Positions 1-55,058 of a DNA stretch of 55,058 nucleotides are shown here, one piece after another. Source of the stretch: a virus. Location of the stretch: IMG/VR virus record IMGVR_UViG_3300009285_000008; one strand, 5' to 3'. A model generated the notes under the pieces. It worked only from the letters and a program-made list of their open reading frames with translations. It had not been told where the DNA came from and did not search any database. The position numbers and the translations under genes are program-made. Every line of letters starts with the position of its first letter. Within the stretch, counting starts at the first letter, position 1.

Positions 1-77
1 CGCCGCCCTTTTCGTCCGGAAGGGCTGGCTTCACCTCGCCCGTCGCCGCTCCGTGCCCCGCTGCAAGCGTGGGCGAA
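1..77. repeat. Terminal direct repeat, copy 1 (identical to 54982-55058)
   Basis: The first 77 nt recur exactly as the last 77 nt of the window. This implies a circularly closed or terminally redundant 54,981-bp unit. Confidence 0.9.
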
Positions 78-178
78 GCGTGGCGCGTTGTACCCATACT
101 ATCGTCTCGACCACTGCGTTGCGCGGCAGCGTCAGTCGTACCATGCCGTCAAATCCTAGTCCCGTCTTGCTGACACTT

Positions 179-403
179 TCAAGCGATACTACCTGTCCCG
201 TCCCGTGCGAACAGTAACGTCACGACGGCGTTAGGCGGCAGGTTCAGCGTGATACCGGCCGGTACGACGTAGGCCATGTCGTCGCACCGCCTCTGGAGCA
301 CATCGCGCTCGTGTCGCGTTTCGCACCAGCCGCACACGTTGCACTCGTCCTCGTCGCTCCAACGTTCGCACGCGGTCGGATGGCCACAGGGCAGGTTAGC
401 CAT
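179..403 (-). CDS. hypothetical small Cys-rich protein
   Basis: 74-aa ORF with cysteine pairs CGHPTAC and CNVCGWC. It is the last gene of the minus-strand early block. Confidence 0.4.
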   Translation of the reverse strand: MANLPCGHPTACERWSDEDECNVCGWCETRHERDVLQRRCDDMAYVVPAGITLNLPPNAVVTLLFARDGTGSIA

Positions 404-707
404 GCCGCACCGCCCAGCGGATCAGGAAGCCGAGCGGTCCTGCGACCACGGCGCCGAGCCAGAACATAATGCGACCGTAGAGGCTGCGGTCGCGGATCGT
501 CTGGGGCGAACGAATGACGCGCCCCTGCGCGTCCATGAGCACGGCTAAGGGCGGCGGAGGCGGGTTCTCGTGGTCATGCGCCTTCAACTTCGACTCCTTC
601 AGCACCCCGTTTAGCCGGACCGTTTTGCAAACTACAACAGCAAGCTCTAGTAGATTATGATAATGATAAAGCTCTGGATTTTTGACCCTTTCCATCCAGA
701 TTTCCAC
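396..707 (-). CDS. hypothetical protein (start uncertain)
   Basis: 103-aa ORF. Its GTG start lies inside the AT-rich repeat region, so the true start is unclear. It has a PPPPP run and a hydrophobic C-terminus. Confidence 0.3.
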   Translation of the reverse strand: MEIWMERVKNPELYHYHNLLELAVVVCKTVRLNGVLKESKLKAHDHENPPPPPLAVLMDAQGRVIRSPQTIRDRSLYGRIMFWLGAVVAGPLGFLIRWAVRHG

Positions 708-780
708 TGTATCATTTCAACCTCTGGATTTATCTGGAGTGAAATCCAGATTATCTATAATATATCCATATTATCATCAT
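655..780. promoter_or_regulatory. AT-rich iteron-like region (candidate replication origin or operator cluster)
   Basis: Strongly AT-rich patch in a GC-rich genome, just downstream of the helicase gene. Two 31-bp units lie 50 bp apart. Each unit is CTCTGGATTT (672-681, 722-731) ... ATCCAGATT (694-702, 744-752), i.e. inverted TCTGGAT/ATCCAGA arms. An extra ATCTGGA sits at 732-738. The units are flanked by ATGATAATGATAA and TTATCATCAT. Confidence 0.4.
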
Positions 781-802
781 ATAGTTTTAAGGGTTACTAC
801 TA

Positions 803-2389
803 CTACTGCTCACCAAAATCGGGCAATTGACATAACCATCTACGGCATAAGCCTTTAGCGTCATTCTGTCTGATGCTCACGACTTTGGCTTGCTCACGAG
901 CGCGCACGAGCGTGATCCCGCTGATCCCGGCTGCTTTCGCGCCGGCCGTGAGCACGGAGGATGGAAGCGGGCCGTCGGCCAGCGTCTCGCGTATCCATGC
1001 AACGGCCCGGTCCAGTTCGGATGTACCGGGCGCTTTGCGCCGGCCGTCGGCTCGTTCGCGGTTGGCCGCTACAACCTGATCGGCCGTCACGTGGACGCCT
1101 TGAGCGTGCCAGACGACGTAGCCGACCAGCGTGGCTGCGTCCTCGCGTATTTCGTACCGCAGCGCGTCCTGCAGGGCCGAGAGGTTACTCTTGGCGTGTG
1201 CGAACAGCCGCACCGTCGGGTCATCTGGATCGTCCATGCAGGACCAGATGTTTCGACTGACGGCGCCGAACGCAACGCTGCCCATCACGGCGTCCATCGC
1301 GGCGCCCGCGCCCTTGCCGGAAGGCGCCTTGCTGTGATGGTGGACCGCCAGCACCGCGCAACCCGTTTCTTCGGCCAACGCACGGAGTGGGGTCAAGGCG
1401 GCGTAGACCTCAGTGTGCCGGTGCGAATCAACCTGCCCGCCCATGCACGAACCGATCGGATCGATCACCACGAGGGCCACATCGCCGACACGTGCAACGG
1501 CGTCCCGGAGGCCAGGCGCATCGCGTTCGAGCTGGAACAGGTGTTCTTCATCTCGCCGGTCCGCCACAACCTGCAGGACCGTCACGCGGGCTGCGTCACC
1601 GCATGCCAGGTCGAGCCGTGGCCGGAGCGTCCATGGAAGTGAGTCTTCGATCGCCACGCAGATCACGTTGGCCGGCGCATGCTGCGTGTGGGGCGGCTCA
1701 TTAGGCCAGCCGCGTCCCGTCGTGACGCGGGCCATCAGGTCGACCGTGACCATCGACTTGCCCTGACCGGGCCGGCCAGACAGCAGCGTGATGGACCGCC
1801 GGGCCATCCGTTTGTCCCACAGCCAGTCAACGGCTTCGGCCTCGATCGTCGCTAGATTGACTAGAACGGGCCGCAACTCAGGCGGCGGTTTGATCGGCCG
1901 TCCGCTCTCGACCGCCAGATTGGCCGACAGCACTTCCCCTAGTGCGGCCTGGGCTTCCGGCAACTCGACTGTCCCGGCCTCGATGTCCGACAAGAGGCGG
2001 TGGGTCGCGCTCGATACAGCCCGCCTGGCCGCCAGCCGGTTTAGCCTCTCGGCCACGCGCCGCAGGTTGCGCTGTGCGTAGGCATCGGCCGCCGCGCGTG
2101 CGATCCACCCGGTTAGCGCGGCCCAATCGCCGTTGAGCGCGACGGCCTCGACCAGCTCCGGCCCGTCGATCGACTCGCCCTCAGCCAGCTTGCCGGCCAT
2201 GCGGCGGACGCCGGCCAGGCAGCGTCGGGCCTGCGGGTCCGTCACGGCCTCGTCCTGGATCACGGCCAGCGTCTCGCCAAGTCGCGGTTGCGGGGTGCTG
2301 AGCAACGTGCCGACTAGTCGGCGTTCGGCAGTCCAGTCGTGCAGCCGTTTGGCCGCCCGGTCTTCCGGCGCTACTCGGCCTTGGCTCAT
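803..2389 (-). CDS. DnaB/RepA-like replicative helicase (RecA-fold, AAA_25-type)
   Basis: 528 aa. Walker A GRPGQGKS, Walker B-like ALVVIDPIGS, DnaB-N-like N-terminal region, C-terminal wHTH-like tail. Confidence 0.75.
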   Translation of the reverse strand: MSQGRVAPEDRAAKRLHDWTAERRLVGTLLSTPQPRLGETLAVIQDEAVTDPQARRCLAGVRRMAGKLAEGESIDGPELVEAVALNGDWAALTGWIARAAADAYAQRNLRRVAERLNRLAARRAVSSATHRLLSDIEAGTVELPEAQAALGEVLSANLAVESGRPIKPPPELRPVLVNLATIEAEAVDWLWDKRMARRSITLLSGRPGQGKSMVTVDLMARVTTGRGWPNEPPHTQHAPANVICVAIEDSLPWTLRPRLDLACGDAARVTVLQVVADRRDEEHLFQLERDAPGLRDAVARVGDVALVVIDPIGSCMGGQVDSHRHTEVYAALTPLRALAEETGCAVLAVHHHSKAPSGKGAGAAMDAVMGSVAFGAVSRNIWSCMDDPDDPTVRLFAHAKSNLSALQDALRYEIREDAATLVGYVVWHAQGVHVTADQVVAANRERADGRRKAPGTSELDRAVAWIRETLADGPLPSSVLTAGAKAAGISGITLVRAREQAKVVSIRQNDAKGLCRRWLCQLPDFGEQ

Positions 2390-2682
2390 ATTGTATCCTC
2401 CCCGTCAATCGCCCGAAGTATCCGCCTGAGCTGTCCGTGTGCCCGCAGCAGCGTCAGCTTGGCCGTCCGGTCCGCCTCCCAGACGATTTCGTCCAGCAGC
2501 TTATCCGCCGCGGCCCCGATATCGTGCCGATAGGCCGATCGGTATGTTTCCTCGCGCCACGTACCGGTGTCCGCCTGGAGCAGCTGCCATTGTAGCAGGG
2601 CGGCCAGCACGCAGGGCGTGGCGGCCTTGACGGGTTTGATCGGCCAAGCAACCGGATCGGACAAGACGCCACCGTTCGTCAC
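2386..2682 (-). CDS. hypothetical protein
   Basis: 98-aa ORF with a GTG start. It has 4-nt overlaps with both neighbours (GTGA at 2679-2682, ATGA at 2386-2389). Confidence 0.5.
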   Translation of the reverse strand: MTNGGVLSDPVAWPIKPVKAATPCVLAALLQWQLLQADTGTWREETYRSAYRHDIGAAADKLLDEIVWEADRTAKLTLLRAHGQLRRILRAIDGEDTI

Positions 2683-3152
2683 GTCGGCCCCTCCCCGTGC
2701 TCGAAACGTGCCTGCCGTCCGGCCAGCAGCGCGGCATCAACCGTCTTGGCCGACAGCACGACTTGTTCCCACGACCGCCCGTCGCCCAGCAGGAAGTCGA
2801 TCGAGCGCGACGACCGCAGCCGTGCCGCGCCCTTGAAGCGGTGGATGTGCTGTTCGCCCGGCGTGCCGCACAGCACCGCCAGGTCGCGTCCGTCCGCCGC
2901 GAACGCCGGCCAGCGCGGATCGATCGATCGCCAGTCGCCGTCGCCCGGCGGCTTAACCTCGATCCACAGCGCCCGCTGTGGCAGCCAGAAGTCCGGCAGG
3001 TAGGGGCCGGCCGCCGTCGTGTAGCCTTGGGCTTCGTATTCCCACGCTAGCCCCAGGCGGTCCAGCACGACGGCCCAGCGTGCTTCGAGCCGCGAGCGGA
3101 ATCGGTAGCCGAACGCCACGGTTTCGATTGGTCGAACCGTGCGGCAGCTCAT
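2679..3152 (-). CDS. PD-(D/E)XK-type nuclease
   Basis: The ORF track gives 2679-3203. I moved the start to M18, which gives an ATGA overlap with the upstream stop (3149-3152). YLPDFWL ... WIEVKP matches a D..(E)xK nuclease core. Confidence 0.55.
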   Translation of the reverse strand: MSCRTVRPIETVAFGYRFRSRLEARWAVVLDRLGLAWEYEAQGYTTAAGPYLPDFWLPQRALWIEVKPPGDGDWRSIDPRWPAFAADGRDLAVLCGTPGEQHIHRFKGAARLRSSRSIDFLLGDGRSWEQVVLSAKTVDAALLAGRQARFEHGEGPT

Positions 3153-3751
3153 ATTGTACCCCTGAATAGCGATGGTACAGACGGTCCGGTGCGTCGCCGC
3201 CAATCCATTTCATCTAACCGATCTGGGGCTAAATTGAACGTCAACAGTCCAACGAGTTGGTTTGTGGAGATGCGTTTCCAGTCCCATTCCATCCATTCAC
3301 TATCGACTGGCGTGGCCCCGGATAATGTCAGCAAATGTCCGCCGAATAGCCGCAATCGCACCCATTTCTTGTTGCGTTCACTCCACGCTTTGGTCGGGGG
3401 CGCGTGGTCCAGGGCGTGCGCGCCGCGCTTGTCTCTATTGACATTCATCTTGCGGTTGCGCATGACTTGGCTGAGCAGCTTCAGCGTATCGCGTTGTTGT
3501 TCATTGAGTTTAGCGGCATGCGACTTGACCTCAACGAACATTAGCGCTTGCACGGCACGGTCGCCGCGGCCATCTTGAGTGAACATATAGCGATGCAGCA
3601 ACAGATCAAGGTCAAAACGACAAAGCGCGGATTCCTTGGCGGACGATCCGCACTTTGGATGTGCCCGCAACCATGCGTTGAAGGGCGTCTCGGTCGATAC
3701 CGAATGTCCGCAATGCGGGCAGGCGACTCTCTCGCGGTATGCGGCAGTCAT
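3149..3751 (-). CDS. zinc-ribbon protein with PD-(D/E)XK-like core
   Basis: 200 aa. N-terminal CPHCGH, then DLDLLLH ... MFVEVK. Visibly more A/T-rich than the flanks. Confidence 0.45.
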   Translation of the reverse strand: MTAAYRERVACPHCGHSVSTETPFNAWLRAHPKCGSSAKESALCRFDLDLLLHRYMFTQDGRGDRAVQALMFVEVKSHAAKLNEQQRDTLKLLSQVMRNRKMNVNRDKRGAHALDHAPPTKAWSERNKKWVRLRLFGGHLLTLSGATPVDSEWMEWDWKRISTNQLVGLLTFNLAPDRLDEMDWRRRTGPSVPSLFRGTI

Positions 3752-4962
3752 GTGGCTTCGATCCGCCTTGAGGCTTCTGCCGCATGCGCCACGTCAATTT
3801 CCGCAGCCACCCATCGTCTCTCAAGGCGCTGTGCGGCCACCAATGTGGTTCCGCCGCCAGCGAACGGGTCCGCGACGATTTCCCCTTTGATCGTCAGCTT
3901 GTCGATGTAGTATGTGGCCTCGGATTCCGCCTGTTGCCAGTCGTGGTGAGATTTCTCTCGCGTTCCCGACGATACCGCGTCGTCAACAAACACTTCCTTG
4001 TCCCGCCGCGTTCCTTTGACGAACCATAGCATCGGCTTCCACTTTACGACGATCCCGTATTCGTTCATGCGGGCGCATTGTCCGCCGTGAATGCAGGCGT
4101 TGATCCACCACAGCCGCATCTTAGCCGCCATCAGCGGCAGGATGTCGGCCAGGAGATACTGGCCGGCGTATGCGATCAGGCTTCCGCCGGGCTTCAGGAT
4201 TCTGGCTCCGAGCGCAGCCAGGTCGCCATAGAGCGGGATGGATTCGCGGTCGTAGGGCGGGTCGGTGAAGATCAGGTCCACGCTGTTGTCCGGCACGTCG
4301 GCCAGCACGGTGCGAAAGTCACCGACGCGCAGACCGTCCGCGATCGACGTGCGTTTGGCTGCCTCGCGACGTTCTGTATCGCGTTCCTTCACCTTCATCT
4401 TTTTGTGTGCCCCGTCTACCTTCCCAGTCTTGTCCATTTCAGCGATCAGCGCAGCGTCGCCGCCGGCTACGACCGCCTTGGCCTTCTCGTACTGCTTGCC
4501 GCTCATGCCGACGGCCAGGCCGACCTTGTCGCGCGTCTCGCCCTTACTTGGCGGTAATTTACCGGCAAGTTTCTTTTTGCCGCGCCCGCCAGCCTTCTGC
4601 CCCTCAGCCTGCCTCTCCGCCGCCTTGGGTCGCTCCAGCTTCTCCAATTCGGCCCCGAGCGCCACGGCTTCGGACGGCGTGAAATCCTCGCGACAGGTGT
4701 TTTCGTCGCGCTCGGCTAGCAACGCCTCAGCCGCATCCTCAAAGCGACTGGCAATCACGGCGTCGATCGTCGTGACGCCGTTCTGCTTGACGGCCCGTAG
4801 GCGACGCGCCCCGACGACCAGCCGCAGGTCGGGCGTCACGACGATCGGATGGAGCAGTCCCCGGTCGCGGATGCTGGCTGCCAGCGCGTCCAAGTCGCCA
4901 TAGTCCCGCCTGTGCCGTTTGTCCTCTTTTACGTCCGCAACGGCGATCCCTTGCACCTTCAT
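3748..4962 (-). CDS. ParB-like N-terminal domain fused to DNA methyltransferase (N6A/N4C type)
   Basis: 404 aa. ParB/Srx-like N-terminus (LLHPIVV, GARRLRA), catalytic LIFTDPPY, AdoMet motif DPFAGGGTT. Confidence 0.85.
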   Translation of the reverse strand: MKVQGIAVADVKEDKRHRRDYGDLDALAASIRDRGLLHPIVVTPDLRLVVGARRLRAVKQNGVTTIDAVIASRFEDAAEALLAERDENTCREDFTPSEAVALGAELEKLERPKAAERQAEGQKAGGRGKKKLAGKLPPSKGETRDKVGLAVGMSGKQYEKAKAVVAGGDAALIAEMDKTGKVDGAHKKMKVKERDTERREAAKRTSIADGLRVGDFRTVLADVPDNSVDLIFTDPPYDRESIPLYGDLAALGARILKPGGSLIAYAGQYLLADILPLMAAKMRLWWINACIHGGQCARMNEYGIVVKWKPMLWFVKGTRRDKEVFVDDAVSSGTREKSHHDWQQAESEATYYIDKLTIKGEIVADPFAGGGTTLVAAQRLERRWVAAEIDVAHAAEASRRIEAT

Positions 4963-5123
4963 GCGTCACCGATAGGCTGGCCCGGCCGGGCTGCGGCGCA
5001 TGCACGTCCGCGGTGCTGGGCGGCGCGACACGCGGCGCGCAGCGCCGACCGGTCAGCCTGGTTGTGATTCGATTGATTGCACCAGCACCATGCCGCCCAT
5101 CATTACCGGCTGGCGCTCAGCCG

Positions 5124-5666
5124 TCAAGTGGACCGCACCACAGATTCGGTCGGCTCCGCCGCATCCGCAAACGTAAGCTGCTTGTAGACCCGCTCGACCG
5201 ACTGATACTCCAGCGCCGCCGTTCCGTGCCGCTCTACCACGTCGTAGAAGCCCGTCAGCATGAAGTCGTCGTGCCGGAGCGACAGCTTGGGCCGTCCGTC
5301 CGGGTGTTTGGCGGTCACGCCGTCCTGATCGACCACGACCTCGAGGTGCGTCAGCTCGTGGTCAATCAGCGCGCGTGCTTGCTCGGTGCTGAGTGGGTGC
5401 CAGGCGTAGTCGTCCAGTTCCAGGATGGCGTCGGCCTCGTGGATGCGCCGGTCGCGCGCGTGGCAGCGCCTTATCTGGCCCGCGACCGGATGGCCCTGTC
5501 GGGTCAGCGCTTGAACGTCAAGCGCCAGCCCCGTCTTGTCTGCCTCGCTGACCATCAGGCATTGCACGCGCACCCCGGCGCGTACAAGTTCCTGGTGGTG
5601 CTGCTCCATCACCTCGCGCACGAGGGTCAGCGTGTCGTCGTCCGCCTTGTCGTATCGCTTGGGCAT
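5124..5666 (-). CDS. putative zinc metallopeptidase
   Basis: 180 aa with HExxH (ALIDHELTHLE). This kind of protein commonly sits beside Sak4/DUF669 recombination genes in phages. Confidence 0.55.
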   Translation of the reverse strand: MPKRYDKADDDTLTLVREVMEQHHQELVRAGVRVQCLMVSEADKTGLALDVQALTRQGHPVAGQIRRCHARDRRIHEADAILELDDYAWHPLSTEQARALIDHELTHLEVVVDQDGVTAKHPDGRPKLSLRHDDFMLTGFYDVVERHGTAALEYQSVERVYKQLTFADAAEPTESVVRST

Positions 5667-5674
5667 GTCTGCTC

Positions 5675-5887
5675 CTATCGTAGCCAGCGCCGCGCGCCGG
5701 CGATCATGTTTTCGAGCGCTTCCATTTGCGGGGCCGTCAACTCCCCGTGCACGTCATACCATTGGCGCATCGACTCGCACTTTTCCGCTACGCTGCTGCG
5801 GAAGTTCATGACCGCGTCAACCGATTCCAGGTCATCAAAACGACCACTTGTCCATGCGCCTCGCGGTGGTGTCGGAAGCAGAGCCAT
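5675..5887 (-). CDS. hypothetical protein
   Basis: 70-aa ORF in the minus-strand operon, tightly spaced with its neighbours. Confidence 0.45.
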   Translation of the reverse strand: MALLPTPPRGAWTSGRFDDLESVDAVMNFRSSVAEKCESMRQWYDVHGELTAPQMEALENMIAGARRWLR

Positions 5888-5906
5888 TGCACGTCAAGCG
5901 GCTGCG

Positions 5907-6419
5907 TTACACCACACTTGAAACACTGCTTGTCCATGATGCCACCGTTAATGCAAGACCAATCCATGCCACAAAGCTAAAAGGGATGTCACTGTCCGCC
6001 GGCGGCGGGCCGTAGTCGGGTTCGGGTTGTGCTTCCGGTGGAGAGGATGCAGCCTTGACCGGCGGCGCGACCTGGGCGATGACATTCTTGTCGTCGTACT
6101 GTCCGCGTTCGTCGCGCTGGATTTTCACCTGCACGCGCAGGTTGCGGTTCAGCAGTAGCTCCGGCGTTATCTCGCCCTTGTCGAACTCTTCCGACAGCCC
6201 GACGGCGCGGCAGAGTTTCCGTAGACCGGACAGGCCGGCCGGGTTGTTCACGTAGTAGCGCTGGATGTCCGTCCGTCCGACCGGCGCGAACACGGTGAAC
6301 GACACGACCAGCATGTCATTTCTCGCCTTCGACACCTTTTCCTCGGCGGCCGCGATGCTGGCGTCGTACCATTCCTCCGGCAGCAGCGTGGCGTCGGCGT
6401 CTTTCGGGTTGTAGTGCAT
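5907..6419 (-). CDS. DUF669-like protein (possible ssDNA-binding partner of Sak4)
   Basis: 170 aa. The N-terminal two thirds resemble DUF669 phage proteins, and it abuts the AAA_24-like ATPase gene (stop/start adjacent at 6419/6420). Confidence 0.5.
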   Translation of the reverse strand: MHYNPKDADATLLPEEWYDASIAAAEEKVSKARNDMLVVSFTVFAPVGRTDIQRYYVNNPAGLSGLRKLCRAVGLSEEFDKGEITPELLLNRNLRVQVKIQRDERGQYDDKNVIAQVAPPVKAASSPPEAQPEPDYGPPPADSDIPFSFVAWIGLALTVASWTSSVSSVV

Positions 6420-7295
6420 CTAGGAAGCTCCGTTTTTCTTGCCAATCAGTTTGTTCGTGTACTGAATGCACGCCGCGCACGCGGCGGCCGGCATGTCCTC
6501 GAAGCGATCGACCCCGGCCTTGGCCAGCCACTTGTCCGGCGTGCCTTCCGGCAGGTTGACCACGGCTAGCAGCCGGACTAGCTCCGCGATTTGTTCCGGC
6601 GTGGCGAGCGCTTCCGGCTTGTGCTCGCGCTCGAGGTTGGCGCCGCCGTAGCGGCGATTGAACTCCGCGTAGGTCCAGTCGAAGCAATCGCCCAGCGGGA
6701 AGGCCTCGATCCGGCTGCCCTTGACGGTCACGACGCGCCGCGGCGCAGTCGGCGTTTCGGTCGGCCGCGCCTCCATCCAGAGGATCAGGTCGAAGATGTA
6801 GGGCAGCCGCTTCCAGCCATCGAACGTCGTGCCCAGCTTAGCCAGGTTCTGGCCGTACTCGGTCTTGGCGTGCGCCGTCATAATGACGTTCATGTCGAGC
6901 CGCATGATGAGGTTCATCATGCGTTTCATGGCGGTGTTCGCGACGCCGTAGTGCCGTCCGAACTCGGTCCCGACTTTTGCCTCGGCCCGCTCCAGCATGT
7001 CGTCATAGACCGTGGTGATCGGGTCGATGATTAACGTTCGGTGCTGGTGCTTGTCGGTATGGAGCGCCCGCAGTTCCGTCATTATTTCGTCGCCGTCATT
7101 GCTCGCGAAGTACACCGAACCGGCCTTCAGCATGGCGGCGACATATTGCTTCTCCTCGGCCCCGTGTTCGGTATCGACTAGGTAGGCTTGCGGGAATTGA
7201 AGCGCCGCAATTGTCTTTCCGACCTTGTGCTCCCCGAATAAAAAGAGCTTCAAGCGTTTCTCGACTGTCTCGGGTTTTCTAGCTCTGAGTGCCAC
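6420..7295 (-). CDS. Sak4-like RecA-fold ATPase (AAA_24)
   Basis: 291 aa with an N-terminal P-loop LFGEHKVGKT. Layout and neighbourhood are typical of Sak4-type recombination ATPases. Confidence 0.65.
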   Translation of the reverse strand: MALRARKPETVEKRLKLFLFGEHKVGKTIAALQFPQAYLVDTEHGAEEKQYVAAMLKAGSVYFASNDGDEIMTELRALHTDKHQHRTLIIDPITTVYDDMLERAEAKVGTEFGRHYGVANTAMKRMMNLIMRLDMNVIMTAHAKTEYGQNLAKLGTTFDGWKRLPYIFDLILWMEARPTETPTAPRRVVTVKGSRIEAFPLGDCFDWTYAEFNRRYGGANLEREHKPEALATPEQIAELVRLLAVVNLPEGTPDKWLAKAGVDRFEDMPAAACAACIQYTNKLIGKKNGAS

Positions 7296-7331
7296 CGTTT
7301 TTTCTCCAATAACGAACAGGTCGTCCAGAAC

Positions 7332-7739
7332 CTACGCTTTGTCATCTTCATTCTTCTGCGGCTCAATCCGCCGCGTCACCTTGCGCCCGTCCCACACGAC
7401 TAGCGCGCACGGCCCGTAGCGTTCCCACAGTTTAAGGTTGCGCCGGAACGCAGCCGTCTCGACGCCCTTGACCTCGTGCGCTTCGACGTACTCGCGCTCG
7501 CGCCATGGGGTATTGTCCAACATCACGACTAGGAAATCCGGGCGATATACATTCTCGGCGCAACCTAGCCGGAATGTCGGTTGCGGCACCCAGAACCGCA
7601 CCGCGCCGCCCGCCACCAGCCGGTCCAGCTCCGCGGCATAAGCCGCCTCCATCCTCGAGGCGTAGGACACGCCGGCGTACTCGGTCCGTTTGGCATGCCG
7701 TCCGGCGGCGATGCCGGAGAATCGTGCGGGCCGCTTCAT
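7332..7739 (-). CDS. DUF1064-type PD-(D/E)XK nuclease
   Basis: 135 aa; YRPDFLVV ... EAHEVKG core. Confidence 0.55.
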   Translation of the reverse strand: MKRPARFSGIAAGRHAKRTEYAGVSYASRMEAAYAAELDRLVAGGAVRFWVPQPTFRLGCAENVYRPDFLVVMLDNTPWREREYVEAHEVKGVETAAFRRNLKLWERYGPCALVVWDGRKVTRRIEPQKNEDDKA

Positions 7740-7978
7740 GGGTTTGCATCCGGCGACGGCTCGTCGCGGTAGAATTCCTCGACATCGTGATATCCAGTCG
7801 GCGGCACGGCCTCTCGAATCAAGTCGGCCAACTGTTGGATCGTAGCGACTTGGCCAGGGAAGCGCGGATGCTGCGACCCGAACTTGAACCGTCCCGTCCG
7901 GTCCAGGTGCTGCGCGATGGCGGTCGATACTTCGTTCACGGCTTTACCTTCCGCCACTTGCGGCAACTCAGCGTCCAC
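7736..7978 (-). CDS. hypothetical protein
   Basis: 80-aa ORF; 4-nt overlap with the downstream gene. Confidence 0.45.
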   Translation of the reverse strand: MDAELPQVAEGKAVNEVSTAIAQHLDRTGRFKFGSQHPRFPGQVATIQQLADLIREAVPPTGYHDVEEFYRDEPSPDANP

Positions 7979-8148
7979 AGGCTCTCGTATCTATTTACCG
8001 TCTCGCCTTTGTGCGACACTCGTTTTGCGAGGATGTACCGTTCGCCGACGGCCGTGATTTCGATCACGGTCACGCCGTAGCCTTCGTCGCCGGCCAGCCA
8101 CGTTCCCGGTAGCCAGCCGTTGCGGCGACATCTCTGCGCGTCGCTCAT
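7936..8148 (-). CDS. hypothetical protein
   Basis: 70-aa ORF in the operon. It overlaps the next ORF by 43 nt, so the start or neighbour boundaries are uncertain. Confidence 0.4.
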   Translation of the reverse strand: MSDAQRCRRNGWLPGTWLAGDEGYGVTVIEITAVGERYILAKRVSHKGETVNRYESLWTLSCRKWRKVKP

Positions 8149-8375
8149 GCGTCCGTCTCTTCGCCGATCGGCTGGTTAATCAGCTCGGCCAAATCGTCGA
8201 ACCGCTGGTCGTATTCCGACACAATTTCACGGGCGCATCGCCAGGCGATCCAGAGCCGGCGAACCGCAAGGTCGGCGTGCAATTGCACGATGGCCTGGTC
8301 CTCCGCGCTGAGCCGCATTTCGGACCGCGAACATGGCTTTTGAGTTTGCGACATCAACCATCTCGCCTTCGTCAC
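8145..8375 (-). CDS. hypothetical protein
   Basis: 76-aa ORF with 4-nt overlaps on both sides. Confidence 0.45.
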   Translation of the reverse strand: MTKARWLMSQTQKPCSRSEMRLSAEDQAIVQLHADLAVRRLWIAWRCAREIVSEYDQRFDDLAELINQPIGEETDA

Positions 8376-8935
8376 CCCATGAACTGCACCACCAAACCGT
8401 CGAATCCGTCGCCTGAGAAGTATGCTGGCCCGTGCGCTTCCGTCGGCAATCGTACCGCCGTCACACCCGCGTCGCGCAGCCGTGCGATCTGCCCGGCAGT
8501 GAGGCGGTAGTTAGACCTGATCGTGACGCCAACCTGCGCGTAGCCCCGGTAGCACTCCGCGCACACGCCGCCCTGCCCGCTTGCGCCGCAATCGGGACAA
8601 TCATGCTCGTGTCCCAAATCACACTCTTGCTGACCCGTGCCGTTGCAGTCCGGGCATGTCTCGTACCGGCCGGTGCCTTTGCAATTCTTACACATGTGTT
8701 CCACCGTCAACTCCGGCAGTGGTGTAACCTCCTCGTCGCGCGCGTCGTGCCATCCTATCGCGCGCGGGTCAGGGGCCTTCTGATGTTCAGCGGCGCCCTG
8801 GACGACCTGCGTCGTCCGCACGCACGCCCGGCCGTCGGTCGCGTACGTGAAGCCGCAGCGCCGAAACGGCACGTCCATCGCATAGCGGCCGATCCCTCGC
8901 GCGCAGAATGAGGCGAAAATCTCATCGATCGTCAC
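8372..8935 (-). CDS. DnaJ-type zinc-finger protein
   Basis: 187 aa; CKNCKGTG, CPDCNGTG, CPDCGASG, CAEC = CxxCxGxG repeats. Confidence 0.55.
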   Translation of the reverse strand: MTIDEIFASFCARGIGRYAMDVPFRRCGFTYATDGRACVRTTQVVQGAAEHQKAPDPRAIGWHDARDEEVTPLPELTVEHMCKNCKGTGRYETCPDCNGTGQQECDLGHEHDCPDCGASGQGGVCAECYRGYAQVGVTIRSNYRLTAGQIARLRDAGVTAVRLPTEAHGPAYFSGDGFDGLVVQFMG

Positions 8936-9164
8936 GGTCAGGCTCCTCGGTAATCTCGGTAATCAATGTGTTCCTCAGCATCTTCCCGCGCGCCGGGAAC
9001 TCCGTCAGCCGCGAGACGCCGCCGGCGCACTCGATCGGCGCGCAGTGCGCGCAGTGAACGCACCAGAAGCATCCGCGCTCGACGTGAACATTGAAGCCGT
9101 CCACGGCGTTAAAAACCTCCAGGCCGCAGGTGTCGCAAGTCCACGACTGGTAGGCGCGCGTCAT
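8922..9164 (-). CDS. hypothetical Cys-rich protein
   Basis: 80-aa ORF with several CxxC pairs (CDTC, CVHCAHC). Confidence 0.4.
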   Translation of the reverse strand: MTRAYQSWTCDTCGLEVFNAVDGFNVHVERGCFWCVHCAHCAPIECAGGVSRLTEFPARGKMLRNTLITEITEEPDRDDR

Positions 9165-15935: not shown

Positions 15936-16624
15936 TACCTGGCAATGCCCCCCAATGGCTCAAAGACGCGGATACGTGGAATGCCGATGTAGAGCTTGTG
16001 AACGGCGAAGTGGTGTGGCGCGGCGGTGAGTTCAGCGGCGGCGTGTTCCGCGGCGACGTGTTCCGCGGCGGCGTGTTCAGCGGCGGCGTGTTCAGCGGCG
16101 GTGAGTTCAGCGGCGGCGAGTTCCGCGACGGCGAGTTCAGCGGCGGCGTGTTCAGCGGCGGCGTGTTCAGCGGCGGTGAGTTCCGCGGCGGTGAGTTCCG
16201 CGGCGGCGAGTGGCGTGACGAGCGGTACGAACGAGTTCCATATATGCTCGCCATGCTGGGCATCGTGCCAGAATGCGACGGCACGTTGATTGGCTATCGA
16301 TCTACCGCGGCGGACGGGTGCGGGCGCTACACAAAAAACTGGTCACAGCCGATCGGGGAATACTACGAGACCGATCTTCCGCCGGCTGGATTGGGCACCT
16401 GCGTGAAAGGGATTCATGTGTCGAGCGCGGCGGTTGCCTGGACATGCTTCGGAATTGATCCAACGGCCCAACTGTGGCGCGTGAAGTTTCAGCTGGCGGA
16501 CGTGCTGGATTGTGACGGCACGAAAGCCCGCATTCGGGGAGGACATTTCGAGCGTATGGCCTGGCCGTTTGTTCGGCCGGCTGAGCGGGCGGCGTTGGTG
16601 GAGATCGGAGGCAAGACGGAATGA
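15932..16624 (+). CDS. pentapeptide-like repeat protein
   Basis: 230 aa with 13 consecutive GG(E/V)F(S/R) pentapeptides and a unique C-terminal domain. Confidence 0.6.
   Translation: MIPGNAPQWLKDADTWNADVELVNGEVVWRGGEFSGGVFRGDVFRGGVFSGGVFSGGEFSGGEFRDGEFSGGVFSGGVFSGGEFRGGEFRGGEWRDERYERVPYMLAMLGIVPECDGTLIGYRSTAADGCGRYTKNWSQPIGEYYETDLPPAGLGTCVKGIHVSSAAVAWTCFGIDPTAQLWRVKFQLADVLDCDGTKARIRGGHFERMAWPFVRPAERAALVEIGGKTE
16022..16216 (+). repeat. 15-bp tandem repeat x13 (coding)
   Basis: GGCGGYGWGTTCMGC-type units encode GGEFS/GGVFR/GGVFS and similar pentapeptides. The antisense NSPPLNTPPL ORF (15865-16284) is its shadow. Confidence 0.9.
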
Positions 16625-16824
16625 TCGAGACGCCGAACCTGGAACGTGCAATCTCCAAGTTGCTATCACTCCGTAGTCGCGATCGTGCCCGCGAGGAACT
16701 CGCCCTGCTCTGTAAGTTGGCGGATTGGGCGATGCGGGCTGGGCGCAAGTCGGCTTGGCATTGCGCGCGGACGATCGAACCCGGACCGCATCAGCACCCG
16801 GCGCTGAAGGAAACACATGGCTAA
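16621..16824 (+). CDS. hypothetical protein
   Basis: 67-aa ORF; ATGA overlap from cassette-2 copy 3. Confidence 0.45.
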   Translation: MIETPNLERAISKLLSLRSRDRAREELALLCKLADWAMRAGRKSAWHCARTIEPGPHQHPALKETHG

Positions 16825-17062
16825 GATATACGACAAGAAAATGCCCCCGCCTGATCGGCCGCGCGGAGAAGGGCCGACGCCGTACACAGACACTCTGCCG
16901 GATGTGCGAATGTTCTTCCATCCGGGCGGCGCGTCTTTCGGCTGGATTGATCCGGCTGACGATCGGTTTTCAGCCGTTATGGACTACGCCGAGGTTCTAG
17001 CCCGTGTCCGAAAGGCGGCTGGCATGGACGATCTGCCACGGACGGCGCGCCGGCCGGCGTGA
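16817..17062 (+). CDS. hypothetical protein
   Basis: 81-aa ORF; 8-nt overlap with the previous gene. Confidence 0.45.
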   Translation: MAKIYDKKMPPPDRPRGEGPTPYTDTLPDVRMFFHPGGASFGWIDPADDRFSAVMDYAEVLARVRKAAGMDDLPRTARRPA

Positions 17063-17111
17063 CCGGGCGAGTGGACTTGCCCGGCACGCGGCCGGTTGCG
17101 TGAGGTGAACG

Positions 17112-17408
17112 ATGAAGCGACCCAAGAAACAGACGACCCCTCGTGAACGGTTCTTGCAGGCCGAGTGCGACCGCATGGTCGAGGTCGTCGGTGCGGCGCG
17201 CGAATCGGTTTATGTACTGGCGAAATACAAGAGCACGCCGGTTGCGGTCGAGCAGCTACTATGGAAGATCGCCAACACTCTGGCTCGGCTGGACTTCCAT
17301 CGACGAAACCCAGAGCGGTCCCGGAGTTCTGCCGCTGGATCGATAGACGGCTGCGAGCCATTTCCCCGGCCGCAAGAGCCGGGACCGCCCCCCCTGGAGT
17401 CAACGTGA
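17112..17408 (+). CDS. hypothetical protein
   Basis: 98-aa ORF; GAGGTGAACG precedes the ATG. Confidence 0.5.
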   Translation: MKRPKKQTTPRERFLQAECDRMVEVVGAARESVYVLAKYKSTPVAVEQLLWKIANTLARLDFHRRNPERSRSSAAGSIDGCEPFPRPQEPGPPPLEST

Positions 17409-17674
17409 ACCAGAACATAGGAATGGTCAAAACGCCGAACGGTAATCGCGCTTATAACGGTTACTCCATCGTGGTCTGGGTTGAGGGACATGTGGTCGTG
17501 GTCGTCGCCGAGACGCCAGAATTAGCGCTCGACTACGCGCATCGCGTGACCGGAAAAAATCACATGCGCCTGGGCGTCCAGCAGTGCCACATCTGCGGCG
17601 GACACGCTGCCGGCAAGCAGGTTGAGCAGCCGCAGAGGTTAGGCCGGGGCCGCAAAGTGAAGCATGGAGTATGA
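17405..17674 (+). CDS. hypothetical protein
   Basis: Part of ORF 17165-17674. GTG 17405 gives a GTGA overlap; the alternative start is ATG 17423. Confidence 0.4.
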   Translation: MNQNIGMVKTPNGNRAYNGYSIVVWVEGHVVVVVAETPELALDYAHRVTGKNHMRLGVQQCHICGGHAAGKQVEQPQRLGRGRKVKHGV

Positions 17675-17760
17675 TGAATGTCGGTAGTCTTTTCTCCGGC
17701 ATCGGTGGGCTGGACCTGGGCCTTGAGCGTGCCGGAATGCGCGTGCTGTGGCAGTCACGC
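17671..17760 (+). pseudogene. 5' remnant of a C5 cytosine methyltransferase gene (motif I only)
   Basis: MMNVGSLFSGIGGLDLGLERAGMRVLW is translationally coupled (ATGA) to the upstream gene. Similarity ends where the opposite-strand HNH gene begins. Confidence 0.5.
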
Positions 17761-18225
17761 GCGGATGTAGCCGCAACTGGGATCGAAATGGATCAGCCCC
17801 TCGTTTACAAAAGCCATTGCGGCGCGCTCCAATTGGCAGTGCCACTCTCTGTGGCGTCGCCGCGAACACACGATCAGGTTTTCGGGGCGGTTGTCGAGCT
17901 TGTCACCGTTAATATGGTGGACAACCTCGCTTCGTTTCAATCGCCGCCCAGAAGCGCGCTCGGCGACAAGCACATGCTCCCCCACGTATGGCAACCGACG
18001 ACGCGTCCGCACCATTTTGTAGCCGTATCTCGGATCAATGAACGATCCACCCTTCCACGAGTGGTGCTTGTCGCCGCGCGCAGTCGCCTTGCGGAGCGGC
18101 CTACACCCACACCGTTTTCGGTGGTACGCGAGAGACTGATGGCTAACGCCAGCGCTGGCGGCGATGCTGCGCAAAGACTCGCCACCTTTCAATCTCGCTT
18201 CGATTTCTACAATGGCTATTTTCAT
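17755..18225 (-). CDS. HNH homing-type endonuclease
   Basis: 156 aa; HHINGDKLDNRPENL..C..RRH HNH core; N-terminal HTH-like segment. It is the only minus-strand gene in the plus-strand block. Confidence 0.8.
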   Translation of the reverse strand: MKIAIVEIEARLKGGESLRSIAASAGVSHQSLAYHRKRCGCRPLRKATARGDKHHSWKGGSFIDPRYGYKMVRTRRRLPYVGEHVLVAERASGRRLKRSEVVHHINGDKLDNRPENLIVCSRRRHREWHCQLERAAMAFVNEGLIHFDPSCGYIRA

Positions 18226-18242
18226 GGCAACATTATACCGGG

Positions 18243-19367
18243 GTGTTTGCCATGAATCAAATCGTGTTCGGCGACCTTTTCACTGGCATTGGCGGGCTAT
18301 CGCTTGGTCTGTGTCGAGCCGGCATGAGGCCGGCATGGTTTTGCGAATCCGATCCCTTCTGCCGCGCCGTGCTGGCGCGCCACTGGCCCGATGTACCGTG
18401 TTACCCTGACGTGAGGGGCATCTGTGCTGTCACAAATCCACGACGGCACCGTGGACGAGCGCCAATGGCCGAGCGATTCTTGGCGGACGCGCGATGCGAC
18501 CTGATCTGCGGCGGTTTCCCTTGCACGGACATTTCGTGCGCCGGAACAGGCGCCGGACTGGCAGGAGCGAACAGTGGTCTCTGGTTCAGGATGCGACGAC
18601 TCGTTGCAGTTATTCGACCTGCTTGGGTCGTCGCTGAGAACGTCCCTGCTCTCCGAACTCGCGGCGCTGACGAAGTGCTCGGCTCGCTGGAAGCGCTCGG
18701 TTACACCTGCTGGCCGCTCGTGGTGGGTGCTGATGACCTCGGCGCGCCGCACCGGCGCAAGCGGGTGTTCATCGTGGCCTACCGCGCACGGGATGGACAA
18801 CGGGGGGAACCCGCGACGGAACGGCCCGACCGGGAACGAGCTGGGCCGGGCGGTGACACGCGACTGGTTCACTCCGCAGGGCCGAGATTGGAAAGACAGC
18901 GGACCGACGCAGGGAAATCGCAAGTCGGTGAATCTGGGAGTGCAAGCGGCGCGGGACTGGCAGACGCCGAACGCGATGGCGGGCGGATCGGTGAGCCGGG
19001 GCGGGAAGCGAATCGGCGAGAAGCTGCTCGCTGGCCAAGCCGACCAGGAGAGCCGCAGCACGAGTGGGAAGCCCCGCGACTGGTCAACGCCGCAAGCGTT
19101 CGACGCGAACGAAGTCCCGAACGGGAATGCAGCGGAGAGGCGAACGAAGGGCGGATGTCGGAATCTGGGACAGGAGATCGGCGGCAGCCTGAATCCGGCG
19201 TGGGTTTCGCAACTTATGGGCTTTTTCGACGGGTGGACGGATTTGCCCGCCGAAACGCTCTTAGAGCTTTGGGCAACGCAGTCGTCTGGCAAATCCCGTA
19301 CATCGTTGGGCGCGCCATCCTTGAAATCGAAAGAAGCATGAATGACACCGGAGCAGCGAGCAAATAA
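18243..19367 (+). CDS. DNA (cytosine-5) methyltransferase, reading frame disrupted
   Basis: Motif I FTGIGGLSLG, motif IV GGFPCTD, ENV, RRKRVFIVA and C-terminal LGNAVVWQIPYIVGRAI are in the ORF frame. From about 18805 to 19248, third-position GC and the motifs (DWFTPQGRDW, DWQTPNA, LNPAWVSQLMGFFDGWTD) are in the +1 frame (ORF 18574-19341). Confidence 0.7.
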   Translation: MFAMNQIVFGDLFTGIGGLSLGLCRAGMRPAWFCESDPFCRAVLARHWPDVPCYPDVRGICAVTNPRRHRGRAPMAERFLADARCDLICGGFPCTDISCAGTGAGLAGANSGLWFRMRRLVAVIRPAWVVAENVPALRTRGADEVLGSLEALGYTCWPLVVGADDLGAPHRRKRVFIVAYRARDGQRGEPATERPDRERAGPGGDTRLVHSAGPRLERQRTDAGKSQVGESGSASGAGLADAERDGGRIGEPGREANRREAARWPSRPGEPQHEWEAPRLVNAASVRRERSPERECSGEANEGRMSESGTGDRRQPESGVGFATYGLFRRVDGFARRNALRALGNAVVWQIPYIVGRAILEIERSMNDTGAASK

Positions 19368-19411
19368 GGCGGCGTCGTGGCGATGGTTGACAAGTTTATA
19401 TTGGAGAACCC

Positions 19412-19858
19412 ATGACCATGCGACCCTCGTACCCCAAGCACGATAAGTCGCCGCCCCTCACGCTCAAGTTGACCGGCAGGTCGCCGTTCGACGGCTTGAT
19501 CGTGACGCTCGGGCGCTACCCGGCCGACAAGATGGAGTTGGCCGAATCAGACATGCACCGCTACGCCCTGTGGTGCTACACCGACCTGACGATCCACGGG
19601 CGCGACGCCGCTGTAACGCCGGCAGTCCGCGCGTCCGGCTCGGTCGAGACCACTGTCGAGTTCGCCGGCCAGACCTTGACGCTGGCGGGCTGGGCGGCGC
19701 ACCTGGGGCTGTCGCCAAATTGCCTGCGGCAACGCTTCCGCAAGGGCTGGCCCATTGAACATGCACTGTCGGCCGGCAAGCGGACCGGGCGGTGTCCGCG
19801 ATTCGCGCCGCCGGCCGACAACGCCGAGATTCTGGCGGGGGCGAAAGTGACGATATGA
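19412..19858 (+). CDS. hypothetical protein with HTH-like C-terminal segment
   Basis: 148 aa; LTLAGWAAHLGLSPNCLRQRFRKGWPIEHAL. Confidence 0.45.
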   Translation: MTMRPSYPKHDKSPPLTLKLTGRSPFDGLIVTLGRYPADKMELAESDMHRYALWCYTDLTIHGRDAAVTPAVRASGSVETTVEFAGQTLTLAGWAAHLGLSPNCLRQRFRKGWPIEHALSAGKRTGRCPRFAPPADNAEILAGAKVTI

Positions 19859-20535
19859 CCCCGCGCATCGTCTACCAGACCGACCGGGCAACTCTCTGGT
19901 GCGGCGATTGTCTTGCCGTGCTGCCGACGCTGGCGGCTGACAGCTTTGATGCAATCCTGACCGATCCACCGTATGGTGTACGCTTGAAGCGCGGCGATTC
20001 GCGGACCTTTCGCCCGATCGTCGGTGACGAAGCACCGCCCGACGTGCGATGGATCGGGGCGCACAGCAAGGCGATCGTGTGGGGCGGCAACAATTTCTGC
20101 GACCAACTTCCGCGCTCAACGGGATGGCTTGTCTGGGACAAATGGGAGTCGCCTCTGTCCGAGCATTCGATGGCCGAATTGGCTTGGACAAACTGTGTTC
20201 GGACGATCCGCGTTCACCGGCAGTCGTTTCGAGGCTTTACGGCAACTGTGTCGCATGACAGCGAGCGCGTTCACCCTGCCCAAAAAACGATCGCCTTGAT
20301 GGAATGGTGTATCGGCTTGTCGGGGACCGTGGCCGATCAAGCGATCCTCGATCCCTTCGCCGGTTCCGGCACGACCGGCGTGGCCTGCATCCGCACGGGC
20401 CGGCGTTTCATCGGGATCGAGATCGACGAGCGCTACTGCCAGATCGCCGCCCGCCGGCTGGCCGAAGCCGAATCCGCCTACGCGCTGTTCGACGAGGCGG
20501 AGCAGGTGAAGGAAAGGCAATTGGAGCTATCATGA
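19855..20535 (+). CDS. DNA methyltransferase (N6A/N4C, DPPY type)
   Basis: Part of ORF 19792-20535. ATG 19855 forms an ATGA overlap. ILTDPPYG and LDPFAGSGTTG motifs. Confidence 0.8.
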   Translation: MTPRIVYQTDRATLWCGDCLAVLPTLAADSFDAILTDPPYGVRLKRGDSRTFRPIVGDEAPPDVRWIGAHSKAIVWGGNNFCDQLPRSTGWLVWDKWESPLSEHSMAELAWTNCVRTIRVHRQSFRGFTATVSHDSERVHPAQKTIALMEWCIGLSGTVADQAILDPFAGSGTTGVACIRTGRRFIGIEIDERYCQIAARRLAEAESAYALFDEAEQVKERQLELS

Positions 20536-20756
20536 GCGCGATGCTGCCCAACGGAACCTACCACACGGCCGCCGGGTCAACCCTGACCGTGAGCGGCGAG
20601 CACGGCGGCACGCGGGAACTTGAGTTCGACTGGCTCGAAGAAGAAAACGCCTGCATCGACTGCGTGCCGGAGCCTTATGAGGATGATGAAGGCCATCTAG
20701 TGTGGCACTGTGAGGTCTGTGGGCGCGGCGATGCGAAGTGGATACCGGACGTATGA
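20532..20756 (+). CDS. hypothetical protein
   Basis: 74 aa; ATGA overlap; CIDC..CEVCG. It is the last gene of the plus-strand block. Confidence 0.45.
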   Translation: MSAMLPNGTYHTAAGSTLTVSGEHGGTRELEFDWLEEENACIDCVPEPYEDDEGHLVWHCEVCGRGDAKWIPDV

Positions 20757-20771
20757 CTGAGTGGCACGGCT

Positions 20772-20858
20772 GTTACTCCCAAGCCAATGCCAGTCCGGCA
20801 CGGTGATCATCACCCAGCCATCGCCGACTCGCCATGCGTAGAGACAGCGGGTAATCAC
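20772..20858 (-). repeat. 87-bp conserved post-stop element, copy 1
   Basis: 18 mismatches in 87 nt (~79% identity) to 21537-21623 with no gaps. It starts at the TGA of gene 20855-21310, ends in GGGAGTAAC, and fills the convergent gap. Confidence 0.8.
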
Positions 20859-21310
20859 TGCTCGGCTCCAATCCTTGCCATGGCGCGCTCGTGCGACTGG
20901 TCCAGCACGCGGCCCGCCAGCCGCAGCGCCGTCAACGTGACGGCGATAAGGCCTAGGCCCGCGAACCCGACCACAAAGGTTGCGCCTATCCCGAACTCGC
21001 TATTATAACCGATCCCCTGAACCGACGCCGCGACCGACGCCTCTACGGTCTGGCGCAAGTCCGCCTGGACGGCCGTCACGACCTGGCCGGCGAGCTGCTG
21101 CACGTCGAAAACAGCCGGTGCCGCCGGTTGTGTCGAAGGGCCGGACGGCACCGGTGCTCTGAAGGAGGACGGGAAATTTGCCCGCGTGTTCGCCGCGCAC
21201 CCGCACGTCACGAGCAGAATGCCCACGAGCATGATGAACAGGATGGCAACCGTCGCCTCAAAAGCAAAGCCGTTCGGGATGCGCGTCCAGTGCGGGCGGT
21301 CATGCTTCAT
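20855..21310 (-). CDS. membrane protein (N- and C-terminal hydrophobic segments)
   Basis: 151 aa; ILFIMLVGILLVTCGCAA and GATFVVGFAGLGLIAVTLTAL. Confidence 0.5.
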   Translation of the reverse strand: MKHDRPHWTRIPNGFAFEATVAILFIMLVGILLVTCGCAANTRANFPSSFRAPVPSGPSTQPAAPAVFDVQQLAGQVVTAVQADLRQTVEASVAASVQGIGYNSEFGIGATFVVGFAGLGLIAVTLTALRLAGRVLDQSHERAMARIGAEQ

Positions 21311-21534
21311 GGAAAGCGCACTTCGTAAGAGTATTCGCGCGCCAACTCGTCACAGCGGGTAAATGGTATCGGCTGCGGCGGCGCGTCGGACAAGATCACG
21401 CCGGTCCCGGCGCAGCTCCGGCAAGATTCACTCGCCTCAGCGGTCGCGGTCGTGCGAAACGGCGAATCAGCGAGGGAATAGAAGCCGAGCGGTACGATTC
21501 TGCGGCCTTCGCACACTGGACAGACTTGCATCAT
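21307..21534 (-). CDS. zinc-ribbon protein
   Basis: 75 aa; CPVCEG ... CRSCAGTG. GGGAG from the 87-bp element lies 7 nt upstream of the ATG. Confidence 0.5.
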   Translation of the reverse strand: MMQVCPVCEGRRIVPLGFYSLADSPFRTTATAEASESCRSCAGTGVILSDAPPQPIPFTRCDELAREYSYEVRFP

Positions 21535-21536
21535 AC

Positions 21537-21623
21537 GTTACTCCCAAACCACCGCCAGTCCGGTACAGTGATCTCCCACCACACGTTGCCGACGCGCCAG
21601 CAGTAGAGGCAGCGGGTAATCAC
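21537..21623 (-). repeat. 87-bp conserved post-stop element, copy 2
   Basis: See copy 1. It starts at the TGA of gene 21620-22354 and ends in the RBS of gene 21307-21534. Confidence 0.8.
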
Positions 21624-22354
21624 GGCGTCACCAGTTCCAGTTGCCGAGGACACGCCGGCCAATGAAACGACGCCTCGCCGTCCGCCATGTCGGTGACGTA
21701 GTATGTCTCGCCCACAGCCTCAAGCACGTCCACCGACCAGTAGCCGTCGGCCTTGAATGCGTCCGCGACGATGCCGGCCAACGTGTCCGCGCGGTCAGGA
21801 GGATCGGCATGGAGCCACCGAACGTCCTGCGGAACCATCGCACGATCAGGCTTGCCATGAACGAGCGCATCTGCCGGCCAGTACGGGTGAACGCATAGCA
21901 CCGAGCCGTCGCGGACGAAGTACCGCCACTCACGGACTACCGGCATGCCGCCGTACCGCGTGCAGCGGAACAGCGGCTCGACCGCCAGCATCTTGCGGCA
22001 CACCCAGACGTTGTGCGGCAGGCCTATGAAGTCCACGCAATGCGACCACTCGATCAGGCTGGCGACGTGCTGGGCAAACGACAGTTTGCCGGTCACGTTG
22101 CAGCAGCAATCCCATTCGTGCTTGCCGCTGCCCTGACCGGTCCGCAGGAACATCGGCAAGCCAAGCTCGGCGGCCGACTCCTCGATGAACGTGACGACGC
22201 GCGCCAGCGGTTCGGGCGTCTTGCCGTCGAGCACTTCGACCAGCGCCCATCCGTCGTCGTCCGACAGCTTGAGGATGCGCGTCTCCGGCACGGGGGCGCC
22301 GGCAGCTTGCAGGATCGGGAACCAATACGACAGACAGTTGCGTTCGTTGTTCAC
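21620..22354 (-). CDS. possible ATP-grasp-fold protein
   Basis: 244 aa; MFLRTGQGSGKHEW and REWRYFVRDGSVLCVHPYW resemble ATP-grasp lysine and E-x-R-x-F-V motifs. Recognised by eye only. Confidence 0.4.
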   Translation of the reverse strand: MNNERNCLSYWFPILQAAGAPVPETRILKLSDDDGWALVEVLDGKTPEPLARVVTFIEESAAELGLPMFLRTGQGSGKHEWDCCCNVTGKLSFAQHVASLIEWSHCVDFIGLPHNVWVCRKMLAVEPLFRCTRYGGMPVVREWRYFVRDGSVLCVHPYWPADALVHGKPDRAMVPQDVRWLHADPPDRADTLAGIVADAFKADGYWSVDVLEAVGETYYVTDMADGEASFHWPACPRQLELVTP

Positions 22355-22373
22355 GGCGTCACCAGGCGCGGGG

Positions 22374-22766
22374 TCATGGCGTCGGCCCCGGCAGGCGTTT
22401 CGCGGCCTCGGCCAACAGCCATTCGAGCAGCGATGGATCGTGCTCGCGGAGCCACGCGATTGTCTCGGGCGTCAGCGACCGGTCCGGCCCGGACCCCTGG
22501 CCCAGCAACGAGCCGCGGACCGTCACGCCGCGCACCGCAATGTTCGCATGAATGCCCGTCACCCAGAAGCCGTCAATCGTGTAGCTGGGGTCGCGTATCT
22601 CGCCCTCCGCACTGATCGTGCTCGACGTGATCGCGGCCTTTTCGAGCAGCACCGGAACGATCTTCCCAACCATGCTGCCGATCTCGCGGGTCGCGACGTT
22701 CTCGGCGCACCCGCCCAACAGCGGCCACAGCCACGCCAGAATCAGAATCCAGGCCCAGTGTCGCAT
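22374..22766 (-). CDS. lipoprotein
   Basis: Part of ORF 22374-22814. ATG 22766 follows AGGAGG. Signal peptide MRHWAWILILAWLWPLLGGC with a lipobox. Confidence 0.55.
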   Translation of the reverse strand: MRHWAWILILAWLWPLLGGCAENVATREIGSMVGKIVPVLLEKAAITSSTISAEGEIRDPSYTIDGFWVTGIHANIAVRGVTVRGSLLGQGSGPDRSLTPETIAWLREHDPSLLEWLLAEAAKRLPGPTP

Positions 22767-22876
22767 ACAGCCTCCTGCATCCCCACGATCATCGTTGCGC
22801 TCGGCTGCGTCCATTCTTCAGGACCGAAGTTAGGCACAGACGAAAACGGCCAGTAGTGCCAGAACCAGTGTCTCAT
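22742..22876 (-). CDS. possible 44-aa ORF sharing the lipoprotein start region
   Basis: AGGAGACCTGTATGAGACACTGG here versus AGGAGGCTGTATGCGACACTGG at the lipoprotein start. Both products begin MRHW. Below the track cutoff. Confidence 0.2.
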   Translation of the reverse strand: MRHWFWHYWPFSSVPNFGPEEWTQPSATMIVGMQEAVCDTGPGF

Positions 22877-22885
22877 ACAGGTCTC

Positions 22886-23041
22886 CTACGCCCCCGCAAC
22901 CCACGCCAGGAACCAAACGCCCGCGACCGTCAACGCGCCGAGCGCGTACATCGTCCAGCCGTAGAGCCGATGCGCCCGCCGAGTCCAGACGACACACGCA
23001 TCGGCCCCGACGAGGGCGACGCTTCGTTCAAGCGGAGTCAC
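22886..23041 (-). CDS. small membrane protein
   Basis: Part of ORF 22886-23098. The GTG start follows GGAGG and forms a GTGA overlap. C-terminal TM segment MYALGALTVAGVWFLAWVAGA. Confidence 0.4.
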   Translation of the reverse strand: MTPLERSVALVGADACVVWTRRAHRLYGWTMYALGALTVAGVWFLAWVAGA

Positions 23042-23151
23042 GGTCCCGCCTCCACGCCCAGCAGCACGTACTCGAAGATACCCCAGAACATCCGCCACGC
23101 CTCACCGATCCAGGTCGTCGTCATATTGCAATCCTTCAATGACTCCAGCAT
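23038..23151 (-). CDS. possible small membrane protein
   Basis: C-terminal part of ORF 23038-23355 (MLESLKDCNMTTTWIGEAWRMFWGIFEYVLLGVEAGP). Start uncertain (23151 or 23124). Confidence 0.3.
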   Translation of the reverse strand: MLESLKDCNMTTTWIGEAWRMFWGIFEYVLLGVEAGP

Positions 23152-23198
23152 ATCCCGGTCTTGCTGGACAAGCGAAGGGGGCCGCAACCCACCGACCG

Positions 23199-23393
23199 TC
23201 AGGTCGGCACCGAGCTCCATTTGCGGGCCGGAACGCACATCGGGGCAAAGTCCGTCTCGCTCAGCGGCAACTTCGCCAACGCCTGTTCGGCGATCTCCTG
23301 CAATCGCCGGGCCGCAATCACCGATTTGCCGAGATCGAAGTCCCGAATCTGACACAGCGCCTCGGTGGCGATTTCCAGCAGGTCATCATTCAT
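23199..23393 (-). CDS. hypothetical protein
   Basis: 64-aa ORF with helical, acidic sequence. It is the first gene after the terminator at 23405-23446. Confidence 0.45.
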   Translation of the reverse strand: MNDDLLEIATEALCQIRDFDLGKSVIAARRLQEIAEQALAKLPLSETDFAPMCVPARKWSSVPT

Positions 23394-23404
23394 CGTTCAG
23401 CACC

Positions 23405-23446
23405 AAAAACCCGGCGCGGGGCGTATGCGGCGTTTCCCGCGCCGGG
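23405..23446 (-). terminator. intrinsic terminator
   Basis: On the minus strand: CCCGGCGCGGG (23446-23436), a 15-nt loop, CCCGCGCCGGG (23420-23410), then TTTTT (23409-23405). This is a perfect 11-bp GC stem. Confidence 0.65.
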
Positions 23447-23480
23447 CCTCGGAGGGGAAGAAGTTTTGCAAGGCTCCCCC

Positions 23481-23666
23481 TCATCGTCGTCTCTTCGGCG
23501 GTACATGCTTCGCTCGTTCGCGTAGCTGTCCGAGCCAATGCGTGACGACGCCCACGCCGGCCGTGACCAGCAGTTCACGGTGCGTCGGCAGGCAGTACGC
23601 GCCAACCAGGCAGGTCGCGAACAGCGCGACCACCACGATGGCCTCGACAGTCGCATCAGACATCAC
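23481..23666 (-). CDS. small membrane protein (holin-like size and topology)
   Basis: 61 aa; one or two hydrophobic segments, then a basic tail KHVPPKRRR. Confidence 0.45.
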   Translation of the reverse strand: MMSDATVEAIVVVALFATCLVGAYCLPTHRELLVTAGVGVVTHWLGQLRERAKHVPPKRRR

Positions 23667-23901
23667 CCTCTCCCGCGTGGCCGTTGAAGAGCATCAGGCT
23701 GAGCCGGAAGCCGACTAGCGCCAACGCGCCGATCAGCACGGACGCGACGAATGAAATCCCTACGTCGCGATCAGTGATACGCAGCGGCTCTTCGCCGGTC
23801 AGCACTTGGCACGCCTGCCAAAGTGACGCAGCGAACACCGCTACGGTCGTCAGCGTGGTCGGGGTGTCCAGCCAGCGCCGCAGGGTCGGGGCAAGTTTCA
23901 T
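23656..23901 (-). CDS. two-TM membrane protein (holin-like)
   Basis: 81 aa; TLTTVAVFAASLWQACQVL and GISFVASVLIGALALVGF; GAGGAG RBS. Confidence 0.45.
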   Translation of the reverse strand: MKLAPTLRRWLDTPTTLTTVAVFAASLWQACQVLTGEEPLRITDRDVGISFVASVLIGALALVGFRLSLMLFNGHAGEGDV

Positions 23902-24080
23902 CGTCTGCTCCTCGCATATAATTTACGCAAAATCGGTAAGGCATGCAAGACTGACCGTGTAATCGATAGGATTCGCCGGTCGGTCCGCAAAATCGGTAAA
24001 ACGAAGGCGTAGATGTCGGCGGCGGGCTCGGCCACCCCCGACGCCGCGAAGTCCAAATTGACCAGAACGCTCGGAAGCAT
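23898..24080 (-). CDS. doubtful 60-aa ORF filling the fiber-to-membrane-protein gap
   Basis: ATGA overlap with the downstream gene and GC-rich third positions in the first half. However, it contains the duplicated 14-mer and the promoter-like sequence. Confidence 0.25.
   Translation of the reverse strand: MLPSVLVNLDFAASGVAEPAADIYAFVLPILRTDRRILSITRSVLHALPILRKLYARSRR
23920..23948 (-). promoter_or_regulatory. candidate promoter for the membrane-protein cluster
   Basis: On the minus strand: TTGCAT (23948-23943), 17-nt spacer, TAAATT (23925-23920). The spacer contains TTACCGATTTTGCG, which is repeated 60 bp upstream (23986-23999). Confidence 0.35.
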
Positions 24081-24083
24081 CGT

Positions 24084-25724
24084 CTAGCCCTGTGCCGTGT
24101 AGCCGGTCACGTCAACGCAATGCGCGATCGACGCAGAGGTCGTCAGCGTCAGCGCGGTGTTCGCCGTGATCTTCTTGGGAGTCAGAAACCGCAGGACGCA
24201 ACCGCGGCCCGCGACCGCTTCGAGGTAGTACGGCCCCAGAACTTTCGTGGCAGTTTCCTCAAAGAACAAGTTGATAGCCGTCGCGGCTCCACTGCTGAAC
24301 ACGATGTCGGTCACATAGAGCGACAGACCGGCGCCGGGCGCGGCGTGAACTGCCGCATCAGTCTGAGCGGTCGAAGTGTCGAGGTGATAGCTCCATACCT
24401 GCGGGCCATGCGGACGAGCAAAGATAGCGCCGTCCCAGTCGGTCGCAAGCCGCGCCGCATCCGACTCGGCACTGACGCGGTTCGGCGGGGCCGTGTCGTC
24501 ACAACTCTGGGCCACGCCACACGTCAGGACCGGATTGCCGGCGGCGGCCGCGTCGTGGGCCACGTCGCCGACCACTTCGAGCGTGTTGGTGCTGGCCGGC
24601 AGCGTCACGATGTCCACGTTGCCGATATTATTATCACCGGCAGGGAGCGATGCCACTACGTCTACCTGTAGCTCGCTGCCCGCCAGAGCAGCATCCAGCG
24701 CGTCATCATGCGTCCAGAGAGCACCGCTAGCGTCCGTGCGCAATGGAACAAAATCGCCTTCAACAGGCGTGAGGGCCGACAGCGCATCATCGCGGACCGC
24801 CAACGCCGCAACCCCTGTATCGGTTGCTCCCGCCGCGGTATCGATCGCCTTACCGAGGTGGGTCGCGCCTGTACCAGGCACGACCGATGTAGTGACGCTG
24901 CTGACGGCAACGGTGCCATCAACAGTGAGGGAGCCGGCGTCATCGTCAACGCTAATGACGCCGCTGTGTTTGACCCACAATGCGCCGTTCGCATCGACTC
25001 GCAACGGCGCATAGTCGCCCTCGATAGGGGTGATCGCTGCAAGCACATCGTCCCGGACGGCGAACGGCACGATACCGGTATCCGTCGCGCCTGCGACAGC
25101 ATCGGCAGCCTTGCCAAGATTAGTCGCTTCGGTCCCCGGAATGACGCTCGTTACATCAACGTCGCCGATGTCCACGCCGCTGTTGGCCGCCAGCTTTCCC
25201 ACGGCGGCGGTGCCGGCCCCCAACTTCACAACGCCTGTCCCGTCCGTCGGCAAGGTCACGCGAACCGCCGTGGCTTCGAGGCCAGCGCCGATGGGAGCCG
25301 ACGCGCCGCCGATCTGTGTAACGTTGAAGCCCGCGCCCGACACGGCGTTGTCGATCAACTCGACGGCAGTCTTAATCGCGGCGGCCGACGCTTCGGTGCA
25401 GTTCAAGCTCCCGGCTGTGGCCTGCGCAGCCGTCACCGTACCGATGCTTGCTACGCCGGCCGCGAGCTTTCCGATCTCGGCGGTTCCCGCACCCAGCACC
25501 ACGGCTTCGCTGTCGAGCGTCACCTTGATGTCGCTGTGATCGCTAGCGAGCACAACGGGAACGCTTGCGGCGGCGAGTTGTTGTCCGGCGTCAACGTCAT
25601 TGTCGGCCGCCGCGTCGGCTCCGAGCACCAGCTTGACGCGCGGATAGAGCACGCCCGGCCCGATGTCGTCGGCCGCGAAGGTCGAACCGCCCGCACCGGC
25701 ATTTGCAACATAGTTGTCAGCCAT
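24084..25724 (-). CDS. tail fiber-like protein
   Basis: 546 aa; Ala/Gly/Thr-rich. Internal duplication: VRDDVLAAITPIEGDYAPLRVDANGALW versus VRDDALSALTPVEGDFVPLRTDASGALW. It is the last large gene of the tail module. Confidence 0.6.
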   Translation of the reverse strand: MADNYVANAGAGGSTFAADDIGPGVLYPRVKLVLGADAAADNDVDAGQQLAAASVPVVLASDHSDIKVTLDSEAVVLGAGTAEIGKLAAGVASIGTVTAAQATAGSLNCTEASAAAIKTAVELIDNAVSGAGFNVTQIGGASAPIGAGLEATAVRVTLPTDGTGVVKLGAGTAAVGKLAANSGVDIGDVDVTSVIPGTEATNLGKAADAVAGATDTGIVPFAVRDDVLAAITPIEGDYAPLRVDANGALWVKHSGVISVDDDAGSLTVDGTVAVSSVTTSVVPGTGATHLGKAIDTAAGATDTGVAALAVRDDALSALTPVEGDFVPLRTDASGALWTHDDALDAALAGSELQVDVVASLPAGDNNIGNVDIVTLPASTNTLEVVGDVAHDAAAAGNPVLTCGVAQSCDDTAPPNRVSAESDAARLATDWDGAIFARPHGPQVWSYHLDTSTAQTDAAVHAAPGAGLSLYVTDIVFSSGAATAINLFFEETATKVLGPYYLEAVAGRGCVLRFLTPKKITANTALTLTTSASIAHCVDVTGYTAQG

Positions 25725-25727
25725 TGT

Positions 25728-27185
25728 TCATCCTCCCCACCAGCCGCCACTGCCGCCGCCCGCGTCTTGATGCTGTACAGCCCCACCGTCTTTGTAGGCC
25801 GTTGTGGCGCTGCCGCGAAACGCTCCCGGAAACGCCGCCGCCCGACACGCCGCTCCGCCGCCAGCGGTATTGTTCAGTGAGAAGTCGTCGTTCGCGGCAT
25901 CCGTGAATGGGTCCGCCGACAGCGCCACATCGTTGGCTCCGGCCGATTGATTCTGATAGTTGCTGGAAACATTAGCGCCGACGAAATTGTAGTCCCACAT
26001 CCCGCGAGCGATTCGATCGTTCAGGGCGGCGGACCCGGCCGCTACGGCAATTCCGTAGGCTCCATTATTGTACGCGATGCAGTTCTGAACGTGTGCATTC
26101 AGGGCCGTCGCCGACGTGGGGAAGTAGAACCCCGACGATCCATTTCCGTAGGCGATGCAGTTGCGGAACGACATCTTGTACGATTCAGTGGTAACCTCAC
26201 TGGAAAAGCCATGCCTTTTGCAGTCCTTGGCGATGCAGTCCTCGAATGATGCAATCGTATTGATCGACGCTCCAAATCCATCGCCCCGCACGTTCTTAAC
26301 GAAGCAACCTACTGCACGTGCACCGTAGCCGCCTAAATCTATTGCGACTTTCGTTCCCGCCGTCGTGACTCCGGTATTGTCTACGAACACATCGAACGCA
26401 TGAACGCAGGCTAGAGCCACCGCATCAATACCATTCATGTCGAATCGCAGGTTTCTTGCGGTGTTATCCTTCGCTACACCTGGTGCATCGAATATGCCAT
26501 AACCTACAAGTCCTAAGTTCGTACCCCGCTTGAACTTTATGTTCTCGATGTGGTAATTGATGACTTGATACCAGATGACCCCGCCGTAGAGTATCTGTGG
26601 CCTGCCGTTGTAGCCCTTTACCTGGATTCGGCCGGCCGTACTGTTGCCGTTGGCGTTGCCCGACCAATAGCCGGCCCCTGTGCCCGTCCAGTTGAAATCA
26701 TCGACGGTAGGGGTGTCCGTGCCCGCTCCGCGAACCCACACCGTGTGTCCAGCCGCCAGCGGCGACGTGATCGCCGGGGATGAAAGCCCGCCGTTGCCCA
26801 CGCCGGCCAGATTCTCGAATGAGGCAAACGCGCCGCCCAACTTGCCTACGCCCGCCGATCCCGCCCCGGCGGCGCTCGGCGTCCGATCCACCGTTACGGT
26901 GTTGGTATTGGTGTGGGCAGTGATGAAGTAGTAGCCTACGTCGAAGTTGGTCCCCGCAGAGATGCGGATGCAGTTGCCGATCATGGCGGCCGTGAATCCA
27001 CCCGTGGCACTCGTCAACGTGGTGACGCCCGCTCCGGAGGTCGCCAAATCCGACAAGGACAATTGTGCGGCGTCCTGATCGGTGTAGTCCGTGGCTGCCC
27101 CGGCAATTCCGGGATCATACCCACCACCGTTGGCGGCGGCCCCGCCGGCCCGGATGCGCCACTCGGCTGTTGCTGCGATTGCCAT
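25728..27185 (-). CDS. right-handed beta-helix tailspike/depolymerase-like protein
   Basis: 485 aa; repeated NCIAYGNGSSGF / NCIAYNNGAYGI / CIAKDC turns typical of pectate-lyase-fold repeats. Confidence 0.65.
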   Translation of the reverse strand: MAIAATAEWRIRAGGAAANGGGYDPGIAGAATDYTDQDAAQLSLSDLATSGAGVTTLTSATGGFTAAMIGNCIRISAGTNFDVGYYFITAHTNTNTVTVDRTPSAAGAGSAGVGKLGGAFASFENLAGVGNGGLSSPAITSPLAAGHTVWVRGAGTDTPTVDDFNWTGTGAGYWSGNANGNSTAGRIQVKGYNGRPQILYGGVIWYQVINYHIENIKFKRGTNLGLVGYGIFDAPGVAKDNTARNLRFDMNGIDAVALACVHAFDVFVDNTGVTTAGTKVAIDLGGYGARAVGCFVKNVRGDGFGASINTIASFEDCIAKDCKRHGFSSEVTTESYKMSFRNCIAYGNGSSGFYFPTSATALNAHVQNCIAYNNGAYGIAVAAGSAALNDRIARGMWDYNFVGANVSSNYQNQSAGANDVALSADPFTDAANDDFSLNNTAGGGAACRAAAFPGAFRGSATTAYKDGGAVQHQDAGGGSGGWWGG

Positions 27186-27506
27186 TTACCGGGTCACCAG
27201 CGTCCGCACGCATGGCTTCGCGATCACGTTCGCAACGCCGCCGCCGTTGAGCTGTGTCTGATAGGCCAGCAGTTGGGTCACGATGTTGTTCACGTCCGCG
27301 CCGGTCAGCCGCGAGATTCCCTCGCGGTCGCGGCCATCGTCCACCGCCGTCGCGTCGTTCGGAAAGAGAGTCGAGATGCCGGCGAACCACGCCACGGTCG
27401 CGGCGTCCACGTCGGGCTTGAGGTCGCGGAACCGCTCGGCAAGCGGGCGCACCACTTCGTTGACGTACTTGATCGCAATGGGATTCGTGATTGGCATATC
27501 AGCCAC
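27186..27506 (-). CDS. hypothetical tail-module protein
   Basis: 106-aa ORF abutting the tailspike gene. Confidence 0.5.
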   Translation of the reverse strand: MADMPITNPIAIKYVNEVVRPLAERFRDLKPDVDAATVAWFAGISTLFPNDATAVDDGRDREGISRLTGADVNNIVTQLLAYQTQLNGGGVANVIAKPCVRTLVTR

Positions 27507-27559
27507 TCCTCAAATAGACCCGCATCAGCCCGGCGTCGCCGGCCGCGGCCAGTGAAACG

Positions 27560-27946
27560 CTACCTTGCCAGCGCATAAAACACGCACAGTCCCTTTTTCA
27601 CGTTGCCGGCAGCCGCGACCGCAAACAGCGACGGGCATCGCACCCAGACCTCTTCGTGCCGGTCGGCCGCCGCTGAGGCCCGGTACAGATCGACAACCTC
27701 GACAGCGGTCGCGCTGCGGTTCGCCAGTAGGGCGCTCAGGTGATCCACGCCTTGCCGATCCTTCAGCGTGATATCATACAGCGTGGTCGGGGCCGCCACG
27801 CTATCCGGCACCGTCACGGCATGGTCTAGCACGCCCTGAATGTCGAGCCAGTCCGAGGCGTTGCCGCTCGCATCGCTGGTCCAGTGGACCTCGTAGACCG
27901 TGCAGCCGACGTAGCGGCGAGCCAGCAACGAGACGGTACCTACCAT
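27560..27946 (-). CDS. hypothetical tail-module protein (paralog of 28116-28565)
   Basis: Part of ORF 27560-28105. ATG 27946 was chosen because the product then aligns end to end with its upstream paralog (HWTSDASGN / RWTFSADTATG; YDITLKDRQGVDHL / YTITILDAYGQDVL). Confidence 0.45.
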   Translation of the reverse strand: MVGTVSLLARRYVGCTVYEVHWTSDASGNASDWLDIQGVLDHAVTVPDSVAAPTTLYDITLKDRQGVDHLSALLANRSATAVEVVDLYRASAAADRHEEVWVRCPSLFAVAAAGNVKKGLCVFYALAR

Positions 27947-28115
27947 CGCGGCCACCCAACTCGCAGAAAGACACGACCACACGGACGGCCATACCAATTG
28001 CGACCACACCAATTGCAGCACGCGCGCAACGACCAATAATAGCCCGTACACGCACCGCCGTTCATTCGCCAACGAAGCTCGCCGTAAACGCGAACTAGTT
28101 TCCACAATACGTTTT

Positions 28116-28565
28116 TCATCGCGTCATTCCGGCGTGGTCCAGCCGCGCCGCGTAACCGGGCGCCCAGTATACATCTAGTTGGCCCTTGCACAAGTCGGTA
28201 GGATCGACGGCCGTGAACGTGAAGCGGTGACAGCCCGCGACGATCAGCGGACGGTCGCCGGCCGACGCGACCGCAACGGTTAGATCATCCTGCTGCGGGT
28301 CTACGTTGTTGCTGACCTGAGATACCAGCTTACCGCGCAGTACATCCTGTCCGTAGGCATCCAGGATCGTGATTGTGTAGGTCTCGGTTATGCCGACGCC
28401 CGTCACCATGCAGGACAACCGATAGAGCGTGCCGAGCCAGCACCAGCCGGTCATTGGCCACGAGACCAACCCGGTAGCCGTATCGGCCGAGAACGTCCAG
28501 CGCGTCAGCATGAGGCCGGCGCGTTGCGGGTAGTGCAGGACCGAAATGAACTGCGGGGCGGCCAT
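28116..28565 (-). CDS. hypothetical tail-module protein
   Basis: 149-aa ORF; paralog of 27560-27946. Confidence 0.5.
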   Translation of the reverse strand: MAAPQFISVLHYPQRAGLMLTRWTFSADTATGLVSWPMTGWCWLGTLYRLSCMVTGVGITETYTITILDAYGQDVLRGKLVSQVSNNVDPQQDDLTVAVASAGDRPLIVAGCHRFTFTAVDPTDLCKGQLDVYWAPGYAARLDHAGMTR

Positions 28566-28568
28566 AGG

Positions 28569-28775
28569 TTATAGCGGCGCGCGCACTCCATCCGGCTCTT
28601 CCGGCCGGCAGAGAATGCCGACGATCGTAACGGTAACGAGACCGTTAACTAGCACGTGGGGATGCCACTCCTGCACTCGGATCGTTCGTCCATCAGTCAA
28701 GGTCAGCGGGCCTTCCAGCGGCGGACGAAGTACAAAGCCATTCGCCAGGTCAGGATCAGGTGTCGTAACAATCAT
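28569..28775 (-). CDS. hypothetical protein
   Basis: Part of ORF 28569-28898. ATG 28775 forms an ATGA overlap with the upstream stop. Confidence 0.4.
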   Translation of the reverse strand: MIVTTPDPDLANGFVLRPPLEGPLTLTDGRTIRVQEWHPHVLVNGLVTVTIVGILCRPEEPDGVRAPL

Positions 28776-29653
28776 GATGTCGCTCCAAGTCCAGTCGATA
28801 CAACCGTCATGGCGGACGACCAGTCTGCCTTGCCGCCCTTCAGGGTCAGCGTCCCGGTGATCGATGCCAGGTTGCCCTTGAAGTATCCGCCGGGCCATAC
28901 CTCGACAGCAGTAAATACTTTGGCGTAGCTTCGCCGCACGGCATTCAGGACGCCGCCGAACACGCGGGTAGTCGTGTACGTTGCGGCCGTTGGCTGGGCC
29001 GTGCCGTCGGCGTCGAACACGGCACCGTCCTCAACCTCAACGAGCGTGACGGTCCCGGTCGCCGTATTGACATGCTTGAGGTACCCACTCTTGAGGTAGA
29101 CCGACGCACTCGCGAGCGTGGCCGCGCAATTGATATCGCCGCCGTCCAGCCGCGCCGTCGTGACCACCACGCCATTCTCAAGGTCGATTTGGCAGTCGGT
29201 GAACGGGCTGCCAAGGTGCTGCGTCTCCCACAACGTCAGCGTGACGCCAGACAGGATCGAGACGTAGCCGCGCTGCACGCGCAGCGGGTTCAGTGTCCCG
29301 GCCGTCACGACGACGCCTTTGCTGGGCTGCATGGGGGCGTCCAGCACGTTCAGCTCGCCGCCCTCGATGTCAAAGTAGCAGCCGGTAGAAATGGGCGCAT
29401 CGACGACGACCGTGGCGGTCGTGTTGATCTGGACTGGCGCGCCCGACGAGCCGATGCCTTTGGTATAGTCGCGTCCGACCAGGATCGTCAGGCCTGTGAC
29501 AGCGTTAAAGGCCGTACCGCCGGCCGGCGCGTTGGTCGGGGTGCCGTTGAAGCGCGCCACCTCGGAGTTGATCGGTACCGCGGCGGTTGACCAGTTAGCG
29601 GCCGTGCCGAGGTCGCTCGACGTGCCGCCCGTCCAGTAGTGTGGACCTGCCAT
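28772..29653 (-). CDS. tail/baseplate protein, beta-rich
   Basis: 293-aa ORF; Gly/Thr/Val-rich repetitive beta-like sequence; tail module context. Confidence 0.5.
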   Translation of the reverse strand: MAGPHYWTGGTSSDLGTAANWSTAAVPINSEVARFNGTPTNAPAGGTAFNAVTGLTILVGRDYTKGIGSSGAPVQINTTATVVVDAPISTGCYFDIEGGELNVLDAPMQPSKGVVVTAGTLNPLRVQRGYVSILSGVTLTLWETQHLGSPFTDCQIDLENGVVVTTARLDGGDINCAATLASASVYLKSGYLKHVNTATGTVTLVEVEDGAVFDADGTAQPTAATYTTTRVFGGVLNAVRRSYAKVFTAVEVWPGGYFKGNLASITGTLTLKGGKADWSSAMTVVSTGLGATS

Positions 29654-29657
29654 TATC

Positions 29658-29861
29658 CTATATCCTCTGCGGCTCGTGGCCGCTGTTCGTCACGTTCAGG
29701 GCCGCGCCCGCGATGCGAGCGCCAACGCCAATGATCCAGAGTCCGAGCCGGACGCGCCACAGCCTGCGTATCCGCACCGCAACGTCGAACATCGGGATAA
29801 GCGTCGTGGCGTCAATGTCTACAGTCCGCATCATTTTGCCTCGGTGCATTTCATAGCTCAA
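29658..29861 (-). CDS. small membrane-like protein
   Basis: 67-aa ORF with the hydrophobic segment LGLWIIGVGARIAGAAL. Confidence 0.35.
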   Translation of the reverse strand: MSYEMHRGKMMRTVDIDATTLIPMFDVAVRIRRLWRVRLGLWIIGVGARIAGAALNVTNSGHEPQRI

Positions 29862-30534
29862 AAAGGCTGAATCGCGTTATCGTAACATGAAAACTAGCAC
29901 CGGGTCTGCCCCATTCATTCACCCAAAAACCTCCAAGAAAAAGAGTGAAATACGTGTAAGCAGCCGGCCCACGCCAAATCAAAGCCTGACCGCTTTTTGA
30001 TCCATAAGAACGCGAACCACAGGCTGCCATGTTCCCAGGAACTAATACCTGATCCATTATGATCTGGCTTCCTGCTATCATGTTCGGTATCCCGCCCCCG
30101 CCCCAGGCAATATGAAGGCTTGGTTCACTGCCTGGTGGTGCGGGAATGGTCCTATAGCCCGAATCCGACAGCTCATGCGCCGTGTAAGCCCACTCCAGGC
30201 GCACCTGCCGCAACGGCGAAGACGGAGGCAAGCTACAAAACGGGGCATTAAAAAACCTGTTCCCGCCAATGTCTTCCCACTGGCAAAGCCTGAAGTCATC
30301 GACGCAACAGTATGCGTTGGGAACTTGGCGCATCCAAAATACCATCGGGACGGGACACAGACCACCGCACGTCCTCACGTCCCCCAGCCGCGGCGCTTGC
30401 GGCGGTGCTGGCTGGCCGAACGGCACGGGCACCAATGGCCGGATGCTGCGGTCGTAGGGCATGCACAGCTCGACGTTGCCGACGCGCTGGCCGGGCTGCC
30501 ACACGGTGCAGAGCTGTACATCGGCCGTGCTCAT
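29851..30534 (-). CDS. Cys-rich tail-module protein
   Basis: Part of ORF 29851-30807. ATG 30534 forms an ATGA overlap. The 3' half is visibly more A/T-rich than its surroundings. Confidence 0.45.
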   Translation of the reverse strand: MSTADVQLCTVWQPGQRVGNVELCMPYDRSIRPLVPVPFGQPAPPQAPRLGDVRTCGGLCPVPMVFWMRQVPNAYCCVDDFRLCQWEDIGGNRFFNAPFCSLPPSSPLRQVRLEWAYTAHELSDSGYRTIPAPPGSEPSLHIAWGGGGIPNMIAGSQIIMDQVLVPGNMAACGSRSYGSKSGQALIWRGPAAYTYFTLFLGGFWVNEWGRPGASFHVTITRFSLFEL

Positions 30535-31085
30535 AAGCAACCCCCGCATGGCCGGCCGCCGTTGAGCTGTGCGGCAAGCTGCTCGATCGACAGGGCCGGG
30601 GCGGACTGGCCAGCGGACGGGGCGGAACCGCCGCCAATCGACGCGCCCGGCCCTGCGCTGGGGTCGCACGTGCCGTGGAAGGGCCAGAGGCAGAAGAAAA
30701 ACGGATTCGGGTCTAGTGTCACAACCGTCCGTGCAATAAACGGAATGTCGTCGCCCGGTCCGACACCGGGGATGGCGCGCTGCAAATCTTTCGTCGCGCC
30801 GCCGCAAAAGACGCGAATCTCAATCGGAACGGCGTTTGGCGGAACATTGCCTCGGCCATCAATCACCCAAGCCATGAAGCGTTCATTGCCGTTGCTGTAT
30901 CCCTGAATGCGTGCCCAACGTATCCCCTTGCCGCGCGTCTGAAATTCTTGCGTCGTATCAATCACGCGACGCGACAGGTCATTGACGCGCCGCACGGTCT
31001 GGTTAAGCCGGTCGGCCGAGATGACCGTCTGGCCCGCAACGTAGTGCGGGATATCGGTGTTTCGACCTATGATCGCGATTGCCAT
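30531..31085 (-). CDS. hypothetical tail-module protein
   Basis: 184-aa ORF. Confidence 0.5.
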   Translation of the reverse strand: MAIAIIGRNTDIPHYVAGQTVISADRLNQTVRRVNDLSRRVIDTTQEFQTRGKGIRWARIQGYSNGNERFMAWVIDGRGNVPPNAVPIEIRVFCGGATKDLQRAIPGVGPGDDIPFIARTVVTLDPNPFFFCLWPFHGTCDPSAGPGASIGGGSAPSAGQSAPALSIEQLAAQLNGGRPCGGCL

Positions 31086-31086
31086 A

Positions 31087-31857
31087 TTACAAAAAGTTGT
31101 TCGATTCTAAGACGCCAAAGTCCACTTCATTGTGAAGCCGTACAAGCCTATCGCTGGTGTCTGGAGGTGAGCCACCGACGCCCGGCTTACCGGTTTCCGG
31201 ATCGGTCCATGTCGCCAGTTCGTCCCATCCGCCTTGACGCGCACGAATCTCGAACAACATCCGCCACGCTACGTCGCCAAGGCCGGCATTGCTAAAACCG
31301 ACTCGTTCGACAAGCCACTCTCTTGCTGCGGCATGACGAAATGGCGCGTCGTTGACTTTGTTGATGTTGTTAGCCGCAATCAACAGAGGATCGATGCCGT
31401 CGTAGAGAATACTTGGATGGATCGACTCTACCGATAAGGAAAACTCAGGGAACAATCCCGTCACGACGGCCGGCTGAATGCCCGAAAACCCTTCTGCCGG
31501 CAGTACGAATACTTTTGTGCGCGATCCATCGGTATTAAGTTCCTTGTTCGTCTGCAGCGCCTCAAGTGCTCCGCCGCCGTTGTAGATGCGGTGGACGGCG
31601 TTGACATACCGGCACGCAATCGTCGCCTGATCGCCGGATAACGCGGTTGGCGTCCACGAGACGCAATGCAAGTTATACAAGATCGGGTGTGCTTCCCAAC
31701 CGCGCGGCACCCCCGGCGTCTCGATCGCCTCTTGCAATGCGTCAGTGCCGCTGAGCCCGTAGACGTGGGCGATGCGCGTAAGCTCCAAGACAACGCCGCC
31801 CTCGCGCACGAGCGACGACTGGTCGAAGATGTCGATGCGTTCAAGTATGCCGGGCAT
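31087..31857 (-). CDS. hypothetical tail-module protein (distal-tail position)
   Basis: 256-aa ORF directly after the tape measure gene. Confidence 0.5.
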   Translation of the reverse strand: MPGILERIDIFDQSSLVREGGVVLELTRIAHVYGLSGTDALQEAIETPGVPRGWEAHPILYNLHCVSWTPTALSGDQATIACRYVNAVHRIYNGGGALEALQTNKELNTDGSRTKVFVLPAEGFSGIQPAVVTGLFPEFSLSVESIHPSILYDGIDPLLIAANNINKVNDAPFRHAAAREWLVERVGFSNAGLGDVAWRMLFEIRARQGGWDELATWTDPETGKPGVGGSPPDTSDRLVRLHNEVDFGVLESNNFL

Positions 31858-33048
31858 CTAGGCCGCCACCGGTTTCTTGTTGCGCAGTTCGTTGCGAATC
31901 TCTCGCAGCAGCGCGTCGCGCCGCTCGTCGTTGCCCTGCTTGCCGCCAATCGCCAGCGCGGCCGTATCGAACTGCCCGACCCGGCTGGTCATGGCCTCGG
32001 CCGACCGTCCGCCCTTCATCGCGGCCTTGAGCTTGTCCTGCGCGGCCGCTTCGTCGAACGCCGCCTCGCGGCCAGCCTTGAGCAGCGCGACTTGCTCAGC
32101 ATCGCCCGCTTCCTCGGCCGCTGCGATCCGCTCGGCGTAGCTACGGTTGATGCGCTCCACCTCGGCATCCAGCGTGCGGCCCTCAGCTATCAGCCGCTTC
32201 TCGTTCAGCTCGGACGATAGGCCATCCATCTTGCGCTGGCGGTCGATTGTGTCTTTTGTCAGCTTGTCTTGTCTGTCAAGCCGCTTGGCGCGGTTGGAAC
32301 TTTCGAGCGCCCGGCGCTTACGATCCCCTTCCGCCTCGGCCGCATTGGTTTTCTCGAAACGCTCCACAATTGCCGCGACGCGCTGCTCGGACTCAGATTC
32401 GTCGAACTTCTCGTTCACCACAGCCCGTGCCTTTTGCGCTTCGGCCTCGATCACCCCCAAGGCTGCGTCGCGACTTGCAATGCTGGACTCCAGAAATGCG
32501 CCGCCGCCCAGCGGCTTGGCCAACTCCTCCTTCTTCGCCGTTTCGGCCGCGGCGTCCAACGCCCGCATCGCCACTTCACGCGCCGGCGCTGGCGCCGCCA
32601 GCTCTTGCAACTTGCCGAGCGACTTCGCCGCGGCGTCGGCCGCCGTTACGTAATCATCGGTTTCTTTTTTCAGCCGCGCGACATTCTCGGCCGTCGCCTT
32701 GGCGCGCTCGGCCGCACCGGACAAAGTCTCTCGGAACTCGTTGAACGCCTGAATGGCGCGGCCGATTCCCAGCGGCAGACGCTCGATCAACTCGCGGGCT
32801 TTTTCAGTATGGCCGCGAAACAACTCAATGGCCGCGCTTCCAAGTGTGAACCCGCCGGTCGCGGCCTGGATCGCAGCGCCGAACTTGAACGCGCCAAGCG
32901 TCAACCGCTCGAAGCTGGTCGGCTTGAATGCCTTCTCGATCCTGTCGCCGGCCGCCGCAGTCTTAGTCTGCGCATCACGCAATCCAGCGTCCAGCTTGTC
33001 CAGCCGGGCCTCGATCGTCACGCTGACAGTAGAGATATTGCCGCTCAT
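31858..33048 (-). CDS. tape measure-like protein
   Basis: 396 aa; Ala/Glu/Arg-rich and predicted helical. Its position after the G/G-T chaperone pair is the canonical one. Confidence 0.55.
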   Translation of the reverse strand: MSGNISTVSVTIEARLDKLDAGLRDAQTKTAAAGDRIEKAFKPTSFERLTLGAFKFGAAIQAATGGFTLGSAAIELFRGHTEKARELIERLPLGIGRAIQAFNEFRETLSGAAERAKATAENVARLKKETDDYVTAADAAAKSLGKLQELAAPAPAREVAMRALDAAAETAKKEELAKPLGGGAFLESSIASRDAALGVIEAEAQKARAVVNEKFDESESEQRVAAIVERFEKTNAAEAEGDRKRRALESSNRAKRLDRQDKLTKDTIDRQRKMDGLSSELNEKRLIAEGRTLDAEVERINRSYAERIAAAEEAGDAEQVALLKAGREAAFDEAAAQDKLKAAMKGGRSAEAMTSRVGQFDTAALAIGGKQGNDERRDALLREIRNELRNKKPVAA

Positions 33049-33251
33049 TCATCTGCCAATATCGACAGGCCACATGCAAGCGCGGCGTGAATAGACGCTG
33101 CCGATGCAAGGCCAACGATAATACATGCGCGTTCCCATGTTAAAGAATCGGCATGCATCGGAATTACACGGAACACCAATACGACCACAACAGACGCAAA
33201 AAGCCCGGCAAGCGACCACAATAGACTGAGAACTGGGCAAAGCATCTTCAT
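33045..33251 (-). CDS. small membrane protein
   Basis: 68 aa; two hydrophobic segments; ATGA overlaps on both sides. Confidence 0.4.
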   Translation of the reverse strand: MKMLCPVLSLLWSLAGLFASVVVVLVFRVIPMHADSLTWERACIIVGLASAASIHAALACGLSILADE

Positions 33252-33867
33252 AGCCCAAACCTCTTCTTCCTTCGCACCATACGGGCCACCTTGCTCCGGT
33301 GATTCACGTCACCGCTCTCAAGTTCCTGAATGTCGCCGATGCGGTCCAAATAGGCGAAGTATTGGCCGAGCGTCAGGTCGCCCGGTCGGAACGCGCCGTA
33401 GTAGAACCGCATGAGCTGCGCGTCCAGCAAGGCCCAGTCGGTCGGGCCTACGCTTTTGGGTGTGGCGTGTCCGCCACGTCAACGTCCTCCAGGCCCCAGA
33501 CCACGCGGGCCAACGCATCGACAGTGCGGGCCGGGAGCGACGCCACAACCTCCGGCGCGATACCGCTGAGTATCGCCGACTTATCGACAACCTCGCGACA
33601 GCGCTGCAGCTCGTAGACGCAGGCGTCACCGTAGCTGAGCGTACGCGCCCCCGAGTCGAATCGCCGCAGTCGGTCGAACCGATCCGGCCCGGCGATGCGC
33701 GATTCGTCCAGCGCCGCGACGTAATCGCGCCGGTCCTCGGCCGACCACTTGGCGATGAAGTCCCGTACCTCGTCGCGCGCGAGTCGCTTGAACGAGTGCG
33801 CCTTGCCATCGACCGTGACCGCGACCGGCGCGGCCGTCGCCACTTCCCAGACGTTTGGAATACTCAT
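33248..33867 (-). CDS. tail assembly chaperone G-T fusion (via -1 frameshift)
   Basis: The -1 frame is open from the slippery site to the stop at 33248 (ORF 33248-33430). Predicted fusion is about 206 aa. Confidence 0.5.
33448..33867 (-). CDS. tail assembly chaperone (G-like)
   Basis: Part of ORF 33448-33993. ATG 33867 forms an ATGA overlap with the major tail gene. It sits between the major tail and tape measure genes. Confidence 0.55.
   Translation of the reverse strand: MSIPNVWEVATAAPVAVTVDGKAHSFKRLARDEVRDFIAKWSAEDRRDYVAALDESRIAGPDRFDRLRRFDSGARTLSYGDACVYELQRCREVVDKSAILSGIAPEVVASLPARTVDALARVVWGLEDVDVADTPHPKA
33454..33460 (-). promoter_or_regulatory. -1 programmed frameshift slippery heptamer CCCAAAA
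   Basis: Zero-frame reading is C CCA AAA GCG TAG. It fits X XXY YYZ and lies two codons before the G stop. Confidence 0.5.
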
Positions 33868-34304
33868 GCGACCACCCAGACAAGAGTCATGTCGGTTCCG
33901 GCGTTCGCCCAGTCGAATGAGAATGTACCTACGCCATTGTGTGGCCGTTGAATGTCCAGATTGCTGACAACGATATTGCCGCTGAGCTTGCAACCTGTCC
34001 CGCCGCCGTCGGCGGTAAATACGGCAGCGGCGACTTCGAACTCAGTCTCCCACGACGTAGTAGCGCTACCGTCGTCGAACGGCGCGGTATCCGCAGCACC
34101 AAACTGCAAGTGTCCGGTGCACGATCCGGTGATCTCGCCCGCGCCGAGCTTGGTCGTGATCCACTTCTGGCCGAATGCAGGTTGCACCTTGATCGCATTG
34201 ATCGACACGCGGGCCGACCACGCCTCAATTCCACCAACAGTGAACTTGGGCGACGCGCCGAACGATACGGTGCCGCCGAATCCGGCAATGTCAGTGAGTG
34301 CCAT
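33864..34304 (-). CDS. major tail protein (by position)
   Basis: 146-aa ORF immediately upstream of the chaperone pair. Confidence 0.5.
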   Translation of the reverse strand: MALTDIAGFGGTVSFGASPKFTVGGIEAWSARVSINAIKVQPAFGQKWITTKLGAGEITGSCTGHLQFGAADTAPFDDGSATTSWETEFEVAAAVFTADGGGTGCKLSGNIVVSNLDIQRPHNGVGTFSFDWANAGTDMTLVWVVA

Positions 34305-34307
34305 CGT

Positions 34308-34736
34308 CTACGCTCCTGATGCAAACACGCGAAACCTCAGCATGACGCGAAGGTCATTGCCTTCGGCCGTCAGGTCACCGAGATTCGGCGCTAGAAAGGA
34401 AAGGCTGGCGAACCCCGCCACCGCAATACGTTCACGGTGAAAGCGGCTGTAAACCCGGTCCGCGAGCGTGCGAACGAAATCCCTGCCCCAGCGCTTGTGC
34501 GCCCACACATCAACCTGAAGCTCCCCGTCGATCGGATCGGACTCGAACGTCGGGTTCAGCGTGCTGTTGACCAGCGTGAGGACCACGTGCGGCCGGTGCT
34601 GATCGGGCGGCACGTTGTCCGCCCAGTAGATGCGTTCGGCGCAGACCGTCGATACCCCCACGTCGGGCGACGTATCGGTCGCGAGCCGCGTATAGATCGC
34701 GGTCTCAAGGTCCAGGGCTGTGCCGGTCATGCTCAA
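34308..34736 (-). CDS. tail terminator / tail completion protein (DUF3168-like)
   Basis: 142 aa. The N-terminal LETAIYTRLATD pattern and the position before the major tail gene support the call. Confidence 0.45.
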   Translation of the reverse strand: MSMTGTALDLETAIYTRLATDTSPDVGVSTVCAERIYWADNVPPDQHRPHVVLTLVNSTLNPTFESDPIDGELQVDVWAHKRWGRDFVRTLADRVYSRFHRERIAVAGFASLSFLAPNLGDLTAEGNDLRVMLRFRVFASGA

Positions 34737-35116
34737 CGGAACGTCCTCACGGCCCGACGGGCCGATTCAGCAATCGCGTCCGTGACCGCCTGTCGCGACT
34801 CCGCGACAGCGGGCCGAATGTACGGGCGCGGCGGCATGCGGACTTCAGACTTCAACACGAAAAGAAACTCCAGTGATTCCAAAAACTTCTGTCTGCGAGC
34901 AGCCTTGCGCTTGCGTAGTTTCTTGTATTCGCGTCGGCTTCTCTGCGCCGCATTACCATGCCTTTTAACAATCCCGGCGCGTAAACGACCGAGTTCTCTT
35001 TTTCGTTTCGCCTCTGGGCTGCGTTTGGCAGCGGCAGCTTTTTTCAGGCGTTTTAGCTGCGATCGGGCGCGACGTATTCGACGACCGGCCGCTGTCCAAT
35101 TACGTCGCTTGGCCAC
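34733..35116 (-). CDS. highly basic Lys/Arg-rich protein
   Basis: 127 aa; the first roughly 85 aa are about 45% K+R. Visibly more A/T-rich DNA than the flanks. Confidence 0.4.
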   Translation of the reverse strand: MAKRRNWTAAGRRIRRARSQLKRLKKAAAAKRSPEAKRKRELGRLRAGIVKRHGNAAQRSRREYKKLRKRKAARRQKFLESLEFLFVLKSEVRMPPRPYIRPAVAESRQAVTDAIAESARRAVRTFR

Positions 35117-35122
35117 ACTGAA

Positions 35123-35596
35123 TTACCCTTTTCTGTTTCTCTTGCTACGTTTTCCAGCGCGCACAAGAAACAACCGACCGCCGCGCTTGACCACGAACAG
35201 GCCCGGTACCGTCTTCAATCCGCCGCTCCCGACGGTGCGGAGAATCTTCCTGGCCGCGGCATTCAGCGGCACCGGCAGCATCTTGACCTTCACGGGGCGG
35301 ATCGTGCCGCCGAACTCGTGAATTCGCGCATACTTGTTCCCGGTCGCAACCCGCGCCGACGGGTTCGCATTCGTAACGCCCTTCGCATCGACGTAGAACG
35401 ACCGACCCAGCTCGCCCGTATCCTTCGCCGGCGGCTCGCCCGGTGCGGATGGCGTAGCGCCGCGTCCAGACGCCTTACGACTTAGAGTCCTGACGATCTC
35501 GTTGCGCACTTTGTGCGCCGCCTTCTCGACGCCTTTGGCGACCTCCTGCCGCAAGTGCGCGATGAACTCCGGGCCACGCCAGCTAATCGTCGGCAT
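35123..35596 (-). CDS. HK97 gp10-family neck/tail-completion protein
   Basis: 157 aa; the PGEPPAKDTGELGRS motif is characteristic of the family. Confidence 0.6.
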   Translation of the reverse strand: MPTISWRGPEFIAHLRQEVAKGVEKAAHKVRNEIVRTLSRKASGRGATPSAPGEPPAKDTGELGRSFYVDAKGVTNANPSARVATGNKYARIHEFGGTIRPVKVKMLPVPLNAAARKILRTVGSGGLKTVPGLFVVKRGGRLFLVRAGKRSKRNRKG

Positions 35597-35933
35597 CGGG
35601 CAGCGCCTCCGATACGTCGATCCGCCAGTACTCCGGCCGGCCGGAATCCTGCCCGATGGGCGTCACGCCGTCGATGTCGAATACCCGACCGCCGTGGCGA
35701 ATACGCCCGGATGATGACAGGTCCACGTCGGCATTGACGTAGAGCGTCCCGCGTAACGCGGCCCGCGTGCCGCCCGCATCAATCGACTCGCTTGCCCGCC
35801 CGGCCGACCAGCGGCACGGAACGTTGGACGCCACCAGCTGTGGCGATTCGACAATCCCGCCCGATGGCGTGCGGGTGCGGCCCACCTGCTCGATGTCCAG
35901 CGTGCTAGTCAGATCGCAGGGCATGAGGCTCAT
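35583..35933 (-). CDS. head-closure / head-tail adaptor protein
   Basis: Part of ORF 35583-35957. ATG 35933 forms an ATGA overlap. C-terminal GRVFDIDGVTPIG pattern and position support the call. Confidence 0.5.
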   Translation of the reverse strand: MSLMPCDLTSTLDIEQVGRTRTPSGGIVESPQLVASNVPCRWSAGRASESIDAGGTRAALRGTLYVNADVDLSSSGRIRHGGRVFDIDGVTPIGQDSGRPEYWRIDVSEALPDADD

Positions 35934-36826
35934 GCGGCCACCAATCCGCGCCGCCAACGGGCTAGCCGCGCCCTCATGCGATCGTCAAGCATCGCGCCGG
36001 GGAACGCCGAGGCAACGACGTAAGACGAATCGCCCAGCGACCGGCTCGACAGGTCAGTATTGATGTTCCGCGAGTTGTAGCCGTTGCGGACCAGCTCGCA
36101 CGCAATCTGCCGCAGATCGGCCGTATCAGCGTGCGTCACGACCGCCTCATAGCCGCCGCGGTACTGGACCAGCACGTTGCGCCGCCCACCGGCGAATCGA
36201 CTACTGGCTAACGTGATGATCCCGGCGTCCATATCGACATCTGCGATCCGATCGTCCAGGTCGGGATAGGTGAACTGGAATGTCGTATTCTTGGCGTCCG
36301 CCCCGGCCAGCCGATGCAGGTCCGTCGCCGGCACGTCGGTTGTCAGCGTTGCGGTCCAGTCAGCCAGGGCGTCGGCCGCGGTCACAAGCGTAGAGACCGT
36401 CGGGTAGGTCGTGGTCGAAAGCGTGTTCGTAGTCGCAACGCCCGCGGCCGAGGTCGAGACCAGCACCACGGCGGACGAAGTAACGTACGCAGTCGCACGG
36501 ATACCGCTCCCCGTATAGGACACCCCGAACGCCACGGCCCGTCCGGACGCCACGCGCGCCACATTGATGATCGGCCAGTTCTGAACCAGGATCGTCGCAT
36601 CATCCCCAATGGCCAGATCAACGTCAGTGCGGCCCCGCACGTTGCTGCCGTCGTGCCACTCCCAATAGTTCGCGGCGTTAAAGTGTCGGCCGCACTCAAT
36701 CTCGATCGCGTTGGTAGTCGCGTTGATGAACTCGGTTAGCAGTTGATCCGTGTCATCGGCGGTAATGCCGAGATATGCCTTCCCGTCGGCGAGCGTGACC
36801 AGGTTGTTGGTGTTGAAGGCCGCCAT
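35930..36826 (-). CDS. head-tail connector protein (gp6-like N-terminus) with C-terminal extension
   Basis: 298 aa; LVTLADGKAYLGITADDTDQLLTEFINATTNAIEIECGR resembles gp6-like connector N-termini. Confidence 0.5.
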   Translation of the reverse strand: MAAFNTNNLVTLADGKAYLGITADDTDQLLTEFINATTNAIEIECGRHFNAANYWEWHDGSNVRGRTDVDLAIGDDATILVQNWPIINVARVASGRAVAFGVSYTGSGIRATAYVTSSAVVLVSTSAAGVATTNTLSTTTYPTVSTLVTAADALADWTATLTTDVPATDLHRLAGADAKNTTFQFTYPDLDDRIADVDMDAGIITLASSRFAGGRRNVLVQYRGGYEAVVTHADTADLRQIACELVRNGYNSRNINTDLSSRSLGDSSYVVASAFPGAMLDDRMRARLARWRRGLVAA

Positions 36827-36829
36827 GCT

Positions 36830-37084
36830 CTACCGATTCGCAGGACCAGGATCACAGATCGCGTGGAATTTCCACAGACAGACGGCGACGCCGGATTGTT
36901 CGTTCTCCACAAACAAGATTTCGTCGCCGACCGAAACGTTCGGAATGCAATGCCGGATATCAGCGTCGGCCGGGAAGCGAAGCGTACTGATATACGCCTC
37001 GCCACCGTTGCACGGGACGACAAAACCATTGTCACGGATTGCCAGAACATTTGCCTTTTTGATCATCATGCGCTCGTACCCCAA
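36830..37084 (-). CDS. hypothetical head-module protein
   Basis: 84-aa ORF. Confidence 0.45.
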   Translation of the reverse strand: MGYERMMIKKANVLAIRDNGFVVPCNGGEAYISTLRFPADADIRHCIPNVSVGDEILFVENEQSGVAVCLWKFHAICDPGPANR

Positions 37085-37611
37085 ATGTAAATGTCATAGG
37101 CCACAGTGCCGGACGCCGACTTGACCTTCAAGTCTTTGTTTGACGCACTAACCGCCATCTGGCCGTCAGCCGGCGACGTGAAGAATGCGTAGCCGTGGTT
37201 TTTGATCGTGCTGTCGGCGTTGACGGTCGAGGCGTGGACGCGCGCCAGATCAGTCACGTCATTCAGGAACCCTAGCCAGGCGTTCGTAGCGGCGCCCCCG
37301 ACCAACAGATACTCCGCGACCGTGCTGGATCGGTTGACGATCAGGATTCCCCGCACCTCTGTGAATGCCAGCGTATTGCCGAACGGGTCCGAGGCGAGCG
37401 CCGTCAGGTCCAGCGTCTCGCCCGTAGTCGTGGCAGATCGCCGCTTGCGATAGAGCCGATCAGCCTTGTCGCTGGTCGTGCCGGTCGTCAAGACTTGCAA
37501 CAGGCGCACGATCACATCGTCGGAATCGTTGCCGGTCGCGTTCTCATTTGTGTAGGTCGGCGCAAGCGTAAGGGTCGCGCTCAACGCAAGTGTGCGGTCT
37601 CCATCGGCCAT
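37066..37611 (-). CDS. hypothetical virion-module protein
   Basis: 181-aa ORF. Confidence 0.5.
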   Translation of the reverse strand: MADGDRTLALSATLTLAPTYTNENATGNDSDDVIVRLLQVLTTGTTSDKADRLYRKRRSATTTGETLDLTALASDPFGNTLAFTEVRGILIVNRSSTVAEYLLVGGAATNAWLGFLNDVTDLARVHASTVNADSTIKNHGYAFFTSPADGQMAVSASNKDLKVKSASGTVAYDIYIWGTSA

Positions 37612-37630
37612 TTCGCACCCGTCATGTTAG

Positions 37631-38296
37631 TTACGTCGTCTGAGGCAACGGCAGAGACAGAGCGAGGATCGAGATCGTGTAGGTCGAACTGAGCGACACG
37701 GCCGCCCCGATGCTGAACAGCGTGCCCGGACCAACGACCAGCAAACCGTCCACACGATCCACAAGCTGCTCGGCATGCGGACCACTGACGGTTGTGGCTC
37801 CGTTGTCAGCCGTCTGGGCAATACCGCTGCAAGCCCAGACCGCAGGCGTACTGGTCGTGACGATCGTGGTCGGGAAAAACACCATGCCGGAGTTATCGCC
37901 CAAATCCGACCGAAGATTGACGGCCGCGACCTCAGTGCCCGATACCAGATCACCGGCCGTGCCTTTGCGGTCGTGGACCTGCTGTGTCCGTAGGTAGACG
38001 ATCGAACCCTCAAGCGGCGTACCTTTCGCCGTACGACCGAACGTCACCTTGATGATACTGAGCAGCCGATTCGAGCTTGGCGGGTTCCAAATCGCCGGCG
38101 CGTTCGAGGTCGTGGCCGCGACCAGCGCGTTGCCGGCCAGGGCCGTCGTGAACGAGTAGCCGTTGCCGCGCAACACCTGCTCGTAGAAGAAGCCGTTAAC
38201 CGCTCCGGTAATGACTTCGGCGGACGACCCGATCCTAATGGGCGAGTCGATTCCATCGCTTATTCGCCGCGATCCTGCGCGACCTTCAAGAATCAT
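37631..38296 (-). CDS. hypothetical virion-module protein
   Basis: 221-aa ORF. Confidence 0.5.
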   Translation of the reverse strand: MILEGRAGSRRISDGIDSPIRIGSSAEVITGAVNGFFYEQVLRGNGYSFTTALAGNALVAATTSNAPAIWNPPSSNRLLSIIKVTFGRTAKGTPLEGSIVYLRTQQVHDRKGTAGDLVSGTEVAAVNLRSDLGDNSGMVFFPTTIVTTSTPAVWACSGIAQTADNGATTVSGPHAEQLVDRVDGLLVVGPGTLFSIGAAVSLSSTYTISILALSLPLPQTT

Positions 38297-38336
38297 AGCC
38301 TGTTCCCTTTCTCTTTTTGGGGGAGTGGTTCTCTAC

Positions 38337-38639
38337 TTACACGCGAACATCAGCGGCCGTGCCGGCCTGAATCATGCCGAGCCGCAAAGCTGCAACCTCT
38401 TCTCGCAAGCTCCGAAACTCACGGAGCAGCGCGTCATTCTCCGCAATCGGTAACGTCCATCGAACGCCATCCCAACGCCAGATATCGCCTGTATCGGATT
38501 CGAGGAACGTCGAACCGGCCGGCAGGTCGGCATCAGTCGTGGTCCGGGCGTTCTCGTCGGACACAAGCTGAGCGCCGACCGTCGGCTTGGTGTCGGTCGA
38601 ATGGCCGATGAACCGCTTGGTTCTGGTTTCAAGGACCAT
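38337..38639 (-). CDS. hypothetical protein
   Basis: 100-aa ORF. Confidence 0.45.
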   Translation of the reverse strand: MVLETRTKRFIGHSTDTKPTVGAQLVSDENARTTTDADLPAGSTFLESDTGDIWRWDGVRWTLPIAENDALLREFRSLREEVAALRLGMIQAGTAADVRV

Positions 38640-38805
38640 CGCTATCCGGCTCGTCGTTGCCGGTCACCCGAAGCGGAATTGGCTCTTCGGCCACGAACAC
38701 CGCTATGCCGTTCGCGATCCAACCCTCAGCCTTTGCCGACGGAAGCGACACTTCATCGCCGACGCTGTAGCATCGAAAGTCTCGAAGCAATCTCACGCGA
38801 GTCAT
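38629..38805 (-). CDS. possible 58-aa protein
   Basis: MTRVRLLRDFRCYSVGDEVSLPSAKAEGWIANGIAVFVAEEPIPLRVTGNDEPDSDGP. GGAG lies 6 nt upstream. It overlaps the next start by 11 nt. Below the track cutoff. Confidence 0.35.
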   Translation of the reverse strand: MTRVRLLRDFRCYSVGDEVSLPSAKAEGWIANGIAVFVAEEPIPLRVTGNDEPDSDGP

Positions 38806-38814
38806 TGGCTACTC

Positions 38815-39768
38815 CTAGCTGGCGGTCGCGACAATTATTCCTCCCTGTCCGCCGCTGACACCGTCATTGCCGAAGTTGCCGGGCGGCAGAATGAAGAATC
38901 CGTTGCCGAGCGTGCCGACGAGCGTTGCCTCTGTCGCGGCCGCTTCGGCCGGCGTGATGAACCCGCCGCCTAGCATTGCGCCGCTACATGCGGTCGCAAG
39001 CTGGAACGGCTCAGCTCCGGAAAGCTCCTGGATGCCGTGGCAGTTCTTCACGTAAAAATACTTGGCCGCCGTCGTTTTATTGTGAAAGATCGCCGTCTCA
39101 AAATTGCCGTTGAACTCGCAGTCCTCAACCAAGATGTTCTCAACATCCTCGAAGTAGAGGAACCCTGTGGCGTCGCCGCCGTCGGTACCTTCAGGATCGG
39201 TCGGCTGAAAGACTCGGCAACGTCGGCAGCGAAAGCCATCGGCCGCAGTCGTCGCCAACTGAATGAAGCAGTACGCCTCTTTCGCGCTAGAGGTTACGAA
39301 GTCGCAATCCTCAATCGTGCAGTTGACCGCGTTGACGTTGATGAACTCGGCCAGGTTGTTGATGTTGCCGACCAAGCGAAGGCCACTAATCGTGCAGTCG
39401 GCTGCGTTGACGCGGATGCGCGCGGTCGCATTGGTCCCAAACGTCACGGTCGGCTTAAGCGTGCCGCGGCCCAGACCGCGAATCCACGTCCCGATCGTAT
39501 CGAGGTCGATCGCGTTGGCGGCCGTGATCGTCTCGGCGTGGCCCGGCATGACGTTGACGATGTCGAACTTCGAGGCGGTCGTACGGTTGATCCCGCTGTC
39601 GATCGTGGTCAGCGGCGCGTCGGGCGAGTCGCCCCATGCGCTCGTTGTCGAGCCGCCGCCACCACTGGAAACGAAGTACCGATTGCCGGTCGAAAGCTGC
39701 ATGTCCTCGACCGCAATGATTCCGCCCTGGCCCTTCTTGGCGTAGAGCGCTGTTCTTGCAAGAGGCAT
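38815..39768 (-). CDS. beta-helix repeat protein inside the head module
   Basis: 317 aa; repeated turns NAADCTISGLRL / NAVNCTIEDCDF / ENILVEDCEF / VKNCHG. Confidence 0.5.
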   Translation of the reverse strand: MPLARTALYAKKGQGGIIAVEDMQLSTGNRYFVSSGGGGSTTSAWGDSPDAPLTTIDSGINRTTASKFDIVNVMPGHAETITAANAIDLDTIGTWIRGLGRGTLKPTVTFGTNATARIRVNAADCTISGLRLVGNINNLAEFINVNAVNCTIEDCDFVTSSAKEAYCFIQLATTAADGFRCRRCRVFQPTDPEGTDGGDATGFLYFEDVENILVEDCEFNGNFETAIFHNKTTAAKYFYVKNCHGIQELSGAEPFQLATACSGAMLGGGFITPAEAAATEATLVGTLGNGFFILPPGNFGNDGVSGGQGGIIVATAS

Positions 39769-39800
39769 TCAGGGTTTCTCCTGTGTTGACGCCTGTTGGT

Positions 39801-40250
39801 TTACGCGATGCTGTCGGCCGTTAGGCCGGTATAGGCAAAGCGCGGCTTGCTCCGAACGTACAGAACAACACCTTCATCGGTATTGGTTGCCAACGACATG
39901 TTGGCCGTCACGTAGCGCGCCGAGCCAGGGTTGGCCGCCGCCACTTCTGCGATCTGCTGGGACGTGACTTCGAGGAACGTGTAGTCACCGACTGCATCGG
40001 GCTGCACGCTGGTCAGCGTCTTGGTCGCGATCGTGATGTCGGTTCCGCTGCCGTCGGACGCCGAGTTCGCGATTATGTTAAACACCAGGGCGGATGTTCC
40101 GACCGTGCGGAAGAACCCGACCAGAAAGTGCTCGAAGTCCCGCATGTCAACCCACGCGATGTCGGTCAACGACGTTGCGTCCGGGTCGAAGTCGTACAAC
40201 GTGATCTTGTGTCTTGCTGTCAGGTGCTCAACTGATTGGGCCGAAGCCAT
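39801..40250 (-). CDS. hypothetical protein next to the capsid gene (decoration-protein position)
   Basis: 149-aa ORF directly downstream of the major capsid gene. Confidence 0.45.
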   Translation of the reverse strand: MASAQSVEHLTARHKITLYDFDPDATSLTDIAWVDMRDFEHFLVGFFRTVGTSALVFNIIANSASDGSGTDITIATKTLTSVQPDAVGDYTFLEVTSQQIAEVAAANPGSARYVTANMSLATNTDEGVVLYVRSKPRFAYTGLTADSIA

Positions 40251-40290
40251 CTGGCTATCTCCTTCGGGGTTAGACCCGTGTTATCGAGGG

Positions 40291-46657: not shown

Positions 46658-49600
46658 ACCACAAACTCTAAGGCACAGCGGCAATTTACGTGTAAGGGCG
46701 GACCATCCACCGCTCCGTAGTCGAACGTCATTGTAGCACCGTCGGCAGCCGTCAGCTTCGCGCCGGCCGCGTAGAACGGATCGTTCAGCCCTACGTCGCG
46801 GCCGTCAAACTCGGCGGCCGCGGCCTCGCAGAACGAACAGTTATGAGCCACAAGACCGCATGACAGCACGAATGAATGATCGTCCGCCACCTCAATGTCG
46901 TACACGACTCCCCGGTAAGCATTGACAGAGTGAACCAGTCGCGGTATAATAGCTCCATATTTACGTGCAAGCGGTGCGGCAGACGTTTTCATTCCGAACG
47001 ATGCAAGGCCCATTTGGCGCGCAATCCGCCGAAATACTGCTCGTGGGAATGCGTTAAGAATCGCGGCGGCAGCGGAGGCACAATCACATGCGAAGTGTGC
47101 GGCGCTATACGCAAGATATTCCCACGTGACACCGAGCGACGAGCCAGATTTTGCAGCTACAGATGCATGAACGTCGCCAGGCGCACCATAGCTTACGCTC
47201 CGCGGTTTACCGAACAGTCCTGCAAGTGGTGCCAGAAATCCTTTAGTTCCAAGTATTCCTACGAACGGCAATCGTATCACGAATGCTGTTCGCGGGCCTG
47301 CGCCGGCAAACTTCGCAGTCAACGCACCACCGGCCCCGCCAACAAACTCTGGTCTCGCGTAACGTGCATCTGCGCCACTTGCGGAAAATCGTTCCTGAAG
47401 TCCCGGTGCCGCGCTGCCATCAACTCCGGCAGAATGAGGGACTACTGTTCCCAGCACTGCAACATCATCGCCATCCACTCGAACAAAGACCGCACTGGGA
47501 TCGAGCGACGAATGGCTTCGATGCTTATCGCCGCCGGCATTGCGTTCGCTGAACAGGTACCCATGTACAGCCGGTGGATTGTTGATTTTGTGGTAGCGGA
47601 CTGGAAATTGATCGTGCTTTGCGATGGCCTGTATTGGCATTCCCGCCCCAAGGTTGCCGCAAAGGATCGCGGGCAAACCAACTATCTTCGCAAATGCGGC
47701 TGGAACGTTCTGCGTTTTACCGACAAGGAAATCGACGGCTCGCCCGATACATGCCTTACTCGCATACTCGCCTATGGACCGCCAGCCGACTGATGTGAGG
47801 AACCAATGATCGGGCGTCACAGCAAAGCCAGGGCCAAACACAAGCGGGCCATCATGCCAACGCGGACGAATGGCGGTAACGCGGCACGGCCGCCCACTGT
47901 GCCCTATCACGAAGTCGCCGACCACTAATCGCTCAATCGCCACGTTGCCCCGCGGAGTCGTCACTTGCGAACCGGCCACGAAGCATGCGTCGGGTGCGCC
48001 GACCCAACGTTTTCCAGTCACAACCCCGCTCGCGTCAGCGCCTGCGATCTGCCCTCGCACGTGGGCACGGGCCGACTCTGTACGCGCGATCATCTCGGCC
48101 CGGTTCGCAATCCCGTCGTCCGCAAACGCCGGCGAGTCCTCGATCCGCTGCCGAATCTCGTTGTAGGTCGCACCCTCCGATACGCCGCCCCGCACCACGT
48201 CCTGAATCTCGCGCGCCAGCGTCTCGTTCAACGAGCGGGCCAGCTTCGGTGTATAGTCGTCCAGGAACTGCATGACGCGCGGGTTCGTGGTGTTGAACGT
48301 CACACCGATATCGATGCCAGCCTGACGCGCTACGGCGGCGATCGTACGCTTGCCAGCCCCAGCCATAACCTCGCCCAGGCCGGCCGCCATCGCGCGCTGA
48401 AGCTCGCGCTCGTACCGGGCAATCGCGGCCTCTGCCCGTTTGATCGCGGCCTCTGCATCGTCGGCCACATCCTTCTGCGCCACATCCATCGCGGTCCGCA
48501 CAGACTCAAGCTGCCGGCCGAGTATCGCGGCAAGCCGGACGATCAACCGGCGGATCGGAGCCTCGGCCTCGTCGTCGCGAGCCGTATCGTCGGCGGCGCC
48601 CTTTGTTACAAATCTTCTACTATCGCGCGCAATAGCCGATGACTTGTAACAATCCAGCACCTTGATTGGCGCCACACCGTAGCCGCCGTTACCGTTACCG
48701 CCGACCGAAGTGCCGATCCTGAATAGTCCGCCCAGCAAATCGGTCGGCTGACCACGCGGCTCGTCACCGCCCTTCATCGGCGGCAGCCCCAGCTCGGCGC
48801 GCCGCTCGTTCACCGTCACGATACCCGCCGCGACGTTCTCGACGCCATGCTTATGCTCCTGCTCGATGTTCTCCGGCAGCGGGTTGTCGTAAGCCAGGAA
48901 GGCGTCATCCTCGATGCTATAGCGCGGCAGCATGCACTCGTTCAACCGCTGCTCGTCCATCGCGAGCATCGGGGCGATCGTGTTCATCAACCAACCGCGG
49001 TCCCCCTGCTCCGCGTTCGCGCGGTTCGGATCATTACTCTTGAGCATCGACATCGGGACGCCGAATACGCCGGCGATCTCTTCGAGCATCTCGGCCCGGC
49101 CCGCCATGTCCTTCGGCGGCCAACCGAGCGGCACGACCTCTGTATCGCCGCCAAGGGCCAGAAGCTTGCCGGCCTTGCGTTGACCGCGCAGCAGCTTGTT
49201 CATATCCGTCGCGTGCCGTTTCAATGCCACGCCATCCGTCACATTCTTGATGATGACCGCATAGTCGGGCCGGGCATTGTTCTGGTAGAGCGCCGTATCG
49301 TGCTCATGCATCGCTTCATTGAGCGGCAGCACGCCGGCCGCCGACGGTCCACAATACCAACCCGCCTCTACCTTGCCCATGCCATAGTGCAGGTCGCGCG
49401 GGTTAGGATACTTGAAATGATCTACCTCGTCCGGCTTGAACTCGCGTCTGACCGGCGTGTCGCGGCCATAGACGTATCCTTCGACGAACTGTCCACTGCC
49501 ACGTTCGCCCGGCACGATGTCCACCCACTGGGCCGGCATGACCCACAACTCAGACGGTATGCCGAGCCGCTGGTCGATGACGATATGCTGATAGGCATTA

Positions 49601-50073
49601 CCGGTGAGCTGCTGGTACACATGCCGCAAGGCCGTGAGCTGATATCCATTCTGCCACGGGTTGACGGTTTCGAGCAATGTCATCAACGGGTGCTGCTCGA
49701 CGACTTCCTCGTAGCCCTCCGGAATGTCGGTTGCGGCCTTGTACAGCACGTACCGACTCGGCTGTAGCTGAGCGTCGCCTACGAAGTACGCTTTTTGCCG
49801 GCGCGTCAATGGCCGGGTCGTGAAGAGCGGTGTGCGGCCGGACTGCTTGCGAACGAAGAGACGGAGCGGCTGGGCGGCCGCACGGTTCGCATTCAGCATC
49901 GTGGCGACGTAGACCCATGAGTTGAACTGCCGAACCGCCAGGTCATAGTTGAACGGCTTGAGCTTCGCCCCACGATATCCGTAGCCGTCGAGCAGGCTGA
50001 CGCTGCCGGTCAGATAGCGTTCGCGCGTGTACTGGGCCTTGGTTCGCACGGGGCGGCGCTTAGCCTTAATCAT
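46654..50073 (-). CDS. portal protein fused to a Mu F/SPP1 gp7-like minor head domain, interrupted by an intein
   Basis: 1139-aa ORF. The N-terminal roughly 480 aa are portal-like. The MuF-like part has NRAEMIARTESARAH ... and a C-terminal PPLHVNCRC. The intein spans aa 697-1078. Confidence 0.8.
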   Translation of the reverse strand: MIKAKRRPVRTKAQYTRERYLTGSVSLLDGYGYRGAKLKPFNYDLAVRQFNSWVYVATMLNANRAAAQPLRLFVRKQSGRTPLFTTRPLTRRQKAYFVGDAQLQPSRYVLYKAATDIPEGYEEVVEQHPLMTLLETVNPWQNGYQLTALRHVYQQLTGNAYQHIVIDQRLGIPSELWVMPAQWVDIVPGERGSGQFVEGYVYGRDTPVRREFKPDEVDHFKYPNPRDLHYGMGKVEAGWYCGPSAAGVLPLNEAMHEHDTALYQNNARPDYAVIIKNVTDGVALKRHATDMNKLLRGQRKAGKLLALGGDTEVVPLGWPPKDMAGRAEMLEEIAGVFGVPMSMLKSNDPNRANAEQGDRGWLMNTIAPMLAMDEQRLNECMLPRYSIEDDAFLAYDNPLPENIEQEHKHGVENVAAGIVTVNERRAELGLPPMKGGDEPRGQPTDLLGGLFRIGTSVGGNGNGGYGVAPIKVLDCYKSSAIARDSRRFVTKGAADDTARDDEAEAPIRRLIVRLAAILGRQLESVRTAMDVAQKDVADDAEAAIKRAEAAIARYERELQRAMAAGLGEVMAGAGKRTIAAVARQAGIDIGVTFNTTNPRVMQFLDDYTPKLARSLNETLAREIQDVVRGGVSEGATYNEIRQRIEDSPAFADDGIANRAEMIARTESARAHVRGQIAGADASGVVTGKRWVGAPDACFVAGSQVTTPRGNVAIERLVVGDFVIGHSGRPCRVTAIRPRWHDGPLVFGPGFAVTPDHWFLTSVGWRSIGEYASKACIGRAVDFLVGKTQNVPAAFAKIVGLPAILCGNLGAGMPIQAIAKHDQFPVRYHKINNPPAVHGYLFSERNAGGDKHRSHSSLDPSAVFVRVDGDDVAVLGTVVPHSAGVDGSAAPGLQERFSASGADARYARPEFVGGAGGALTAKFAGAGPRTAFVIRLPFVGILGTKGFLAPLAGLFGKPRSVSYGAPGDVHASVAAKSGSSLGVTWEYLAYSAAHFACDCASAAAAILNAFPRAVFRRIARQMGLASFGMKTSAAPLARKYGAIIPRLVHSVNAYRGVVYDIEVADDHSFVLSCGLVAHNCSFCEAAAAEFDGRDVGLNDPFYAAGAKLTAADGATMTFDYGAVDGPPLHVNCRCALEFVV
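46840..47985 (-). mobile_element. intein (382 aa)
   Basis: Starts with CFVAGSQVTT..GNVAIERLVVGD (block A). TPDHWFLT is block B. VYDIEVADDHSFVL is block F. GLVAHN followed by Cys+1 (CSFC) is block G. The exteins rejoin as GAPDA|CSFCEAA. Confidence 0.8.
46876..47793 (+). CDS. Vsr/DUF559-type endonuclease with four zinc-finger repeats, antisense inside the intein
   Basis: 305 aa. Four CxxCG..F...(15-20)..YC..(H/E)C units, then ERRMASMLIAAGIAFAEQVPMYSRWIVDFVVADWKLIVLCDGLYWHS..KDRGQTNYLRKCGWNVLRFTDKEI. Codon usage is more A/T-rich than the rest of the genome. Confidence 0.75.
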   Translation: MIVRHLNVVHDSPVSIDRVNQSRYNSSIFTCKRCGRRFHSERCKAHLARNPPKYCSWECVKNRGGSGGTITCEVCGAIRKIFPRDTERRARFCSYRCMNVARRTIAYAPRFTEQSCKWCQKSFSSKYSYERQSYHECCSRACAGKLRSQRTTGPANKLWSRVTCICATCGKSFLKSRCRAAINSGRMRDYCSQHCNIIAIHSNKDRTGIERRMASMLIAAGIAFAEQVPMYSRWIVDFVVADWKLIVLCDGLYWHSRPKVAAKDRGQTNYLRKCGWNVLRFTDKEIDGSPDTCLTRILAYGPPAD

Positions 50074-50251
50074 GAGGCAACTCCATTTTAGCCGTACGGC
50101 CGGCTTTCAATGGCACCGCCCAGGAAGGCGACGTAGATCGCCACCTCGCCACCATCACAATGTCCGGGAAAACTATGCGCTCATGCACGTATCGCGCCTT
50201 GGTCCGCACGGTGCTGCGCTTGGGTTTGACGGCGACCTTGGTCTTAGCCAT
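50066..50251 (-). CDS. small protein whose N-terminus mimics the portal N-terminus
   Basis: Part of ORF 50066-50335. ATG 50251 follows GGAG. MAKTKVAVKPKRSTVRTKARYVHER compares with portal MIKAKRRPVRTKAQYTRER. Confidence 0.35.
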   Translation of the reverse strand: MAKTKVAVKPKRSTVRTKARYVHERIVFPDIVMVARWRSTSPSWAVPLKAGRTAKMELPHD

Positions 50252-50657
50252 GCGGCGGCTCCATCGGCAGGATAACAGCCCTATCGGTAAACCGCCGCGG
50301 CCTTTCCGCATCACTTCCACACCGCTCGCACCCACAGTGCCATGTCACCGGTCCGCGCAAATGGAAGGTCATCGACTCGCCCTCCACCCGGCGGCGCGGC
50401 CAATCGCAATAAGCATGACCCTCAACCGCCCATAAAGCGCGGGGCACGCGGAACGATACGGGCTTGGCATAATGCACGACGTCCGACCACTCGGGCATGA
50501 AGCGCTGACGACCACCGCAGCAACACAGATCGTCGGCAAACTCCGCCATCGGACGCAGGGCGAACAGCGTATCGCCGAGTGTCGTGCCTGGCGGCTGGTG
50601 GCGGCAAAGGCTACTCAATGATCGGCTCTCCTCACGTGTATTGCCAGCACTTCGCAA
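50244..50657 (-). CDS. Cys-rich protein (start uncertain: 50657 or 50549)
   Basis: 137-aa ORF; CCCGG, HAYC and HCGCERCG clusters. The 5' end overlaps the previous gene and the EPIIE repeat. Confidence 0.4.
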   Translation of the reverse strand: MRSAGNTREESRSLSSLCRHQPPGTTLGDTLFALRPMAEFADDLCCCGGRQRFMPEWSDVVHYAKPVSFRVPRALWAVEGHAYCDWPRRRVEGESMTFHLRGPVTWHCGCERCGSDAERPRRFTDRAVILPMEPPHG

Positions 50658-50985
50658 GCTGCTCCGGCGTCAAAGCGACGATATCGGTCGCTTCCGGACA
50701 ATCGATCGACGGAACGATCCAATGACGACTCATAAAAACACAACCATAGCCCCAGCCCACGACGTAGCGACTCACGCCACCAACGTCATAGGCGTAGTGA
50801 CCCAACTGGTCGTCGGCGGACCACTGGCGCATGAGCAGTAGAACTTCCCGCTCACGACGCTCCGCACGCTCCGCGCTCGTTTCAATCAGTGGTGCTTGCG
50901 GTGGCAATAGTATAACATTACTCAATGATCGGCTCCACCATGAAATCGAAGTCCTGAGTATAGAACTTGCCGGAGGAAAACACAA
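50632..50985 (-). CDS. hypothetical protein (start uncertain, probably downstream of 50918)
   Basis: 117-aa ORF whose first roughly 22 codons overlap the upstream gene. ATG 50832 and TTG 50901 are alternative starts. Confidence 0.4.
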   Translation of the reverse strand: MCFPPASSILRTSISWWSRSLSNVILLPPQAPLIETSAERAERREREVLLLMRQWSADDQLGHYAYDVGGVSRYVVGWGYGCVFMSRHWIVPSIDCPEATDIVALTPEQLAKCWQYT

Positions 50986-51442
50986 CCAACCACTGGCCGC
51001 GCCAGCGGCCCGCCTCGTTCATGTCGCCGCTGACCGTCGCGTATTTGAGCTTGCCGTCCGTCCCACTATTGACGAAACTGGCGGCGTGCGCCGAACTGAT
51101 CACGGCGGTCGGGCTACAGGTCGTCAGCGTCTTGGTCGTCGCGGCCGAGCAGTCCACCGCCAGCTCGACCGTCACGTCGATGCCCGCAACCGGCAGGTCG
51201 TCGCCGTTGCCGCCCGACAGGACCAGCGCGTTCGTGGTCAGCACGCCCGACACGCTCACGCGCTTGTCGTCCTTGCCCCAATAAACGTTGGCCGTATAGG
51301 TCGCATCGGCGAACCCGTGGCCGGCCTTGAGCGTCACGGTCCCGGTCGAGGTTCCGGTGCGGACCGTCAACTCGCCGGCTAGCTCGGCCTCGACGATCTG
51401 GACCTGGAGCGTGTGGCCCCATTCACCCTTATGAATTGGCAT
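50918..51442 (-). CDS. hypothetical beta-rich protein
   Basis: 174-aa ORF ending in EPIIE. Confidence 0.5.
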   Translation of the reverse strand: MPIHKGEWGHTLQVQIVEAELAGELTVRTGTSTGTVTLKAGHGFADATYTANVYWGKDDKRVSVSGVLTTNALVLSGGNGDDLPVAGIDVTVELAVDCSAATTKTLTTCSPTAVISSAHAASFVNSGTDGKLKYATVSGDMNEAGRWRGQWLVVFSSGKFYTQDFDFMVEPIIE

Positions 51443-51707
51443 TGACGACCTCTACTGACGCAAACGGCGCCAAGTCGATCCACTCGTTATTCGGCCGTAC
51501 GACGAAAGTGTCATGGTGCTGCCCATCAATCGAACTATAATCGACCTTGACAAGATAATTGAACCCCTCATCGAACCCCGGCGTCACCTCGATATCATCT
51601 CGCCCATCGCGCCGCTCAAACGCCTTCCCCGCCAGCGGCGTAGCGGCCAGCACGGTGCCGGCCATGATGCCGGCGGCCCAGCCGAAGAATGTACGGCGTG
51701 TCAACAT
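51429..51707 (-). CDS. small exported protein with twin-arginine-like signal
   Basis: Part of ORF 51429-51770. ATG 51707 follows GGAGG. MLTRRTFFGWAAGIMAGTVLAATPLAGKA. Confidence 0.45.
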   Translation of the reverse strand: MLTRRTFFGWAAGIMAGTVLAATPLAGKAFERRDGRDDIEVTPGFDEGFNYLVKVDYSSIDGQHHDTFVVRPNNEWIDLAPFASVEVVNANS

Positions 51708-52039
51708 CGCACATACCTCCTGCCCTTTGGCGGCATTGTTACCGTCGGCATCCCGGTCGATACAGCGCAAATCCTGGTTTGGCTTCTCGGCTTATTCCAC
51801 TCGATCTGAGTGACAATCAGTGGAACTCGCGTAACCACGCCGGCGTCGTTGACCATGACCATCGTCGCGCCGGGTAACGGCGGACGGAACTCGATCACGC
51901 GGGGCACCTCGGCGACAACGTGGTATTCCGCCGGGCCACGGTCATCCCCCTCCCGCAACGTCGCCACGGCCGGCAACCGCACCAGGTCGGCGCCGCACCG
52001 AATCACGATGTGGCAGGGCCTTGTTCCGCTCAATCCCAC
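51701..52039 (-). CDS. hypothetical protein
   Basis: 112-aa ORF overlapping the terminase stop by 10 nt. Confidence 0.4.
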   Translation of the reverse strand: MGLSGTRPCHIVIRCGADLVRLPAVATLREGDDRGPAEYHVVAEVPRVIEFRPPLPGATMVMVNDAGVVTRVPLIVTQIEWNKPRSQTRICAVSTGMPTVTMPPKGRRYVRC

Positions 52040-53282
52040 GGTTCGCCCTCCATGCCTTCATCAACCTCTTCGCCACCGCCGATCAGCGCACACGCAAACC
52101 CACTGCTGATGCTCAAGCTGTGCCGTTTATGGGCGGCAAGGGCGAGGGCACATACACCGTCGTCAGTCATGCCGGGCACGCTTCGATACGTCACGCCTTT
52201 TTTGCCATACTCGAAGATAAAGCTCTCCAGCTCGCAAGTCAGCCAGCCGGCCTGGAACCGAATCTCCTGCCGCTGAATCGCGGCCGCCAGCCCTTCCATC
52301 AGTTGCTGTTTCGAGCGCGAGGTGAACGTATAGCCCTCGACGTTCGGGCATACCCTTTGCAACCGCTCGACAATCGGGTCGCCTACGCCGGTCGAGTCAA
52401 CCAGCGCGGGCACGTCTCTGATCGTATCGCCGATCCGTCTGCACGTCTGCTCCCAGTCACTCTGCCAGCGCTCTAGTGTAGCGACGTTCCCGCCCGCGTC
52501 TAGCCCGCACACAACGGTCCAGTCCTGGTGTTTGGCCAAGTCCACGCCGTAGCAAACCGGCTGTGTCCCAGCGTTGAACACGATGCAGTCGCGAATCGCC
52601 TTGAGCCCGAACGGGTTGCCGCCATCGTCGGCCGGGACGCCTTCGTATTCTTGAGCGAACACGGCGGGCGGCAGGTCACGGCGGGCAGCCTCTACCTCGG
52701 CCGAGTCGATCGCCGGGTTCGCGACGGTCGGGGCGCGGAACGACGCCCAGCCCTGGTCGGCGCGCGTTTCGCCGTAGCTCCATAAGCGGTGGGCGTAGCT
52801 GCGCCCGCGCGGCGTGAAGGCAAACCACGCATCGCCCTTCAGGTCGGTCAGCGTCGGGCGGATCGAATGTTCCCACGCCTCTTGCAGGTACGGCGCGATA
52901 CCGGCCTCATCGACGCACACACGCGCGTACTTGCGGCCGCGGCCGCACTTCTCCGGCTGCTCGAGCGACCAGAAGTCGATGCAACCACCGGTCAGGAGCC
53001 GTATCTGGCCCTCGGTCTTGTTGCTCTCGACGATCACGGGCGCCAGCAAGTCGGACAGGACGCGCCACTCTTGGACCATGAGCTGCCGAACGGGCGCGAA
53101 CCACGCGACCGGCTTGCGTTCTACGGCCGCCGTTATTGCTAGCTCAACTAGAAGGGTCGTCTTCACCCCCACCTCCTGCCGCACTCGATAGCGTTGAACC
53201 GCTTGGCGGCATTGAAGACGGCCTGCTGGCCGGGGTGAAGGCCGGGGAGTGGGATGGCTACGCGCCGAACCTCGCCGCTCAT
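52030..53282 (-). CDS. terL: terminase large subunit, two reading frames joined at a G5 run
   Basis: ATG 53282 (ATGA overlap with the small-subunit stop) opens MSGEVRRVAIPLPGLHPGQQAVFNAAKRFNAIECGRRWG, then TGA at 53163-53165. The rest (VKTTLLVELAI ... nuclease half YGVDLA..., STGVGD) continues in the -1 frame (track ORF 52030-53301). Confidence 0.75.
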
Positions 53283-53713
53283 GCGACCTCCTCGCTCTCA
53301 ATCAGCCGCGGCGCGACCGTGACGTGCTCGTGCCGGATCACGATCTCCAAAGGACCAGTCGGCTCGATGCGGTCGGCCAGCTTGCCGCACGTGCGATCGA
53401 GTAGGGCTTGCAGCGGGGTCGGCTTGCCGAGCGCGGCCGCAACGGCCCAGCCGATCGCACACACTTGCATGACCGTAGCGTCGGGCGGCAGGCCGTGCTT
53501 CTCGGCCAGCTTGGCGGTCGCCAAAAAGTCGCGCGCCGGGCGGTCCAGGTTCTCCATCAGGACGGTAACGGTGTTGCGCACCCCCTTCGGCCGGCCCTTG
53601 GGATTCGTGCAACTGCCCTTCAGCCACTTGCCGTTCGTGCTGTCGCGCAGGATGACCTGCTTGCGTTCCGGCTTGCCGTTGCCCGACTCGATGGGTTGTC
53701 CATTGTCACTCAT
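53279..53713 (-). CDS. small terminase-like protein (DUF5681-type)
   Basis: Part of ORF 53279-53749. ATG 53713 forms an ATGA overlap. CTNPKGRPKGVRN motif; position upstream of terL. Confidence 0.5.
   Translation of the reverse strand: MSDNGQPIESGNGKPERKQVILRDSTNGKWLKGSCTNPKGRPKGVRNTVTVLMENLDRPARDFLATAKLAEKHGLPPDATVMQVCAIGWAVAAALGKPTPLQALLDRTCGKLADRIEPTGPLEIVIRHEHVTVAPRLIESEEVA

Positions 53714-55058: not shown

Follow-up and report, generated by a model that had tools for sequence, protein, structure and literature searches.

Can an intein carry its endonuclease gene backwards, on the strand opposite to the one that encodes the intein, and still leave the reading frame of its host gene whole? 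The homing endonuclease of an intein is understood to be an in-frame domain of the protein, and the sole alternative described, to our knowledge, is the split intein, in which the host gene is broken in two. A 55,058-nt stretch of viral DNA (IMG/VR record IMGVR_UViG_3300009285_000008; hereafter the window) appears to do neither. An original prediction, made by reading its letters alone, placed an intein in a minus-strand portal–MuF gene and an endonuclease ORF on the plus strand of the same interval. Here we follow up that prediction with profile and structure searches, codon statistics and a comparison of related loci.

Results

A class-1 intein in the portal–MuF gene

The minus strand of the window encodes a portal–MuF precursor that divides into the following parts:

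46654..50073, minus strand: portal–MuF precursor ORF of 1139 aa, intein included, ending in the stop codon 46654-46656
47986..50073, minus strand: N-extein, residues 1-696, portal domain and MuF domain up to ..GKRWVGAPDA
46840..47985, minus strand: intein, 382 aa, residues 697-1078, from Cys1 to His-Asn, followed by Cys+1
47794..47985, minus strand: N-terminal splicing part, intein residues 1-64, with block A (CFVAGSQV) and block B (TPDH), free of overlap with the endonuclease ORF
46957..47793, minus strand: intein interior (the 'filler', residues 65-343 of the intein), which is the endonuclease gene translated from its antisense strand in codon register
46840..46956, minus strand: C-terminal splicing part, 39 aa, ..IIPRLVHSVNAYRGVVYDIEVADDHSFVLSCGLVAHN, with blocks F and G
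46657..46839, minus strand: C-extein, 61 aa, CSFCEAAAAEF...GPPLHVNCRCALEFVV, conserved MuF-domain end

The precursor ORF, as it stands in the ORF listing, matches the Pfam families Phage_portal (4.6e-38, residues 119-429), Phage_Mu_F (9e-9, residues 622-695) and Hint_2 (residues 697-735), as well as the portal family PHROG 2662 (1.9e-66). The N-extein junction aligns with that of an intein-less homologue, P0004, which reads ..GKRWGLAPGA/CEFCE.. (the slash marks the insertion point). The C-extein was expected to carry the conserved end of the MuF domain, and it aligns over this end to P0004, P0012 and P0013. Three assemblies, among them two independent groundwater assemblies (L133 and L134), contain the gene in 100% identical form, which rules out an assembly artefact.

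The predicted 382-aa intein is borne out, with boundaries at 47985 and 46840 and the motifs CFVAGSQV, TPDH, VYDIEVADDHSF and VAHN, the last followed by Cys. The N-terminal splicing part is conserved in alignment with two related contigs, L010 and L011, and the class-1 splicing residues (C1, TPDH, VAHN and Cys+1) recur in L010, L011, L026, L030, L116 and L132. Judged by these motifs, 46840-47985 is a class-1 intein in the MuF part of the portal–MuF ORF, and it is predicted to splice. The native minus ORF scores 27.7 bits against Hint_2, just below the cut-off of 28.4 bits, and deletion of the filler in silico raises the score to 31.4 bits, which is modest Pfam support for inteins at this site (site a, below). 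The C-terminal end of the filler-deleted sequence matches Intein_splicing below the cut-off (E = 2e-3, 18 bits). For L026, a relative at a second site (site b), a HINT/intein profile gives 49.9 bits across both intein halves. A single-sequence AlphaFold model of the intein alone has a pLDDT of 31 and is uninformative on the fold of the halves or the filler.

The endonuclease gene on the opposite strand

The plus strand of the intein interval carries a compact gene with its own expression signals:

46876..46956, plus strand: in-frame upstream ORF extension from ATG 46876, probably outside the endonuclease
46922..46950, plus strand: cassette promoter (TTGACA, 17 nt, TATAAT), 12 of 12 positions of the sigma-70 consensus
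46957..47793, plus strand: endonuclease gene proper, 278 codons and a TGA stop (47791-47793), delimited by Pfam, homologues P0001-P0003 and alignment
~46960-47463, plus strand: four CxxC...CSxxC zinc ribbons
~47470-47772, plus strand: Vsr/DUF559/I-Bth0305I-like nuclease domain

As listed, the plus ORF spans 46876-47793 (305 aa) and matches DUF559 (2.6e-13), MTES_1575 (2e-10) and Vsr (4e-7). The ORF, its zinc ribbons and its Vsr/DUF559 domain were correctly recognised in the original prediction; its start was not. The 27 extra residues after ATG 46876 have no counterpart in the aligned homologues, residues 1-21 of the ORF are modelled with a pLDDT below 50, and the extension lies upstream of the predicted transcription start of the cassette promoter, at or next to 46957. 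For these reasons ATG 46876 is probably not the true gene start, and comparison with homologues places the start at 46957. This position is a conserved leaderless start, with ATG in all relatives and ATA in the window. As the window has ATA here, its copy of the endonuclease may be silent or translated only weakly, and homing by this copy is doubtful. The gene had also been thought to overlap genuine intein sequence at both ends. The overlap at its 3′ end, with SVGWRSIGEY, stands, whereas the overlap with block F involves the upstream ORF extension only.

The promoter at 46922-46950 is the sole promoter-like site in 46200-48300. It overlaps the start of the C-terminal intein part, so that its bases read on the other strand as intein residues ..IIPRLVHSVN.., and its -10 box ends 6 nt ahead of codon 46957. 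The same geometry (-35 box, 17 nt, -10 box, with the start codon 6-9 nt further on) is found in L010, L011, L132, L001, L003 and L009, the promoter and leaderless arrangement being conserved in seven cassettes. No terminator was predicted downstream of the endonuclease gene, and an Rfam search of the window returned no RNA family. A direct repeat (46870-46895/47800-47825, 73% identical) and imperfect inverted repeats of 12-15 nt are both at the estimated chance frequency.

AlphaFold models the nuclease domain with a pLDDT of 80-90. Its top Foldseek match is the catalytic domain of I-Bth0305I (3r3p, TM 0.80, E = 4e-6), followed by Vsr (1cw0, E = 2e-5), and a profile search against the PDB retrieved 3hrl (8e-9), 3r3p (4e-8) and Vsr (2.5e-4). 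Asp250, His255 and Asp264 are invariant across the endonuclease alignment. The Glu of the EDxHD family, two residues before the Asp, is present in site-b copies (IECDG), but the window has Leu there (IVLCDG) and other site-a copies have Phe or Gln. With this Glu replaced by Leu, the window protein lacks the full Glu-Asp-His-Asp composite motif of the family and is therefore Vsr/DUF559-like rather than a strict EDxHD member. Vsr itself has Phe at this position (Dassa et al. 2009, PMC2677866).

Coding constraint on the two strands

On the minus strand the interior of the intein is rich in Ala, Gly and Val and contains zero stop codons. Across 46957..47793, the intein frame has 0 stops compared with 9 and 11 in the other two minus-strand frames. 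The interior had been described as free of any endonuclease signature, and its 270 aa indeed match no Pfam family; when the two translations were searched separately, the endonuclease was found on the plus strand and nothing in the minus interior. The polypeptide inside the intein is an unconstrained antisense translation and not a nuclease. Its first ~15-20 residues (SVGWRSIGEYASK...) are probably still part of the intein fold, as comparison with a mini-intein suggests.

The two ORFs are codon-aligned, as predicted, with codon starts that are both congruent to 1 mod 3. In such a frame TTA, CTA and TCA are the sole codons that read as antisense stops, and the minus frame stays open through the cassette because none of them is used. 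This absence had been noted correctly; the Leu and Ser codons over which it extends, put at about 35, number 40 (13 Leu and 27 Ser). From the codon usage of the window itself, 3.8 antisense stops would be expected and 0 are seen (P(0) = 0.018). Other A-ending codons are used freely in the same gene, again as first stated: 19 of 112 codons in the other four-fold families end in A, compared with 0 of 33 where such an ending would make an antisense stop (p = 0.005). When the intein-embedded relatives are pooled, the corresponding fractions are 89/520 and 0/147 (p = 8e-8 at site a, p = 4e-4 at site b). The AT-rich L116 alone has none of an expected 12.7 antisense stops (P = 6e-8). Distant homologues show no such avoidance (87/177). 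Substitution patterns, which the original prediction had proposed to compute on each strand, give a pN/pS of 0.43-0.57 in the endonuclease frame and ~1.0 in the antisense (intein filler) frame. Amino-acid constraint acts on the endonuclease frame, and the filler frame evolves neutrally at the amino-acid level.

Recurrence and mobility of the element

The layout is found in seven divergent contigs checked at the DNA level (the window, L010, L011, L132, L026, L030 and L116) and four further database proteins match the filler, which makes at least 11-12 phages in total. Stops in the minus frame of relatives would have pointed to a split intein or a dead gene. There are none in any of the seven DNA-checked cases, and the host ORF runs continuously through the cassette in each, as had been proposed for the window. 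The layout occurs at two MuF sites. Site a (GA/CxxC) is occupied in the window, L010, L011 and L132, and site b (HPN/CRC) in L026, L030 and L116. The antisense copies are 40-47% identical at the protein level and range in GC from 37% to 58%, all with an open frame. A search of 1.84 billion proteins with the filler retrieved another five long MuF proteins whose interiors resemble it (P0016, P0018, P0019, P0020 and P0023). P0019 is the L132 protein; the other four are protein-level matches from gene calls, which report open frames only, and are added examples rather than an unbiased test.

Comparison with intein-less homologues reveals the empty site. P0004, P0012 and P0013 read ..APGA/CEFCEAAAAQF.., and the P0004 locus (L084) has neither intein nor endonuclease gene. 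Across the insertion junction, a synthetic intein-less MuF allele would read ..GGCGCGCCCGACGCC/TGCTCGTTCTGC... Other loci hold one component or combine them differently. L131 carries a homologous 133-aa mini-intein without an endonuclease at the same site as the window intein (site a), and L010 and L011 carry a mini-intein at site b. At site b, L089, L098 and others have the nuclease in frame, in the sense orientation. Free-standing antisense copies of the endonuclease gene lie directly after an intein-less MuF gene in L001, L003, L009, L012 and L014-L016. Empty, mini-intein and intein-plus-endonuclease states thus coexist at the same MuF sites as a presence/absence polymorphism.

L010 and L011 have 100% identical exteins, yet intein and endonuclease are 43-87% identical; the drop in identity coincides with the borders of the intein, apart from a short flank over which it is graded. 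This contrast between identical exteins and divergent insert indicates that the intein and its endonuclease gene would move together as a mobile unit. A DNA search with the portal–MuF gene against GenBank phages gave no match, a protein search with the MuF C-terminus and intein gave extein matches only and no intein relatives, and a scan of one genome per species gave two distant endonuclease homologues only.

Alternative readings of the locus

The locus could instead operate as a split intein, its halves made separately, the second from an internal start, and trans-spliced, with read-through of the filler incidental. There is precedent in the 'fractured genes', in which a free-standing gene for a Vsr-like or GIY-YIG endonuclease is documented between the halves of a split intein (Dassa et al. 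2009, PMC2677866). They share with the window a related Vsr-like nuclease with its own expression signals between intein halves, a phage or metagenomic setting and the idea of an endonuclease invading an intein. In-frame Met codons upstream of the C-terminal intein part, for example the Met in ..RQMGLASFGMKTS.., also fit. However, fractured genes consist of two ORFs joined by trans-splicing, whereas here the ORF is continuous and the cassette is antisense and purged of antisense stops. Neither the stop after the N-intein nor the separate C-intein start that marks a fractured gene was found in the window or its six DNA-checked relatives. The N-terminal half is ended by a stop in 0 of 7 cases, so a full-length precursor would be made by default, and no ribosome-binding site or start from which a C-terminal fragment could be made was seen to be conserved. 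Strong selection against antisense stops would, moreover, be pointless if the halves were translated separately. We regard this reading as very improbable.

A decaying relic is slightly less probable still. Here the element would have lost its function, the minus frame being open only because the insertion or inversion happened recently, and either the portal–MuF gene would be effectively broken or the phage defective. The ATA at the start of the cassette is in keeping with decay, as is the P(0) of only 0.018 for the window by itself. Against this, the splicing residues are all intact, the nuclease Asp, His and Asp are intact, and the gene is unchanged in all three assemblies. The open-frame arrangement is also shared by copies so divergent in sequence and GC that a neutral relic cannot account for it.

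Less probable again is an inversion of an in-frame intein nuclease domain, either as an invertible segment or as a single event in situ. The sense-oriented nuclease of the same type in the homologous site-b inteins (L089 and L098) lends it some plausibility, and the codon alignment of the two frames is compatible with it. But the cassette comes with a start and stop of its own and with a promoter or Shine-Dalgarno sequence, and if it were flipped, this stop would cut the host protein short. The inverted repeats on either side are the short, imperfect ones at chance frequency, and the neighbourhood contains no invertase gene. Among relatives of the site-a cassette, the closest are free-standing genes that share its promoter and leaderless layout, which indicates the insertion of a ready-made gene.

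Finally, although long codon-aligned antisense ORFs are common in GC-rich DNA, the notion that the plus ORF arose by chance and that the minus interior is a real divergent endonuclease or linker domain is refuted by the DUF559 match, free-standing homologues, amino-acid constraint and predicted I-Bth0305I- and Vsr-like fold of the plus product, and by a minus interior that matches no Pfam family and is neutral at the amino-acid level.

Discussion

The locus is most likely a composite mobile element, an intein with a self-contained endonuclease cassette lying antisense in its endonuclease-insertion loop. On the evidence of sequence, the late-gene reading frame passes through the complementary strand of the cassette, which is open throughout. 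The resulting precursor would contain ~280 unconstrained, Ala/Gly-rich residues between the intein fold's two halves. These halves would associate and splice in cis, so that ..GAPDA would be joined to CSFCE.. in a portal–MuF protein of 757 aa and the intein released with its filler. The endonuclease would be translated from a leaderless mRNA, transcribed from its own sigma-70-type promoter by the host polymerase, probably early, and would cut intein-less MuF alleles of co-infecting phages, whose repair would copy the intein and the endonuclease gene together. In the window copy the endonuclease is perhaps silent or weakly translated, given its ATA codon, but the intein would still have to splice.

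As to its origin, a free-standing gene aimed at the 3′ region of MuF probably entered a mini-intein already in place by recombination, since free-standing antisense relatives adjoin intein-less MuF genes and endonuclease-less mini-inteins occupy the same MuF sites. Such neighbours are the precursor states of 'collaborative homing', a concept in which a free-standing endonuclease gene sits beside an intron or intein with no endonuclease of its own (Edgell et al. 2010, PMC2988022). The merged product here differs in being antisense, an orientation not foreseen in that model.

Canonical large inteins with an in-frame endonuclease domain resemble the window element in occupying a conserved site in an essential gene, in holding endonuclease DNA between splicing parts and in their presumed homing. 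They differ from the window element, whose endonuclease is encoded separately, on the other strand, and has a promoter, start and stop of its own. The in-frame Vsr/EDxHD-type inteins of L089 and L098 match the antisense elements of L026, L030 and L116 in both nuclease type and MuF site. Some group I introns of nuclear rDNA carry an endonuclease gene on the antisense strand and are likewise self-splicing elements with a reversed mobility gene. The interior of an intron, however, is untranslated and needs no stop avoidance, whereas the interior of an intein must stay an open frame. The nuclease itself has its best structural and profile match in I-Bth0305I, a group I intron-encoded member of the EDxHD homing-endonuclease family (Taylor et al. 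2011, PMC3239194), with which it shares a modular build, its DNA-binding region being N-terminal and its Vsr-like nuclease C-terminal. It departs from I-Bth0305I in having four zinc ribbons rather than NUMOD-type modules and Leu in place of Glu (IVLCDG versus IEVDG).

The original prediction called the arrangement unfamiliar, and we found no published description of an intein with an antisense or opposite-strand endonuclease gene in searchable full texts, where absence is not proof; it is, however, no one-off but a recurrent family at two MuF sites. The composite element would represent a third solution for combining intein and endonuclease, a reversed gene within a continuous intein ORF whose two strands share codons and never use TTA, CTA or TCA. 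MuF genes supply natural intermediates for such a union, from empty sites, mini-inteins and free-standing neighbours to sense fusions and antisense insertions.

With slightly more doubt than belief, we also suggest that this endonuclease clade evolved an 'antisense-transparent' coding for life in reverse orientation inside translated DNA. Its antisense frame would be kept stop-free for host ribosomes, serving as a linker in the intein loop and as a bridge between late-operon genes. In the free-standing copies, an antisense ORF of ~230-340 codons starts directly behind the MuF stop and extends to the next gene, ending on its start or no more than a few bases away, with TAATG or ATGA overlaps in two loci and near-abutting ends in the others. 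By its placement, this ORF appears to act as a translated bridge that keeps translational coupling and avoids polarity. If true, antisense transparency would be a pre-adaptation, explaining how the endonuclease gene could enter inteins backwards without breaking them.

The composite element carries two further predictions. The intein would splice across ~280 residues of unselected sequence, which is relevant to the engineering of inteins with inserts. The early endonuclease mRNA and the late structural mRNA would be fully complementary, making mutual control of expression possible. Gene callers must choose one strand at such loci and will therefore split the host gene or else overlook the endonuclease.

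An intein ORF containing an antisense endonuclease gene

The portal–MuF ORF in this groundwater phage late region encodes a portal domain (residues 119-429) and a MuF domain (residues 622-695), and a Hint domain begins directly after the latter (residues 697-735), as assigned with Pfam and PHROGs.

Features of the late region
53710-54939, minus: ParB-methyltransferase (ParB-like N-terminal domain fused to an N6/N4 DNA methyltransferase), adjoining the terminase gene
52030-53301, minus: large terminase
46654-50073, minus: portal–MuF ORF, 1139 aa (ORF listing)
47985..46840, minus: intein, 382 aa, Cys697 to Asn1078
46876-47793, plus: endonuclease ORF, 305 aa
44812-45765, minus: prohead-protease-like gene
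43203-43976, minus: 257-aa ORF
42047-42985, minus: transposase-like ORF (PHROG 4285, 1.5e-10)
40291-41709, minus: major capsid gene

The intein begins with CFVAGSQV, continues through block B (TPDH) and block F (VYDIEVADDHSF), and ends in VAHN followed by Cys. In the 61-aa C-extein the conserved end of MuF is present as GPPLHVNCRC. Homologues lacking the intein are contiguous over the junction, as in the 749-aa database protein P0004 (..GKRWGLAPGA/CEFCEAAAAQF.., slash at the junction), whose contig has no endonuclease gene nearby.

The original prediction held that the minus-strand interior lacks an endonuclease signature and that a Vsr/DUF559-type gene runs through it on the plus strand in codon register. 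A profile search of the minus-strand interior matched no protein family, and the plus and minus ORFs have their codon boundaries in common. The plus ORF matches the Pfam families DUF559 (2.6e-13), MTES_1575 and Vsr; it has metagenome homologues of 233-242 aa, and matches in mycobacteriophage genomes cover query residues 69-305 at 29% identity. Four CxxC...CSxxC zinc ribbons make up the N-terminal two thirds. In a four-sequence AlphaFold model the nuclease domain is predicted with pLDDT 80-90, and structurally it is closest to the I-Bth0305I homing endonuclease's catalytic domain (TM 0.80), with E. coli Vsr next; a profile search of PDB sequences agrees. Asp250, His255 and Asp264 are invariant among the aligned endonucleases, while the Glu position of the EDxHD motif is Leu; Vsr has Phe at this position (PMC2677866). 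The gene is real and of the Vsr/I-Bth0305I type.

The intein frame is kept open but not kept as protein

Viral and metagenome contigs were searched with the endonuclease, the intein halves and the filler, that is, the antisense translation of the endonuclease gene. At the window's insertion site, before the Cys of CxxC (site a, GA/CxxC), an intein is present in each of the contigs L010, L011 and L132, together with an antisense endonuclease gene, 40-47% identical, and a minus ORF open throughout. Five more database proteins have a filler-like interior at site a: P0019, which is the L132 protein, and P0016, P0018, P0020 and P0023, examined as proteins. At a second site inside HPN/CRC (site b), the inteins of L026, L030 and L116 contain an antisense DUF559-type gene with a different N-terminal region, again in an open frame. 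The intein frame is open in every endonuclease-found contig with the gene antisense between two intein halves, and contigs found by the endonuclease and intein-half searches included no stop-broken counterexample.

In a codon-aligned antisense frame, stops arise only from TTA, CTA and TCA. Across the intein-embedded genes, 0/147 Leu and Ser codons end in A, compared with 89/520 other four-fold codons (p = 8e-8 for site a; p = 4e-4 for site b), whereas distant AT-rich homologues show no such avoidance (87/177 against 143/380). Given the codon usage of each locus, 3.8 antisense stops would be expected for the window (P(0) = 0.018) and 12.7 for L116 at 37% GC (P = 6e-8 for zero); in the window region, 9 and 11 stops occur in the two remaining minus frames. 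Comparison of six copies gives pN/pS values of 0.43-0.57 for the endonuclease frame, where synonymous sites are saturated, and 0.83-1.13 for the antisense frame, placing amino-acid constraint in the former and not the latter. Ala and Gly together account for 30% of the window's filler, which is mildly hydrophobic. The open frame is under selection and the filler otherwise unconstrained, so that the interior of the intein is maintained as an open frame and not as a protein. A spurious plus ORF is refuted by the constraint in its frame together with the profile and structural matches.

Against a split-intein mode, the N-terminal half has no terminator, and under that mode the avoidance of antisense stops would be pointless. 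Nor can a neutral relic explain an open frame conserved across copies 40-47% identical, with GC from 37% to 58%.

Gene start and expression signals

Within the plus ORF, positions 46922-46950 match the sigma-70 consensus perfectly (TTGACA-17-TATAAT), and no other promoter-like site occurs in 2.1 kb. Homologues in L010, L011, L132, L001, L003 and L009 are preceded by the same geometry (-35, 17 nt, -10, 6-9 nt, start codon), so the cassette probably comes with a promoter of its own, and its translation is probably from a leaderless mRNA. The codon at this conserved start, 46957-46959, is ATG in six relatives and ATA in the window. The ATA is not a sequencing error, since three independent assemblies of the phage share it, the window and two groundwater assemblies of identical sequence; the intein strand has Tyr here, versus His in L010 and L011. 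Translation of the window's copy is doubtful. The ATG at 46876, where the originally reported ORF opens, precedes the promoter; homologues have nothing corresponding to the residues it adds, of which AlphaFold models the first 21 poorly. We therefore place the gene at 46957-47793. The reported overlap with block F is accordingly an ORF-extension artefact; apart from these two points, the original observation is confirmed and its interpretation supported.

Site-b cassettes (L026, L030, L116) and some free-standing copies have a Shine-Dalgarno sequence instead. An invertible switch is disfavoured because the cassette has a stop codon and expression signals of its own and because its flanking repeats are not significant.

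Mobility and origin of the element

Both exteins of L010 and L011 are 100% identical; identity drops to 43-87% between the intein borders, and towards the N-extein there is a short flank of graded identity. This profile is the one expected of allele replacement with co-conversion, and the intein and endonuclease behave as a mobile unit. Other states also exist: MuF genes with an empty site (P0004, L001, L003 and others), a 133-aa mini-intein without endonuclease at site a (L131), and, in the same MuF gene of L010 and L011, a second, 132-aa mini-intein at site b (HPN/C...VHN/CRC), which also lacks an endonuclease and shares homology with the L026 and L030 inteins, which bear one. Conventional large site-b inteins in MuF-like proteins carry a zinc ribbon and a Vsr/EDxHD-type nuclease (LKIAIECDGEYWH) in frame in the sense orientation, both in L089 and L098 and in about fifteen other contigs (L090-L104, L108, L110, L113). 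Finally, in L001, L003, L009, L012 and L014-L016, free-standing site-a-type cassettes directly follow a MuF gene that has no intein and in every case converge with it.

Related inteins and antisense ORFs of free-standing copies
L010 4287-4694, minus: second mini-intein
L011 2633-3040, minus: second mini-intein
L089 215-2374, plus: conventional in-frame nuclease intein
L098 2408-4600, plus: conventional in-frame nuclease intein
L009 78-881, minus: antisense ORF
L012 4818-5828, minus: antisense ORF
L014 4683-5579, minus: antisense ORF
L015 4674-5618, minus: antisense ORF
L016 419-1363, minus: antisense ORF
L003 3025-3711, minus: antisense ORF
L001 540-1220, minus: antisense ORF

The free-standing copies avoid antisense stops too (8/165 against 124/649, p = 9e-7), and all eight stops fall in the gene's last 33 codons. 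Their stop-free, codon-aligned antisense ORFs of 227-337 codons extend from just past the MuF stop, which is in the same frame in L001 and L009, to the start of the next late gene, which they overlap (TAATG in L016, ATGA in L009) or approach within a few bases (L012, L015, L003). Gene callers have annotated products of such ORFs (P0017, P0022, P0024-26). We infer that the antisense strand of these selfish genes may be translated and so form a bridge maintaining coupling in the late operon; the gene could therefore have entered an intein backwards without breaking it. The series of relatives, from empty sites and mini-inteins to in-frame sense nucleases and free-standing copies, likely gives the element's history, and fits the collaborative-homing model (as summarised in PMC2988022) and the intein invasion envisaged in the fractured-genes paper of Dassa et al. 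(PMC2677866), with the difference that the merged product here is antisense.

Under the mechanism we propose, the precursor would splice in cis across the filler, and the cassette would be transcribed early from its promoter as a leaderless mRNA, whose product would cleave intein-less MuF alleles and so bring about homing. The early endonuclease mRNA and the late structural mRNA might also regulate each other in antisense. In full-text literature searches, no account turned up of an endonuclease gene lying antisense in a continuous intein ORF; the components are of known kinds, and by these searches the architecture and coding rule are new.

Other observations

Rfam gave no family above threshold anywhere in the window, and ARAGORN reported a tRNA-like gene at 13393-13466 (plus strand) with no anticodon assigned. 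The plus ORF is bracketed almost exactly by a 26-nt direct repeat, 73% identical (46870-46895 and 47800-47825), which by estimate does not exceed chance and may be meaningless. Distant endonuclease homologues, in mycobacteriophages and contigs L006 and L007, adjoin DNA methyltransferase genes, not MuF genes. Between the prohead-protease-like and major capsid genes, the transposase-like and 257-aa ORFs (42047-43976) look like an insertion into the head-gene module.
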